A stretch of 64,000 nucleotides of DNA from positions 128,001 through 192,000 of the forward strand of contig CAWGYD010000006.1 of assembly GCA_963826785.1 (NCBI GenBank). Reading direction: 5' to 3'. Both the position numbers and the translations under genes were made by a program. Positions within the stretch are counted from its first letter, which is position 1. Each line of letters begins with the position of its first letter. Origin of the DNA: an uncultured delta proteobacterium (GTDB lineage Bacteria; Desulfobacterota; Desulfobacteria; Desulfobacterales; Desulfosalsimonadaceae). Below the pieces are notes generated by a model, which was not told the DNA's origin, did not search any database, and saw only the letters and a list, made by a program, of their open reading frames with translations. This document shows positions 1 through 64,000 of the stretch, in pieces.

Positions 1-1
1 C

Positions 2-3000
2 CGGGTCAGCGTGGTCATCCTGTCCCTGATCATCCTGGTGCTGGGGATCTACTGCTACAGCGCCATCCCCCGGGAGGACGAACCCGATATCACCATCCCC
101 TATGTGTTCGTGTCCACGCCGTACAAGGGGGTGGCCGCCTCGGACATCGAGACCGCCGTCACCATTCCCATCGAAAAAAAGCTCAAAGGGCTCGAAAACG
201 TCAAGAACATCAAATCGGTGAGTTCCGAGGGCATCTCCAACATCAACATCGAGTTTATTCCCGGCACCAACATCGATGACGTCCTGCAGAAGGTCCGGGA
301 CAAGGTGGATGAAGCCAAACGGGACCTGCCCACCGACCTGGAGAACGACCCCATGATCTATGAGGTCAATCTCTCGGAACTGCCCATCGTGGTCTATTCC
401 CTTTCCGGAACCGCGGGGATGATTGCGCTCAAACGGATCGCCGACGACCTGGAAGAGGACATCGAGTCGATTCCCGGGGTGCTGGAAGTCGATATCACCG
501 GCGGTCAGGAACGGGAAATCATCATCGAAGTGGACCCGGACAAGATGGCCTACTACCGGATTCCCATCACCACCTTCCAGCAGGTGGTGGCATCTGAAAA
601 CACCAACACCTCCGGCGGCGCCATCACCCTGGGCCACGGCCGGTATCAGCTGCGGGTGCCGGGCGAGTTTACCACCCCGGATGAAATTTACGGGCTGGTG
701 GTGGGAAGCTTCAACGGAAGGCCGGTCTACCTGAAGGACATGGCCAAGGTGGTGGACGGGTTCAAGGATGAAGACAGCCGCTCACGTTTGGACGGAAGGG
801 ATGCGGTCAACATCGCCGTGAAGAAGCGCGCGGGGGAGAACATCATCCAGATCGTGGACGCGGTGGACCGGCTCATTAATGATCAGAAGGGCGCCTGGCC
901 CCGGGGTACGGAAATCATCAAGCTGATGAACAAGGCCAAGGGCATCCGCCTGATGCTGGCCGACCTGGAAAACAACATCCTTTCCGGGCTGCTGCTGGTG
1001 GTGGTGGTGCTCCTGTTCGCCCTGGGATTCCGCAATGCCACTATGGTGGGACTGGCCATCCCGTTTTCCATGCTGCTTTCCTTCATGATCATCTATGCCA
1101 TGGGGATCACCTTGAACATCGTGGTCCTCTTTTCCCTCACCCTGGCACTGGGCATGCTGGTGGACAACGCCATCGTGATCATCGAAAACATCTACCGGTA
1201 CATGGAGCAGGGCGTTCCCCGCAGGGAAGCCACCATGCGGGCCACCTCCGAAGTCGCCTATCCGGTGATCGGCTCCACCCTGACCACACTGGCGGCGTTC
1301 GCCCCCATGATCTTCTGGCCGGGGATCATGGGCGAATTCATGAAATTTCTGCCCATCACCCTGATCATCACCCTCACCTCCAGCCTGTTCGTGGCCCTGG
1401 TGATCAACCCCGCCCTGGCTTCTTATTTCATGAAGGTCAAAACACCCGCCGACCGGCCGGCGATAAGCGCGGAAGAGATCGAGGCCGTGGGAGAAAAGCC
1501 CATTGCCATACAGGGCGTTATCCTGAGGATGTACCGGCGCTTTCTGGAATATGCCCTGGATCACCGGCTGTCGGTGGTGGCGGCATCCTTTCTGCTCCTG
1601 GTCATCCTCATGCAGGTCTGGAAACTGACCATCGGCCTGGAAAAGCCGGTGGAATTCTTCCCCAGCCTGGATCCCAAGAGCGCCTATGTGAACGTGGACC
1701 CTCCGGAAGGGGCGGACCTGGACTACATGGACCATGTGATCCGGGAGATTGAAATCGCGGTCAACCACCCGGATTTGCCCCCGGGGCTCTCATTTGCGGA
1801 AAAATACCGGCAGGCCTATGTTCCGCGACAGCATACCCGGATGTCCGGCGAAACATTTGAAGGGCCGTCGGACATTTCCAATATCGAACACATCTATGCC
1901 ACGGCCAAAAAGAAGGCCGGCAGCTCCCTTTTTTCCGAATATTCGGATAACCGTCTGGGCATCCAGTTTTTAGATTACGAGGACCGCAAAACCCCGTCGG
2001 CCAAAGACATCGAAATCATCCGGCAGCGGGTGGCCGAAATTCCCGGGGCCCGGATCACCGTGGCCGAGGAGAAGGGGGGGCCGCCCACGGGCGCGCCCAT
2101 CAACATTGAAATCGCCGGCGAGGATGTCCGCCTGCTGGGGGAAATCGCGGCCCAGGTGAGAAGCATCGTCGCCAAAATTCCCCACGTAGTGGATGTAAAA
2201 GACGATTACATGGATGCCCTCCCCTCGGTGCAGATCGATATCGACCGCCAGAAGGCGGCCCTGTTCGGGCTGTCCACCAACCTGATCGGGTTTGCATTAA
2301 AAACCGCTTATAACGGCCTGGATGTGTCCACCTACCGGGAGGGCGGTGACGACTATGACATCACCGTCAAATTCACCGAGGATGACCGCAGGGTCACGGA
2401 TGTGCTCCGGAAGCTGATGATCCCCACCCCGGTGGGGCAGCTGGTGCCCCTGACCACGCTGGCCAGCATCAAGTACGCAGGCAGCATCGGCGACATCAAC
2501 CGCATCAACCATGAACGGGTGGTGACGGTCAAGGCCGACGTGGACGAATCCAAGGTCCCCGGATCGGTGGCCAAAAACCAGGCGGAAGCGCTGCTGGCCG
2601 ATTTCGTGCTTCCCCCCGGGTATGCCATCTCCTTTACCGGACAGAACGAGCATGAGAAGGAATCGAGCGAATTTCTCACCAAGACCTTTGTCATCGCCAT
2701 ATTCTTGATTTTTTTGATACTGGTCACCATTTTCAATTCCGTGGGCCAACCCCTGATCATCATGACCTCGGTGATCCTCTCCCTGGGCGGCGTCTACCTG
2801 GGCCTGACCGTCATGCGGTATCCCTTCGGCATCATCATGTCCGGGGTGGGGGTGATCTCACTGGCCGGGGTGGTGGTGAACAACGCCATCGTTTTAATCG
2901 ATTATATCAACAAGCTGCGAGACCGGGGCATGGGTCTGCGCGACGCCATCATCTCCGGCGGCGCCACCCGGCTGCGGCCGGTGATGCTCACCGCCATCAC

Positions 3001-3259
3001 CACCATTTTAGGCCTGGTCCCCATGGTCACCGGCATTTCCATCAACTTCAGGGCGCTGTCCATTTCCCTGGTCAGCGAAACCTCCCAGTACTGGAAATCC
3101 ATGTCCGTGGTGGTCATTTTCGGCCTGCTCATGGCCACCCTGCTGACCCTGGTGGTGGTCCCCACCCTCTATTCCCTGTTTGCCACGGCCCCGGACTGGT
3201 TTTCTCTCCAGTACACCCGAATCAAAAAATGGTACTGGAAACCTTTTTCGACCCTGTAG
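2..3259 (+). CDS. RND efflux transporter permease, AcrB/AcrD/AcrF family (5' end outside window)
   Basis: >1080 aa with two TM clusters and periplasmic loops; GMLVDNAIVIIENI, GVVVNNAIVL and RLRPVMLTAITT motifs; frame open to the window edge. Confidence 0.95.
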   Translation, partial: RVSVVILSLIILVLGIYCYSAIPREDEPDITIPYVFVSTPYKGVAASDIETAVTIPIEKKLKGLENVKNIKSVSSEGISNINIEFIPGTNIDDVLQKVRDKVDEAKRDLPTDLENDPMIYEVNLSELPIVVYSLSGTAGMIALKRIADDLEEDIESIPGVLEVDITGGQEREIIIEVDPDKMAYYRIPITTFQQVVASENTNTSGGAITLGHGRYQLRVPGEFTTPDEIYGLVVGSFNGRPVYLKDMAKVVDGFKDEDSRSRLDGRDAVNIAVKKRAGENIIQIVDAVDRLINDQKGAWPRGTEIIKLMNKAKGIRLMLADLENNILSGLLLVVVVLLFALGFRNATMVGLAIPFSMLLSFMIIYAMGITLNIVVLFSLTLALGMLVDNAIVIIENIYRYMEQGVPRREATMRATSEVAYPVIGSTLTTLAAFAPMIFWPGIMGEFMKFLPITLIITLTSSLFVALVINPALASYFMKVKTPADRPAISAEEIEAVGEKPIAIQGVILRMYRRFLEYALDHRLSVVAASFLLLVILMQVWKLTIGLEKPVEFFPSLDPKSAYVNVDPPEGADLDYMDHVIREIEIAVNHPDLPPGLSFAEKYRQAYVPRQHTRMSGETFEGPSDISNIEHIYATAKKKAGSSLFSEYSDNRLGIQFLDYEDRKTPSAKDIEIIRQRVAEIPGARITVAEEKGGPPTGAPINIEIAGEDVRLLGEIAAQVRSIVAKIPHVVDVKDDYMDALPSVQIDIDRQKAALFGLSTNLIGFALKTAYNGLDVSTYREGGDDYDITVKFTEDDRRVTDVLRKLMIPTPVGQLVPLTTLASIKYAGSIGDINRINHERVVTVKADVDESKVPGSVAKNQAEALLADFVLPPGYAISFTGQNEHEKESSEFLTKTFVIAIFLIFLILVTIFNSVGQPLIIMTSVILSLGGVYLGLTVMRYPFGIIMSGVGVISLAGVVVNNAIVLIDYINKLRDRGMGLRDAIISGGATRLRPVMLTAITTILGLVPMVTGISINFRALSISLVSETSQYWKSMSVVVIFGLLMATLLTLVVVPTLYSLFATAPDWFSLQYTRIKKWYWKPFSTL

Positions 3260-3286
3260 CCGTTCGGGTATGGTGAGATCAGATTG

Positions 3287-3329
3287 GAAATCGTGCGCTT
3301 AAACGGCACACGTGCTCGTGCACGATTTC
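3287..3329 (+). terminator. Inverted repeat downstream of RND gene (possible terminator or small repeat)
   Basis: Perfect 10-bp arms GAAATCGTGC ... GCACGATTTC; no long U tract. Confidence 0.35.
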
Positions 3330-3592
3330 AGAAAAATTGAGCGCCTGTCGCACGATTACACGGCGCACTTTTGCAGCCGACTGTTTCTCCGTATTTGCAA
3401 GTCCGCAGAAACCTTCCAATTTGCAATTGAATTTTCCTGTTTTTGTCTTGTATAGTGTATTGTGAAAATTCGTTCACGTGCATAACCACATGTACCTTTA
3501 CGTGCACGTCAAACCAGGGACCTGAATGCGCTAATCGTGATGCCTCTCTTAGAAATGACATATCGGCCGGGATTCTTTATGGGTAAGGCGCC

Positions 3593-6500
3593 ATGAAATA
3601 CCAGAAACTCCTGTATTTCATGCAAAACGTGGGAAAAGACCCCTCGGCGCTGATGTTCGAGGATTACCTGACCGGCCTGAACAACCGCCGGTTCCTGCTG
3701 CATCACATGAAACACAACATCAACTGGGAGACCTTAAACGAAACCCCGGTTTCCCTGCTGATGATGGATATCGATTTTTTCAAGCGGATCAATGAGCAGT
3801 ACGGCCATGGCGTGGGCGACCAGGCCCTGATCCATATCACCGGCCTCATCAAGGAGGTGGCCAAAAACAAGGGGATTCCGGTGTTGTATGCCGGGGACCA
3901 GTTCATCATTCTCTGCCCCAACTGCGCCAAGAAGGACTCCCTGGCCATGGGCGCGGAGCTTGTGCGCAAGGTCAATGAGCATCTTTTTTTCTCCGCTGAA
4001 GCCGGCACCGCCATCCCCGTTACCCTGAGCATCGGCATCGCCACTGCCCCGGACGATGCCGGCAGCGGCCGGGACCTCATCGGCCAGGCCGCCAATGCCT
4101 TGAACCACGCCAAGGAATTCGGCCGCAACCGCCATGTGGACGCCGGCATGGTGAGCCGCCAGGCCCTGCAATACCTGGAAAGCGCCGGCATCGTCGGCCG
4201 CAAACGCCAGTTCGAGCAGGTCGGCGCCGTACTGAAGCAATTCAGTGAGGGCCAGAACCCATTTTTGATCATCGACGGCGCTCCCGGCATGGGAAAAACG
4301 AGTTTCCTGGACACCCTCCAGCGGAACCTTGAAAAATCCAAAGCCAGCCCCGTCCGGGTGGCCGGGGTGCACCAGGAATCATTTCGGCCATATTACCTGA
4401 TATCCTACATCATCATCGAGCTGATGAACCGGCGGGAGGACAAGGGCACCGGCATCTTAAGGGCCCTGGACGAAAATGAGATCGACCGCCTGGCCCATAT
4501 CATCCCCCAGATCGAGGATTCCGAGGTGCCCATGCCCGAAGATGATCCGGCGCACCGGGATGAAATCTTCAAATCGTTTATCCATTTCTTCGCATCGCTT
4601 ACGGGGGATGCCCCCCTGATCCTGCTGATCGACGACCTGCATTACGTCGACCCGGCCTCGCTTCACCTCATGCGGGTGATCATGCGGGAAAAATCGATCC
4701 GCCTGTTTGTCTGCGCCACCGCCGCCGAGGAAAAGGAGACCCGTCCCGAAGCCATTCCCCTGGAGCTCTTCCGCACGGCATACGGCAGCGAACTGCGCAT
4801 CAGGCAAATCCGGCTGACGCCCCTGTCCGGAGACGACATCACCAAATACATGACCATCACGTTTCCGGGCATCGAGGTACCCCCGCGGCTGACCCGCGAA
4901 CTGCTGGAGATCTCGAGGGGAAACCCGCTGTTTGTCATGGAAATCCTGCGGCGGATGATCAATGACCGGAAGATCGTCCAGTCCGATCACCAGTGGAAAA
5001 TCACCCGCCTGGAACGGCGCTACTTTCCCCGTTCCCTGGAAGACATCATCCAGAATAAACTCGATGCGCTGGATATCGAGAGCAAACGTTTCCTGGAATG
5101 TGCCGCCGCCTTCGGGGAATCGATTTCACTTTCCATGCTCACCGGCAATTACAATGAAAAATCCTCCCGTATTCATGATTTCTTAAATCAGGGGGTCAGC
5201 CAGGGGATCGTTCGGTCCGATTTTACGGATAATGATGAAAATATCCGGTTTTTGAGCAAACGCATCCGGGAGATCATCTACGACGGCATCCATACGGACC
5301 AGCGCAAGAATCTCCATGAAGAGATCGGCGCCTATCACGAAAAACTCTACAAGCAGCACCTGCTGCCTTCCGCCTCATTTCTGGCCTATCATTTCGCCCA
5401 TTCCCCCAACACGGAAAAAGCCAAGACCTACGACCAGCTCCAGAGCGAACTCAACCGCCGGGTATTCAACCACAAGGAAATCGACAAGTATGTGAAGGAA
5501 GCGGCGGGAGACGATGCTGCGGGTGTGGAAGAGATCGGCGACGAAGCGGTCAGCGAGGAAACCCGGGGCGTGGTGCCGATCATGCTGCGGTCTTTGATCG
5601 TGGCCGTACGAAACATCCGGCTTTACCCGGCGGACAGCAAATCGGTCACCAGCGCCGTGGATCAACTGGAGCAGCAGATCAACCAGATACTTGCCGATGT
5701 GGACCGGTTTTCCATCATAGAGGAAAAAGGGCACCTCTTGATCAACCAGGAAGAGATCGACACCGGCAATTTCAAATCCATCGCCGAAAAGATCATCGGC
5801 CTGTGGGATCAACTGCAGCTCAAGAGCCTCACTTTCATCAGGGGCGTCACTGCCGAAGAATTGCGCAAGGTGCTCGACCGCATCAGCCGGCTGGAGGTCA
5901 AATCCATGACCCCGGATTTCTGGCAGATGGCGATGCGCGAGCTTGGCCTGTCGCATGTCGTTCCCCGCCAGGTGAAATACACCAAGGTTTCCGGGGAGGC
6001 TTCGACTCCCGGAGATCCGGCAGCGGTGGAACTGCCGGATGAAGCCGAGGAACTCTACAGTCTAAGCGAAAAACCCATCGACGACAAACAGCTCAACCAG
6101 ATCCAGCGGGTGATCGCCAGCATACTGGGGGCGCACACCAAATTGAAACTCTACCCTGACAGCGGCCCGGTGGCCAAAAATGCCGTTCAGCAGGTCGTCT
6201 TTGATCTGAAGCAGTATCTCGCCCGGCGCCAGGCCTTGACCATTTCAAGGGTGGATAATACCCTGCTCATCAACGGCGTCAAGGTCGACACCTCCCGGTT
6301 TGAAACCCTGGCCGCCGGTCTGCACAAATTTCTGCGGGATGCGCGCCTGTACAGCATCACTTTTTTAAAAACCGTCACCCCCAAGGAACTCATTGCATTT
6401 TTTCCCGCCTCCACTCAACCGCCGGACGATGCGCTCACTTCCGGGTACTGGCAGAAATTCGCCCAGGATCGCAAGATCACGGGGATTCTGTTCAACCGGC

Positions 6501-7747
6501 GGGTCTATGATGTCATGGATGCCCTGCCGGGAAGCGCGGACAATGAAGCGGCGGAACCGGCCGTGGGGCAGAAAAAAGGAAGCGTCAAAGAGATGGATGA
6601 AAAATCGCTGCCCGAAAGACTCCGGGAACTGTTCCTGACCGGCCAGTTCAAAATGGCCAAAACCATCCTGGACCGGCTGGTGACGGAATACCAGAAAGCG
6701 GATGCCGCGGGTCGAAAGAAACAGATCGCCCTGTTTAAAACCATCGTGCACCCGAAAAAATGGCGGCCGACCGCTGCATACCTGAAGTTTTACCTCTCCC
6801 CGGTCATGGCGATTTTTGATCTGGAGAAAACCCCGGAACACATCCGCCAGATCGCCGTACTGCTCCAGGAGAGTGCCGTTAATTTCATCGTATTCGGAGA
6901 ATACGCACTGGCATCCTGGGTGTATGGGGCGCTTCAGGAGAAATCGGGGAAGGACGCCGTCTTTACCCGATTCAAGCTGGAAGCAAAAGTCGCCGACGTC
7001 ATCGCCCATGACCTGAGGTCAGATGATGCCGCACGGCAGCAGGAAGCCTATCAGCTGTTGAGCAGCATGGATCAGACCGCAATGCCCATGCTCATGGATG
7101 TCATCCGGCAGGAGGAGAACGTCAGGGCAAGACGCCTGGCAGCGGATCTGCTGGCTAAAAACCGGGTGGGCGCCGAGGATCTGATGAAAAAAACATTGAT
7201 GAATGATCCCGATCCCCGGGCCCGCGCGCGCATCCTGGAGGTGATCGATACCGTCACCACCGATCTGAGCTCTGAACTCGCCTATGTCCTTTCGGACACC
7301 CGGGAATCAGTGCGCAGAGCGGCGCTGCTTCTGGCCGAACGCTTAAATTCGCCCCCTGTGATCGATCTGCTGATCCAGTTTACCCGCACCGAAGACACGG
7401 AACTGGCCGTATCCGCCATCAATTGTCTGGGCCGGTTGAAAGCATCGGCCGCAGTTCCCGAACTGACCCGCATCATTGAGACTTCGGATGTCAAAGAACG
7501 CCTGATCGCCGCATGCCGGGCCCTGAGCCAGATCGGCGACAGCTCGGGAGCCGCCGCCCTGAATCGGATTCTTTATCCCAAACGGCGGCTCTTCTTCCGG
7601 CCCAAATACGATACCGCCGTGCGTATCGCCGCCGCCTATGCCGTATCCCAGCTGCCCGATTCCCAATCGGACGCTTTGATAAAGGCTTTGTCCGAAGACC
7701 CCGATCCGCGGATCCGGGAAGCGGTAAAGAACGTGAAAAAAAGCTGA
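3593..7747 (+). CDS. Multidomain protein: degenerate GGDEF + AAA_16/STAND-like ATPase + two repeated helical domains + C-terminal HEAT repeats
   Basis: DYLTGLNNRR, MMDIDFFKRINEQYGHGVGD, YAGDQF; Walker A GAPGMGKT, Walker B LLIDDLH, SRGNPLF; HEAT-like VRRAA / VRIAAAYA / DPDPRIREA. Confidence 0.85.
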   Translation: MKYQKLLYFMQNVGKDPSALMFEDYLTGLNNRRFLLHHMKHNINWETLNETPVSLLMMDIDFFKRINEQYGHGVGDQALIHITGLIKEVAKNKGIPVLYAGDQFIILCPNCAKKDSLAMGAELVRKVNEHLFFSAEAGTAIPVTLSIGIATAPDDAGSGRDLIGQAANALNHAKEFGRNRHVDAGMVSRQALQYLESAGIVGRKRQFEQVGAVLKQFSEGQNPFLIIDGAPGMGKTSFLDTLQRNLEKSKASPVRVAGVHQESFRPYYLISYIIIELMNRREDKGTGILRALDENEIDRLAHIIPQIEDSEVPMPEDDPAHRDEIFKSFIHFFASLTGDAPLILLIDDLHYVDPASLHLMRVIMREKSIRLFVCATAAEEKETRPEAIPLELFRTAYGSELRIRQIRLTPLSGDDITKYMTITFPGIEVPPRLTRELLEISRGNPLFVMEILRRMINDRKIVQSDHQWKITRLERRYFPRSLEDIIQNKLDALDIESKRFLECAAAFGESISLSMLTGNYNEKSSRIHDFLNQGVSQGIVRSDFTDNDENIRFLSKRIREIIYDGIHTDQRKNLHEEIGAYHEKLYKQHLLPSASFLAYHFAHSPNTEKAKTYDQLQSELNRRVFNHKEIDKYVKEAAGDDAAGVEEIGDEAVSEETRGVVPIMLRSLIVAVRNIRLYPADSKSVTSAVDQLEQQINQILADVDRFSIIEEKGHLLINQEEIDTGNFKSIAEKIIGLWDQLQLKSLTFIRGVTAEELRKVLDRISRLEVKSMTPDFWQMAMRELGLSHVVPRQVKYTKVSGEASTPGDPAAVELPDEAEELYSLSEKPIDDKQLNQIQRVIASILGAHTKLKLYPDSGPVAKNAVQQVVFDLKQYLARRQALTISRVDNTLLINGVKVDTSRFETLAAGLHKFLRDARLYSITFLKTVTPKELIAFFPASTQPPDDALTSGYWQKFAQDRKITGILFNRRVYDVMDALPGSADNEAAEPAVGQKKGSVKEMDEKSLPERLRELFLTGQFKMAKTILDRLVTEYQKADAAGRKKQIALFKTIVHPKKWRPTAAYLKFYLSPVMAIFDLEKTPEHIRQIAVLLQESAVNFIVFGEYALASWVYGALQEKSGKDAVFTRFKLEAKVADVIAHDLRSDDAARQQEAYQLLSSMDQTAMPMLMDVIRQEENVRARRLAADLLAKNRVGAEDLMKKTLMNDPDPRARARILEVIDTVTTDLSSELAYVLSDTRESVRRAALLLAERLNSPPVIDLLIQFTRTEDTELAVSAINCLGRLKASAAVPELTRIIETSDVKERLIAACRALSQIGDSSGAAALNRILYPKRRLFFRPKYDTAVRIAAAYAVSQLPDSQSDALIKALSEDPDPRIREAVKNVKKS

Positions 7748-7952
7748 CCCGTTTCTCCCGCTTCGGCCCCTGTTCCTGCGCTTCATCTGTAAAAGAGCAA
7801 GCGCAGGATCTGAAAACTCAGGCGACTTCCCGCCGGCTTTTTTTATCACCCCCTGATTCTTCTTTCTCATATGCGCCCCTGTACAAACGCCCAAACTATG
7901 ACCATACTTGTAGTATGATGATAACGTGAATAAACTATCAAGGAGGTCGCCG

Positions 7953-9023
7953 ATGCCAGATGACAAACTTTTTTCCCCCTTTTCCCTGAAAAACCTGAAT
8001 CTCAAAAACCGGATCGGGCTCGCCCCCATGACCCGGGTATCTTCGCCGGGAGACAGCATTCCCCGGCAGGATGTGCTCGACATGCTGGTGCGGCGGGCGC
8101 AAAACGGATGTGCCATGGTCTTCACCGAGGCCATCCTGACCGATTATGAAAGTGCCCAGGGATACCCAAACCAGTCCCGGCTGGTGACTGACCGGCAGAT
8201 CCGGGCCTGGCAGAAAGTGGTCAAAGCCATCCGGGATGCCGGTGCGGTCGCCATCATGCAGATGTTTCACTGCGGCCGGATCTCCTTCCCGCAAATCAAT
8301 CCGGCCGGCCGGGTGATCGCGCCCAGTGCCGTGGCGCCCCGCCAGGTCAACAGACTCACGAACAGCCCGTTTACGCTTCCCGATGAAATGAGCCGGTTTG
8401 ACATCGACCACGTTGTCTCCGGTTTTGCGGAAACCGCCCGGGGGGCTGTCGCCGCCGGATTTGACGGCATCGAGATCCATGGCGCCCACGGCTATCTGAT
8501 CAACCAGTTTCTTTCCGCATATTCCAACCGGCGCACCGATGATTACGGCGGCACGGTAAAAAACCGCTTCCGGTTTGCCCGGGAGGTGATCGCTGCGGTC
8601 TCCTCGGTCATCCCCCGGGAAATGCCGCTGACCTTTCGCATCTCCAACTGGGGGGTGGCCGACCCGGAAGTGTCGCTTTTTGAATCTGCCGATGAATGGC
8701 GGCAGATGATCCGGTATCTGGATGAACAGCCGGTGGATGCGATTTCGGTATCCACGAAAAACTTTGCTGAAAAGGTCTATGGAACGGATCGGAACATGGC
8801 GCAGATCACCCGGGAAGCCACCGAAAAGCCAATCCTGATCTGCGGCCGCATCTATGACCGGAGCACGGCGGACGAGGCGTTGAAAGACGCCGACATCATC
8901 CTGTCGGCCAAGTCGCTCCTGCTGAATCCGGACTGGGTGGCCGATATCAAGGCCCATAAACCACTTGAGCCGAAAACCGAGGAAGAGGCGAACGTGGCCT
9001 ATACCGAAACCCCGTTGCCGTGA
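7953..9023 (+). CDS. NADH:flavin oxidoreductase (Old Yellow Enzyme family)
   Basis: LKNRIGLAPMT, AGFDGIEIHGAHGYLINQFLS, NRRTDDYGG; AGGAGG RBS before ATG 7953. Confidence 0.93.
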   Translation: MPDDKLFSPFSLKNLNLKNRIGLAPMTRVSSPGDSIPRQDVLDMLVRRAQNGCAMVFTEAILTDYESAQGYPNQSRLVTDRQIRAWQKVVKAIRDAGAVAIMQMFHCGRISFPQINPAGRVIAPSAVAPRQVNRLTNSPFTLPDEMSRFDIDHVVSGFAETARGAVAAGFDGIEIHGAHGYLINQFLSAYSNRRTDDYGGTVKNRFRFAREVIAAVSSVIPREMPLTFRISNWGVADPEVSLFESADEWRQMIRYLDEQPVDAISVSTKNFAEKVYGTDRNMAQITREATEKPILICGRIYDRSTADEALKDADIILSAKSLLLNPDWVADIKAHKPLEPKTEEEANVAYTETPLP

Positions 9024-9049
9024 TTTCACAAGCGCCAGGGAGAAGGATC

Positions 9050-9209
9050 ATGTTCAAATTTCTGATGACCGGCAACAGCCCGGCCCAGTTCTTCATCCGC
9101 GTCGCACTGGGCGTGGTCTTTTTTCCTGCTGGTCATCGGCATCTGCCTGGCCCTGGTGGTCACCGGGGGCGGATGGCTGTCTGTGGACCGCGCCATACAG
9201 CCAAAATAA
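9050..9209 (+). pseudogene. DoxX family membrane protein remnant with large internal deletion
   Basis: N-terminus MFKFLMTGNSPAQFFIRVALGVVFFP joined out of frame at ~9126 to C-terminus LLVIGICLALVVTGGGWLSVDRAIQPK*. Confidence 0.75.
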
Positions 9210-9317
9210 AAAGAGGCGCGGTTTAATCCCAAGCCGCCCCGGCAATCTTGACAGTCGTTTCCTTTTGGGCGATACTCAGGGCCTGTCTGAAATGAAATAA
9301 AGAAAGGTCAAGATTGC

Positions 9318-10265
9318 ATGAATAAAATATCTGTTCTTCTGCTGCTCACTGTCGGAATCATAACCGGCTGCGCGACCGGCCGGTGGGTCAACGACCCGAT
9401 CATATCGGATCAGTACGTCAAGGTGGGCCTGGAGCACCGGGTTGGGGATGATGCGGTTTCCAATCCGCAATACCGCCATCCCGTCCAGATGGATCCCGCC
9501 CAGGTACGACAGCTCTTAACCGGCCTGACCTATCAGGAATCGGCCGTGCTTCTGGGAAAGCCCAAGATTGAGCCGGTTTTCCAGGATTTTGAACTGGCAC
9601 GGCTGGCGCCGGGTATTTCCGAAGCACTGGCCAAAGCCGGCCCCCGTGAACGGGTGGCCTTCACCTCTTTCAATAAGGGCGGCGGTCTTCTGTTCGCCAA
9701 GCGTCGGATAACCCAGGGCGTTATCTTTATGGACCCTGAAGACCTGCTCAATATCGCCTTTACCTGCATCAACTGTGAAACCCGGCCGGACGAACCCCTT
9801 AACCGATCCTCCGATCCGCTGCAGCGCGATCCGCTTGAGATCACCAAGACCGAGCGCCCCCTGATGTTGCAGCATCCCTTCACCACCATCCACATGGATG
9901 CAGATGGCCGTCTTCACCCCGATTGGGTGGTCATTGACCTGGATGAATTTTCAGCTTCGGCGGCGCGCGGTCCGGTCAACCCGGTACCCGCCTCACCTCC
10001 CGCGGCTGAAGAACCCGGATTGAAAGCCCCGGCACCCCAGGTGCCCCAGGCGCCAGATGCCGCCGTGTCCGCACGGGAAGCCGAACCTGAATTGCAGGCC
10101 GCGCCTGACCAGACCGGCAGCCGGTGGAACAGCCAGAAAGAGAAAATTAAAAGAGAATTTTCCCTTTTAAAGGAACTCTATGATGAAAAGCTGATTACTT
10201 CCGAAGAATACGAGGCCCGCAAAGCCAAACTGCTCGATCAGCTTGCCATCGATCAGGCGGACTGA
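9318..10265 (+). CDS. Lipoprotein with Pro/Ala linker and C-terminal SHOCT domain
   Basis: Lipobox ITGC; C-terminal LKELYDEKLITSEEYEARKAKLL. Confidence 0.8.
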   Translation: MNKISVLLLLTVGIITGCATGRWVNDPIISDQYVKVGLEHRVGDDAVSNPQYRHPVQMDPAQVRQLLTGLTYQESAVLLGKPKIEPVFQDFELARLAPGISEALAKAGPRERVAFTSFNKGGGLLFAKRRITQGVIFMDPEDLLNIAFTCINCETRPDEPLNRSSDPLQRDPLEITKTERPLMLQHPFTTIHMDADGRLHPDWVVIDLDEFSASAARGPVNPVPASPPAAEEPGLKAPAPQVPQAPDAAVSAREAEPELQAAPDQTGSRWNSQKEKIKREFSLLKELYDEKLITSEEYEARKAKLLDQLAIDQAD

Positions 10266-10307
10266 TGCGGGACTTGAAGGATCTCTTTTACTCGAGGGGG
10301 TGATCCC

Positions 10308-10544
10308 ATGGATTTAAACGGACTGATAAATTCCGTGATGAACCTGCTCCAATCCTATGATCTGGCTGTCATTATCGTCATCTTGGGTTTGGCCGTTCTT
10401 GTTTATGCGAAGCCCAAACCCATGCTGAAGATGGGGGCCATGGTTCTGGCCATTGCCGTCGTGTTTTACCTGATCTCACTCATGGGCGACATGACCTTCA
10501 CCGGGGTGGCGGAAAAAGAGCGGATGGTTCACCAGACCCCCTGA
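10308..10544 (+). CDS. Small two-TM membrane protein, hypothetical
   Basis: GAGGGGG RBS; two hydrophobic helices. Confidence 0.7.
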   Translation: MDLNGLINSVMNLLQSYDLAVIIVILGLAVLVYAKPKPMLKMGAMVLAIAVVFYLISLMGDMTFTGVAEKERMVHQTP

Positions 10545-10553
10545 GGAATCGAG

Positions 10554-12065
10554 TTAAAAAGCGTATTCGAAGCTGGCGTAGAACAGGTTGTCGTCCTGGT
10601 CGGTTTCCTCGGGGGCGCCGTAGAGGCCTGCCATCAATGATTCGGTATATTCCCGTTCGATCCACTGATAGCCGGTCCTGAACTGGAGGCGATTGGCCAC
10701 CAGGGGCTGAATCCAGTACAGTTCAACGACATCCCCCCGGGTGTTGAGTTTCTGGTACGGATCGAGTGCGGCGATGTTCAAGCCTACCCAGTATTGGGAT
10801 CCCGTGAAATATTCCACCCCGATTTTAGGCTGCAGGAACTGCTCGGAAGCCACATTGTACCGCAACCCCGTATAGACGGCCCATCCGCTTTCATCATTCT
10901 GGTTATCCGTCGACACCAGGTACAGGTATCGGGTATAAGGCTGCAGATCCGGCGGCAGAATGGCCGGGTCCAGCACGCTGCCGTTTACCCGCACCTGCTC
11001 CCCGTTGGCATTTGACCGGCTCCAGCCCACACTGACGAAGAAATCAAGTGGCCAGTCAAAAATTCGCTCATTGTCCAGCTGCAATGTGTATTTATCCACA
11101 AACCCCAGGGAATCCGGAAACTGGATGCTGGCGATGGGCAGTTGATAAAATGCGATCATGTCGCGAATCAGGTCGTCTCCCGTCACCCGGATATTGTCCA
11201 CCCTGAGCCATTGAAACACCAGCCGGGAGTGATCCATGAAATACAGGTCCGAGTTGAGCTGGACCGCATAAAAATCAATGTCATCGAGCCCGTTGGGGTC
11301 GGACTGGAAGGGATACATGTCCGTATCGTCCTCGCTCCGGGCGTAGACCAGGTTCAAAGACTGGGCCATGGACTGATTGAAATAAAAAGACAGGGCCGCG
11401 CCGTCGGATTCCGCATTGAACGCCAGATCCGGGTAGGTGGTCTGGCTGGGGCGGTTATACCGGTACTTGGTCAGATATCCATCCGATGTGGGCAGCCGGC
11501 CGAAAGTCAAATTGACGCTTTGACCGAGCCAGTGGGGGCGGTAATCGACATAGGCCCGCTTGACCCGGATGCCGGCGTCGGAAGGTTTGGATGAATAATT
11601 GAAATCGGCGCTGCGGACGTCCTGGGGAGAATTCCACGCCCCCCAGAGCTTGTACATGGTGAGGGTGGAATTGAACTGGAGTTCTTCGGTGGGAATGGCC
11701 GAAAACTTCAGATCGAAATAATTCACGAAGGCATTGTCGTTGTTCTCGGTCCCGGTATCATTGTTCTTCCTTGTCAGCGCATAGTAGGAGGACCTGAGGT
11801 AGGCTTCGCTGGCCAGGCTGTATTTTTCAATGGTGCCGGTATCGGCCAGGGCCTGCTTGTAGACAAAGGCGATATTCTGTTTGAGCGTTTGGATCTGCTC
11901 CTGCTGCTCCTCAACCGTTTTTTTCAAATTCTCTATGTCCGCCTGCTGTCTTCGAATCACGGCCCCGGCCGAAGGCGCACCATTTTGCTGCGCCATACAG
12001 GGGGTGCTCAAAATCAGACTGAATAACAGGACGGTCAGAGCTATGCTTCTGGTGAAATGCTGCAT
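10554..12065 (-). CDS. DUF3373-like outer-membrane beta-barrel (porin) with N-terminal coiled coil
   Basis: Signal peptide, coiled coil, LTMYKLWG, VKRAYVDY, FGRLPTSDG, KIGVEYFTGSQYW, terminal YAF; GGAGGT RBS before ATG 12065. Confidence 0.8.
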   Translation of the reverse strand: MQHFTRSIALTVLLFSLILSTPCMAQQNGAPSAGAVIRRQQADIENLKKTVEEQQEQIQTLKQNIAFVYKQALADTGTIEKYSLASEAYLRSSYYALTRKNNDTGTENNDNAFVNYFDLKFSAIPTEELQFNSTLTMYKLWGAWNSPQDVRSADFNYSSKPSDAGIRVKRAYVDYRPHWLGQSVNLTFGRLPTSDGYLTKYRYNRPSQTTYPDLAFNAESDGAALSFYFNQSMAQSLNLVYARSEDDTDMYPFQSDPNGLDDIDFYAVQLNSDLYFMDHSRLVFQWLRVDNIRVTGDDLIRDMIAFYQLPIASIQFPDSLGFVDKYTLQLDNERIFDWPLDFFVSVGWSRSNANGEQVRVNGSVLDPAILPPDLQPYTRYLYLVSTDNQNDESGWAVYTGLRYNVASEQFLQPKIGVEYFTGSQYWVGLNIAALDPYQKLNTRGDVVELYWIQPLVANRLQFRTGYQWIEREYTESLMAGLYGAPEETDQDDNLFYASFEYAF

Positions 12066-12166
12066 GAAATACCTCCGGTTGATCAATAGGGAGAAACAAT
12101 GCCGTTTATAATATGCTGCTGTATTATTCCATTTCATATTCAGGAAAGTGCGATTGGAATAAATGT

Positions 12167-12661
12167 CTACTCCCAGACGCCGATGCCACCTTCAAGGGAT
12201 GTCCTTGAATTTCCGGCGTTGCGGAGAAGATAATCCATGATTTCGGCTTTCTGGCGGGGGGTGTCCCATTCGATGGGTTCGAAAATGGCATGGCCCTCCT
12301 GCTCGATGAGCAGCAGCCACTGCTTTTTCGTCTTGTCCGAAGCGGAGAAGTCTCCGGTTTTGTGGCACCCGGTAAAACAGACCGAGCGTTCAAATTCATC
12401 CGGGCGCAGTTCATGCGCCGGTTCGGCCGGTTCTTCCTTTACATGCACGGAAGGGGATAGGATTTCCAGATCCTGGTCGTCAAGCATTTCGATCTCTTCG
12501 ATTTTCCAACGGACCTGTGCCGTGGCCGCAGGGCTGGATGCCGCCAGCGATTCGTCATCAATCGGCCGCAGCGCTCGTGAGCGGGCCGGAAATAATATGA
12601 ACCCCGATAAAATCGCCAGGCAGATTAAAAGCTTCACCCCGGATCCGTTGCTGACTTTCAT
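12167..12661 (-). CDS. Exported monoheme cytochrome c-like protein with atypical CX3CH motif
   Basis: Signal peptide; CFTGCH followed by KTKKQW...H...W...IMDYL, resembling the small cytochromes c found next to DUF3373 genes. Confidence 0.65.
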   Translation of the reverse strand: MKVSNGSGVKLLICLAILSGFILFPARSRALRPIDDESLAASSPAATAQVRWKIEEIEMLDDQDLEILSPSVHVKEEPAEPAHELRPDEFERSVCFTGCHKTGDFSASDKTKKQWLLLIEQEGHAIFEPIEWDTPRQKAEIMDYLLRNAGNSRTSLEGGIGVWE

Positions 12662-12975
12662 GACGCTGGTGCCTTTTCAAATTAAAATTGTGCCATCCCC
12701 CCGAAAAAAAAGGGCATCTTCTTTTGAAATTACGGCCTGTTATCCATAATTTTAAATGTTTATATCAGAATCCTCCTAAAAAACAAAGTATAAAATGGGC
12801 CGTCAGCCGCGCGGACGTAGTGTTTTTACCGGGGCAAGCCAATATTTATTGCCTCCATGACTTGACCCCGAAAGTCCCATGATCAGGGGAACGGCAAATG
12901 GCGGATGATTCATCGGATGATATAGATAATCATTTTAAAAATCGGCTATATAGGAAAAGATCAACATTCTTTTTA

Positions 12976-13004
12976 TTGACAGCCGATTCGATTTTTATTA
13001 TTTT
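12976..13004 (+). promoter_or_regulatory. Sigma70-like promoter of cold-shock gene, giving a long 5' UTR
   Basis: TTGACA-17 bp-TATTTT about 180 nt upstream of the GTG start. Confidence 0.5.
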
Positions 13005-13186
13005 TAAGCCTGTACTCGGCTCTGTCTCTGTACGAACGGTCCGGGTATGGTACTGACTTTGATTAAGGTAGTTTCGGAGTTTTGTCCAATTTCGATCTTT
13101 CGCTTTTAAAGCGATGCCTCTGACAGCTTCCGAAGTGTCACCTACGAAGTTGTACGAAAATTACCAATGAAAGGAGGTGCTTTTTT

Positions 13187-13384
13187 GTGGAAGGTCGAGT
13201 GAAATGGTTCAACGAAAAAAAAGGATTCGGCTTCATCGAAACAGAAACACACGGCGATGTGTTTGTCCATCATTCAAATATTGAAGCCGACGGTTTCCGG
13301 ACCCTGAAAGAACTCGAAAGAGTATCCCTTGACGTGGAGAACACGCCCAAGGGACCCCAGGCCATCAAAGTCAGAAAGTTATAA
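13187..13384 (+). CDS. csp: Cold-shock protein (CspA family)
   Basis: GRVKWFNEKKGFGFI (RNP1), DVFVH (RNP2); AAGGAGGT RBS. Confidence 0.97.
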   Translation: MEGRVKWFNEKKGFGFIETETHGDVFVHHSNIEADGFRTLKELERVSLDVENTPKGPQAIKVRKL

Positions 13385-13405
13385 AGACGGCACTGATCCA
13401 GACGC

Positions 13406-13440
13406 AAAAGGCAGGTCCTTGAACGGACCTGCCTTTTTTT
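13406..13440 (+). terminator. Rho-independent terminator, probably bidirectional
   Basis: AAAAGGCAGGTCC-loop-GGACCTGCCTTTTTTT between convergent genes. Confidence 0.85.
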
Positions 13441-13444
13441 ATGA

Positions 13445-14776
13445 TCATTTTCCGCATCCACCGGGCCGGGCGGCATCATCTCGCCTCACCCCCTGTTTTT
13501 CCGGGGCGGCATCGGCCGGGCAGTTGCCGGCAATGGCCCAAACCAGCCGGACCAGCGCGACAAGATGCGGGCTGAACAATGACTTGCCGGTGGTCTGCAG
13601 TGAAACCGCGATATCCCGCTTCGGGTCCGCCCAGCAGAGAATATTGATAAATCCCACATGGCCGAACGCTTCTTCAGAAGACGGCCCCCACAATCCCACC
13701 GGCCAGGCACCCAGCATGAAACCGGCACTGTAGCGCATGGGAACGATCATGGTCCGGTCGATTCCCATGCGCCGGGCCGGCTGAACCGCGCATCGCACGG
13801 TACCGGGCGCAAAAATCCGGACCCCGTCGAGTTCTCCTTCATTGAGCAGCAACTGGAAAAACCGCGACATCTCTTCGGCCGTCGCATAGAGGTTGGCGGC
13901 CGGGATAATGGCCTGTTTGAACCGGGGATCATCGGCGATGTCCACCACCTCCCCCCAGGACAGGCTCAGTGCCCGCCGGGTAATGGCGGAGAGGGGAAAT
14001 ACCTGGGGCGGACCCGTGTCATAATTGTGCGCTGCTTTTTCCAGGTCCGCTGCATTTAAGCCATAATTGAAATAGTTGAATCCCAGCGGCTCCTGGACAT
14101 TTAGCCGGAGAAATTCGCGAAGGTTCATTCCGGTGACCCGGCGGACCACTTCACCCAGGATCGCCCCGCCGGTTACGGCGTGATAGGCGATCTGCATACC
14201 GCCGGCGGCCTTGGGTTTCAAATCGCAGATCAGCTTCACAAAGGCGTCCGGATCGAACAGGATTTCCGGATCGGCATCCGGCGGGGGGGCGGGAATGCCG
14301 CCCTGATGGGAAATCAGCTGATAAATGGATGTCTCCAGTTTGCCATGGGCGGCAAATTCCGGAATATACCGGGCCACCGGATCCAAAAGCCTTACCTCAC
14401 CCCGCTCGGCAAGCAGGTGGATCATCATGGCGGTGACCGCTTTGGATGCTGAATACTGACAGACAGGCGTATCCGGCGTGATGAGCACCTTTGGCGCATC
14501 AATCGGATCCTTGGGGCCGTTTCCCCGGCTGTGTCCGATGGCCCGGTTCATCACGATCCTCCCCCGCCGCCGCAGGCAGAAGGTAATCCCGGGATGGATG
14601 CCGGTCTGGTAAAGGGCGCAAATTTTGGCCCAGATTTCCGCCACCCCTCCGGCCGTCATTCCCACTTCTTCCGGATCCGTCTCCTCGAAGTCGTTTATGG
14701 TGGATACGGCCAAGAGATCATCCGGGACCCGGATGGACCGGCATACGCTTCTTTTCATCGATTCAATGATCTTCAT
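13445..14776 (-). CDS. Serine hydrolase, beta-lactamase-related (LipE/EstB-like esterase)
   Basis: SxxK (YSASK), LLDPVARYIPEF, YHAVTGG, AFGHVG. Confidence 0.9.
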   Translation of the reverse strand: MKIIESMKRSVCRSIRVPDDLLAVSTINDFEETDPEEVGMTAGGVAEIWAKICALYQTGIHPGITFCLRRRGRIVMNRAIGHSRGNGPKDPIDAPKVLITPDTPVCQYSASKAVTAMMIHLLAERGEVRLLDPVARYIPEFAAHGKLETSIYQLISHQGGIPAPPPDADPEILFDPDAFVKLICDLKPKAAGGMQIAYHAVTGGAILGEVVRRVTGMNLREFLRLNVQEPLGFNYFNYGLNAADLEKAAHNYDTGPPQVFPLSAITRRALSLSWGEVVDIADDPRFKQAIIPAANLYATAEEMSRFFQLLLNEGELDGVRIFAPGTVRCAVQPARRMGIDRTMIVPMRYSAGFMLGAWPVGLWGPSSEEAFGHVGFINILCWADPKRDIAVSLQTTGKSLFSPHLVALVRLVWAIAGNCPADAAPEKQGVRRDDAARPGGCGK

Positions 14777-14798
14777 GAAATATCCGGCTCCGAAGCGG

Positions 14799-16028
14799 TC
14801 ATGCGCTGTTTTTTAAAACATGCATTTTATAGAGCAGGCTGTATCCGAAGGCTTTCAACAGCGCCTGCCGGTAGGTTATTTCCCCGGTGGTGAAAGGAAT
14901 GAACAATTCCCTGACTTTGCGATACTGCAGAAAAAGATACATCGACGGAAACCGTTTAAACAACCGGTGAAAGCGCGACGCATACACCAGTTCCGGTATG
15001 ATGGTCCGCTCACACAAAGCGCTGTAGCCTGGCCTGTATTCAAGTCTCGTCCCGTTCGCCCCTGCGTTTAAGTTCGCTGCGACCGCCCGGTGCACCAGAT
15101 CCGCACTGGACAGCGCGTAATAGATCCCCTCGCCGGTCCAGGCGTCCGCAAATCCGGCGGCATCCCCTATGATAAAGACATTCTGCCGCTCCAGCATCCG
15201 CCGGCGCCCCGGGGTGAACAGCGGGATGGGGGCTGCGCCGATGCGGCTCCATCGGATCGGATCGGGGGAAATCCGGCTTAAAAGCGCTTCAAGCTGCCGG
15301 ACCGGGGCGGCACTCGATATGTTTTTCGCCCAATTGCCGTCTGTCCTCCCGTCGGCACCAATAACCACCCCGACGTTGAACCGCGCCTTTCCGGGAAACG
15401 CCCAGCCATAGAGCACCGGCGGCTTCATCTGGAAAAACAGATGGCAGGTTCGGGGATCAAGCGATGCCAAGGCATTCTGCGCCACGTCGCACTCGACGCC
15501 GAACATCATGGGCAAATCCTTAACGGGCCGGCCCGCCTCGAGCGTGAGCTGCTTGTGCACCCGGCTGTAATAGCCGTCCGCCCCGATCAGCGCCCGGGCC
15601 GCATAGGCGGAATTGTCGGTGACCACCTCGATCCGGTCCGCCCGATGCCGGCTGTAGCGGACAAAGGCTTCAGAGGTCTTGAAATGCACGCCTTTTCGGA
15701 CCGCTTCTTCGGCCAGAGCCCGGTCGAATGCCCCCCTTTTCACCGTAACCATGAAATCATTTCCGGATTTCATGGTGCAGCTTCTTTTAGAAGAGCAGAA
15801 GTACATGGCCAGGTCGCGAACCGGCTGCTCGACGGGGATGCGCTCAAAACAGCCGGAGCGTTTAAGCAAGTCTACGGTACGACGGGTCAGGCCGCCCCCG
15901 CAGCTCTTGCCGCCCGGGGCCGGCTTTTTTTCCAGCAGCAGCGTCGACAGCCCGCTTCCGGCGCATTGCATGGCCGCCATGCTGCCGGCCGGACCCGCCC
16001 CGATGATGATGACATCATATTGTTTCAT
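14799..16028 (-). CDS. Geranylgeranyl reductase family FAD-dependent oxidoreductase
   Basis: DVIIIGAGPAGS, KSCGGG, IGADG, YGWAFP, IGDAAGFADAWTGEGIYYA. Confidence 0.9.
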   Translation of the reverse strand: MKQYDVIIIGAGPAGSMAAMQCAGSGLSTLLLEKKPAPGGKSCGGGLTRRTVDLLKRSGCFERIPVEQPVRDLAMYFCSSKRSCTMKSGNDFMVTVKRGAFDRALAEEAVRKGVHFKTSEAFVRYSRHRADRIEVVTDNSAYAARALIGADGYYSRVHKQLTLEAGRPVKDLPMMFGVECDVAQNALASLDPRTCHLFFQMKPPVLYGWAFPGKARFNVGVVIGADGRTDGNWAKNISSAAPVRQLEALLSRISPDPIRWSRIGAAPIPLFTPGRRRMLERQNVFIIGDAAGFADAWTGEGIYYALSSADLVHRAVAANLNAGANGTRLEYRPGYSALCERTIIPELVYASRFHRLFKRFPSMYLFLQYRKVRELFIPFTTGEITYRQALLKAFGYSLLYKMHVLKNSA

Positions 16029-16047
16029 TTCGATGATCCACGACGGA

Positions 16048-17679
16048 TTATACCCGAAGCACCTGCCCCGCCCGCATTGATTGGATGTAGCGGCCGTTTT
16101 CCACCACCTGGGTGCCGTTGATAAAAACATCCCGGATGCCCCGGGGCCGGCCGGCGGGCCGGGTGCCGGCCGCAGGGGTTTCATCGATGCTGGCGGCATC
16201 AAAAATCACCACATCCGCCTTTTTTCCGGCGGCCAGCACGCCCCGGTCCTTGATGCGAAAGCGGTCCGCACTGGCCGAGGTCATCCGGCGCACCGCCTCC
16301 GGCATGCCGATGAGTCTTCGCTCCCGGACATAGCGCCCCAGGATTTTGGGAAACGTTCCCACGGCCGCCGGATTGGGCCAGCCACCGTAGCGGGTGATGG
16401 CATCGGTCATAAACAGGCACAGGTCATGGGAGAGGACCGCTTCGAGCGCTTTTTCGTTTCCGGGCGCGCCGCTGTACCCGTGCAGCAGGGCCACGGCCTG
16501 GCCGCGGGTCTCTTCACTCAGCCGCATCATGGCCTCAAACGGCGTGACCTTCCATTTGGCTGCAATCTCGTGAAAAAAATACCCGTTGAGGGATTCAAAA
16601 ATCCCGGCGCCCCCGTCCATGAGCTGCAGGTCCCTGTAGGAGAATCCCACCAGGGAAAACCCCAGCTGCAGTTCCGCCCTGAGCACCGCCCGGGCCCAGG
16701 CGCTTTTGTATTTTTCAGGAAGTCCGGCCAGAAACCAGTAGGGAAGGATCACGTTGACGGTGGTATTTCCGCAGGTATAGGGAAAGGCATCAAACATGAT
16801 GTCGAGGCCATTCTGGCGCTCTTTTTCGATGATCTCCAGGCAGGCCCCGGCCGTGGGCCAGGTCCGGCGGCCCACGAAGATCAGGTGGGAGACCTGCAGG
16901 CGTACGCCGGTATGTTTCGCCACGGCAATCATTTCCTTCAAGGCCCGCACATTGTGAGCCTTCAGGTAGGTGACCGGGTAGGTGGGGGAGAGCCGGCTCA
17001 ATGCCTTTAAATGAACCGTCACCAGCTTATCCGCTTCTGCCGCCACTTTGCAGAAGGCTTCCAGTTCATCCATGGGGGAGTACATGCCCGGGTCGTACCC
17101 CAGCCCGAAGCTCAACCCGCAGGCCCCCGCATCCAGCGATTCTTTCAGCGCCCCCAGGCAGGCATTCATTTCATCGGCGGGCAAGGCGCCCCTCGGCGTA
17201 TCGGCGTGGGCGAAGCGGATGGAGCCGTGCCCCACCAGATGGGCCGTATTTACCACCGGGCGGGTGTTTTCCACGTGCTCAAGATACGCTTCCATGGTAT
17301 CCCAGTGATAATCCAGCGGCCGGTCCACCATGAGGCTGAAATGGTCCATGCCGGCAAGCCGGCGGGTCCGGTCCGTGACGGGTGCCGGTGAAAACCCGCA
17401 GTTTCCCCCCACGATGGTCGTTACCCCCTGCTCCAGGAGACACTTTAATGCGATGTCATGATCCTCGAGCGGCAGCACCCAGTCGGAATGGGAATGCATG
17501 TCGATAAAACCGGGAGCGACGCAGAGACCGGCCGCATCGATCACCTTGTCTGCGGCCGGCGGTTCCCGGCCGATGATGATCGTTGAAATTACATCCCCCT
17601 CAATCAGCAGGTGACCGTCCACGGGCGTCGCCCCGGTTCCGTCGATGATCCGTCCGTTTCTGATCAGCATCGTTTTCAC
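16048..17679 (-). CDS. N-acyl-D-amino-acid deacylase family amidohydrolase
   Basis: APGFIDMHSHSD, QGVTTIVGGNCGFS, GTFPKILGRYVRE, GKKADVVIFD. Confidence 0.92.
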   Translation of the reverse strand: MKTMLIRNGRIIDGTGATPVDGHLLIEGDVISTIIIGREPPAADKVIDAAGLCVAPGFIDMHSHSDWVLPLEDHDIALKCLLEQGVTTIVGGNCGFSPAPVTDRTRRLAGMDHFSLMVDRPLDYHWDTMEAYLEHVENTRPVVNTAHLVGHGSIRFAHADTPRGALPADEMNACLGALKESLDAGACGLSFGLGYDPGMYSPMDELEAFCKVAAEADKLVTVHLKALSRLSPTYPVTYLKAHNVRALKEMIAVAKHTGVRLQVSHLIFVGRRTWPTAGACLEIIEKERQNGLDIMFDAFPYTCGNTTVNVILPYWFLAGLPEKYKSAWARAVLRAELQLGFSLVGFSYRDLQLMDGGAGIFESLNGYFFHEIAAKWKVTPFEAMMRLSEETRGQAVALLHGYSGAPGNEKALEAVLSHDLCLFMTDAITRYGGWPNPAAVGTFPKILGRYVRERRLIGMPEAVRRMTSASADRFRIKDRGVLAAGKKADVVIFDAASIDETPAAGTRPAGRPRGIRDVFINGTQVVENGRYIQSMRAGQVLRV

Positions 17680-17713
17680 GGAAGTCTCCTCTGTTTAGTG
17701 AAAATTCAATATA

Positions 17714-18187
17714 TTATCCGCAGCCGTTGGTGGGATCGCCCTCCGCCATCATTTCGCGCAAGACCGCTCTTTCCGGCTCCCCGGGCAGAAACCCCGAAAG
17801 TTCGGCTTCCATCACCACGATGCCATCCTGATTGGTCAATACGGCCTCTGCCGCCGCCGAGCGGTTCCGATCCACCCGGGTTATCACCATTTCGCAGCGG
17901 ATGGTCTCTCCCGGGTAGACCGGACGCTTGAACTTAAACGCCATGCCCGTGGCCAGCCACCCCACCTGCCCGCCGATTTCGGTGATCATGGAACCCACCA
18001 GCAGCCCGTGGCAGATGGTGCCCTCAAACTTCTTGGCACTGGAAAACCGATCGTCGAAATGAACCGGGTTATAGTCCCTCGTGATCCTTGCAAAAACCTC
18101 CGTGTCCGGGCGGTCAAATGTCCGGGTCAACACGAACCGGTCCCCCGGCCGGATCCCCTCCACCGCTTTTCTTCTCAAGGCGGTCAA
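17714..18187 (-). CDS. MaoC-family (R)-specific enoyl-CoA hydratase
   Basis: DYNPVHFD, ICHGLL, FKRPVYPGETI. Confidence 0.9.
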   Translation of the reverse strand: MTALRRKAVEGIRPGDRFVLTRTFDRPDTEVFARITRDYNPVHFDDRFSSAKKFEGTICHGLLVGSMITEIGGQVGWLATGMAFKFKRPVYPGETIRCEMVITRVDRNRSAAAEAVLTNQDGIVVMEAELSGFLPGEPERAVLREMMAEGDPTNGCG

Positions 18188-18219
18188 AAAGCTGCTCCTC
18201 TTTTTTACAGATGATAAGC

Positions 18220-18936
18220 TCAGGAATGGGTGAGCCGCTTCATGAATTTCATGAATTCGCGCTTCTCATGGGCCATGGCTTCGGACAGCGTCGCCTGGTT
18301 CCGGAATTCAATGGCATCCTTCACCAGGGGCAACATTTCGGAGTTGGCGGCGCAGATATGGGCAGCGATCTGCTTCACCCGGGGGATCAGCATTTCCGGG
18401 GCGACCACTTCGTTTACCAGTCCCCAATCGAAGGCGGTCTGTGCGGTGATGAACTGGCAGGTGAGCGACATCTGCTTGGCCCGGCGCTGGCCGATGGCCT
18501 GCTGGAGCAGCTGGGTCATCCCCCAACCCGGATGAATCCCCACCCGGGCGTGGGTGTCTGCAAACGAAGCGTTTTCGGAAGCGATTAAAAAATCGCAGTT
18601 TAAGGCCAGTTCGAATCCGCCGGTAATGGCATGACCGTTGACGGCGCCGATGAGGGGCTTTTGAAATTTCGCCAGGATATCCAGCAGGTCGGAGCCGTCT
18701 CCACGGGGGTCGAACAGGTTTTCCTTTAATAGTACTTCCAGATCGAGACCGGAGCAGAATGATTTACCGTTTCCGGTAAGAACAGCCACCCGCACCTGCG
18801 AATCGGCCGCCGCAGCCTCCAGGTCATCATAGAGATGGGTCAGCAGCGCCTGGTTGATGGCATTGCGGCGCTCCGGCCGGTTCAGGGTGATCCACGCCAC
18901 CTGGTCTTCCACCTGATATAAAACCGGGGTTTCCAT
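18220..18936 (-). CDS. Enoyl-CoA hydratase/isomerase (crotonase)
   Basis: ITLNRPERRNA, FCSGLDL, KPLIGAVNGHAITGGFELAL. Confidence 0.95.
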   Translation of the reverse strand: METPVLYQVEDQVAWITLNRPERRNAINQALLTHLYDDLEAAAADSQVRVAVLTGNGKSFCSGLDLEVLLKENLFDPRGDGSDLLDILAKFQKPLIGAVNGHAITGGFELALNCDFLIASENASFADTHARVGIHPGWGMTQLLQQAIGQRRAKQMSLTCQFITAQTAFDWGLVNEVVAPEMLIPRVKQIAAHICAANSEMLPLVKDAIEFRNQATLSEAMAHEKREFMKFMKRLTHS

Positions 18937-18960
18937 TTTCCCTCCTGTAAGTCCGTCCGT

Positions 18961-19509
18961 TCAATTCTTTTGATTCTCCGCCGCATCTGCCGGTGCGCTC
19001 AGGTGAAACTCCTTTTCCACCAGCTTGCGGCCATCGTACCACAGTTCCATCTTCCAGGCTCCCGGAACCAGTTCATAAGGCTGCTCCAGGACATACCCCT
19101 GGATATAGTTGATAATCCCGAATGAATCCGTTCTTTTTTTAACCACCCGCGAATACCCGGTGGATGTCTTGCCGTCCGGCATCGTCATTTCCGGATAGGC
19201 ATAGACCTCCTTTAAATCGATTAGCTGGTTAAACGGCAGCCCCACGACCAGGTACTCGTAGCCGAAGGTTTTGCCGATTTCGGCGGTCACCTGGTCCGTT
19301 TCCCCGATGATTTTCATCCCTTTTGCATTTACGCTGGTTCCGCTCGGCGTGGATGGATCTTTCACCCGGGTGGCGGACTCGGTATTGATCGGCCCGAAGG
19401 TGACGATTTTTGCAGATATGGACTCCCCTTCCGCCTGCACTTTTGCGGCCCCGGTGACGATAAATATCATCATGACCAGCCATGCCATTTTTTTCATGCG
19501 AAATTTCAT
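18961..19509 (-). CDS. Exported DUF3859-like protein
   Basis: Signal peptide; C-terminal YELVPGAWKMELWYDGRKLVEKEF; AGGAGA RBS. Confidence 0.7.
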   Translation of the reverse strand: MKFRMKKMAWLVMMIFIVTGAAKVQAEGESISAKIVTFGPINTESATRVKDPSTPSGTSVNAKGMKIIGETDQVTAEIGKTFGYEYLVVGLPFNQLIDLKEVYAYPEMTMPDGKTSTGYSRVVKKRTDSFGIINYIQGYVLEQPYELVPGAWKMELWYDGRKLVEKEFHLSAPADAAENQKN

Positions 19510-19786
19510 TGTCTCTCCTTGATTTTTTCGTTCATCCGATTTCAAGTCTTAAAAACACCGGTACAAATAATAGCAATTTCGATAATTTAAAAGGATACTA
19601 CCTGTAACCGGCGCTTGAAAAACTCACTTTCTTGTTGGTTATGAATTCTTTTATCGGTATTTATAACTGATCACAATAGAGAATCTCAAGGCTTTGCAAA
19701 TCGGATACCGGGCCCGGACAACCACTTTAAAATATGGGTTTGATCGGGCCGAAACACAATCGCCCGGGAATAAAGGAGAACTGAAA

Positions 19787-20461
19787 ATGGATATCATGGA
19801 AGCGATTTTCAGCCGAAAAAGCATCAGGGGATACAAGAAAGATCCGGTCAGCCGGGAGGTGATTTCTAAAATCCTGGAAGCCGCAGTGCGCGCGCCTTCG
19901 GCCATGAACACTCAGCCCTGGGAATTTTTCGTGATCACCGGAGACATCCTGGAAAAGATCAAGAAAGGACTGGTGGAAAAACTGGCCGCCGGCGCCCCCA
20001 TGAACCCCGATCACCTGGTGGTGGGATGGCCGCAGGACAGCATCTATCGCCGGCGGCAGGTGGATTTGGCCAAGCAGCTGTTTACGCTGATGAATATCGC
20101 GCGCGAGGACAAGGAAAAGCGGGCCGAGTGGCTAAAGCGGGGTTTTCGCTACTTTGACGCGCCGGTGGGGATTATCGTGGTGACAGACCGGACCCTCAGT
20201 GAGTCCGGCCCCCTGTTTGATATCGGTGCAGTCGTCCAGACCCTTTGCCTGGCAGCGCTTGAACACGGTCTGGGCACTTGCATCGAGGATCAGGCCGTAC
20301 TCTACCCGGAGGTCTCCCGGGAACTGGCGGGGATTCCCGATTCCAAACGCATCATGATCGCCGTTTCCCTGGGCTATCCGGACCCGGATTTTCCGGCAAA
20401 CCAGGTCCGGAGCGAGCGCGAACCGGTGGACAAAATCAGCACCTGGGTCGGATTCGATTAA
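19787..20461 (+). CDS. Nitroreductase family protein
   Basis: RKSIRGY, APSAMNTQPWEF, FDAPV, LGYP; AAGGAG RBS. Confidence 0.93.
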   Translation: MDIMEAIFSRKSIRGYKKDPVSREVISKILEAAVRAPSAMNTQPWEFFVITGDILEKIKKGLVEKLAAGAPMNPDHLVVGWPQDSIYRRRQVDLAKQLFTLMNIAREDKEKRAEWLKRGFRYFDAPVGIIVVTDRTLSESGPLFDIGAVVQTLCLAALEHGLGTCIEDQAVLYPEVSRELAGIPDSKRIMIAVSLGYPDPDFPANQVRSEREPVDKISTWVGFD

Positions 20462-20610
20462 AAGACGCCCCAGGCGTACCGGGTAATCGCATACTGGCGT
20501 ATACGTTCATTTTTCCTCGCCGGGGCCCAAATGATTTTCTTTGCGCCCCGGCGAGCGCATTTTGATTTCAAAGGATGAAAAACCGGGGGTAAACGGACAA
20601 CCGCAGTTGA

Positions 20611-20994
20611 CTATTCGCCGGCACCGATCAGCGGCAGTTCCTTGTCAATTTTAAAAAATACAAGGTATCGGGGTCCTTTCTGGGCGTCATCAGCCGGGTC
20701 GGGGCATCTGCGCCGGACTTGATCGAGCAGTTGCGTATCCTTTTCTTCCCGCAGTTTGGTCAAAAAGAACCGCTTCCCCTTGTATCCCGGACCCTCCTCC
20801 TTGAACAGGTAAGCCGCATGGGGATTGGAATTAAGATTGGCATGACTCAGCCGATCACGCATGACCATGGCCACGCTGCCGTCATCCATCAGGTGAGGGC
20901 GGGCATAAACCGCCACATCGACTTTGCCGTCACTGTCCGACGTGGCCAGCACGCCGGTGCCTTTCGTGTTCTCAAAGTAGTCTTTCAGGGTCAT
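20611..20994 (-). CDS. Pyridoxamine 5'-phosphate oxidase-like FMN-binding protein
   Basis: GVLATSDSDGKVDVAVYARPH, NLNSNPHAAYLF. Confidence 0.85.
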   Translation of the reverse strand: MTLKDYFENTKGTGVLATSDSDGKVDVAVYARPHLMDDGSVAMVMRDRLSHANLNSNPHAAYLFKEEGPGYKGKRFFLTKLREEKDTQLLDQVRRRCPDPADDAQKGPRYLVFFKIDKELPLIGAGE

Positions 20995-21133
20995 GGCATC
21001 CTCCTGCTATCGCCGTTTCGATTTATCTTTTCGGGCGTCCGAACGTCATATCTAATTAGAAACAAGATAGACACGATTGCGCCGTATGCAATGATACGAC
21101 TACTAATAAAGGAAGATGCCGCTGCGGGTCGAC

Positions 21134-21715
21134 TCACCAGCTGCCGTGAAGTTTTTTGAGCACCCAGGCGATGTTCTCACCCAGCAGGGTCATGGTCTTC
21201 ATGCCTTCCTCATCTTTGGCCACATCGCCTTCGTCCAGACCGAATCCCATGTTCCAGTAGTTCGATCCGGGGATGATCATCTGGCTGATCAGGAAAAAAT
21301 GGTTTATGGAATCGAAGGCATGGATGCACCCGCCCCGCCGGGCCGCTACCACCGCCGCCCCGATCTTTCGCCTGAAGATGTCACCGTTGGCCCTGGATAC
21401 CAGTCCGGCCCGGTCGATCAATGCCTTCATTTCCGTGGTGATATCGGCAAAATAGGTGGGCGAGCCCAGGATGATGCAATCCGCATCTTCCATCTTTTCG
21501 ATGCATTCGTTTAGAACATCGTCTTTTACCGCGCACCGCTGATCCTTGTTTTGGAAGCACTTGTAGCAGGCGATGCACCCGTGGATCTTTTTGCCGGCCA
21601 GTGAATACAATTCCGTCACCATTCCCCTGCCCTTGAGCACATCGAGCACCGTGTTGAGCATCAGGGCCGTATTGCCTTCTTTCCGGGCACTGCCGTTGAT
21701 TGCGATGACCTTCAT
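21134..21715 (-). CDS. Iron-sulfur flavoprotein / NADPH-dependent FMN reductase
   Basis: INGSARKEGNT, CIACYKC...C, GSPTYF. Confidence 0.92.
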   Translation of the reverse strand: MKVIAINGSARKEGNTALMLNTVLDVLKGRGMVTELYSLAGKKIHGCIACYKCFQNKDQRCAVKDDVLNECIEKMEDADCIILGSPTYFADITTEMKALIDRAGLVSRANGDIFRRKIGAAVVAARRGGCIHAFDSINHFFLISQMIIPGSNYWNMGFGLDEGDVAKDEEGMKTMTLLGENIAWVLKKLHGSW

Positions 21716-21803
21716 AAATAATTACCTCTTTTTGCCTGATTGGAGCAGCGCCGGAATAAAGAGAGATCGCCCCTTTTCAGGCGCTGATATGTGGGTATGA
21801 ATC

Positions 21804-22004
21804 CTACAGCAGGGCTGCCAGTTCTCCGTCATCTAACCCGAAAAATTTCTCGATGCGTGCGGCCTGGCCCTCGGTGGGGACCCGAACGCCCTTCTCCAGT
21901 TCGCTGTAGCGGGACTGGGGGATGCCGACGGCTTCGGCCAGATCCCGGGTGGTCAGATTTTTCTCCTCCCTGAGACCTTTTATCTTATCACCGAATTGAC
22001 TCAT
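21804..22004 (-). CDS. XRE-family HTH regulator
   Basis: IKGLREEKNLTTRDLAEAVGIPQSRYSELEKG; GGAGGT RBS. Confidence 0.88.
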   Translation of the reverse strand: MSQFGDKIKGLREEKNLTTRDLAEAVGIPQSRYSELEKGVRVPTEGQAARIEKFFGLDDGELAALL

Positions 22005-22176
22005 GCTCAAAACCTCCTGGAAACAGGTTAATCCTCTTGAAAAAAATTTCCTGCCCCGATGATAAATCCCGTAAAGGGCGCAACGGGAAATAAGTGCATC
22101 CAGCGGGGCCTGGATGTGTTTTGAAAATCATTTCTATTTACAATAACAGAGATTGGCAAGCCATTTTTAGGCGCAA

Positions 22177-23637
22177 TCATTCCTTTTGCCCATCCGGGTT
22201 TCGATTCACAACCCGGCCGTTGCAAATGACGGCATGGATGTCCTGTGTCCGGGAGATATCATTTCGAAAATCGCCGTTTAAGAGCACCAGGTCGGCGGGC
22301 CCGCCTTCTGCAATGCGGCCGAGGCCGGTTTCACCGGTCAGCAGCGCCAGGTGCGCCCCGGATACCGAAGTGGCGGCCGCTACGGCTTCTGCCGGCGTGA
22401 AACCGCATTTTTCCACCAGCAGCCGCATTTCCGTGTGCAGGGAACCGCCGGCCACGGTGCCCACATTGGGGCTGTCGCTTCCCGCGATGATGGTAATGCC
22501 GGCATTCTTCATCCGTCGGACCGCATCATATTTCATGTCCCGGTAAATGAGAACATCATGGACCCAGCTCTCCAGCTGGGGATCATCGGTTGTGAGCGCC
22601 CCTTCAGGCACATTGACGTAGGATTCAAGGATGTGCGGATCCACGATCTGCCGTTCCAGATCGGTAAATGTCAACTCATTGCTGAAAAAATCAGCTGAAT
22701 TTTCAAAGACCACCAGAGTGGGAATGACAACCGCATTTTTTGCTTTCATTTCTTTGATGGTGGCATCGGAAACGGAGGACCGGTAAGGCACATGGGCGAA
22801 AAAAGTCACGCCGGAATGCAGTCCGGTCAGCAGATCCGATTCCGATCCCACATGGGCGCCCACCACCAGGCCCGATTTCTCTGATTCTTCTACAATTTTT
22901 CTGATCAGCGCCTCATAGAGGCTCGGAATGCCCAGGGGGATCTGGTCCACCATGATCTTGGTCAGCGTCGCGCCATGGGCCCTGTTTTCCGAAATGGCGG
23001 GCGCAACATCGCTCACCTGGTTGATCAGGTAACAGACCTTGGAGATGTAAATTGAATCCATGGGCCAGGGAATCAGTTCCCGCAGCATCCTGTCGGGATG
23101 ACCGCCTTCACGGGTCAGACACTTTCCGGCGTAGAAGAATCGAGGATCGATCTTCTGCTCTGCCCCGATATCGGCTTTGAGTTTTTCCAGGTCATTAAGG
23201 GGTCCGGCCATATCATAGACGGTGGTGATCCCTGCGTAAAGATACGAAGAGAGATTTCTGCGGATCAAGCTGTCGTTGGGCAGCACCGGGTCCCAGGGTG
23301 CGGACCCCGGGGATGTGATGTGAATATGGGCATCGATAAGCCCGGGAATCACCATCTTCCCTTTTCCGTCGATCACCCGAACACCGTTTTCCGGGACAGC
23401 GAGATGGCCGATGGCCTTGATCCGCCCTTTTTCGATGAGAATATCGATACCTTCGAGTACCGCTGTGTTCGGATCGCCCGTGAACACATCGGCATCACAA
23501 ATGAGAATCGGCCCGGTTTCCGCCTCTTTTTCCACCAGGGGCGGAAGCTTTGGGGAATATACACACCCCGATATCATCAGCAGGATTGTCGAAAGGACAA
23601 GAAATAAAAAAATGGTGGTTTTCCTGGCGTGATTCAA
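22177..23637 (-). CDS. Lipoprotein metal-dependent amidohydrolase (paralog 1)
   Basis: TTG start after GGGGG RBS, lipobox ISGC, PGLIDAHIH, AGSDS, GRIAEGGPADLV. Confidence 0.88.
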   Translation of the reverse strand: MNHARKTTIFLFLVLSTILLMISGCVYSPKLPPLVEKEAETGPILICDADVFTGDPNTAVLEGIDILIEKGRIKAIGHLAVPENGVRVIDGKGKMVIPGLIDAHIHITSPGSAPWDPVLPNDSLIRRNLSSYLYAGITTVYDMAGPLNDLEKLKADIGAEQKIDPRFFYAGKCLTREGGHPDRMLRELIPWPMDSIYISKVCYLINQVSDVAPAISENRAHGATLTKIMVDQIPLGIPSLYEALIRKIVEESEKSGLVVGAHVGSESDLLTGLHSGVTFFAHVPYRSSVSDATIKEMKAKNAVVIPTLVVFENSADFFSNELTFTDLERQIVDPHILESYVNVPEGALTTDDPQLESWVHDVLIYRDMKYDAVRRMKNAGITIIAGSDSPNVGTVAGGSLHTEMRLLVEKCGFTPAEAVAAATSVSGAHLALLTGETGLGRIAEGGPADLVLLNGDFRNDISRTQDIHAVICNGRVVNRNPDGQKE

Positions 23638-23737
23638 TTTTTTCCCCCCTTTTCTTCCTCTGGCATAAGGTCCAAGCATAATTATCAATGGATGGCAAAA
23701 TGACACGGTGGCCATCATAGTTGAAAATCTGCTTTTT

Positions 23738-24304
23738 TCAAATAAAAAGGTCACGTTGTTCTTCCAAGATGGCCTCGGCCCTCATGCGGGCATTATCGAA
23801 AGGATTTGCATGCACGGCTTCAGCCTTTTTCTCAGTTGAATCCATGAAGGTGAAATACAGCGACTGGACCAGAAAGAACATCCAGATGCCCAGGGCCCAG
23901 GTCAGGGCCGAATGGGGGTTGAACCCGGCCACCAGGGCCCCGCCCCCGATGCTGATGAAAAGCTCGGCAGCCAGTGCCCGGGCATGCCCGTTTTCAAAGC
24001 AGATGCCGCTTCTGACCCAGCTCAACAGCCCCAGGGTCAGGAGCAGAAAAGCCGCGTTCGACCCGGGAGAAAACAGGAACAGGAACAGCAGGAAGGCCGG
24101 AAAGAGCACCGCCGCCCGGCGCCTGCCCCCCCAGCCGGCCAGCATGAGGCCATAGGCGCAGAAAGCCGCGAAGATAAACAGGCGAAATACCAGCGGCCAC
24201 CATCCGCTGTATGCAAACACGATTTTAAGCGGGATAAACACCAGGCCGAGCAGCAGGCCGAACAGGATGGTGGTCCGCACGGGTCTTGTGTGCGCATCCA
24301 TCAT
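23738..24304 (-). CDS. Multi-TM membrane protein, translationally coupled to pspA
   Basis: About 6 hydrophobic segments; ATGA overlap with the PspA gene. Confidence 0.75.
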   Translation of the reverse strand: MMDAHTRPVRTTILFGLLLGLVFIPLKIVFAYSGWWPLVFRLFIFAAFCAYGLMLAGWGGRRRAAVLFPAFLLFLFLFSPGSNAAFLLLTLGLLSWVRSGICFENGHARALAAELFISIGGGALVAGFNPHSALTWALGIWMFFLVQSLYFTFMDSTEKKAEAVHANPFDNARMRAEAILEEQRDLFI

Positions 24305-24858
24305 GAAACACCTCCTTTCAAGGCATCCTTTCGCCGGAGCAGTTCCAGTTCCACCTCTTCATCGGAAAACCGCCTGCCGGCCGCATGCGGCATGACCCGG
24401 GAGACCGTTTCTTCCCATTTTGCGTTTTCCCGGCTTCTCACCCAGGTCTCCGACCGGAGCTTGAGCTGATCGTATTCCTGTTTCCTATCGCTAAGGTCTG
24501 CTGACAGGGCCGTAATCTGCTTTTCCAGTTGTCCGGATTGGTCCGCCAGCACCTCCAGGTGCGCCGCCAGGGTCTTGATTTTTTTGATGAGCATGCGGGC
24601 AATGGCGTCCTTGTCCTTTTTAATGGCCGCGGTCACATCCTGTTCGAGCTTTTCGCGCTCCCGCAGGCACTTCTCCCGGCCGCCCTCCAGCTGTTCCAGG
24701 CTGTTGCGCAGCCGGGAGAGCCTGGCCTGATCGCCGGCAATGGACGCCTCCATCTCCCGCAGGCACTGCTTGAGCACCAGCCCCTTGTCCTCCAGCTGGT
24801 CCATCACCCCGTGAATGTCCGCCCGGCAAAGCCGAGCAAATCGTGTCATGATCCCCAT
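24301..24858 (-). CDS. pspA: PspA/IM30 family protein
   Basis: MGIMTRFARLCRADIHGVMDQLED...LKQCLREME, long coiled coil, DEEVELEL. Confidence 0.88.
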   Translation of the reverse strand: MGIMTRFARLCRADIHGVMDQLEDKGLVLKQCLREMEASIAGDQARLSRLRNSLEQLEGGREKCLREREKLEQDVTAAIKKDKDAIARMLIKKIKTLAAHLEVLADQSGQLEKQITALSADLSDRKQEYDQLKLRSETWVRSRENAKWEETVSRVMPHAAGRRFSDEEVELELLRRKDALKGGVS

Positions 24859-24920
24859 GGTTGAGCCTCCTTTTGTTTATGACAGTTGTTGACAAATGAT
24901 GTGGTTATTCGGGATGCCCG

Positions 24921-25191
24921 CACACCCCCCTTTAATTCCCCCCTCAAGGGGGGATTGGGCCGAAATTACGTGATCATTCCTCCCTCCAAACGGAGATTTT
25001 GGCCGAGAGTTCTTTGCTCAGAAGAAGAATCTTGACAAAAAAATTCCACCCCAAGGCTTGCGACTCCCCAAATTTCACCCCGAGGATTGCGACTCCCCAA
25101 ATTTCGCCCCAAGGATTGCGACTCCCCAAATTCCCCTCTTGAGGGACACACCCCCCTTTAATTCCCCCCTTGAGGGGGGCAGGGGGGTGTT
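24921..25191. repeat. C6/G6 palindromic REP/MITE-like element with three internal 29-bp tandem repeats
   Basis: Left arm ACACCCCCCTTTAATTCCCCCCTCAAGGGGGGA; inverted right arm TCCCCCCTTGAGGGGGGCAGGGGGGTGT; 3x AAATTTCACCCCRAGGATTGCGACTCCCC-like unit at 25041-25127. Confidence 0.8.
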
Positions 25192-25205
25192 GCGGCCATG
25201 CATCA

Positions 25206-26630
25206 TTATTTCATCCGCCGTCCGGCATACCCCTCGTACTGGACGGCCTTGGCATTTTCTTTCTGTTTCTGGCGCACTTCGGCCTCATTGCCGGTGAAGG
25301 TTTCCGTCACCGTGCTGCGCAGGACATCCAGATCATCCTTGAGATTTTTGGCCACCGCTTCGGACTGAACCTGGGCGTTGACCGACTGCTGTCTGGAATG
25401 GTAACTGTCGATCCGCTCCATGGCCGCCTCAGGTCTTCCCGCCTTGATCTCCCCGGCCACTTCCTCCCGCAGCCGGTTGAAATCCTCCGTGATCACCTTA
25501 TCGGCCCAGGTCTCCTTTTTAACGGAAGCCAGGGCCGCATCCGGGTCCTCCACGCAAGCGATGACAAACGGTTTTGACAAGGCAACCCCGCATAGTTCTT
25601 TCCCATAGCGGTACTGCGCGTCGATCCCGGAAATCTTGAATTCAGCTTCCCGGCCGGTGGGGACTTCAAAGGTCAGATAAAGCTTCCGGGTTTCTCCGGA
25701 CCGGAGATCGCCCGGGGTGATCACCGCCCGGCCGGATTCATGCGCCACCGGGTATCCGCCCGCTTCCACCAGGCGAATGCCGCCGCTTTCCGGGACCCTG
25801 ACCTTCACGCCGGATACGGCAATGGCCCGGGTGCGGTAAAATTCATCCTTGAACACCGAGGCAAACGCGCCCGGATTCTCCAGAAAATAGTAGGTGCCCG
25901 CCCCCCGGTCGGCGATCAGCGTCATCAGCTGTTCGTTGAAGTCGTATCCCACCCCCACGGTGGTGACGGCCATATGATGCTCCGGCGCATTGGCGGCCAT
26001 GCTCCCCAGTGCCTCGGGGGCGGTGATCCCCTGGTTGGCCAGCCCGTCCGAGATGAGGATGATCCGGCCGAGATTGCCGGCCTTGTCCGCCATGGTCAAA
26101 AGCCTGATGCCCTCTTCCAGTCCCCGGCCCAGATTGGTCCCGCCGGACGCCCGGATACCGGCAACGGATTCCCCGATGGACCGCCGGGTTTCAGGCGTAA
26201 CTGCAGTCAATCCGGACACCACCTGCGCCTGGTCGGAGTAGGCCACCAGGGCAAACCGGTCTGCGGGGGACAGATCGGCCAGCAGATTGAACACGGCCTG
26301 TTTGGCGTCATCTAGCTTTTGGCCGGACATGGAGCCGCTCCGGTCCAGCACGATAACCATGTCCGCATGCCGTTCGGAGGTCTCTTCGGTTGAGACATCA
26401 TCCGCCTGCAGGTTCAGAACCAGCGACACCCGGCCGTCGCCGCCGGCATAGATCCGGTCCTGGGTGAGATTGCCGGAGAGGGTGATAATGCCGTTTTTTG
26501 CGCTGTTGACCGGCCCTGGTCCGGGTGCGGGAATCATGGGTGCGGGTTTGTCCGAATACGCCATGGCCGCGCAGGTGGCTGCGATGAGCCCGGCCACCAG
26601 GATCAATTGTCGGATGCCTTTTTTCTTCAT
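25206..26630 (-). CDS. Exported von Willebrand factor A domain protein
   Basis: Signal peptide; intact MIDAS DRSGS...GGT...SDG; GGAGG RBS. Confidence 0.9.
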   Translation of the reverse strand: MKKKGIRQLILVAGLIAATCAAMAYSDKPAPMIPAPGPGPVNSAKNGIITLSGNLTQDRIYAGGDGRVSLVLNLQADDVSTEETSERHADMVIVLDRSGSMSGQKLDDAKQAVFNLLADLSPADRFALVAYSDQAQVVSGLTAVTPETRRSIGESVAGIRASGGTNLGRGLEEGIRLLTMADKAGNLGRIILISDGLANQGITAPEALGSMAANAPEHHMAVTTVGVGYDFNEQLMTLIADRGAGTYYFLENPGAFASVFKDEFYRTRAIAVSGVKVRVPESGGIRLVEAGGYPVAHESGRAVITPGDLRSGETRKLYLTFEVPTGREAEFKISGIDAQYRYGKELCGVALSKPFVIACVEDPDAALASVKKETWADKVITEDFNRLREEVAGEIKAGRPEAAMERIDSYHSRQQSVNAQVQSEAVAKNLKDDLDVLRSTVTETFTGNEAEVRQKQKENAKAVQYEGYAGRRMK

Positions 26631-26808
26631 TGTCTTTCCTCCTTCTTTTGGGTTTCGGGTGATATTGCCGCACATTTGACTTCATTCTAAGCCAATGAAA
26701 TCAAATGACAATTCAAAGAAATGCAAAAGATGTAACCGATTTTTTTACATAAGTTTTGCTTTTATCCGGATCTAAAATCTCATAGGATGGGGTGAAAAAT
26801 GAGTCTGA

Positions 26809-26839
26809 ACACCCCCCTAACCCCCCTCGAGGGGGGAAT
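26809..26839. repeat. Solo arm of the C6/G6 palindromic repeat family
   Basis: ACACCCCCCTAACCCCCCTCGAGGGGGGAAT just upstream of the response regulator start. Confidence 0.75.
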
Positions 26840-26856
26840 AGAAGAAAGGACAAGCG

Positions 26857-27555
26857 ATGACCCGGAAAAAAGCCCGCATCCTGGTGGTGGAGGACGACCC
26901 GGCCATTCTGCACGGGCTGCTGGACGTGCTGGTGTTCAACGGCTACGAACCGGATGGGGTGGAAGACGGTGAACAAGGGCTGCAGAAGGGGCTTGCCGGA
27001 AGGTACGACCTGGTCGTGCTGGATGTGATGCTCCCGTCCCGGGACGGGTTTTCCATCTGCCGGGAGATCCGGCGGCAAAAACCCGACCAGCCCGTCATCA
27101 TGCTCACCGCCCGGGGGGCGGAGGCGGACATCGTTTCCGGATTCAAGGCCGGGGCTGACGACTACATCAGCAAACCCTTCTCCCTCCGGGAACTGATGGT
27201 CCGCATCGAGGCGGTGCTGCGCCGGGCCGGAAAGCCCCTGGGGGATGAACAGTACACGATCTGCGGCATCTTCTTCGACGGAAACACCCTGATCGCCGCC
27301 AGAGACGGCGCATCCATCGAACTGACCCGCCGGGAGATGGACATCATCGTCTACCTGCACAACAACAGCAGCCGCATCATCTCCAAGAAAGAGCTCCTGT
27401 CTAAAGTCTGGCAATACCGGGACGCGGACATCGAAACCCGCACCGTGGACATCCACATCCAGAAGCTGCGCAAAAAAATATCCGGACTCGTCGGCGAGGC
27501 CCCGTTTTTAAACACCATCCGGGGCGAAGGCTACCGCCTGGAAAACGTATCATGA
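26857..27555 (+). CDS. OmpR/PhoB-family response regulator
   Basis: VVEDD, LDVMLP, GADDYISKPF, RTVDIHIQKLRKK, TIRGEGY. Confidence 0.96.
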   Translation: MTRKKARILVVEDDPAILHGLLDVLVFNGYEPDGVEDGEQGLQKGLAGRYDLVVLDVMLPSRDGFSICREIRRQKPDQPVIMLTARGAEADIVSGFKAGADDYISKPFSLRELMVRIEAVLRRAGKPLGDEQYTICGIFFDGNTLIAARDGASIELTRREMDIIVYLHNNSSRIISKKELLSKVWQYRDADIETRTVDIHIQKLRKKISGLVGEAPFLNTIRGEGYRLENVS

Positions 27556-29511
27556 AACGCTTCCGATGGCTTATTCTGACATTCTGTGTGTTGCTGTCCA
27601 TCCCCTTGGGGTATTTCATCTTCCGGACCCACCAGGCCCTGGCCCAGGAGGAGCACGCCGAGCTGCGCTATTTCGCCGACACCCTGTTTCTGGAACTGGA
27701 AAATGAATTGGGCGGATTCATCGCCCGGGAGGAGGCACGGGAGATCGACGCCTACACCCGGGCCTCGGACCTGTCCAGGCTCCCGCGGGAAAGCTATATC
27801 CTCGGGTATTTTCAGAACAACCCGGACGGCAGCTTCCAGACGCCGCTGGCGGTCGATGGCGGCGCCATGACGCCGGCGGATAAAGGGTCCATGGATAAAC
27901 GCGTGGCGGATCTTGAGGGCATCAACCAGATCTTCAATACCCGGCGCACGGATGTATCGGCCCGCACCGATGTGCGGCCTCCGGAAAAGATTGCCGCCCC
28001 AAAGGAGGAATCCCTCCATTTGCCGAAAAATACCTGGACCTGTCCCGGTCCAAGAAGCAGAAATCCGTGCTGGGCCAGGAATCCAGGCGGGTGGAGGAGA
28101 TCACCCCCGGCAGGCCTTGAACCTGGCCAGCAGGGACCGGCAGGCTTTTGAAGAGGACCGCCAGCAAAGCCCGGCCCCGGCCGCCCGGCAGGCCGGGGAG
28201 ACTTTTCGGGAAGAAGAAGCGGAACGCGCTGAGGATAAAACCATGAGCTGGGACGAAGCCCTTTCCGGGTCCCTCTCTGGCGCACCGGCGGGCAGCGCCG
28301 CGCTATCGCCCGGCAGCATGGCGCAAACGCATGGTTTTGCGGATGCCGCCACCTTCCGTGCGGAGATCGACCCCCTCCAGTCGGTGTTTGTCTCCGGCGA
28401 CCAGGTGGTGCTGTTTCGCCGCATCGTCATCGACAATCAAATTTACCGCCAGGGGGTGGTGATCCGGTTAAACGCCTTTGCTTCCCATCTGGCCGAGACC
28501 CATTTCAACGGCCAGCCCATGGCCCGGTTCACCCGGCTTATGCTCTCGGTCCGGGACCAGGGAAGCGACCGGCCGCTGATTCAGGCCGGCGCCGCCGCAA
28601 ATCATCCGCAGTTCAGCCTGGCCCGCACCTTTCCCCGGCCGTTTGCCTTCCTCACCGCGCAGATCGACTGCGACCGCATCCCCCGCTCCAGCGGACGGCA
28701 GACCTTGAACATCATGCTCATGGGCATGGGGCTGGTCATGCTGGTGGGGCTCTTTGCCATCTACCGGAGCGCCGGCGCCATCGCGGATCTCTCCGAGCGG
28801 CGGTCCCGGTTCGTCTCCTCGGTCACCCACGAACTCAAAACCCCGCTCACCAACATCCGCATGTACATCGAGATGCTGGAGCAGAAGATCGCCCCCAACC
28901 CGGAGCGGGAGCAGGAGTATTTCAGGATCCTGGGGGCGGAGAGCACCCGGCTTTCCCGCCTGATCGGCAATGTGCTGGAATTTTCCCGTCTGGAAAAGAA
29001 GAACCGGCAGCTGAACCTGATTGAGGGGACTTTCGACGAGGTGATCAGCGAGGTGGAATCGATCATGGGGGAGAAGCTGCGGCAGGAAGGGTTTTCATTT
29101 CATGCGGAAAACCGCACCACCCAGCCCTTCTGCTATGACCGGGAGGCCATGGTCCAGGTGCTGGTCAACCTGGTGGAAAACAGCATCAAATTCGGAAAAA
29201 CCCAGCCGGTCAAAAAGATCACCCTGAAAGTTCTGCCGGCCGGAAAACGGGTTCAGATCCGGCTGTCCGACACCGGCCCGGGAATTCCCCGCCGGGCCCT
29301 GAAAAAAATATTTGACGATTTTGTCCGGGTGGATGCCGGGGCCGCCAAAACCGCCGCCGGCACCGGCATCGGCCTGGCCCTGGTGCGCCGGTTCATCCGG
29401 GCCATGGGCGGAACAGTCTGGGCGGAAAACAACCCCGGCCCCGGCTGCACCATCGTTATCACCCTGCCGGCCCATTTTGTCAAATATACGGGGTTTTTCG
29501 CCCGCGTTTAA
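27552..29511 (+). CDS. Membrane sensor histidine kinase (frameshifted in this sequence at ~28015 and ~28108)
   Basis: N-terminal TM; bridging third-frame segment FAEKYLDLSRSKKQKSVLGQESRRVEEIT; H-box VTHELKTPL, NLVENSIKF, DTGPG, GTGIGL. Confidence 0.88.
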
Positions 29512-29656
29512 TCGTGTTTTAGGACTTCGGTGCATCGTGGGGCCGGGGCATCGGGTTTCCCCTTTTCGGCAATGATCGGTTTCTGTTTCCATTTTACCGG
29601 GATATTATGTAAGATCCTTCAGGTGTATCTGCGCATGATGAATAACGCGGTGATTT

Positions 29657-32600
29657 ATGAAATCCATTCGAGACTTCCGGCTGGAAAAAGAGATCAACAG
29701 ACGCTTTTGCTCCACTTTTTACCTGGCGCACCAGAATGTCTCAGAAAAAGCCGTTTATATCGAAGTTGTCGATGTTTCCGGTATATCTGCGCTGGAGAAA
29801 GCGCGAATCAAACAGGCCTATGAGCGGATCAAAGCGCTTGATCATCCCCATGTCGTTTCCATCTACGACATATTTGAGCATCAGACTTTCCTCGCCATTG
29901 TAACCGAACCTTTCGCAGGCTCCCCCCTCTATGCCGGCCTTGCGCCGGGCGAAATCGACATGGATGAGTTTCTCCGGGTTGCCGTGGTCCTGAGCCGGAC
30001 CCTGGGCGACATCCATGGCCGGGGAATCACCCATCAGTCCATTACCCCGAATGCCGTTTTATACGATGAATCCAAGGATTTGATCAAAATCACCGGATTC
30101 GGTGTTTCAGGCCTGATCAATCGGATCCATGAGGATATATATGATCAGGCCGTCATCAAAACCGTCCTTCCGTACATGGCGCCGGAACAGACCGGCCGGA
30201 TGAACCGCTCGGTGGACTACCGGGCGGATCTTTATTCCCTGGGAATCCTCTGTTATGAGCTGCTCACCGGGGTCGTCCCCTTCGCATCCGAGGACCCGGT
30301 TGAAATCATTCACGCCCAGATCGCCATCATGCCCCCGCCGCCGGTGGAAAAAAACCCGGCTGTTGCCGAAACCCTCTCGGATATTGTCATGAAGCTGATA
30401 TCAAAGACGGTTGAGGACCGGTATCAGAGCAGCTACGGCGTGATGCACGATTTTATGGAATGCGCGCGGCAAATCACCGAGAACGGCAGCATCGGGCGCT
30501 TCGTCATTGGATCACGGGATATCGCACCGGGTCTGCATCTGCCGGAAAAGCTGTTTGGCCGGGAAGTGGAAATGCGGATGCTCATCGATGCATTCGACCG
30601 TGCGGCAAGGGGCGGCAATGAAGTATTTCTGGTGGCGGGCCCGCCCGGCATCGGAAAATCGACGTTGATCAATGAAATACAGAAATCAGTCGTGGCCCGG
30701 CGGGCGAATTTTATCTCCGGGAAAGCGGAACGCGATAAGCAGGATATCCCCTATTATCCCATTATCCAGGCGCTCGAAAACCTGGCCCAGAAAATCCTCT
30801 GCGAACCCGATGCGCACATCCAAGCCTGGAAAACGGCCATTCTCCAGGCCGTCGGGGCCGGCAGCCGGATGATTACTGACCTGGTTCCCGCGTTTTCCCA
30901 CATCATCGGCCCGCAGCCGAACCTTGCGCCCACCGGGACGGACCTTACCCATCACCGTGTCAGCTATATCTTTAAGGAATTTGTCAACGTCTGCGCCACC
31001 CGGCAGCATCCCCTGATCATTTTTGTCGATGATCTGCAATGGGCGGATGCCGCAAGCCTCGGCTTCATCCGGATGCTTTCTGTTGAGCCGGAAATTCAAT
31101 GTCTTCTCATCATCGGCGCATATCGGGACAATGGCCTCGATCTTTTGCATCCGCTGATCCACTGGATGAACGAAATGCATCAACAGGGGGCGGTGGTCAA
31201 TACCGTTGTGCTTCCGCCGCTGCCGGTGCCAAATGTCCACCAGATGGTGACCGGCCTGTTGAAGCGAGAAGACCCGTCATCTTTCGGGTTTGCCGAAATG
31301 ATTTGCCGGAAAACCGGCGGCAATCCCTTTTTCATCCGGCAGTTTATCAAGATGCTCTATGAAAAGAACGTTTTGATGCTGAATCCGGAATCCGGATGGA
31401 TGTGGGATCCCGGAAAGGTCGCCGATATCCGGGTCACCGACAACGTGGTCGATTTCATCGCGGCGAAAGTCGCTTCCCTGCCGGATGCCATCCGGGAAAC
31501 ATTGAAAATCTGCGCCTGTTGCGGCAATCGCTTCAATCTGGAAGCGGTCACCGCCATCGCAAGCCGCACACTGGAAGCGGCGGTTGCGGAGATCACCATT
31601 GCGGCCGACAGGGGAATGGTCTTTTTTGAGGCAGGCACCGGTGTGTTTACCCATGACCGGATCAGGGAAGGGATTTACCAGTTGATTTCCCCGGACGAAA
31701 AGATCCGGATGCATCATCGCATCGGCCGGTATATGCTTGAAAATACCCCCCCGGCCCAACTGGATGAAGCCATTGAGGACATCGTCAATCACTTCAACAT
31801 GGCACGTGATTCAATCACGTCCGTTTCCGAACAATGCCGTGCAGCGGACCTGAACCGACGGGCCGGTGAAAAGGCCATTGCCTCGGGGGCGTTTGAATCC
31901 GCCTATCAGTATTTTAAAGCCGGCCTCGGGTTTATTGAAAAAGACCACCAATCGAACGGAGATGCCGGATCCGGCTGGCAGACCGACTACGACCTGATGC
32001 TGGCCCTGTATAGCGGTTGCGCCGAGGCCGCTTATCTCAATACCGATTACGATGAAATGGACCGGTATACGGATGAAATTATCCGGCGTGCCCGGACCAT
32101 CAATGATACGATCCCCGCCCGCATCGTCTTGCTGCACAGCCTGATGGCCCGAAACAAGCTCCACAGCGTCATCCGATCAGGATTGTCGGTGTTGAATTCA
32201 TTGGGGGTTATCTTTCCCGGCCGGCCCACCAAACTGCATGTGCTGTTGGCGTTTTTGCGGATAAAGCGATATCTCAGGGGGAAATCGCCGGAAGATTTTC
32301 TGGATCTGCCGATGAATGAAAATCCGGCCATCCAGGCCCAGGTGGACCTGATGGCGACCCTCACCTCCACGGCCTTCTGGACGACTCCGAATCTGCTGCC
32401 CCTCATTGTTTTCCGGCTGATGCGGACCTTTTCAAGCCACGGCAACACCGATTTTTCGCCCTATGTGTATGCCGGGTACGGGTTCATGCTGTGTGCCCTC
32501 GGCGACATCGATGAGGGCTACAGTTACGGCATGATGGCGCTTGAACTGCTGAAGCGGATGGACAACCCGAAATACAAGGCGCGCACCCTGATGGTGTTCA

Positions 32601-35600
32601 ACACCTTTATCCAGCACTGGAAGGAGCATGCCCCCGAAAAGATACCCGGCCTCACAGAAGGATATTTCAGCGGGCTGCAGCAGGGCGACCTGGAGTTTGC
32701 CGGCCATAACCTGATGGTCAAGGATGACAATCTCTACCTCATCGGCACCCCGCTTCCCGAAATGGATGCGGAGCTTCGCAAAAGCAAGGAAAGCTTGAAA
32801 AAACTCGGCCAGGTATCCGACATGCACCTGGTGCAGATCCTTCATCAGGTCGTCTTGAACCTTCAGGGACATGGCCTTTTGCCGGGGAGGCTTTCGGGGG
32901 AATCCTATGATGAAGAAAAGATGCTGGACATCCATCTGGCCGCCAATGACAAGACATGCCTTTTTCATTTCTATGTGAACAAACTCATCTTGAACTACCT
33001 GTTCGGCGATGATGATCAGGCCTGCCGCATGTCGGAGCAGATGATGAAATATATTGACGGGGCCCGGGGCATCTTCTTCTATCCCGCCGCTTTTTTTTAT
33101 GATTCCCTGGCCCGGCTCCGCTCAGCCGGGCCGGGGGGCCGGATATCAAAGGTGAAAGCCCTGCTGCGCGCGGCGCGAAACCAGAAAAAAATGAAAAAGT
33201 GGGCCGGTCACTGCCCGGAAAACTACCTGCACAAGTATCATCTGGTGGAGGCCGAGATCGCCCGGATCAAAAGGCGGGACCGGCGGGCCGTCGAGCTGTA
33301 TAAACGCGCCATCGAGGGTGCCCGGAAAAACGGGTTTTTCCAGGAAGCCGCGCTTGCCTGCGAATGCATGGCTCGATTTTATCTCGATCGCGGCATCGCG
33401 GAATTTGCCGGTGCCTGCATGACTCAGGCCCGCAGTTTGTATGCGGACTGGGGAGCCCACGCCAAGGTGCGGCACCTGGAAGAAAACTACCAGGCGCTTC
33501 TGCCGGCGCCCCTTGAGCCCTCTGCGGTTGACGAAATCCGGGATGAAGCGCCATCAAAGGGTTTGTCCAAGGGTGACCGGTTCGATCTGTCGGCCATGAT
33601 CAAAATATCGCAGGCCATCTCCAGTGAAATTCATCTCGATAAGCTGCTGATCATCCTGATGCATTTGATCATGGAAAATTCCGGTGCGGAAAAAGCCCTG
33701 CTGGTCCTGGACCGGGAGGGCCGGCTGGTGGTGGATGCCAGATCTGTTGCCAAAACAGACGAAATCGACGTCCTGCAGTCCATTCCCGTTGAAGAAAGCG
33801 AAGATCTCTGCACCGGCGTCATCAATTACGCAAAAAGGACCGGGGCGCCCCTGGTATTGGACGATGCCCTGGAAAATGACCGCTTTTCCCGGGATGCCTA
33901 CATCCGGCAACACAGGATCCGCTCGGTGCTCTGCCTGCCGCTCATCCGCCAGCGGCGCACCATCGGCCTGATCTACCTGGAAAACAATCTTACCCCCAAT
34001 GCCTTTACCCCGGACCGGCTTGAAATGATCACGCTGCTATCGACCCAGGCCGCCAACTGCCTGGAAAATGCCATTTTCTTCGAAGCGGCCCTGGAAGCGG
34101 AAAAACAGGCGCGGAAACAGCAGGTGCAGTACCAGAAGCTCATCGAAACCATGAATGACGGCCTGGCCATCATCGATCCGGAGCTGCACATCGCCTTTGT
34201 CAACCCCGCCCTCTGCCGGATGACCGGTTATGCGGCGGAGGAAATCATCGGCCGGCCGGCCATCGATTTTCTCGATGATCAAAACCAGGAGAAACTCGAA
34301 GAAGAAGTCTCCAACTGGACGGACCGGGATCGCCATGTATTTGAAGTGGATGTGCTGGGCAAAAACGGCCGGGCGATTTCCACCATTGTTTCCCCGAAGC
34401 CCATTTATGACGCGGATGGCGAATTTGCCGGATTTCTGGGAATCGTGACCGATGTCACGGATCTCAAAAAAGCGGAAAAGGAAAAAGAACTGGCCCAGAC
34501 CCAGCTGCTCCAGAGCCAGAAACTGGAAGCCATCGGCACGCTGGCCGGCGGAATTGCCCATGACTTCAACAATTATCTCACCACCATCCTGGGGTCCATC
34601 GACCTGATCCAGATGAAGATGGATCGGCCGGAAAGCCTGAAAAAGAATCTCGCCCACATCAGGCATGCCGCTGAATCTTCCGCCGCGCTGACCCGGCAGC
34701 TGCTGGCCTTCGGGAGGGTTCAGATGCTGGAGATGACGCCCATAAATTTAAACAGGGTGGTTCCGGTCATCGAGATGATGCTGAAAAGGCTCATCGGAGA
34801 AAATATCCAGCTGATCACCCGTCTGTCTCCTGATTTGAAGCCGGTCAAAGCGGACTTCGGGCAAATGGAGCAGGTGATCATGAATCTTGCCGTCAATGCC
34901 CGGGATGCCATGCCCGACGGCGGCTGTTTGTACCTGAAAACGGACAACGTCGTCATTGATGCGGCTGTTGCACAAAGGATCTCGGATGCCGCGGCCGGAG
35001 AATTCGTCCGTCTGACGGTTGAAGACACCGGTTCGGGAATGGACAACCCCACCTTAGAAAAAATATTTGATCCATTTTTTTCCAACAAAGCCCTCGGCCA
35101 GGGGACCGGGCTGGGGCTGTCCGTGGTGTACGGCGTGGTCAAACAGCATCAGGGCTGGATCAATGTTTACAGCGAACCGGGCAGAGGAACCGCATTCAAC
35201 ATTTACCTGCCGGTCTCAGCGGGCGCCGCATCAGATATCCAATCCGATGCCGGTGGGGAAACGGGGATTGAAACGTGCCCTTATGCGGGAAACCAGCAGC
35301 GGGTCCTGTTGATCGAGGACCAGCCGGAAGTCCGGGAAGTGGTGAACATCGCATTGACTGAAAGCGGCTACATTGTGCGGGAGGCGGCAACCCTGCGCGA
35401 AGCCGAGGCCCTGATGGCGCAGGAAGACGAAAATTTCGACCTGCTCTTCAGCGACGTCATCCTGCCGGACGGCAACGGCATGGAATTTGCCGTCAAAATT
35501 ACCGGCCGGAACCCGGAAATAAAGGTCCTGCTCTCTTCCGGCTACACCGAAGAAAAATCCCGTCCGGACACCATCGCCCAAAAACACTTTCATTTTCTCC

Positions 35601-35698
35601 AGAAACCGTATCCCCTGACCGTCATGCTCGAAACCGTGAACCGGATACTGTCGGGCAATCATGAAATCAGACGGCCGCCCGCCATATCCCGATCATGA
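29657..35698 (+). CDS. Hybrid Ser/Thr kinase-like / AAA ATPase / GAF / PAS / histidine kinase / receiver protein (HstK-type)
   Basis: YMAPEQTGRMNR, DYRADLYSLG; GPPGIGKS, VDDLQWAD; GAF SVLCLPL..IYLENN; PAS; AHDFNN; GTGLGL; SDVILPD. Confidence 0.93.
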   Translation: MKSIRDFRLEKEINRRFCSTFYLAHQNVSEKAVYIEVVDVSGISALEKARIKQAYERIKALDHPHVVSIYDIFEHQTFLAIVTEPFAGSPLYAGLAPGEIDMDEFLRVAVVLSRTLGDIHGRGITHQSITPNAVLYDESKDLIKITGFGVSGLINRIHEDIYDQAVIKTVLPYMAPEQTGRMNRSVDYRADLYSLGILCYELLTGVVPFASEDPVEIIHAQIAIMPPPPVEKNPAVAETLSDIVMKLISKTVEDRYQSSYGVMHDFMECARQITENGSIGRFVIGSRDIAPGLHLPEKLFGREVEMRMLIDAFDRAARGGNEVFLVAGPPGIGKSTLINEIQKSVVARRANFISGKAERDKQDIPYYPIIQALENLAQKILCEPDAHIQAWKTAILQAVGAGSRMITDLVPAFSHIIGPQPNLAPTGTDLTHHRVSYIFKEFVNVCATRQHPLIIFVDDLQWADAASLGFIRMLSVEPEIQCLLIIGAYRDNGLDLLHPLIHWMNEMHQQGAVVNTVVLPPLPVPNVHQMVTGLLKREDPSSFGFAEMICRKTGGNPFFIRQFIKMLYEKNVLMLNPESGWMWDPGKVADIRVTDNVVDFIAAKVASLPDAIRETLKICACCGNRFNLEAVTAIASRTLEAAVAEITIAADRGMVFFEAGTGVFTHDRIREGIYQLISPDEKIRMHHRIGRYMLENTPPAQLDEAIEDIVNHFNMARDSITSVSEQCRAADLNRRAGEKAIASGAFESAYQYFKAGLGFIEKDHQSNGDAGSGWQTDYDLMLALYSGCAEAAYLNTDYDEMDRYTDEIIRRARTINDTIPARIVLLHSLMARNKLHSVIRSGLSVLNSLGVIFPGRPTKLHVLLAFLRIKRYLRGKSPEDFLDLPMNENPAIQAQVDLMATLTSTAFWTTPNLLPLIVFRLMRTFSSHGNTDFSPYVYAGYGFMLCALGDIDEGYSYGMMALELLKRMDNPKYKARTLMVFNTFIQHWKEHAPEKIPGLTEGYFSGLQQGDLEFAGHNLMVKDDNLYLIGTPLPEMDAELRKSKESLKKLGQVSDMHLVQILHQVVLNLQGHGLLPGRLSGESYDEEKMLDIHLAANDKTCLFHFYVNKLILNYLFGDDDQACRMSEQMMKYIDGARGIFFYPAAFFYDSLARLRSAGPGGRISKVKALLRAARNQKKMKKWAGHCPENYLHKYHLVEAEIARIKRRDRRAVELYKRAIEGARKNGFFQEAALACECMARFYLDRGIAEFAGACMTQARSLYADWGAHAKVRHLEENYQALLPAPLEPSAVDEIRDEAPSKGLSKGDRFDLSAMIKISQAISSEIHLDKLLIILMHLIMENSGAEKALLVLDREGRLVVDARSVAKTDEIDVLQSIPVEESEDLCTGVINYAKRTGAPLVLDDALENDRFSRDAYIRQHRIRSVLCLPLIRQRRTIGLIYLENNLTPNAFTPDRLEMITLLSTQAANCLENAIFFEAALEAEKQARKQQVQYQKLIETMNDGLAIIDPELHIAFVNPALCRMTGYAAEEIIGRPAIDFLDDQNQEKLEEEVSNWTDRDRHVFEVDVLGKNGRAISTIVSPKPIYDADGEFAGFLGIVTDVTDLKKAEKEKELAQTQLLQSQKLEAIGTLAGGIAHDFNNYLTTILGSIDLIQMKMDRPESLKKNLAHIRHAAESSAALTRQLLAFGRVQMLEMTPINLNRVVPVIEMMLKRLIGENIQLITRLSPDLKPVKADFGQMEQVIMNLAVNARDAMPDGGCLYLKTDNVVIDAAVAQRISDAAAGEFVRLTVEDTGSGMDNPTLEKIFDPFFSNKALGQGTGLGLSVVYGVVKQHQGWINVYSEPGRGTAFNIYLPVSAGAASDIQSDAGGETGIETCPYAGNQQRVLLIEDQPEVREVVNIALTESGYIVREAATLREAEALMAQEDENFDLLFSDVILPDGNGMEFAVKITGRNPEIKVLLSSGYTEEKSRPDTIAQKHFHFLQKPYPLTVMLETVNRILSGNHEIRRPPAISRS

Positions 35699-35835
35699 CG
35701 GGCCTGGCCATGGCTTTCCAGATGCTTCAGAATCCGCTTTTTCCGATTCCGGGCCGTTCACTGATGCTTTCTGGCTGCTGATGCCGTAGTTGCTGCGGAC
35801 GGGATACTGCATTGACGGCAATGGGGGGGCGGTTG

Positions 35836-35864
35836 TTGAATCCGTCTGGGAGCGCGGCTATAAT
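35836..35864 (+). promoter_or_regulatory. Sigma70-like promoter
   Basis: TTGAAT-17 bp-TATAAT upstream of ATG 35948. Confidence 0.5.
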
Positions 35865-35947
35865 GAAAAGACCAGGGCGCTCATCCGTGAATGGCTGTTG
35901 AACCGGGTCAAATTGTTCGGAAGAATCTCACTGATAAAGGATAAACC

Positions 35948-37050
35948 ATGGACAACCCTGCCTATTTGAAAATCTGGGAAAAAATAGAGGAATACTTCAT
36001 GACCGCCCCCAAAGACGCCGAGGGCAATCCGCACCCGTCTTTTTTAAAATACCTCGCCCTGGTGTATGCGCCGGAAGAGGCTGAACTGGTGCAGCACATG
36101 AAGCGCCCCGGTCAGTTCACCACCACCGGGGAGATCGCCGCGGCCGCCGGCAAACCGGCCGATGCTGTCCAGGCGGTGCTGGATGCCGTGCACCGGCGAA
36201 ACGGGCTGATCGGGATGGGCGACTGGTTTTCGCTGCCGCCCATGCCGCTTCTGGTCAACAATCACACCTTTTACCCGGAGATCAAAGAAAACGACCTTCA
36301 GGCGGCAGCCCTGTACCAGGATTTTTTCATCAGGGACGAATATTACCGGTACTACGAAGGCTCCAAAAAAGGGACCCCGGTGTTTCGAACCATCCCGGTG
36401 GAAGCCGCCATTGAACCGGAGCAGAAAGTCCTCTCCTCCGAAGAGGCGCATGACCTGATCATGAACCGGGCGCCGGCGGAAATGGCGCTGGTCCCCTGCC
36501 CGTGCCGCACCCGCGACCGAAAAAATGAACATCCGCGAATGCAGGGACAAAAACCCGGTGGCCAGCTGCATCATGATGGGGCCCATCGCCCTCCATTTCG
36601 AAATGCTGGGCCTGGGCCAGGCGGGTCACCCGGGAGGAGGCCGTGGCCTACTTCGATGAGATGCAGGAAAAGGGACTGGTGGGCCAGACCGACAACGCCA
36701 TGGACGGCGTATCGATTATCTGCATGTGCTGCGGCTGCTGCTGCTCGCAATTGCGGGGCCGGACCCGGTGGGACAACATGTCGGCCATTCTGCCGTCGAA
36801 TTTCATCCCCCGGTCCGGCGATGACTGCGCCGCCTGCGGCATCTGCGTGGACAGATGCTGGTTCGGGGCGCTCTCCATCGACGAGGCCCAGGAACGATCC
36901 GTGGTCGACCCGGAAAAATGCATCGGCTGCGGCGTCTGCACACTCGCCTGCCCCCAGGAAACCCTCAAGCTTTACCGCTATGAAAGGGCAACACCGTTTG
37001 AGACGGCAAAAGAGATGGTCAAAACCATTGCGAAGGAGAACAGGGAGTAA
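35948..37050 (+). CDS. 4Fe-4S dicluster ferredoxin-domain protein (frameshifted at ~36515 and ~36618)
   Basis: CPCR, ICMCCGCCC, CAACGICVDRC, CIGCGVCTLACP; bridging frame TEKMNIRECRDKNPVASCIMMG. Confidence 0.85.
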
Positions 37051-37090
37051 GCGGGAATAATTGCATACTGTCTTCGCCTTGAAAGTCTGC

Positions 37091-37312
37091 CTACCGTTCT
37101 CTTCCTTTTCTGATAATATCCACAATTTCTTTTGTTGTAATTTTCGCCTTGATGGACGGCACATCGAGCGGAGAAGCCATATTATTCTCCTCCGGAACCA
37201 ATGCAAAAGTTCGGCCGTCTTTTCTTCGAATCAGTACTTTTCCGGTGCTTTCCGCCTGCTCAAGCACCAGGGCCAGCTTTTGTCTGGCCTCTGAATATGT
37301 ATAGACCTGCAT
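37091..37312 (-). CDS. Phd/YefM-family antitoxin (no adjacent toxin)
   Basis: MQVYTYSEARQKLALVLEQA...VLIRRKDG. Confidence 0.85.
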   Translation of the reverse strand: MQVYTYSEARQKLALVLEQAESTGKVLIRRKDGRTFALVPEENNMASPLDVPSIKAKITTKEIVDIIRKGRER

Positions 37313-37345
37313 TTATACATCCAATATCAAATACATTTTATCCGC

Positions 37346-37374
37346 TTGACAACTGTCACGTGATTGTTTACAGT
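37346..37374 (+). promoter_or_regulatory. higBA promoter with palindromic operator
   Basis: TTGACA-17 bp-TACAGT, 6 nt before ATG; imperfect palindrome centred on TCACGTGA in the spacer. Confidence 0.65.
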
Positions 37375-37380
37375 GCATCT

Positions 37381-37662
37381 ATGATAAAAACGTTTGCTGA
37401 TAAAGAAACCCAAAAATTATTCGTTTCCGGCAAATCAAAACGCATACCTTCCGATTTATTGAGAAGGGCAATAAGGCGTTTAGAATCTATCCATTTTGCA
37501 AGTGACATAAATGACCTTTTGGTGCCTCCCAGCAACAGGCTCCATGCGCTAAAAGGCGATAGAGACGGGCAGTATTCCATATCGATAAATGACCAGTGGC
37601 GAATTTGTTTCCGTTTCATCGAAGGCGATGCTTACGATGTTGAAATAGCCGATTACCATTAA
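37381..37662 (+). CDS. higB: HigB toxin (RelE superfamily)
   Basis: MIKTFADKET, PPSNRLHALKGDRDGQYSISINDQWRICFRF, VEIADYH. Confidence 0.93.
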   Translation: MIKTFADKETQKLFVSGKSKRIPSDLLRRAIRRLESIHFASDINDLLVPPSNRLHALKGDRDGQYSISINDQWRICFRFIEGDAYDVEIADYH

Positions 37663-37673
37663 GGATTGAAACC

Positions 37674-38000
37674 ATGGCCATCCCCAATACAATAAAGCGA
37701 GAAATCAGACCGACTCATCCCGGTGAAATGCTCAGAGAAGATTTCATGCCGGACTATGGTCTTAACACAGCCTCAATGGCAGAGGCTTTAGGCGTATCAC
37801 GCCAAACCATAAATGAAATTTTAAGAGAACGACGCGCTATCAGTCCTGCTATGGCGCTCAGATTGTCACGTCTTTTTGGCAATTCACCCGAATTCTGGTT
37901 GAATATGCAGCATTCATGGGATCTTTGGGAATCAGCACAGCGATATAGTAAGGAATTATCACAAATCCAACCTCTGAATGCCGCACGAACGAATAGATAG
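37674..38000 (+). CDS. higA: HigA antitoxin
   Basis: PTHPGEMLREDF, LGVSRQTINEI, MALRLSRLFGNSPEFWLNMQ. Confidence 0.95.
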   Translation: MAIPNTIKREIRPTHPGEMLREDFMPDYGLNTASMAEALGVSRQTINEILRERRAISPAMALRLSRLFGNSPEFWLNMQHSWDLWESAQRYSKELSQIQPLNAARTNR

Positions 38001-38033
38001 AAATCTCCTCCGCCCGGACATTCATAGCATGCA

Positions 38034-38318
38034 TTATGAAATTCTCGCGACTTTGATGTTAAGCGCTTCGGCAATCCGGTTTGCCATATCAGGTATAAGT
38101 CTGCGTTTACCCCGTTCATAATCACTGATCATATTTTGCCGAATCCCAAGCTGTTCGGCAAGTTGAGATTGTGACAGGTTCGCCTTGAGCCGGGCGGCGG
38201 AAAGAAGGTTGCCGATCCTGTTTGACTGCATTTCCTTCCAGAAATCAGTTTCTTCGATAGCAATGCGTTCATCGCTATCGGAGGTAAGAATGTTCACTTC
38301 ATATTTTTTACGGTCCAT
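38034..38318 (-). CDS. XRE-family HTH protein (antitoxin-like, possibly 5'-truncated)
   Basis: LSAARLKANLSQSQLAEQLGIRQNMISDYERGKRRL. Confidence 0.75.
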   Translation of the reverse strand: MDRKKYEVNILTSDSDERIAIEETDFWKEMQSNRIGNLLSAARLKANLSQSQLAEQLGIRQNMISDYERGKRRLIPDMANRIAEALNIKVARIS

Positions 38319-38339
38319 TCAATGTGCTCATAGATTTAT

Positions 38340-39791
38340 CTATTCTCCGGCCTTTCTCGCCACGATCCGGCCGCTGCTGATCACGGTATGGATATCTTGC
38401 GTGCGGTCAATGTCTTCTCTGAAATCGCCGTTTAAGATCACCAGGTCGGCGGGTCCGCCTTCGGCGATGCGGCCGAGCCCTTTCTCCCCGGTCAGCACCG
38501 CCAGGTGGTCCCCGGATACCGAAGTGGCCGCGGCCACGGCTTCTGCCGGCGTAAACCCGCATTTTTCCACCAGCAGGCGCATTTCCGTGTGCAGGGAACC
38601 GCCGGCCACCGTGCCCACATTGGGGCTGTCGCTTCCCGCGATGATGGTGATCCCGGCCGACTTCATCCGGCGGACCGTATCATATTTCATCTCCCGGTAG
38701 ATCACCACGTCATGTATCCAGCTGTTCAGCTGGGGATCATCCCTGTCCAGGGCGCCTTCGGGCATGTTGACGTAGGCGTCGAGAATGTGCGGATCGATGA
38801 TCTGATGCTCCATTTCGGTAAAGGTCAGTGTATCGCCGAAAAAATCCACCGAATTTTCAAACGCCACCAGGGTGGGGATCACCACCGCATTTTGGTCTGC
38901 CATTTTCAAAATGGTGGCATTGGACACGGATGACCGGTAGGGGGCATGGGCGAAAAACCGCACCCCGGCATCCAGTCCGGTGAGCAGGTCCGATTCGGAG
39001 CCCACATGGGAGCAGACCGTCAGCCCCGCTTTTTCCGATTCTTTTACGATTTCGGCAATCAGATCTTCGTAAAGGCACGGGATGCCCAAGGGAATCTGAT
39101 CCACCATGATCTTGGTCAGGGTGGCGCCATGGGCCTTGTTTTCCAATATCGCGGGGCCCGCGTCGGCCGGTTCCTCGATCAGGTGGCAGACCTTGCCGAT
39201 GATGATGGTATCCATGGGCCAGGGGATGATCTCCCTTAACAACCGGTCGGGGTGCCCCCCTTTCCGGGTGAACATCTTCCCCGCATAGAAGAACCGGGGA
39301 TTGATTTTCTGCTCCGCCTCGATGTCGGATTTGAGTTTTTCCAGGTCAAGGAGTGATCCGCCCATGTCGTAGACGGTGGTGATCCCCGCAAACAGGTAGG
39401 AGGAGAGATTTCTGCGGACCAGGTGGTCATTGGGCAGGACCGGGTCCCAGGGGGCGCACCCCGATGAGGTGATATGGATGTGGGCATCGATCAACCCCGG
39501 GATCACCATCCTGCCGGCCGCATCAATCACCCGGGCATCGAAATCCGATGGATTCATATCTCCAATGGACGTGATCCGGCCGTCTTCGATGAGAATATCA
39601 ACCCCTTCCATCACCGCCGCGTCCGGGTCGCCCGTGAACACGGCCGCATCGCAAATCAGGATCGGCCGGTCCGCCGCCTCTTTTTCGGCCAGGGGACCCA
39701 GCTTGGGGGAATATACGCATCCGGCCAGGAGCAGCAGGACTGCCGAACAGATGATCCCGATTCCGATGGCGGTTATTCCGGCACGATTCAT
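38340..39791 (-). CDS. Lipoprotein metal-dependent amidohydrolase (paralog 2)
   Basis: Lipobox LAGC, PGLIDAHIH, AGSDS; collinear with 22177-23637. Confidence 0.9.
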   Translation of the reverse strand: MNRAGITAIGIGIICSAVLLLLAGCVYSPKLGPLAEKEAADRPILICDAAVFTGDPDAAVMEGVDILIEDGRITSIGDMNPSDFDARVIDAAGRMVIPGLIDAHIHITSSGCAPWDPVLPNDHLVRRNLSSYLFAGITTVYDMGGSLLDLEKLKSDIEAEQKINPRFFYAGKMFTRKGGHPDRLLREIIPWPMDTIIIGKVCHLIEEPADAGPAILENKAHGATLTKIMVDQIPLGIPCLYEDLIAEIVKESEKAGLTVCSHVGSESDLLTGLDAGVRFFAHAPYRSSVSNATILKMADQNAVVIPTLVAFENSVDFFGDTLTFTEMEHQIIDPHILDAYVNMPEGALDRDDPQLNSWIHDVVIYREMKYDTVRRMKSAGITIIAGSDSPNVGTVAGGSLHTEMRLLVEKCGFTPAEAVAAATSVSGDHLAVLTGEKGLGRIAEGGPADLVILNGDFREDIDRTQDIHTVISSGRIVARKAGE

Positions 39792-39856
39792 TTTTTCCTC
39801 CCCTCCATTATAAATAGCCGAATGGCAATGCACTGAAAATTTCTGCTAATCTCAAT

Positions 39857-40615
39857 TCATTTCCTTTGTTTTCCGGGGGCTGACTTTCGATAAAATTTCT
39901 TCACCTTTGCTTTGGCTGCATCTGCTTCTTCCCCTTCAACCAACTCACGTTTTAGGACTTCTGTCCGAATGATTTGTTCAATATCAGAAGTTTCCACCTT
40001 GACCCCCTCCGCAAGGCGCCGGATTTCGCGTCGAAGTAGGTTAAGAACGGGTTCGCTTAAAATCAAGTTTCCGATCACATAACGATTAATGTTTTGAACC
40101 TTTTCATAGAAATCCTCGCGGACATTTTTGCATAAGCCTTCTTTTGATAGCATGAAGAGACATTCAATATCTTTTGGGTCCTTAGGGTTTAATTTCGAAA
40201 AATCAAAACTGCATACAAGATCATGATTTATCGGCTTTTCGAAACGAATACGATAAATCCGCCATTCAAGGCCGTTTGTAAGAATTACCCACTGAACGCC
40301 TTTATTTGCCCCGTAATCTATTGCCTGCTTTACGTGGGCATCTTTCAGGTCAATCCCAATAGCTTTTGCTTCGATCAGGAACTGAGTTTTATCTTCTACC
40401 TTCACAGCCAAATCACAGTATGTTCCTCTGATTGCCAGCTCACTCGTGACTTCAAGATATTTGTCGTATCCGAAAATATCCCCGAAAATATCGTTTATAA
40501 CAGATACAGTATCTGACTCATTGACATCCCGATCTTTTGCGAGCTGGACGATTTTCTGAAATTTTGGAAGATTACTCGTAAAGCGATTAAGAACTTTCTT
40601 CGGAGCACTCGCCAT
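39857..40615 (-). CDS. Stand-alone type I restriction HsdR N-terminal-like PD-(D/E)XK nuclease
   Basis: NESDT, YCDLAV, LIEAKA, QAIDYG, WVILTNGLEWRIY. Confidence 0.85.
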   Translation of the reverse strand: MASAPKKVLNRFTSNLPKFQKIVQLAKDRDVNESDTVSVINDIFGDIFGYDKYLEVTSELAIRGTYCDLAVKVEDKTQFLIEAKAIGIDLKDAHVKQAIDYGANKGVQWVILTNGLEWRIYRIRFEKPINHDLVCSFDFSKLNPKDPKDIECLFMLSKEGLCKNVREDFYEKVQNINRYVIGNLILSEPVLNLLRREIRRLAEGVKVETSDIEQIIRTEVLKRELVEGEEADAAKAKVKKFYRKSAPGKQRK

Positions 40616-40850
40616 GTGACTCTCCTTCCTTTTGGGATTTTACATCATTCACCAATTTATTGGCCTATTCTCAGCAGGATTAAGAATCCACTCTGCAGGG
40701 AGTGGTTCCATCAGCAGTGTCGGTTTTCAAATACTCAATGATCGTACGTCGAAAATTTTCTAAGTCCGTGCCACGATTTTATTTTGGCAGGCCAAATTTT
40801 TTTTCTTACAATAGGTATGCTGTCCCCCGACAGTGTGTCTTCCGACGAAT

Positions 40851-42486
40851 TCAAGCGAATATTTTGCTGGCATTTCGGCTTTCACTATACCGCATCTTTT
40901 TTTTACGGAATTGATTTCCGTTTGTCTTCCAAGTTTCGATAGCTCGTTTGCCCAAGGTGAGCGAAATTTCGTGAAGCACATCTGGATGAGATAGCTCCTT
41001 CCACGTCTTAAATATGAAATGATCGAGGGAGAATCCATCGTCCCTGCGACGGAATATCCACAGCCCACGCCTCGCTGCAAGCGCCAGCACCGTTGACTGA
41101 AGCCGCAGTGCGTAAGACTTGGCTTGAATGAAGGCTTCCCTTAGTTCCTTCTTCGTGAATATTTCAAGTTTGCATTCTATAATTGCAACAGCCTTTTCTT
41201 CACCAGGGTGCGGGTCACCTCCCAATACATAGTCAGGGAAATTGCGTTCCCCGCGACCCATTCTACTGGGAACTGACGAATCCAATCATTCTCCTCAAAG
41301 CCAAGGCGTTTTAGTAATGGTTCAACGAGCATCTGCTCAACAGCACGTTCGTTTTCCAAATCAATATCCGGTAATTCTTCCGCAGCAGGTGCCAAAGGCA
41401 GCAGTGAGCAATCGAAATCCTTGGAACGTAACAAAGCGCATATCGCAGTATATTCCTCGGTGGAAAACGGTGTGCCGCTTGCCCCTTGGAAATGAGCTCG
41501 AACGACAGATTTTTGTCCGAGTACTGGATGGTTACGAAACTCCTTAAATGGAATAGGAACGATCCTTACGGGATGGCCAACACGAATTGCCGAATAGAAA
41601 TAAAAAAAGGGATCGTTAAAACCGTTATCCAAAGCGCGCCAAATAGAATGAAGAGAACTTCTTGGCGAAGCGCACCACATTAAAACGATATCTCCCCGGC
41701 GAGTTTCAAGGCTGCCTTGCCAAAAGCTCACGGATTTTTCTGATATCGTATCAAGGTACTCGAAATCATCATTCCCCACGCCGCCAATAAAAACCATACG
41801 CGGGATGGTAACGGCAATGGATTACTGCTGTGAATTGCAAGATACTTAGGAGCGAAATCATATAGAAAGGCATTGAGTTCTTGTGGCGAAAGCTGGTGAC
41901 GCTTACGGAATTTATAAAGTGCGCGATTGACGGCCAGATAGTAGAGCGCGCGAGCACGTTTCTGCAGCTTGCCTGGGATATCCGGAAGTGTGATGTCAAA
42001 ACATTCACAAATTTTCACGAACTCGTCGAACCGCCTTGAAAAAAAATAGGGGGCGAAGATCTCAGGGTGAGCGTCATGTAGCCCCGCGGACACAATGTCT
42101 ATTGCGCGAAAAACTTCACTGTAACCTGTTGAGTCGGGTTGCCCTCCAGCAAACACTCTCACAAAATGCTTGCCTTCAGCGGCAAAGGGCCACTCCAATC
42201 CGACATCCGCAATTTCGGTAAAAAGGTTTTCCCCATCATTCAAATCTGTAATAGTATGATCACCTGCGTAGTCTCTGATCATCCCGCGCAAATCAACTTC
42301 TTCTCGTCCACAAATTCCATTTTCCTCAGCCTTCCCGTTCGACTCTTCACAGAAAAACATCTGGAATGTATCTGTCTGAGGAACTCCAGAAGCGGAAGCC
42401 AAGTGGCCGGATAGGTCACGTTCAATAGCCGAGTGACCGTCTTTAGAATCGCGATACAAAGTCCATAAGAAACGATTGAATTCCAA
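40851..42486 (-). CDS. Putative restriction nuclease: helical N-terminus + EVE/PUA-like domain + HsdR_N-like PD-(D/E)XK domain (frameshifted at ~41790 and ~41270; 3' end uncertain)
   Basis: Three overlapping ORFs; FWQGSLETRRGDIVLMW; ERAVEQMLVEPLLKRLGF, FPDYVL, IIECKL, QAKSYA. Confidence 0.75.
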
Positions 42487-42530
42487 TGTTCATTCTCATA
42501 GATATTCGATGAATAGTATTATGCTTGTCC

Positions 42531-42629
42531 GGGCTAACGACCAAGGTTACCTGCGCCGCCACTGAGCTTGCCGCGTCAGGGCCGCCACGCTTCTCGGCGT
42601 CAAGTGAACCGCCATATAGAGGTTCGGCG
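42531..42629 (-). mobile_element. Integron attC site (end of NucS-like cassette)
   Basis: Minus strand CGCCGAAC...GGTTCACTTGACGCCG...CGGCGCAGGTAACC-TTGGTC-GTTAGCC; inverse core complementary to the cassette's own 5' core GTTCGGCG; R''-L'' spacer longer than canonical. Confidence 0.75.
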
Positions 42630-42637
42630 TCAGCCGT

Positions 42638-43686
42638 TTATTTTAATTCATGGCTTTCAATGGCTGTTGCCACCTTCTCCATCCAGCCAATAAGTATTTG
42701 AATTTCTATGTTGTTGAACTTGCGGTTTATCAAAGCTTTGAGTTCTCTGCCTGCCGGTTGAAATAGACCTGTTGCCTGCGCCTCTTGCCAAAGTACATTC
42801 ATTTCTGATTCTGGGACGTCCAATTTACTCAGGAGCCCGCCTCTACCGATAAGGGCCGTGTAAACTGACTGTTTGAAAACTGCTTTTGGCGGATAGCCGT
42901 AGCAAATGGCGACATGTACACCATTTTTGTCAACGTTCAGTGAGAAACCCTTTGTCCCCCAGTGAAGGGGAAATGATTTCTCTGCTGCAAACTTGAGCAG
43001 TTGGCCGAAAACTTCTTTGCCGTTCGTGTCCAAAGACTCCATGAATGAATCTTGCGAGACAATCGGCAAGGCCCCGGAGGTTATTTGTTTTATTTTTGTT
43101 GGTTCTTTCCCAACTACAATGTCATAGGAAAAAGATGCTTGCCTCCATTCGCCTGAAAATAAGAAAACTCAAGGCATGTGACTCTCATGCCTTTTCTGCG
43201 TAGGAAAGATGCCGTTTGTCGAATTTCTCCAGTGACTCGTTGGCCAACGAGGACAATACGCTGCTCTTTATTGAAGGAAACAGCTTCATCTGAAGTGAGT
43301 TCAAAATAATTTCTATGATAGCTGGCAAGGTTTAGTGCCTCGTCACTTACATAACGCTGGAGAATTTCTTCTAACTGATCGGTGTCAAGTTCCTCCACAA
43401 ATGATGCATATTCCAATGCCTGGGCCAAAGTGTCACGAGGGGTTCTGTCCCGTTTCAATTCGATAACGACAGTATTTCCTTCCCTGTCAATTCCTAAAAG
43501 ATCGATTATACTCCCAAGATTTGTTGTGACCTGCCGGCCAATAATGAGGAGTTTGCCGTCTTCAAGAATATCGTCGGCGTTACTTTCAAGCCAATTTTCT
43601 AATATCGATTCCTCATGGTCGACATGGAAATGGGTTTGAGAGAACTCCTCAAATTTGCCGTCTTCTTTGATGCTGAATATTCTCAT
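42638..43686 (-). CDS. NucS/DUF91-like endonuclease domain protein (frameshifted at ~43125)
   Basis: ESILENWL, IGRQV, IDLLGIDREGNTVVIELKR, QALEYASF; C-terminal domain in ORF 42638-43069. Confidence 0.8.
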
Positions 43687-43696
43687 ATGCCTTTAT

Positions 43697-43755
43697 CGCC
43701 GAACACTAAAATCACAGGCGCATGCTGTTTTGCGTCCTGCGCTTATGGTTAGAGC
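43697..43755 (-). mobile_element. Integron attC site (end of TIR cassette)
   Basis: Minus strand GCTCTAAC (contains TIR stop) CATAAGCGCAGGACGCA...TGCGCCTGTGAT-TTTAGT-GTTCGGCG. Confidence 0.75.
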
Positions 43756-44455
43756 GCAACCAGCTCGGCGAGCTTGGCCGCGACGTCTGCCATCGACTCT
43801 TCTGCAGTGCTCAGGCCGCTTCGCGAGGCCGAGCAGGGGGCTGACTTCGCGGAGAGCTTCATACGTCGTCCCGTGCACGAATGGGAACGAGCCGCTCACG
43901 CGCGAGGAGTGCCGAAAGTTCTTTGTCAGCGATGCCCTCTGCTGGAAGGCGGCGCAGCAGCGCAGGGGTCACCAGCACGATCCCGACTTGCGAGTTCGCC
44001 AAGCCCTTGTCGATTGCGCGGAGCAACGGCACGCCGAGGCCAACGTCCTTCTCGCTGAACCAGACCGAGACACCGCGTGACTCCAGCAGATCGTGCAGCT
44101 CCTTGGCGGCCCCCTGCCGGTCGTCCCACGCGTGGCATAGGAAGACATCCCGAAGGTCAGGCAGCTTCGCTAGGTTCTCGACGCTGTTGCGGACCGGCGT
44201 GAGTGCCCGCACCTCGTCAGGCGTGTAAGCACACTGACGAACCGGCTGGCGACCAGCGCGGCCTTGCGCTGCTGCCGGACCCGCCGCCGCTGCTCCGGCC
44301 GCCCCCGCTGCTCCCGACGAGGAGTAGGACGGGGACGAGTACGACCCGTAGCTGCTGTAGCCGCCGTAGCGGCCATAGCGGCTACCGCATGCAGGGCAGT
44401 TCGCTGCGGCGCTCGCTGAGCGATGGCCCTATACTGGTGCTGTGCATCTAGCCAT
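43749..44455 (-). CDS. TIR-domain protein with N-terminal Cys/His knuckle and Gly/Ser/Tyr linker (in-frame TAG at codon 9 and several indels in this sequence)
   Basis: MARCTAPV*GHRSASAAANCPAC; DVFLCHAWDD, VSVWFSE, IDKGL, ADKELSAL; C-terminus HGTTYEALREVSPLL...AAKLAELVAL*. Confidence 0.8.
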
Positions 44456-44482
44456 TTCTTCTACCTTCCAGTTGTACTGATT

Positions 44483-44490
44483 GCTCTAAC
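44483..44490 (-). mobile_element. 5' core site of first cassette (attI-like or secondary insertion junction)
   Basis: GTTAGAGC on minus strand, exact complement of GCTCTAAC at the TIR stop; no attC hairpin upstream. Confidence 0.6.
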
Positions 44491-44559
44491 AATTTCTTCT
44501 AAGGATTTACGCCAGATATCACGCAGCCAGGCATGTTATCCAGAAAGAAAGCAGTTTCA

Positions 44560-45831
44560 TCATCCCAACGCCCCATTCCACACCTCGAAATGGTACTGAT
44601 TGTTCTCCTCCTTGCGGTAGAAGGCAATGTAGGTCAGCACTTTCCAGCCGATGAACTCCCGGTTGGCCGGATCCAGAGCGACCCGGTTCCAGGTCTGGCG
44701 CCAGGTGCCCGTGTTGAAGTAGATCCGGTTCCGGATGTCGCCGGGGCCGGCCGGGACCTGGTCCATGGGCAGGATCAGGTGGTCGTGGGTGTGCCCGTAT
44801 ATCACGCAGTCCGCCTCGCCGGAGCGCACTTTCGGCTCGGCAAGGGCGCGCCGGTGATAGTCGCCTTCCATGGCCGACGGGAAATACCGGGTTTTGAAAT
44901 CCGCGATCGATTCCAGGAGCCGCTTGGAGATCCGGGAGGAAAGGTGCAGGGCGATCTGCAGCTTGTCGATGGCGTCCGGCCGGAAGGGGACATCCATGTG
45001 TTTGATGAAGGGGATTTTGAAAAATTCATCCACGCAGGCGCACCAGACCGCTTCGACGGCCTTGCGGGCCGCATCGTTTTGGATGCGGTTGAGCGTCATC
45101 AGGACCCAGCAGGGAACATCCAGCAGGGGGCGGACGTTGTCGATCTCCTTGAGATTTTCCACGATCTCCGCCCTGCCGCCCGGCGTGACCGCCCCTTTAT
45201 CCACAAGGCCGTCCAGCGCCCGCCCGGCCTCCTCCGGGAACCGGTTCAACAGGTCGATGACAATGGCGTCGCCGATGGAGGAGCTGTCCCGGCTCCCCAT
45301 GCAGTTGAGGTCGTCGTACCTGTCGCCGTGCCGGGCGATGGTCCGGTAAGCCGGGTCGAAAATCTCCTCCGGGAAGGTCGGGGCGGCTGCGGCATCCGGC
45401 ATCCCCAGGGCTTCGGCTGCCAGGCGCCTGGTTTCCGGATACCGGTTGATCAGCCAGTCGTGGTTGCCGATGACATAGTGCATCTCAAAATTGATCGACT
45501 GTTTTTGCGCGAAATCCCGAAGGGCGTTCAAGTGGGAGAGCGATTTTTTGTTTTCCCGGATGATCCCGTCCAGGATGGCCGTGACCATGGCCTGCTGCTC
45601 CGGGCCGGGGTCCGACCAGGGCCGGACCGCCCCATCCAGCCACCGGGTGGACCGGATCACGTCAAAGATATCCCCCAGCAGCACGATTTTGAGCTCGGAC
45701 ACGGTGCTTTTCCGGTTGACGGTCTTGACCAGGTTTTTCAGGTTGTCGCAAAACAGCGCAAAAGCCCCCGGGCGGATGGTCCGGCCCGAGGTGCCGTCGG
45801 TGAGGTGGGTATCGCTGATAAACACTTGCAT
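44560..45831 (-). CDS. Calcineurin-like metallophosphoesterase
   Basis: ISDTH, LGDIFD, GNHD, HGD, GHTH, NTGTW. Confidence 0.88.
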   Translation of the reverse strand: MQVFISDTHLTDGTSGRTIRPGAFALFCDNLKNLVKTVNRKSTVSELKIVLLGDIFDVIRSTRWLDGAVRPWSDPGPEQQAMVTAILDGIIRENKKSLSHLNALRDFAQKQSINFEMHYVIGNHDWLINRYPETRRLAAEALGMPDAAAAPTFPEEIFDPAYRTIARHGDRYDDLNCMGSRDSSSIGDAIVIDLLNRFPEEAGRALDGLVDKGAVTPGGRAEIVENLKEIDNVRPLLDVPCWVLMTLNRIQNDAARKAVEAVWCACVDEFFKIPFIKHMDVPFRPDAIDKLQIALHLSSRISKRLLESIADFKTRYFPSAMEGDYHRRALAEPKVRSGEADCVIYGHTHDHLILPMDQVPAGPGDIRNRIYFNTGTWRQTWNRVALDPANREFIGWKVLTYIAFYRKEENNQYHFEVWNGALG

Positions 45832-46315
45832 TTTGCGGTGATGCCCCTGTAGCATGGGCAGGCTGGCGGGATTTGAGGGATTTTCCGCCGGCTGCCGCGG
45901 ATGGTTCGCCGGAATTGGAACAACCGTGGTGATTTCGTTTAACGAAAAAGTGATGATAATGATAAAGAGCAAATTTGTTCTGATAACTTGCCGGACTGAT
46001 AGCATAAATATCATCAGATCACAAGCACTTATCTACCAGGCGGGGCACTACTCTGTAGGCCGTCCGTGCGGGATAAGCCTGCAAATTTTACATAAGTTCG
46101 CTTCCGGATTGGCGCGCCGTGCTTGAAGATGTTTCTCAGATGCCTGCCGCAAACCGAGATGTCCCATGCGGAAGCGGATGCACACTGTTTTAAGTTGACG
46201 CGGTAGCCCGCGGATGCCGGGAGAGGATTTTCCGCGGGAGAAGGTTGTTTCCCATTGCCTCGGAAAACAAACCTCGTCTGAAACGCTTTTGTGGAAGGCT
46301 TAGAACCTGCGTAAT

Positions 46316-46610
46316 CTACTCCACATGCAAGGCATCAAGAACAGCGCCGGGGTTTTTTGATGCGATTCGCAGCAAGGCCTTGGCCGGGCCTTCGGGTTTT
46401 CTTCTGCCCTGCTCCCAGTTCTGTAATGTACGCACACTGACGCCAATCATAAGCGCGAATTCATTCTGGGACACATTGAGTTTTTCTCTCACAGCCCTGA
46501 TTTCAGGTGGTTTGATTTCAGATACACGGCCTGGCGCCTTGCGGCCGGCCTTTATCTCGCCGGCTTCCTTGATGCTGGCGAACTAATTTTTCAAATTTTT
46601 CATTTTTCAT
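46316..46610 (-). CDS. NadS/HigA2-like HTH antitoxin (frameshift at ~46580)
   Basis: MKNEKFEKLV / ASIKEAGEIKAG...VREKLNVSQNEFALMIGVSVRTLQNWEQGRRKPEGPAKALL...VE* (read manually; absent from ORF track). Confidence 0.85.
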
Positions 46611-46920
46611 GATAATAATTCCCTGACCAGTTTACGGAGCAGCTTGAGCTGGTCCGACGTCAAATCTTCTTTTTCAGTCTTCCGATATGGAAAGAGCATG
46701 AAAATTTTTTCAGGAGGATCCCAATAATAAATGATTCGCAATGCACCTCTTTTCCACGAGCAGGGAGATTCCAACGAATTTTCCGCAAGCCGCCACTTCC
46801 CTTTATCAGATTTCCGGCATCCGGCCGAAGCATCAATGAAGTTTGAAGCATCCGATAATGATCGTCGGATATCAGAGTTTGAATTTCCTTCGTGAAAATG
46901 GAAGTTTCGATGAAAATCAT
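46607..46920 (-). CDS. RelE/HigB2-type toxin (frameshift at ~46765)
   Basis: MIFIETSIFTKEI...PDAGNLIKGSGGLRKIRW / GKRGALRIIYYW...PYRKTEKEDL. Confidence 0.88.
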
Positions 46921-46926
46921 AACAGG

Positions 46927-46954
46927 ATGATACGCCATTGGCGTATTTTGTCAA
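46927..46954 (-). promoter_or_regulatory. Toxin promoter with perfect operator palindrome
   Basis: TTGACA-16 bp-TATCAT, 6 nt before ATG; ATACGCCA-T-TGGCGTAT at 46930-46946. Confidence 0.7.
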
Positions 46955-46991
46955 GCCATCCTATTTGAAACAAATAAAAACAGGTACTCCT

Positions 46992-47775
46992 ATGAATCTT
47001 CCCATCTACCAGATCGATGCGTTTACGGGCAAACTGTTTGCCGGAAATCCGGCGGCCGTGGTGATTTGCGAATCGAAGCTTTCGAGCGAGCTGATGCAGG
47101 CGATTGCCTCGGAAAACAACCTCTCTGAAACCGCTTTTGTGGAGGGCCGGGAAGGGGCGCTTCAGATCCGGTGGTTTACGCCGGCAGTGGAGGTGGACCT
47201 GTGCGGGCATGCCACCCTGGCCGCGGCCCATGTCCTGTTCAACCATCGCGGTTTTGCCGCGCCGAAGGTGACCTTTTCCTCAAAAAGCGGGCCCCTGCAT
47301 GTCCGGCGGGAGGGGGAGGTGCTCTATCTGGATTTTCCGGCCGATTCGATTTCTGCGGTCGAGCCGCCCGGGGAATTGATCCGCGGGCTGGGGGAAACGC
47401 CCTCGGAAGTCTTTCGGGGCAGAGACGACTACCTGGCCGTCTTCGATTCCGAGGCGCAGATTGCCGCGCTGAATCCGGACATGGCGCATGCTTGCCCGGG
47501 TGCCTTCCCGAGGGGTGATCGTCTCCGCCCGGGGCAGCGACGTTGACTTTGTCTCCCGGTTTTTTGCGCCCCGGGTGGGCGTTTCCGAAGACCCGGTGAC
47601 CGGGTCGGCCCACACCACCCTCATCCCCTACTGGTCTGCGCGGCTGTCCAAAAAGGAGATGCGGGCGAAGCAGGTCTCAAAGCGCGGCGGGGAGCTGGTC
47701 TGCCGGGACCTTGGGGAGCGGGTGGAGATCGGCGGGAGGGCGGTTACGTATCTTACCGGGGAAATCCGGATTTGA
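46992..47775 (+). CDS. PhzF-family isomerase (frameshift at ~47487)
   Basis: IDAFT..GNPAAV, LSETAF, EVDLCGHATLA, EDPVTGSAH. Confidence 0.92.
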
Positions 47776-47778
47776 TTT

Positions 47779-48075
47779 TTATGATTTCGGCTCCAACGAA
47801 CCATTCAGATATTTATGCACAATGCTTGAAATAAGTGTTTGATAAGGTATGCCTTCTTCAATTGCCTTGATCTGGATTCGATGATAATCCTTTTGAGAAA
47901 GACGAAGATTGATTCGTTTATCCTTTTTCAAAGTATTTCGAGCAGCTTCTATTGCTTTTTTTCTTTCCTGATCAGAATTTTTAACCGGCTGCCACTCATC
48001 ACGTTCAATTGATTCCATCAGGTCTTTTTCTTCCTGATCGATTGGCTTAAATGCCTTTTTTTTGATTTTATTCAT
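47779..48075 (-). CDS. BrnA/CopG-like ribbon-helix-helix antitoxin
   Basis: KDKRINLRLS...KAIEEGIPYQTLISSIVH. Confidence 0.88.
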   Translation of the reverse strand: MNKIKKKAFKPIDQEEKDLMESIERDEWQPVKNSDQERKKAIEAARNTLKKDKRINLRLSQKDYHRIQIKAIEEGIPYQTLISSIVHKYLNGSLEPKS

Positions 48076-48345
48076 CTATTCCCCCTTCAAGCCATATTTT
48101 TTGGTGTATTTCCGGCTTGGAAAAGCTGTTTTTAAAAATATCTCATCCTCATTTTCCACGTAAGGTACGATGATGGCATAATGGTCGATTTCTAAAACAT
48201 ACATCCTTTGATCGGGATACCCTGGATTTTCCTCGATTCCGATTACCTGGCCAGACTCGATTAAATATGCGATTTCCTCAAAGGATATCCCTCTTTCGCG
48301 TTTTAAGATTTCATTTTTCCCCAGATTCCAATTCAAATATTTCAT
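48076..48345 (-). CDS. BrnT-family toxin
   Basis: WNLGKNEILKRERGISFEEI, IFLKTAFPSRKYT. Confidence 0.88.
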   Translation of the reverse strand: MKYLNWNLGKNEILKRERGISFEEIAYLIESGQVIGIEENPGYPDQRMYVLEIDHYAIIVPYVENEDEIFLKTAFPSRKYTKKYGLKGE

Positions 48346-48351
48346 GCAGAA

Positions 48352-48380
48352 AACATATGTTCATGTCTGCCTTTTGTCAA
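48352..48380 (-). promoter_or_regulatory. brnT promoter
   Basis: TTGACA-17 bp-TATGTT, 6 nt before ATG. Confidence 0.6.
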
Positions 48381-48600
48381 CCGATTTTTGGGATAAATGG
48401 AGGGAGGGCGGCAGGGTTCCCCCATGGGGGGATCAGTGAGCTGTCGGGTTGGCGCATGGTGCGGAAATGTTTATTTTTTAATTGCAAATGTGCTTTCAAC
48501 AAAGTAAAAAATCTTCCACCAAGACGCCAATGCATAAATTTGCAGTCGTTTGGTGGAGTCTCCCTTTATTGTTAAGGATTACCAGACAGGGGGAATTTAC

Positions 48601-49780
48601 ATGGCAAGAGTCCTCATTATCGGCGCGGGCGGGGTGGGCAAGGTGGTCACCCACAAGTGCGCCCAGATCCCGGAGGTGTTTTCAGACATCTGCCTGGCCA
48701 GCCGGACGAAGGAAAAATGCGACCGGATCGCCGCGGAGCTGTCCCGGCCCATCGAGACCGCGCAGGTGGATGCGGACGATGTTTCCCAGACGGTTGCGCT
48801 GATGCAAAAATTTAAGCCGGACGTGGTGATCAACGTGGCCCTGCCCTACCAGGACCTGCATATCATGGATGCCTGCCTGGAAGCCGGGGTCGATTACCTG
48901 GATACCGCCAATTACGAGCCGCCGGACGAGGCGAAATTCGAATATCGCTGGCAGTGGGACTACCAGGACAAGTTTAAGTCAAAGAACCTCATGGCCCTGC
49001 TGGGCAGCGGGTTTGATCCCGGGGTGACCAACGTGTTTACCGCCTATGCCAAAAAGCACCATTTCGACGAAATCCACGAACTGGACATCATCGACTGCAA
49101 CGCCGGCGAGCACGGCCAGCCCTTTGCCACCAATTTCAATCCGGAAATCAACATCCGGGAGGTGACCGCCAAGGGCAAATACTGGGAAAACGGCGACTGG
49201 GTGGAGACCGAGCCCCTGTCGGAGGCCAAGACCTATCGATTTCCCGGAGGGCATCGGCCCCCGCAAAATCTACCTGATGTACCACGAGGAGCTGGAGTCC
49301 CTGGTCCGGCACTTCCCGGAAATCAGGCGAGCGCGGTTCTGGATGACCTTTTCGGACAACTATCTCAAGCACCTGGAGGTGCTCCAAAACGTGGGCATGA
49401 CCCGCATCGACCCGGTGAAATTCGAAGGCTGCGAGATCATCCCCCTGCAGTTTTTAAAGGCCCTGCTCCCGGACCCGGGGTCCCTGGGCCCGGTGACAAA
49501 GGGGCGCACCTGCATCGGCTGCCACATCAAGGGGGTCAAGGACGGCAAAGAGAAGACCTATTACATCTACAACATCTGCGACCACCAGGCAGCCTTCAAA
49601 GAAGTGGGCTCCCAGGCCATCTCCTACACCACCGGCGTGCCGGCCATGATCGGGGCCATGATGATGGTGAAGAACCTGTGGCGCGGCGCCGGGGTGTTCA
49701 ACATGGAGCAGTTCGACCCCGACCCCTTTATGGATGCCTTGAACCAACACGGACTGCCATGGACCGAAATTTTCCTTTAA
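48601..49780 (+). CDS. Carboxy(nor)spermidine dehydrogenase, saccharopine dehydrogenase family (frameshift at ~49243)
   Basis: IIGAGGVG, YLDTANYE, GFDPG, FATNFNPEINIRE, YHEELESL, QAISYTTGVP; adjacent to nspC. Confidence 0.92.
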
Positions 49781-50920
49781 ACCTCGACCCGCACCGGGTC
49801 CCCTCCCCCAGCTACGTGGTCTGCGACGAGGCCCTGGAGCAAAACCTTGCCGTGCTGGCCCGGGTCAAGCAGGAAACCGGCTGCCGCATCCTGCTGGCCT
49901 TGAAGGCCTTTGCCATGCACAGCGTCTTTCCCCTGCTGCGCAAAACCCTGGACGGCACCTGCGCCTCAGTCGCCCTTCGAGGCCCGGCTGGGAAAGGAAA
50001 TGTTCGGCAAATTGGTGCACACCTTCGGCGCGGCCTACAGCGAAGCCGATGCTTGCGGCGGTCGTCCGCTATTCCGATCACCTGATCTTCAACTCCTTTG
50101 CCCAGTGGCGCCGATTTCGCCCATGGTGGAAAAATCCAGAAAGACCCATCGCCTGCGGGCTGCGGGTCAACCCCGAGCATTCCGAAGCCCCGGCGGCGAT
50201 CTATGATCCCGCGGCGCCGGGTTCCCGCCTGGGCATCCGGTCGGGAACAGTTTGAGGGACAGTCCTTGGACGGGATTTCCGGGCTGCATTTCCATACCTT
50301 GTGCGAACAGAATGCCGACGCCCTGGAGCGCACCCTGGCGGCCTTTGAGGCCCGGTTTGCCGAATTTATGCCGCAGATGTCCTGGTTGAATCTCGGGGGC
50401 GGGCACCACATCACCCGCAAAGACTATGATGTGGACCTGCTGATTGAACTGGTCAATGGACTGAAGCGAGAAATACGGGGTGGATATCTATCTTGAGCCG
50501 GGGGAAGCGGTGGCCTTGAATGCCGGGGTCCTGGTGGCCACGGTGTTGGACATCGTCTACAATACCCTGCCCATCGCCATTCTGGATGCGTCGGCGGCCA
50601 CCCACATGCCCGATGTTCTGGAGATGCCCTACCGGCCCGGGGTGATCGGCGCCGGCGAACCCGGCGAAAAACCCCACACCTTCCGCCTGGCCGGCCCCTC
50701 CTGCCTGGCCGGGGACGTCATCGGCGACTATTCCTTTGATGCGCCGCTGAAGGTCGGATCGAAACTGGTGTTTTTGGACATGGCCCACTACACCATGGTG
50801 AAAACCAACATGTTCAACGGCATCAATCTTCCCGCCATCGTCCGGTTCAATGCAGGGGCGGACACCTATGAGGTGGTTCGGAAATTCGGATACGAGGATT
50901 ACATCGGCCGGCTGTCATGA
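49759..50920 (+). CDS. nspC: Carboxynorspermidine decarboxylase (several frameshifts, ~49967, 50052, 50243, 50475)
   Basis: PSPSYV, LLALKAF, GLRVNPE, GLHFHTLCE, NLGGGHHIT, YLEPGEA, HMPDVLEMPY, CLAGD, HYTMVK. Confidence 0.92.
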
Positions 50921-50959
50921 GGGATATCTGACTTTATTTTGTGGCAACCGGAAAGTCTA

Positions 50960-51098
50960 ACACCCCCCTTAGCCCCCCTCGAGGGGGGAATCGAACAGGG
51001 ATGGGGAGGGCGTCCGGATGGCGGCCCGGCATTCCCTTCATCCAGTGCGTCCAGATCGGGGGGAATCAAACAGGGATGGTGGGCGTTCCGGATGGCGG
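50960..51098. repeat. C6/G6 palindromic repeat arm followed by a ~41-bp direct duplication
   Basis: ACACCCCCCTTAGCCCCCCTCGAGGGGGGAATC; GGGGGGAATCRAACAGGGATGG...CCGGATGGCGG twice. Confidence 0.75.
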
Positions 51099-51100
51099 AC

Positions 51101-51670
51101 TCAGGGCATCAGGACCAGGCCGATGACGATGCCGAGCACCAGGATGAGGCCGCCCCAGAGAAAGAATTGGCCAATGGGGAGTTTCGGCTTTTCCATGGGG
51201 TAATGGGCCCGCGGCGGTATGGGTGGAAATCTGGGCTCGGAAGCGGGTTGAGCATCGTTTTTGAGCCCTTCGCGCAGGCGCGCCAGCTGGGAGGTATTCA
51301 AAACGGTGGTGCCGTCCAGGTCCTCCCTTGAGATCTGGCCGCTTCTGGGCTTTACTTCATCCGTATCCGCCAGGATCATCCGCAGGGAAAACTTGCCGAT
51401 GCTGATGACATCGTTGTCATGAAGCGTGGCTTCTCTGATCTTCTGATCGTTTAAAAAGGTGCCGTTGGTGCTGCCCAGGTCTTTTACCGCCCAGGGGCCG
51501 CCAATCGTCCTTTCCAGCCGCGTATGCTCCCGCGAAATACCGGTGTTGTCGATGAAAATATCCGCCGTGGGAAGGCGGCCGATCAAGACGTTGTCCTGGG
51601 TGAATGCATACGTCTTGATAATATGATCCTTTATCATCAGATCGATTTTCAATACCTGCTCATCACTCAT
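51101..51670 (-). CDS. FHA-domain protein with C-terminal TM anchor
   Basis: IGR, ISREH, DLGSTNGT; C-terminal hydrophobic helix. Confidence 0.92.
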   Translation of the reverse strand: MSDEQVLKIDLMIKDHIIKTYAFTQDNVLIGRLPTADIFIDNTGISREHTRLERTIGGPWAVKDLGSTNGTFLNDQKIREATLHDNDVISIGKFSLRMILADTDEVKPRSGQISREDLDGTTVLNTSQLARLREGLKNDAQPASEPRFPPIPPRAHYPMEKPKLPIGQFFLWGGLILVLGIVIGLVLMP

Positions 51671-51977
51671 CGATTTTTCTCCTCCCCCGATAGTCCACCC
51701 CTGTATGCCCCCTCAGGCAAGTAGTATAATTTCATATTATAATTCAGTAGATTGCATTATTTCGTCGGCATGTCAAGCCCAAACAGAGGCCTTTTTGCAG
51801 TCAAAACAGGGCCTGAAATCGATAAACATGATTGCTATTTATTCCATTTTCTTGTATTTTTCCGATATGTAGCCTGTAGTGAGGATATCATCGGAAAGCA
51901 AAGCTTAAGATGGATTTTTCCTTCGACTTCGTTTGCTTTGCCGGAAATCAGAAAGCGTTGTCCGCCAGATCGCGATT

Positions 51978-52814
51978 ATGCATCAATTAAATTTCGGGTT
52001 CAAAACCCATGTCGGCAATGTGCGTTCCCACAATGAGGATTGCCTGCGCACGGTGCCGGAGTCGGGGTTGTGGGTCGTGGCAGACGGCATGGGCGGCCAT
52101 GAAGGCGGTGAAACCGCCTCCGCCATTGCCGTGGAGGTCATCGTCAAACAGGTCTGCGGCGGCATAAGCCTGCAAGAATCCATCCTGAACGCCCATCACG
52201 CCATCAAGCAGGCCAGCCGGGAAGGCAAAGGCCCCGAGGGCATGGGCACCACCGTGGTGGCATTAAGCGCCATCGAGGACCGGTATGAAATCGCCTGGGT
52301 GGGGGACTGCCGGGCTTATTTGTGGGACGGCGGCCACCTGCAGCTTCTGACCAGGGATCATTCCTACGTCCAGCACCTGGTGGATACCGGCGTGATCTCC
52401 GCCGGGGAATCCGACCGCCACCCCTACCAGGATATCCTGCTTCAGGCGCTGGGGGCAAAGGACATCCCGGATGTCACCGTGGACCGGCTGACCAAAGATT
52501 GGCACCGCAGCGAACAGGTCCTGCTCTGCAGCGACGGGCTCACCAAGGAACTCGACCATCAGGGCATCTCCGATATCCTTGCCCTCGATATAGACGAGCA
52601 GGCAAAAGTGGAGCGCCTCATTAACACGGCCCTGGAACATGGCGGAAAAGACAATATCACGGCCGTCCTGATTTCGGCAAAGGACACGGCGCCCGCAAAA
52701 TCGCAGGCTGACGATACCGTACCCATCGATACCCGGCCGCTGCAGCCCGGCGGATTCATCTCCAGGCTGCGCGCCTTTTTCAAATGCATCGGATACAGAT
52801 CAAGGATGCAATGA
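51978..52814 (+). CDS. PP2C/PPM-family Ser/Thr phosphatase
   Basis: RSHNED, VADGMGGH, GMGTT, VGDCRAY, CSDGL, GGKDNIT. Confidence 0.95.
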   Translation: MHQLNFGFKTHVGNVRSHNEDCLRTVPESGLWVVADGMGGHEGGETASAIAVEVIVKQVCGGISLQESILNAHHAIKQASREGKGPEGMGTTVVALSAIEDRYEIAWVGDCRAYLWDGGHLQLLTRDHSYVQHLVDTGVISAGESDRHPYQDILLQALGAKDIPDVTVDRLTKDWHRSEQVLLCSDGLTKELDHQGISDILALDIDEQAKVERLINTALEHGGKDNITAVLISAKDTAPAKSQADDTVPIDTRPLQPGGFISRLRAFFKCIGYRSRMQ

Positions 52815-52854
52815 TTTAAGATATCCGGTCCCGAACCCGGGAATAGTCTGCCCC

Positions 52855-55800
52855 ATGATTGAAATCCCCAATTACGAAATCGGCAAACTGGCCGGCCGCG
52901 GCGGCGTGGCCGAAGTTTACCTGGCCCGGCACAAGCTGCTGGACCGGACGGTGGCCATCAAGCTGATTGCCCCTGCGCACGCCGATGATCTGGCGGACAA
53001 GCGCTTTCTCAAGGAAGCCAAAGTGGTGGCCGGGCTCCGCCACCCCAATATCGTCTCCATCTATGATGTCGGCGTTCTGGCGAACAAGTATTACATCATC
53101 ATGGAATACCTGGAGGGGGGCGACCTCAAACAGCACGTCAAACGCGGGCTTTCCATCACCCAGAGCCTGGCCATCACCCGCCAGATCGCCTCTGCCCTGG
53201 CAAACGCCCACGACAAGGGGTTCATCCACCGGGATATCAAATCGCAGAATATCATGTTCCGCGGGGACGGCACGGCGGTGCTCACCGATTTCGGCATCGT
53301 CAAGGACCTGAGGGCCGAAACCGGGTACACGCTGGACGGCACCAGCATCGGCACCCCCCATTATATGAGCCCGGAGCAGGCCCAGGGCGCCGCGAAAATC
53401 GACTGGCGGACCGACCTGTACAGCCTGGGGGTGACCTTTTACGAAATGCTCACGGGATCGCCCCCCTACAATGCCGATTCCGCCATCGCGGTGGCCTTGA
53501 AGCACATCAAGGATCCGGTTCCCCGGCTGCCGGACCACCTGATCCGGTTTCAACCGGTCATCGACAAATTGATGGCCAAAAATCCCGAGGACCGGTTCCA
53601 GTCCGCCCATGACCTGATTGTCGCCATCGAACGCCTGGAAGGCAAGGATACGCCCACCGAAGCCTTCGCAGCCGTCACCCAGGTGCTGGTTCCGGAGAAA
53701 AAAATCAGCCCGCTGAGGATCTTTATCGCCGTGGCCGCCATCAGCATCGTGGGCGGAATGGTGATGCTCAACTGGCCGGACATTGTGGATTTAATGGACG
53801 GCCATCAGCTCCTGGAAAGATCCCAGGCCCGGGAGGATAATCGCAACGGGTCCGCAGACGGGAAATCCACCGGAGCGGCATCCGGCTGGAAAGGCGTATT
53901 TGCCACCGGCCGGTCCGGGCGAATCAACGAGAAGCTGCTCTCCAGGGCCATCTCCAACAAGGACTACGCTTCCGCGCTGGATTACATTTTGAAAACCCGG
54001 AAGGAAATGCCCGCGGTCGAAAATGAAATGATCATCAAAGCCGACCGGTTCCTGGCGTCGGGACAGCTGACCAATGCCGCAGATATTTACAACACCGTTA
54101 TTTCCGTGGACCCGGAGAATGCATCGGCCGTGCTCGGCCTGATGAATGCAGCCATTGAAAAGCAGGTGGAAATCACCGGCCGGGAAAAGCCCTCCATTGC
54201 CGATCATGAATCGCTGCTGGGACTGCAGAACAAGGCCATCGGGAGCACCGGTTTCAATGTTTTCAAGCTGCTGCAGATCAACACGGTGGAATCGCTGTTT
54301 GAAAACGCGAAAAGCCGCTATGCGCAGTCGGACTTCCAGTCGGCCGACCGCTGGGTGCAGGCCGGATTGAAATATGCCCCGGACCACCTGCGGCTCAAAA
54401 AGTTAAATTTTCGCATCAAGGCGCAGATCTGCTTCGATCAGGACCGCCTGACCCTGCCGGAGGAAGATAACGCGCTGACCTTTTACCGGCAGATCCTGCT
54501 TCTTGACCCGGAAGATCCCGGGGCAAAAGAGGGCATCGCCAAAATCGTCTCCCGATACCGGGACATGGCCAAAGCCGCCCGGGAGGAGAAAAAATATGCG
54601 GATGCCGCCGAACTCATGGCCAAGGCCCGTTTGATCGCACCGGAAGACGTGGAGCTAAAGGCCGCCGAATGGATGATCCTGGGGGACATGTATTTTGAAC
54701 AAGGAAGATACACGGCCCCGGAAAATGAAAATGCGCTGAATTATTACCGCAAGGTGCTGGTGCTGGAGCCGGGGCAGCCCCGGGCGGCCGAACGGATCGC
54801 TGAAATCGAAGTGCGTGCGCCGCTGCAGCAGGTCCGGCAGGCAAAGACCACCGCGGAAAAAATCCCCGCATACCGGAATCTTTTTGCCTCGATTGAATCC
54901 GCATCGGGACAGAACACTTCCCGGCAGATGGATGCGCTGCAGGACATGATCGCATCCCAGGTTAAATCCGACATCGATGATCTGAAGAAAAAAAAATCGC
55001 TCATTCCGATCGAGTTTGTCGAACTGATATCCGCCCGCTTCCCGCAGATGAAGCCGGACCTGGCAGCCGCCCGGTACGACATTCTACTGGCCCGGGGCGA
55101 TGCCTCGGCGCCCGAAGCGAAAAGCGCCGAATTCTACATCCAGGCCCTGGCCCTGAATCCCGACGGCGCCCCGGCCCGCAGCCGGATCGAAAACCAGGTC
55201 ACCCGGCTCTATGACAGCGGCAAGAGCAGCGAAGCCGAGGCCATTTTGAAACAGGCGATGCAGACCACGGGCAAAGACGCCGGATTTGACCGGATGTTAA
55301 AGACCATCCGGGCGCTCCAGGCGGAAAAAACCGGGTTGTATGAAATGATGCATCGCATAAAGCAGCTGCCGTCCCTGCCGGAAAAGGCCGACACCTATTT
55401 CGCTCTTTTTTCCCGGATGGATGCGGCCATGTCCCGCTACGGAGCCAAAAAGCTGACGGATGTAAAAACCGCCGTTGCCGCACAGATCAGGGCCGATGTC
55501 GACCGCCAGAAACAAAACCGCCAGATCATCCCCCCGGCGTTTCTGGCCCAGGCGGCCAGAAATTTCCCGGAGATCAGCGATGATCTGTTCCAGGCCCAGT
55601 ATGACATCCTGATCGCCCGGGGAGATGCCGGCGCAACGGCCCACCCGGAAGCAGATTACCTGGAAGCGCTGAAACTGGCCCCGGACAGGGCCGACGCCAG
55701 GGTCCGCATCGAACAGATGGCCCTTCAACTCGATCGGACCGGCAGCAACGCCGATGCGGTGGCCCTTCTTCGACAGGGGGCCGGCATCGCCCCGGATCAT

Positions 55801-56160
55801 GAAAGATTTGCGGAACTGGTTCGAAAAATTCAGCGGGTGATCCGGGTATTTGCCACCGCCCAGGGATGCGGAAACCAGAACATCATTATCTATTCGGCCC
55901 CGGTTTCCAGCGAGAGCATTGACCTGTGCATTCAATATGCAAATACAAAGCCCGACACGGTCATCAGCGTGCTGCTGGAAAACCAGAACGGCCAGTCCGT
56001 CGAGGTCCCGGTGGTCTTAAACAACGCGTCCGGCAACAAGGGGGTGACCATAGATGCCCCGGTGGAAGGATTTATGACCGGCACCTATTCAATCTCTGTG
56101 AAACAAAACGATAAGATCTTATCGGAAACCCAAATCGAATTTGTTCCCAAACGGAGGTGA
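52855..56160 (+). CDS. Membrane Hanks-type Ser/Thr kinase with periplasmic TPR-like repeats and C-terminal beta domain
   Basis: GRGGVAEV, VAIK, HRDIK, DFG, GTPHYMSPE; TM; repeated PEEDNALTFYRQIL / PENENALNYYRKVL and YDILLARGD / YDILIARGD. Confidence 0.93.
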   Translation: MIEIPNYEIGKLAGRGGVAEVYLARHKLLDRTVAIKLIAPAHADDLADKRFLKEAKVVAGLRHPNIVSIYDVGVLANKYYIIMEYLEGGDLKQHVKRGLSITQSLAITRQIASALANAHDKGFIHRDIKSQNIMFRGDGTAVLTDFGIVKDLRAETGYTLDGTSIGTPHYMSPEQAQGAAKIDWRTDLYSLGVTFYEMLTGSPPYNADSAIAVALKHIKDPVPRLPDHLIRFQPVIDKLMAKNPEDRFQSAHDLIVAIERLEGKDTPTEAFAAVTQVLVPEKKISPLRIFIAVAAISIVGGMVMLNWPDIVDLMDGHQLLERSQAREDNRNGSADGKSTGAASGWKGVFATGRSGRINEKLLSRAISNKDYASALDYILKTRKEMPAVENEMIIKADRFLASGQLTNAADIYNTVISVDPENASAVLGLMNAAIEKQVEITGREKPSIADHESLLGLQNKAIGSTGFNVFKLLQINTVESLFENAKSRYAQSDFQSADRWVQAGLKYAPDHLRLKKLNFRIKAQICFDQDRLTLPEEDNALTFYRQILLLDPEDPGAKEGIAKIVSRYRDMAKAAREEKKYADAAELMAKARLIAPEDVELKAAEWMILGDMYFEQGRYTAPENENALNYYRKVLVLEPGQPRAAERIAEIEVRAPLQQVRQAKTTAEKIPAYRNLFASIESASGQNTSRQMDALQDMIASQVKSDIDDLKKKKSLIPIEFVELISARFPQMKPDLAAARYDILLARGDASAPEAKSAEFYIQALALNPDGAPARSRIENQVTRLYDSGKSSEAEAILKQAMQTTGKDAGFDRMLKTIRALQAEKTGLYEMMHRIKQLPSLPEKADTYFALFSRMDAAMSRYGAKKLTDVKTAVAAQIRADVDRQKQNRQIIPPAFLAQAARNFPEISDDLFQAQYDILIARGDAGATAHPEADYLEALKLAPDRADARVRIEQMALQLDRTGSNADAVALLRQGAGIAPDHERFAELVRKIQRVIRVFATAQGCGNQNIIIYSAPVSSESIDLCIQYANTKPDTVISVLLENQNGQSVEVPVVLNNASGNKGVTIDAPVEGFMTGTYSISVKQNDKILSETQIEFVPKRR

Positions 56161-56166
56161 TTTCTC

Positions 56167-57047
56167 ATGCGAAAGATTCTTCTGGCCCTCATCGTGGCCG
56201 CGGCGTGCACGGGGTGCGCCGCCAACTGCAACAGCATCCAGCAGCAGCTGGACGGCTGCCAGAAAACAATGACCGACCAGGATTTCATCATCAAGAAACA
56301 GGATTCCACCATCCGGCAGAAGGACCAGCAGATCAAGACCCAGGAGGAAACCATCCAGGGCCTGCAGGCCGAAGTTACGGAACTCAGCCGCCGTCTGGAG
56401 ATCAGCGCAAAGGAAAAAGACCGGTCCAGCGACCGCATCAAGAACATCGCCGCCGGCGTCCGGGAATATCTGAAGAAGCAGATGCAGGAGAACCGCAATT
56501 TTCTGACGGACGTGGCACTGGAAGACTTCATCGGCAATGAACTGATCGAACGGGCGCATGCCGGTGAAGAAGGCATGTTCATCATCGACATGGCCAACCC
56601 GATCCCCAGCGGGGGGCAGGTCAACGGCATCGGCGGCTATTTTTCGGGCCCGGCGGACATTGTGGTCAAGCTGCTCCGGCCGGTGGGGCTGGAATACATT
56701 GTCACCTACAACAAGCAGGTCCACGTGGATGCCGAAGGGCCGGGGAGAAAACCGTCGATTTTGACAAACCGCTGATCGTCAAAAAGGATGACATCCTGGC
56801 CTATTATTTCCCCGAAAAAGTGAATGTGCCCTTCGACATCAACATCGGCACCAAAACTTATTCCCGCATGCGTTCGGACAAGTTCGACCAGGGCACCCGG
56901 ATCACCGCGGAAGATATCTGGAACGAGGACCAGGAAAGCCGGAAGTATTCACTGAACTACTATGGGGTATTCTACACCCGGTTCGAATCCTCGGAATTTG
57001 ATGTCATGAGTATTGTGCGGGAAAAAGAAAAATCAGGCACAGAATAG
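56167..57047 (+). CDS. Lipoprotein with N-terminal coiled coil (frameshift at ~56747)
   Basis: Lipobox CTGC; continuation KTVDFDKPLIVKKDDILAYYFPEKVNVPF into ORF 56820-57047. Confidence 0.72.
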
Positions 57048-57113
57048 CGCGCATCGATTCTGCTTTTCCTGCGCTTTGGCAATTCTTCGAAACCCTTTTT
57101 CGGAGACGATCCT

Positions 57114-58034
57114 ATGACACGCCAGACCCGACCCGTAGCCGTGGTGTTCGCAGATATTTGCAAGAGTTCCAATCTCTATGAACGACTGGGAAACCAGTCG
57201 GCCCGGGAAATCATCGGCCGGGTGCTCAAACGGCTTTCCACCCTCACCGGCCAGTTCGATGGCCGGGTGGTCAAGACCATTGGAGATGCCGTCCTGTGCA
57301 TCTTTGATTCCGCGGACAATGCGGTGGAGGCGTCCGCCGCCATGCAGGCCGCCATGGCAGACGCCCTGCCCGGCACCCGGGACATGCCGGCGGTCAACAT
57401 CCATATCGGAATTCATTACGGGCCCGTTATCATCGAAAATGACGATATTTTCGGTGATGTGGTCAATGTCACCGCCCGGGTGGCGGATTACGCCAACCCC
57501 CGGCAGATTGTGGCCACCCGGACGGCCTTTGATCACCTTTCATGCACTTCCCTGCGGTGCAAGAAATTTCTCTCCAGGATCACCGCCAAAAATATCACCG
57601 GCGAGATCGAACTCTATGAAGTGCTTCTGGAGGACCAGCAGACCACGCTGGTCCTCGACTCCCGCAGATTATTCGATGCCTCCGGCATCAGCCTGTTTCT
57701 GGTCCGGGGCGGCCAGGTGCTCATCATCGATGCACAGCGCCCCACGATATCGGTGGGGCGCGAGGAGTTCAACGACATCTGCATCAAATGCTCCTGGATA
57801 TCCAGGACCCACGCCTACATCGAAAACCGCAGCGGCACCTTCATGCTCAAGGACAAGAGCACCAACGGGACCTATATCTACCCGGAAGATGCCAGGCCCA
57901 TCTATATCAACAAGGGCGAACACCCGCTGACGGGAAAAGGCGTCATCGTTTTCGGCCGGCAGAAAACGGAAGCCGATACCGCCGACCTGGACATCCTTCA
58001 GTATTCCGCCAACGGCAGCCCGAGTCAGAATTAG
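57114..58034 (+). CDS. Class III adenylate cyclase with C-terminal FHA domain
   Basis: FADI, VVKTIGDAV, IGIHYG, DIFGDVVNVTAR; FHA VGR, ISRTHA, STNGT. Confidence 0.92.
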   Translation: MTRQTRPVAVVFADICKSSNLYERLGNQSAREIIGRVLKRLSTLTGQFDGRVVKTIGDAVLCIFDSADNAVEASAAMQAAMADALPGTRDMPAVNIHIGIHYGPVIIENDDIFGDVVNVTARVADYANPRQIVATRTAFDHLSCTSLRCKKFLSRITAKNITGEIELYEVLLEDQQTTLVLDSRRLFDASGISLFLVRGGQVLIIDAQRPTISVGREEFNDICIKCSWISRTHAYIENRSGTFMLKDKSTNGTYIYPEDARPIYINKGEHPLTGKGVIVFGRQKTEADTADLDILQYSANGSPSQN

Positions 58035-58047
58035 AATCGAATCCGGA

Positions 58048-58917
58048 ATGAAAATAATGTCATCGGATGCCCCTGCTCCGGCCGATGGGGTCCGCATCAC
58101 CTGGCTGGGCACGGCCGGCTGCTTCATCACCGATGGGCAGACCGCTTTTTTCATCGATCCCTTTGTCAGCCGGCCCGGGCTGTTAAAAGTGGCCCTGGGC
58201 GTATCGCTTTCACCCCTAAAAGACCTGATCGGCCACTGGTGCCAGAAAACCTGCGGTGCATCGGCGGATGCGGTGATCGTCAGCCATTCCCATTACGACC
58301 ATGCCATGGACGCGCCCTTTTTTGCGGCAGATACCGGGGCGGTGCTGATGGGGTCCCAAAGTACGGCCTGGATCGGCCGCGGCGCCGGGATGGCCGAAGA
58401 CCGGATCCGGATTGTCGCGGCAGACGACCGTATCCGGCTGGGGCGTTTTGACATAAAATTTCTGGAAAGCCGGCATGGTGCGGCCCTGTTCGGCAGCGTG
58501 CCCTGGCCCGGGCAACTGGACAAACCCCTTATCCCGCCGGCAGCGGCATCAAGGTACCGGCTGGGCGAAACATTTACCCTGGTCATCGAACATCCCGCAG
58601 GAACCCTTGTGCACAACGGCAGCGCGGGATATCTGCCCGGCATGTTTGACGGCATCCGCGCGGATGTGGTTCTGCTGGGCATCGCCGGCCGAAAAAACAG
58701 CCGGTCGCTCATCGAAAACATTGTCCTTCCGCTAAAGGCCCGCGTGCTCATCCCCATCCACTTCGACCATTTCTTTTCTCCGCTGCCCGGACCGGAAGAA
58801 TCCATCCGCAGCCTGTGGGGCGTTGGTTTAAAGGAATTCACCCGGTCCGCAGCCGCATACGCAGACATCTTCGGGGTGCGCTGGATTCCCATTGGAAAGC
58901 CCGTGGCTGTATTTTAA
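58048..58917 (+). CDS. Metallo-beta-lactamase-fold hydrolase
   Basis: WLGTAG, IDPF, SHSHYDHAMD, IPIHFD. Confidence 0.9.
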   Translation: MKIMSSDAPAPADGVRITWLGTAGCFITDGQTAFFIDPFVSRPGLLKVALGVSLSPLKDLIGHWCQKTCGASADAVIVSHSHYDHAMDAPFFAADTGAVLMGSQSTAWIGRGAGMAEDRIRIVAADDRIRLGRFDIKFLESRHGAALFGSVPWPGQLDKPLIPPAAASRYRLGETFTLVIEHPAGTLVHNGSAGYLPGMFDGIRADVVLLGIAGRKNSRSLIENIVLPLKARVLIPIHFDHFFSPLPGPEESIRSLWGVGLKEFTRSAAAYADIFGVRWIPIGKPVAVF

Positions 58918-59161
58918 AACCGCTTCTGCAGGCCACTCAAAAAGCAGATAGCGGGCTGTTTCCTTTTTTGAAGGGTCTTGCCATTGACAGCAGAGGCGCG
59001 GACCGGCATATTCAATGTTTTTACAGATGGAACTTTCGGTCTCCCCTGTGAACGTGATCGTGCACGTGCACGAAAAACCGGAACTTTCTTGAAAGTGCCC
59101 CACCCCGTTGCGCGGTGTTTTTGCAGCAAGGAGTTTTCGGATCGTAACGGCCACCGCCGGT

Positions 59162-59367
59162 ACACCCCCCTTTAATTCCCCCCTCAAGGGGGGATTAGGG
59201 CTTACGATCAAATTCCTAACTTTAGGGGGGAACTCCTTTTCTTATTCCCTCCTGCGAGGGGGGACTCCTTTTTTAATTCCCCCCTGCGAGGAGGGATTCC
59301 TTTTTTAATTCCCCCCTGCGAGGGCTCCTTTTTTATTCCCCCCTTGAGGGGGGACCAAGGGGGGTGT
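59162..59367. repeat. C6/G6 palindromic REP/MITE-like element with internal ~32-bp tandem repeats
   Basis: Left arm identical to that at 24922; 3-4 units like CTCCTTTTTTAATTCCCCCCTGCGAGGGGGGA; inverted right arm ...GGGGGGTGT. Confidence 0.82.
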
Positions 59368-59485
59368 TCGAACTGACGGAAACAAAAAAATAAAACTTAT
59401 TTAAACCGCTTGCCAAATTAAGTCCCTGGAATCCAAATTAAATCCATCTTAGAAAAGGGAGGAATTTTGGCACGCCAATATTTTA

Positions 59486-59518
59486 AATCCCCCCCACCCC
59501 CCTTTGCGAAAGGGGGGA
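59486..59518. repeat. Variant solo C6/G6 hairpin
   Basis: AATCCCCCCCACCCCCCTTTGCGAAAGGGGGGA. Confidence 0.6.
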
Positions 59519-59556
59519 GGAAATGACACCAAAACGACTAGTGGAGTAGCAATCAT

Positions 59557-60120
59557 ATGGACAAGCAGGAATCCTTTTATGAATCCATCCAAAGCATGAT
59601 TCCCAAAAATTTCCCCGAAAACGTCATAGCGATCCACCGCCGGGTCGACGCCTGTGCGGCCGGGCTTTCAGGACGACATGCGGGCCGGCTCAAATGCCGG
59701 AAAACCTGTCATGACTGCTGCAGAGACGAGATTACCGTCTTTGAAGTGGAGGCCGAGGTCATCCGGATTTTTCATGCTGAATTGCTGAGAGCGGGAATGC
59801 CGCATCCGAAAGGAAAGTGTGCATTTCTGGATGCCGATGGCATTTGCCGGATTTACGAACACCGCCCTTATGTCTGCCGCACCCAGGGGCTTCCGCTCCG
59901 ATGGATCGAGGAGCAGGAAACCGAAACAGGCGAACTGGAGATCGTCGAATACCGGGACATCTGCCCCCTCAACGAAGAAGGGGTGCCCGTCGAACGGCTT
60001 GACGAAGATGACTGCTGGACACTCGGTCCGGTGGAAGGGGAACTTGCCGCCCTGGAACAGGCACTCGACAACGGAAAAATGCGGCGAATTTTACTGAGAG
60101 ATCTCTTCACCCGCAGATGA
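59557..60120 (+). CDS. YkgJ-family cysteine cluster protein
   Basis: CRKTCHDCC, CAFL...CRIYEHRPYVCR. Confidence 0.9.
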   Translation: MDKQESFYESIQSMIPKNFPENVIAIHRRVDACAAGLSGRHAGRLKCRKTCHDCCRDEITVFEVEAEVIRIFHAELLRAGMPHPKGKCAFLDADGICRIYEHRPYVCRTQGLPLRWIEEQETETGELEIVEYRDICPLNEEGVPVERLDEDDCWTLGPVEGELAALEQALDNGKMRRILLRDLFTRR

Positions 60121-60407
60121 AACGCAATTTCCAGAAATCATTAAGCCATTAATATTTTATCGAATAGTCTATGAAAAAATCATCATTTTTTGACAACAGC
60201 GAAAAGCCGATTATTTATGATTTTATGACACGTCTGTTGGAAACATCTCTTCGCTGAATAGAAAATTATTCTTCGCTCTTCCTCCTGAATGCCGGCAGGC
60301 ATGTCGCAGTCACCATCCCTTTTTCAAAAAATTGAAAAAAATAATAAGGTTGGCCGAAGCAAGCGGCACGTGTCGATCATCCACCATTTCAAAGGGGGAA
60401 AACAGCA

Positions 60408-61154
60408 ATGAAAATGTTCAAATTATTTATGGTACTGATCTTAACATCAGTTTTACCGATGGCCCTGGGCGGATGCAGCTGGGATTTCAACAATCCCTAT
60501 GCCGACGAGTGGGATGTCCAGATCGTGGGCGATTCGGTGTTTGACCTTTCAGGGGATATTCATGATGTCCTGCAGTATCTTTCCGGCAAATCCTACAAAG
60601 ACCGCTCGGTCAGCGGCGCCAAGATCGCGGCCATCGACAGCCAGCTGGCCAAAGCTGAAAGCCGGTCTTCCCTGAAAAGCGTTATTGCGGACGGCGGCGC
60701 GAACGATATCCTCCAGGGCACTGCGGATTGCGATACGGATCCCCTGACCTCGGGCTGCCTCGACGTGCTGGACTATGTGAATGACAAGATGTGGAACATG
60801 ATCCTCGACATGTATTACGGCCCCTCGGACAGCCACGTCTGGATGGGCTATTATCATGTCAAGGCAAGTGAAGTTGAGAAAAATGAAGCCATCGACTATG
60901 TCTATGACAACGCATACCCTGACCTGTTCGATTTTACACCATACGGCGGCACCGCGTATGCGGGGACGGTTTCCGGTTATGGCGAATATTACGGCAGCAC
61001 CTTGAATGGATTTTCAATTGCCGTGGCGGACCCGAGGGACTTCATTTTCCCAACAGACATTAAATCAGATGATATCCATCCCACCTACAGCGGCTCGGAA
61101 AAACTGGCCAACCTGATCTGGGGTGTGATGGTGCAGAAGAACTTCTATCGTTAA
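60408..61154 (+). CDS. SGNH/GDSL hydrolase lipoprotein
   Basis: Lipobox LGGC; GDS, GANDI, DDIHP. Confidence 0.85.
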   Translation: MKMFKLFMVLILTSVLPMALGGCSWDFNNPYADEWDVQIVGDSVFDLSGDIHDVLQYLSGKSYKDRSVSGAKIAAIDSQLAKAESRSSLKSVIADGGANDILQGTADCDTDPLTSGCLDVLDYVNDKMWNMILDMYYGPSDSHVWMGYYHVKASEVEKNEAIDYVYDNAYPDLFDFTPYGGTAYAGTVSGYGEYYGSTLNGFSIAVADPRDFIFPTDIKSDDIHPTYSGSEKLANLIWGVMVQKNFYR

Positions 61155-61289
61155 ACAACTGCTTCTCAATTTTTGATCCGGCGCTGCCTGCTTGCTAGGC
61201 CAACATGTCAACGCGCCCGGATTTCAATTGTGTCATACCCCCTTGAAGTGGTCAGGGGGTATCCCTCGAAATCATAACGCATCACCATT

Positions 61290-61423
61290 TGATGAAGCCG
61301 TAAAAAGTCGGATTTTACGCTTTCGTCATTCCGGCGGAGGCCGGAATCTACTACAAACTAAGGTGGTTATAGACTCCGGTTTTCACCGGAGTGACGAACT
61401 TCGGACTTTTTACGGGTTCATCA
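61290..61423. mobile_element. MITE-like element with 20-bp terminal inverted repeats enclosing a REP doublet
   Basis: TGATGAAGCCGTAAAAAGTC ... GACTTTTTACGGGTTCATCA (1 mismatch); inner GTCATTCCGGCGGAGGCCGGAATC ... GACTCCGGTTTTCACCGGAGTGAC. Confidence 0.75.
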
Positions 61424-61461
61424 TCATCTGAACTGATTTAAAAACATGCAAGGGTAAAAAA

Positions 61462-62190
61462 ATGGGGAAAAAAACAGCCATTGTCAGCATCGTATTATTG
61501 GCCGTCATGATTGCAGGCGGCATCCTCGTCTTAAAGTACGATAATCCGTCAATTCAGGATAACCTATCAGAACTCAAGGATATTTCACCGGATAAGGCCA
61601 TACGCCCCGGGCAGGAAAAGGCGCCGCTTCAAAAAAGGCCTGTTCGGGAATCGGAATCAGCCCTTAAACCCGTGGCCGCAAAAACTCCCGGAAAAATGGG
61701 CGCAGATGGCCTCAAAACGCTGGAACAGCCGGCTGAACCCGCGCCGGTCGTTCATCCCGAATACATCGAGGAGATCAAGGAGCAGATTTACGCCAGGGAG
61801 ATCGAAAGCGTGGAGCAGATTGAGCTGCTTGATGAACTGGTCCAGACCGGAGACAAGGATACCCGGGCGTTCTGGGGGGACGGCTGGACCAGCGTGGACG
61901 ACTGGAAAGAAAACAACAACGGCTTTGTGCTTGAAAAAAAGGATGACGGCACACTTGTTTTTGATCCGGATTCCGAGACGGCCAAAACCTACACCTTCTT
62001 CGAGAATCCCCAGACCTACAAGTATGATGAGGAAAACAGGGAATTTGTCAACGAGGTCGATTATTACGGCAAAACCATTTACAATGTTGCCAAGTTCATC
62101 AACAACGATGTGCTGGTGATGATGACCATCAGCGGGCGGAAGGTGGATCTCAATATCTACCAGAAAAACGCGGGCCAGATCGCCAATTGA
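61462..62190 (+). CDS. Hypothetical exported or membrane-anchored protein
   Basis: N-terminal hydrophobic anchor; 242-aa ORF with host-like codon usage. Confidence 0.7.
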   Translation: MGKKTAIVSIVLLAVMIAGGILVLKYDNPSIQDNLSELKDISPDKAIRPGQEKAPLQKRPVRESESALKPVAAKTPGKMGADGLKTLEQPAEPAPVVHPEYIEEIKEQIYAREIESVEQIELLDELVQTGDKDTRAFWGDGWTSVDDWKENNNGFVLEKKDDGTLVFDPDSETAKTYTFFENPQTYKYDEENREFVNEVDYYGKTIYNVAKFINNDVLVMMTISGRKVDLNIYQKNAGQIAN

Positions 62191-62199
62191 GCATCCGCA

Positions 62200-62973
62200 T
62201 CACTCGCCGATGCGACCTTCGATCCGGATCTTAAATTCCGGACGGGCGCTGTTGTCGGTCTGCACGAACAGCACATCCTGGTAGGGCCCCGGCTGCTTGC
62301 GGGTATTCCTGACGGTTATTTCATAGGCTTTTTGGCCGTTTTCGCGGATTTCTTTATAGTCGTAGTCAAACCACACGCCCTTTCGGGTTTTGATGCCGGT
62401 AATGTTAAACGGGTAATTCTCGTTGGGGATGACGATCGATTTTTTGACGATTTCCTCCCCCGGCGATCCTTTCAGCCATATGCGGTAGGGATTTAAGGCC
62501 GCAAACTCCTTGACGTACAACGAAATATCAATGGTGATCTCGGGGCGCGCCGGGTCATTCGTCTCCGCCCGGATGGTCCCGTTGATCTCCTTGCCGCCCC
62601 GGGAATCGGTGAGCAGAAGCACCGAAATTCTCCCGGTCATGCCCGGCCCGATGGTCTGGGAGTATGACGAAACCACCGTTCCGCAGCAGCCCTCGGCCTT
62701 GGTCAGCTTGAGAATCTCGCCGGAATCATTTTTGATGATAAAGTCGTGCTTGATAATATCCCCCTGCAAAGCCGGTTCAAAAACATAGGAGCTGTGCGGC
62801 TTTTCGACAACGGAGCTGGAGTAGATGGGCTCCATATCGCGTCCGGCATAAAAATTTATTTCTTTTCTGCCGCTGTTTTCCGAGGCCTTTTTATCATTTC
62901 TGCAGGAGGGAAAAATGATCCCCATTATCATCAGGCCGAGCAGGATCATGCTGAAATTCTTTTTTAATCGCAT
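62200..62973 (-). CDS. DUF1573-like Ig-fold lipoprotein
   Basis: Lipobox FPSC; HDFIIKNDSGEILKL...GCCGT...IGPGMTGRI; TNDP. Confidence 0.75.
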   Translation of the reverse strand: MRLKKNFSMILLGLMIMGIIFPSCRNDKKASENSGRKEINFYAGRDMEPIYSSSVVEKPHSSYVFEPALQGDIIKHDFIIKNDSGEILKLTKAEGCCGTVVSSYSQTIGPGMTGRISVLLLTDSRGGKEINGTIRAETNDPARPEITIDISLYVKEFAALNPYRIWLKGSPGEEIVKKSIVIPNENYPFNITGIKTRKGVWFDYDYKEIRENGQKAYEITVRNTRKQPGPYQDVLFVQTDNSARPEFKIRIEGRIGE

Positions 62974-63172
62974 CTTAAAATCCTTTTAAACGGGTTGACG
63001 ATTTATCCAAATCTATATTGATGAGATGATACGATGTCAAGTCGCCGGCTTTCCGGCATATCCGAAATACTCGATGCAACTGTTGATTTTTCAGGTATTT
63101 TATGGCCGTTTGACACCCGGTCGCATTAGTGCCATATTTTCATAATCCGACACATGGCATCTCGCCCCGGCG

Positions 63173-63471
63173 ACACCCCCCCTGCCCCCCCTCAAGGGGG
63201 GAATCAAAAAGGAGCGTCCCCAAGAGGGAATCGAAAGAGTCCTCAAAGGGGAGTCGAAAAGGGGCCTCCCACCAATCCAATCCCCCCTTGAGGGGGGCCA
63301 GGGGGGTGTCGGGGTGTCGGGGGCGTCCCCCAAAGGGAAATCGATAAAGTCCCCAAAGGGGAATCGAAAGAGTCCTCAAAGGGGAGTTGAAAGAGTGTGT
63401 CCTCAAAGGGGAGTCAAAAAGGGGCGCCCCCCCAATCCAATTCCCCCCTTGAGGGGGGCCAGGGGGGTGTC
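63173..63471. repeat. Compound C6/G6 palindromic element with internal ~22-bp tandem repeats and duplicated right arm
   Basis: Left arm ACACCCCCCCTGCCCCCCCTCAAGGGGGGAATC; about 6 units like GTCCYCAAAGGGGARTCGAAAGA; right arm TCCCCCCTTGAGGGGGGCCAGGGGGGTGTC twice. Confidence 0.82.
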
Positions 63472-63566
63472 GGGTGTCGGGTGTCGGGGGTGTTCCCCCG
63501 GCAGCTGCTGCGCGCAAATCTTGCCGCTCCACGCCGCCTAGCTGACAGTTTTACAAGGGTCATCCC

Positions 63567-64000
63567 GTGGTAAAAAGAATTATCCAGATCGTCAATCTCC
63601 TGCTGATCATGGCGGCCGTATTCTTCTGCGTAAAAGTATTCTATCTTTTCGTCGAGGCCAGGCTGCAACACCTGGATTTTAAACTCGTCTCGGTCCAGCC
63701 GACGGCCGCCGCAGAGATGAAGCCCGCCGCCCGCCCGCTGTTTGCCGATTATTCCGCCATCGTTGCACGGGACCTGTTTAAAACCGAAAAGGCGATTGAC
63801 TCAAACATCCCCGAGCCGGCCGTCGACATTGACAAACTTGAACAGACCCGCTTGAATTTGAAGCTCTGGGGGACGGTGTCGCCGAAGGATCTGGCCTCCG
63901 GACTGGCCTGGGCGGTGATCGAAGACCGCAAACTCCGGACGCAGAATCTCTACCAGGTGGGGGATACGATTCAGCAGGCAAGAATAGCCGAAATATTGCG
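63567..64000 (+). CDS. gspC: Type II secretion system protein C, N-terminal part (runs off window)
   Basis: Read manually: MVKRIIQIVNLLLIMAAVFFCV (TM)...IVARDLF...LEQTRLNLKLWGTV...AVIED...QNLYQVGDTIQQARIAEI. Confidence 0.85.
   Translation, partial: MVKRIIQIVNLLLIMAAVFFCVKVFYLFVEARLQHLDFKLVSVQPTAAAEMKPAARPLFADYSAIVARDLFKTEKAIDSNIPEPAVDIDKLEQTRLNLKLWGTVSPKDLASGLAWAVIEDRKLRTQNLYQVGDTIQQARIAEIL

What the first reader, a model, noticed from the sequence alone, without database searches (positions are those of the whole stretch)
40851..44490. Integrase-less integron cassette array loaded with defence-like genes
Seen on the minus strand: cassette 1 starts G/TTAGAGC (44490) and its TIR gene ends in GCTCTAAC plus an attC hairpin. 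Cassette 2 starts G/TTCGGCG and its NucS-like gene is followed by CGCCGAAC plus attC. Cassette 3 starts G/TTAGCCC before the EVE-nuclease gene, and its attC is missing. Each complete cassette's ends are exact complements, genes are co-oriented, and GC content jumps between cassettes. No intI is in the window. Known: such arrays are called CALINs, and integron cassettes often encode anti-phage genes. Inference: a small defence island built by a trans-acting integron integrase, whose cargo are candidate single-gene defence systems.
Basis: partly seen in the sequence, partly recalled or inferred. Interest (0 to 1): 0.8.

Follow-up and report, generated by a model that had tools for sequence, protein, structure and literature searches.

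The report
Small integrase-less integron cassette array
This is a real but common kind of small mobile-gene cluster, made of two gene cassettes and a third gene and lying far from its integrase; all three genes look anti-phage but are broken in this assembly, and only the third, an unclassified predicted DNA-cutting enzyme also carried by temperate phages, deserves follow-up.

Summary
The array is real. Cassettes 1 (TIR) and 2 (NucS-like nuclease) have exactly complementary 8-nt cores. Relatives 93-96% alike break off at the same G/TT junction in environmental contigs, and relatives of cassette 2 are attC cassettes elsewhere. Both attC sites are atypical and fold weakly.

No intI lies in the window. 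The genome holds two on other contigs, both broken in this assembly. The upstream site resembles none of the genome's three attI sites and fits an attG (GWT) off-target insertion. Two-attC CALINs are common (1362 of 2961 in one survey), and defence cassettes are published.

All three genes carry frameshifts; whether from sequencing error or decay is undecided. Gene 3 has no attC, and its cassette status is open. Its fold is EVE plus PD-(D/E)xK nuclease, with an N-terminal domain weakly like archaeal 8-oxoG glycosylase. It matches no PADLOC or NCBIfam family. In 67 of 80 viral loci it sits directly behind a repressor-type gene. It is a good candidate modification-dependent restriction nuclease.

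Verdict: a new member of a known kind, with one cargo family worth testing.

The parts
44560..45831 (-). Metallophosphoesterase gene, intact, 62% GC; chromosomal neighbour upstream of the array
   Evidence: Pfam Metallophos; collinear with a 419-aa homolog; in 3 of 3 homolog loci seen, no cassette follows
44483..44559 (-). Insertion site ending in TG/TT at 44490; attG-like, unlike the genome's attI sites
   Evidence: 17, 17 and 20 of 70 nt identical to the C8, C1 and C5 attI regions, against 64 of 70 between C8 and C1; no attC-type fold (z 0.53); GWT consensus from 10.1101/2022.09.11.507474
43705..44490 (-). Cassette 1 (786 nt, 64.5% GC)
   Evidence: Complementary cores GTTAGAGC/GCTCTAAC; contigs of relatives end at the junction at 43702
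43749..44455 (-). TIR-domain gene (family about 235 aa); stop at codon 9 and four indels as assembled
   Evidence: Pfam TIR_2 E 3.7e-15; PADLOC ThsB1 PDLC00424 E 1.9e-64; breaks mapped against intact homologs
43697..43755 (-). attC1, 59 nt, short type with a shortened left arm
   Evidence: Circular form folds at z -2.6; aligns with short attC sites of C1 and L219; missed by model R1
42539..43704 (-). Cassette 2 (1166 nt, 45.5% GC)
   Evidence: Cores GTTCGGCG/CGCCGAAC; same 7-nt cores around the homolog in G356; relatives at about 96% start exactly at 43704
42638..43686 (-). NucS-like PD-(D/E)xK nuclease gene (350 aa in homologs); one frameshift near 43125
   Evidence: Pfam NucS_C E 3.7e-6; PADLOC PDC-S11 E 7.6e-41 over the N-terminal half; tblastn
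42531..42629 (-). attC2, 99 nt, with an 11-nt left spacer
   Evidence: Best R1 hit in the window, 19.1 bits; spacing; fold no better than shuffles
40851..42486 (-). Gene 3: unclassified N-terminal domain, EVE domain and HsdR-N-type PD-(D/E)xK nuclease; two frameshifts as assembled; no attC
   Evidence: 70-82% identical in three pieces to intact P0012; fold of a homolog; phage homolog L156 matches phrog_37753
40810..40827 (-). GGGGACA-type motif where attC3 would be; like the sequence upstream of a Y1-transposase gene on C4
   Evidence: its role is inferred only
39857..40615 (-).
   Evidence: Pfam HSDR_N_2 E 1.2e-7; found in 1 of 200 other same-order genomes

Best explanation
This is a small CALIN made by an integron integrase acting in trans. 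IntI, encoded elsewhere in this lineage, recombined the folded bottom strand of circular cassettes with a double-stranded TGTT site 70 nt behind a metallophosphoesterase gene (an attG-type off-target site). Cassettes 2 and 1 went in one after the other or as one two-cassette circle. Gene 3 is either an older cassette that lost its attC or a stand-alone mobile gene in front of which they landed. With no promoter of its own, the array is probably read through from the upstream gene. The cargo was most likely anti-phage: a TIR protein, a NucS-like nuclease, and a modification-dependent nuclease whose EVE domain would bind modified bases in phage DNA and whose PD-(D/E)xK domain would cut it. Shown: cassette boundaries, independent occurrence of cassettes 1 and 2, intI genes on other contigs, domain content. 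Inferred: the attG route, expression and every defence function.
Against: No empty site was found: the genome has no same-genus relative, and the upstream gene is not syntenic in those searched. GWT is too short to be diagnostic. Both intI copies are broken in the assembly. Both attC sites are atypical and fold weakly. All three genes are frameshifted, whereas the flanking genes, rpoB and gyrB are intact. Gene 3 relatives are rarely attC-borne: 3 of 79 metagenome loci and 1 of 4 genome loci by the model. Only 1 of 27 viral TIR loci has an attC beside it. The promoter scan is at chance level.
Confidence: 0.6

Rival explanations
1. Remnant of a complete integron whose intI and attI were deleted or moved away, leaving the tail of its array.
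For: This genome has an attI-plus-array without intI on C1 and a truncated intI on C8; both attC sites look worn.
Against: No intI or attI trace upstream: only 70 nt separate the array from an intact gene; cassette 1 starts with its own intact core.
Confidence: 0.2
2. The 70-nt site is a dedicated solo attI or attG hotspot, used repeatedly by the trans-acting IntI, so the array still grows here.
For: Two or three cassette junctions stack behind one G/TT; hotspots among attG sites are described.
Against: No likeness to the three attI regions; no convincing match in 200 same-order genomes; one insertion of a two-cassette circle explains the same picture.
Confidence: 0.12
3. Whatever its origin, the array is now dead: the frameshifts are real and the cargo gives no defence.
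For: At least 7 indels and one stop in 3.6 kb against none in the upstream gene, gene 4, a 2.3-kb cyclase gene, rpoB or gyrB; the TIR lacks a ThsA partner by two searches.
Against: Most breaks lie in short homopolymer runs, as long-read errors do. Split reading frames also occur in nearby metabolic genes (not aligned) and in the C5 and C8 cassettes. Related contigs lack several of the same extra bases (table 4).
Confidence: 0.35
4. Assembly chimera: cassettes from another community member were joined into this contig.
For: No laid contig spans the junction at 44490; cassette 1 is foreign in GC.
Against: The junctions fall exactly on G/TT crossover points; the locus lies inside a 1.12-Mb contig of an 11-contig genome with 1.8% contamination.
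Confidence: 0.05

Closest known systems
CALIN / SALIN and attG insertion (Loot et al., 10.1101/2022.09.11.507474; passages read)
   Same: Two attC sites with no integrase nearby, co-oriented promoterless genes, insertion at a GWT motif; 1362 of 2961 CALINs in that survey have two cassettes.
   Different: Nothing in kind. The attC sites here are atypical, and the route is inferred, not shown.
Anti-phage integron cassettes (Darracq et al., 10.1101/2024.07.02.601686, abstract and passages; Kieffer et al., 10.1101/2024.07.02.601719, passages)
   Same: Cassettes with compact defence-like genes, including ThsB-like and restriction-like proteins.
   Different: These three families are not named in the passages seen (no whole-word TIR, NucS or EVE in either main text); they are untested and broken as assembled.
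EVE-PD(D/E)XK type IV restriction endonucleases (Bell et al., PMC7641849, section 9 and passages) and the EVE-HNH enzyme VcaM4I (PDB 6yex)
   Same: EVE sensor fused to a nuclease, with no methyltransferase in the array.
   Different: Extra N-terminal domain of about 240 aa; HsdR-N-type nuclease instead of HNH; no PADLOC or NCBIfam match; frequent in prophage immunity regions.
END nucleases (Yee et al., 10.1101/2025.03.31.646159; abstract, section 9 and passages)
   Same: A nuclease with a possibly inactive Ogg/EndoIII-like domain; their END-Mag resembles archaeal Ogg, as the gene 3 N-terminal model weakly does.
Thoeris ThsB (PADLOC PDLC00424)
   Same: Full-length match of the intact TIR homolog P0141, E 1.3e-128.
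   Different: No ThsA beside it, and none found in the 88%-complete genome.

Membership tests
CALIN | At least two attC sites on one strand within a few kb | tested here: met
   attC1 43755-43697 and attC2 42629-42531; both atypical, and attC1 is missed by my 10-sequence model
CALIN | No intI nearby | tested here: met
   No TIGR02249 or PF00589 match in C6:128001-192000
CALIN | Detection by the IntegronFinder attC model | not testable with these tools
   Rfam at gathering scores gave 0 matches in the window; IntegronFinder is not among the tools
Integron cassette (1 and 2) | Complementary R-box cores and exchange of neighbours at G/TT | tested here: met
   the unaligned letters themselves were not displayed
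Integron cassette (gene 3) | Own attC behind the gene | tested here: not met
   No complementary core and no model hit after 40851; some relatives are cassettes (L016, L019, L062, L219)
attI-bearing array (In0 remnant) | attI at the head of the array | tested here: inconclusive
   Unlike the genome's three attI regions, but attI sequences differ between integrases (22-23 of 70 nt between C5 and the others)
Thoeris | ThsB with a ThsA effector | tested here: inconclusive
   No ThsA adjacent; STALD and SIR2_2 not found in an 88%-complete genome, and the STALD control rang nowhere
EVE-PD(D/E)XK type IV restriction endonuclease (gene 3) | EVE/PUA domain | tested here: met
EVE-PD(D/E)XK type IV restriction endonuclease (gene 3) | PD-(D/E)xK nuclease with catalytic residues | tested here: met
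EVE-PD(D/E)XK type IV restriction endonuclease (gene 3) | Cuts modified and not unmodified DNA | not testable with these tools
   Needs biochemistry
END nuclease (gene 3) | Inactive EndoIII/Ogg-like sensor domain | tested here: inconclusive

The most novel reading that the evidence does not exclude
Gene 3 is a member of an undescribed single-gene anti-phage family (phrog_37753): a nuclease with two modified-base sensors, an inactive Ogg/EndoIII-like domain and an EVE domain, fused to an HsdR-type nuclease. It is spread by integron cassettes and by temperate phages, which place it directly behind their repressor so that lysogens cut invading phages with hypermodified DNA.
Probability: 0.3. Interest if true: 0.6.

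Novelty: new member of a known kind. Interest (0 to 1): 0.36.

Why it matters
The array itself adds one more environmental example to two published ideas: cassettes land outside integrons, and cassettes carry defence genes. The useful lead is gene 3. Its family has at least 531 proteins, is invisible to PADLOC and NCBIfam, and has an EVE-nuclease fold and a prophage-immunity-region context. If it restricts modified phage DNA with two sensors, it would widen the type IV/END nuclease group and give a new probe for DNA modifications. Intact natural homologs make it directly testable.

Tried and rejected
Rfam: no match in the window.

A 27-nt match of the cassette 2 end to C7 lies inside a gene and was rejected. 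A 32-nt match of the upstream site to genome G578 (E 2e-6) lies inside a cyclase gene; the window's own homolog of that gene has different DNA there, so it was taken as chance.

Empty site: not found in 60 relatives, in 200 same-order genomes or in four runs. The small word shares say nothing about habitat.

The 60 nt upstream of cassette 1 and the stretch after gene 3 do not fold as attC (z 0.53 and -1.53). The loose form of the GGGGACA motif is at chance level (11 found, 5-12 in shuffles).

For the N-terminal domain of gene 3, Foldseek, the PDB sequence search and two Atlas searches gave no named family above noise; the best was DUF8425 at 0.89, a lead only. My motif test for integrases in viral loci scored 0 of 80 and was faulty: PHROGs found integrases in 3 of 3 checked. 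A Foldseek search of the full gene 3 model was not obtained.

Paper searches for phrog_37753 or DUF8425 found nothing, and a six-term prophage/EVE search found one review. Earlier scan notes: none.

Full report
Observation. The window is G000:C6:128001-192000. Exact 8-nt complementarity at such distances occurs for 13 of 799 GTT 8-mers on that strand; here it occurs twice in a row, each time at a stop codon. GC is 64.5%, 45.5% and 46.5% for the three units, against 62% and 59% for the flanking genes, so only the first step is a jump. A fourth, intact HSDR_N nuclease gene (40615-39857, 41% GC) extends the island.

The attC sites. Rfam gave no match. I built a covariance model from 10 attC sites of the genome's other arrays, leaving out the window. 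It ranks attC2 first of 6 window matches (19.1 bits, E 0.023) and misses attC1; neither appears among the 12 genome-wide hits. attC2 has an 11-nt left spacer, and attC1 aligns with short attC sites from C1 and L219 but lacks a few bases in its left arm. Only the circular form of attC1 folds better than shuffles. Both sites are therefore recognisable but worn, or damaged by sequencing error.

Mobility. Contigs of runs X1 and X2 (one study) match cassette 2 with 14 differences in 337 nt and 17 in 420 nt. Both start exactly at 43704 and carry 32 unaligned letters before it. Other contigs match the TIR end and attC1 down to 43702 and carry 16 and 25 unaligned letters beyond (table 8; the letters themselves were not shown). 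The two cassettes thus occur with other neighbours, breaking at the crossover. Gene 2 has close homologs in 3 of 400 same-phylum genomes. Two of them have GCCGAAC and an attC after the stop, and one also has GTTCGGC before the start. The TIR family is very large (7962 of 8000 scored candidates at E <= 1e-30; 210 plasmid records), but it was not found in 400 other same-phylum genomes, and 1 of 27 viral loci has an attC beside it.

Integrase and insertion site. No intI lies in the window. C5 carries an intI over the TIGR02249 cut-off with its array downstream in the same orientation, but the assembly lacks model positions 249-269, the stretch that by my recall holds the catalytic HxxR motif. C8 carries the first half of an intI cut by a lexA-like gene (named by my reading of the sequence), with a normal attI and array. 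C1 has an array with a nearly identical attI and no intI. The window's site shares only 17-20 of 70 nt with these regions and reads TGTT, which fits the GWT/TGWT attG consensus. Loot et al. propose such insertion for small CALINs and count 1362 two-cassette cases among 2961 (10.1101/2022.09.11.507474, passages). No empty site was found, so the route stays inferred. The only promoter-like site upstream on this strand lies ahead of the metallophosphoesterase gene, and no terminator-like site separates that gene from the array, but both scans are at chance level.

State of the genes. The TIR gene has a stop at codon 9 and four indels, gene 2 one frameshift and gene 3 two. Most breaks lie in short homopolymer runs, and related contigs lack several of the same extra bases. 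Cassettes on C5 and C8 and some nearby metabolic genes also appear split (not aligned). Against this, rpoB, gyrB, the upstream gene, gene 4 and a 2.3-kb cyclase gene are intact. Error or decay is undecided.

Where gene 3 relatives sit. By the model, an attC adjoins them in 3 of 79 metagenome loci (one duplicate locus, L084, left out), 1 of 4 genome loci (a Treponema array that also holds Thoeris) and the 1 same-phylum homolog found in 400 genomes. One more, L055, looks like a cassette by eye. Many loci have short flanks and the model is insensitive, so these are minimum counts, but most relatives are not cassettes. In viral contigs 137 stretches encode relatives, of which 80 were kept. In 75 of the 80 an upstream gene could be picked, and 67 of those match PHROG repressor or regulator families. 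An integrase follows in 3 of 3 checked. These loci are related: 77 proteins fall into 28 clusters at 95% and 9 at 80% identity. A place behind the repressor is, by established knowledge of temperate phages, one expressed in lysogens and often used for defence genes. Where attC3 would be, the window has a GGGGACA-type motif like one upstream of a Y1-transposase gene on C4; it also follows the last attC of the C1 array. Its role is unknown.

Comparison with what is known. Defence cassettes are published (10.1101/2024.07.02.601686, abstract and passages; 10.1101/2024.07.02.601719, passages). EVE-PD(D/E)XK fusions are described as putative type IV enzymes (PMC7641849, section 9 and passages). Nucleases with an inactive Ogg/EndoIII sensor are the END nucleases (10.1101/2025.03.31.646159, abstract, section 9 and passages). 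PMC6765204 was seen only as a search listing. Searches for phrog_37753 and DUF8425 found no paper, and a prophage/EVE search found one review. Supplements were not read and may list the family.

Verdict. A genuine small CALIN, most likely made in trans at an off-target site (0.6), with defence-like cargo that is broken as assembled. As an element it is a new member of a known kind. Interest 0.36, carried mainly by gene 3; the dual-sensor reading has probability 0.3 and would deserve 0.6.

Noticed in passing
G000:C5:189246-195312 (L008): Integron with its array downstream of intI in the same orientation (an inverted-integrase group is mentioned in PMC3575428, passage). The intI lacks model positions 249-269 in the assembly. 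Cargo includes a type IIG R-M match and a probable toxin-antitoxin pair.
   Followed up: partly
G000:C8:211137-217500 (L009): intI cut in half by a lexA-like gene that overlaps its end; the array carries a Shedu match (E 2.4e-206) and a PDC-S02 match.
   Followed up: partly
G000:C1:826300-828723 (L007): Array with an attI 64 of 70 nt identical to the C8 attI but no intI; three attC sites.
   Followed up: partly
G000:C3:168047-168119 and C6:1065840-1065918: Single attC sites (SALIN-like); the first follows a probable toxin-antitoxin pair, the second is a weak model hit.
   Followed up: no
G000:C4:322486-323640: Decayed integrase C-terminus, a Y1 transposase gene and a degenerate attC-like site in a row.
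   Followed up: partly
window 40827-40810; C1:828750; C4:236704; C6:299829-298721: A GGGGACA-type motif marks edges of accessory DNA: the ends of two integrase-less arrays, both sides of a probable toxin-antitoxin module, and upstream of a Y1 transposase. A looser look-alike lies just upstream of gene 3 (about 42530-42510). The loose pattern is at chance level.
   Followed up: partly
window 37091-38318 and 46607-48345: Several antitoxin- and toxin-like genes (Phd/YefM, HTH_3, CopG, BrnT matches) flank the array within 4 kb on both sides.
   Followed up: no
L016:850-7368: Treponema cassette array holding Thoeris (ThsA and ThsB) and a gene 3 homolog.
   Followed up: partly
L137-L216: Gene 3 homologs in low-GC temperate phages (35-38% in 8 loci shown) lie behind the repressor, often near the integrase; phrog_37753 has no known function.
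   Followed up: yes
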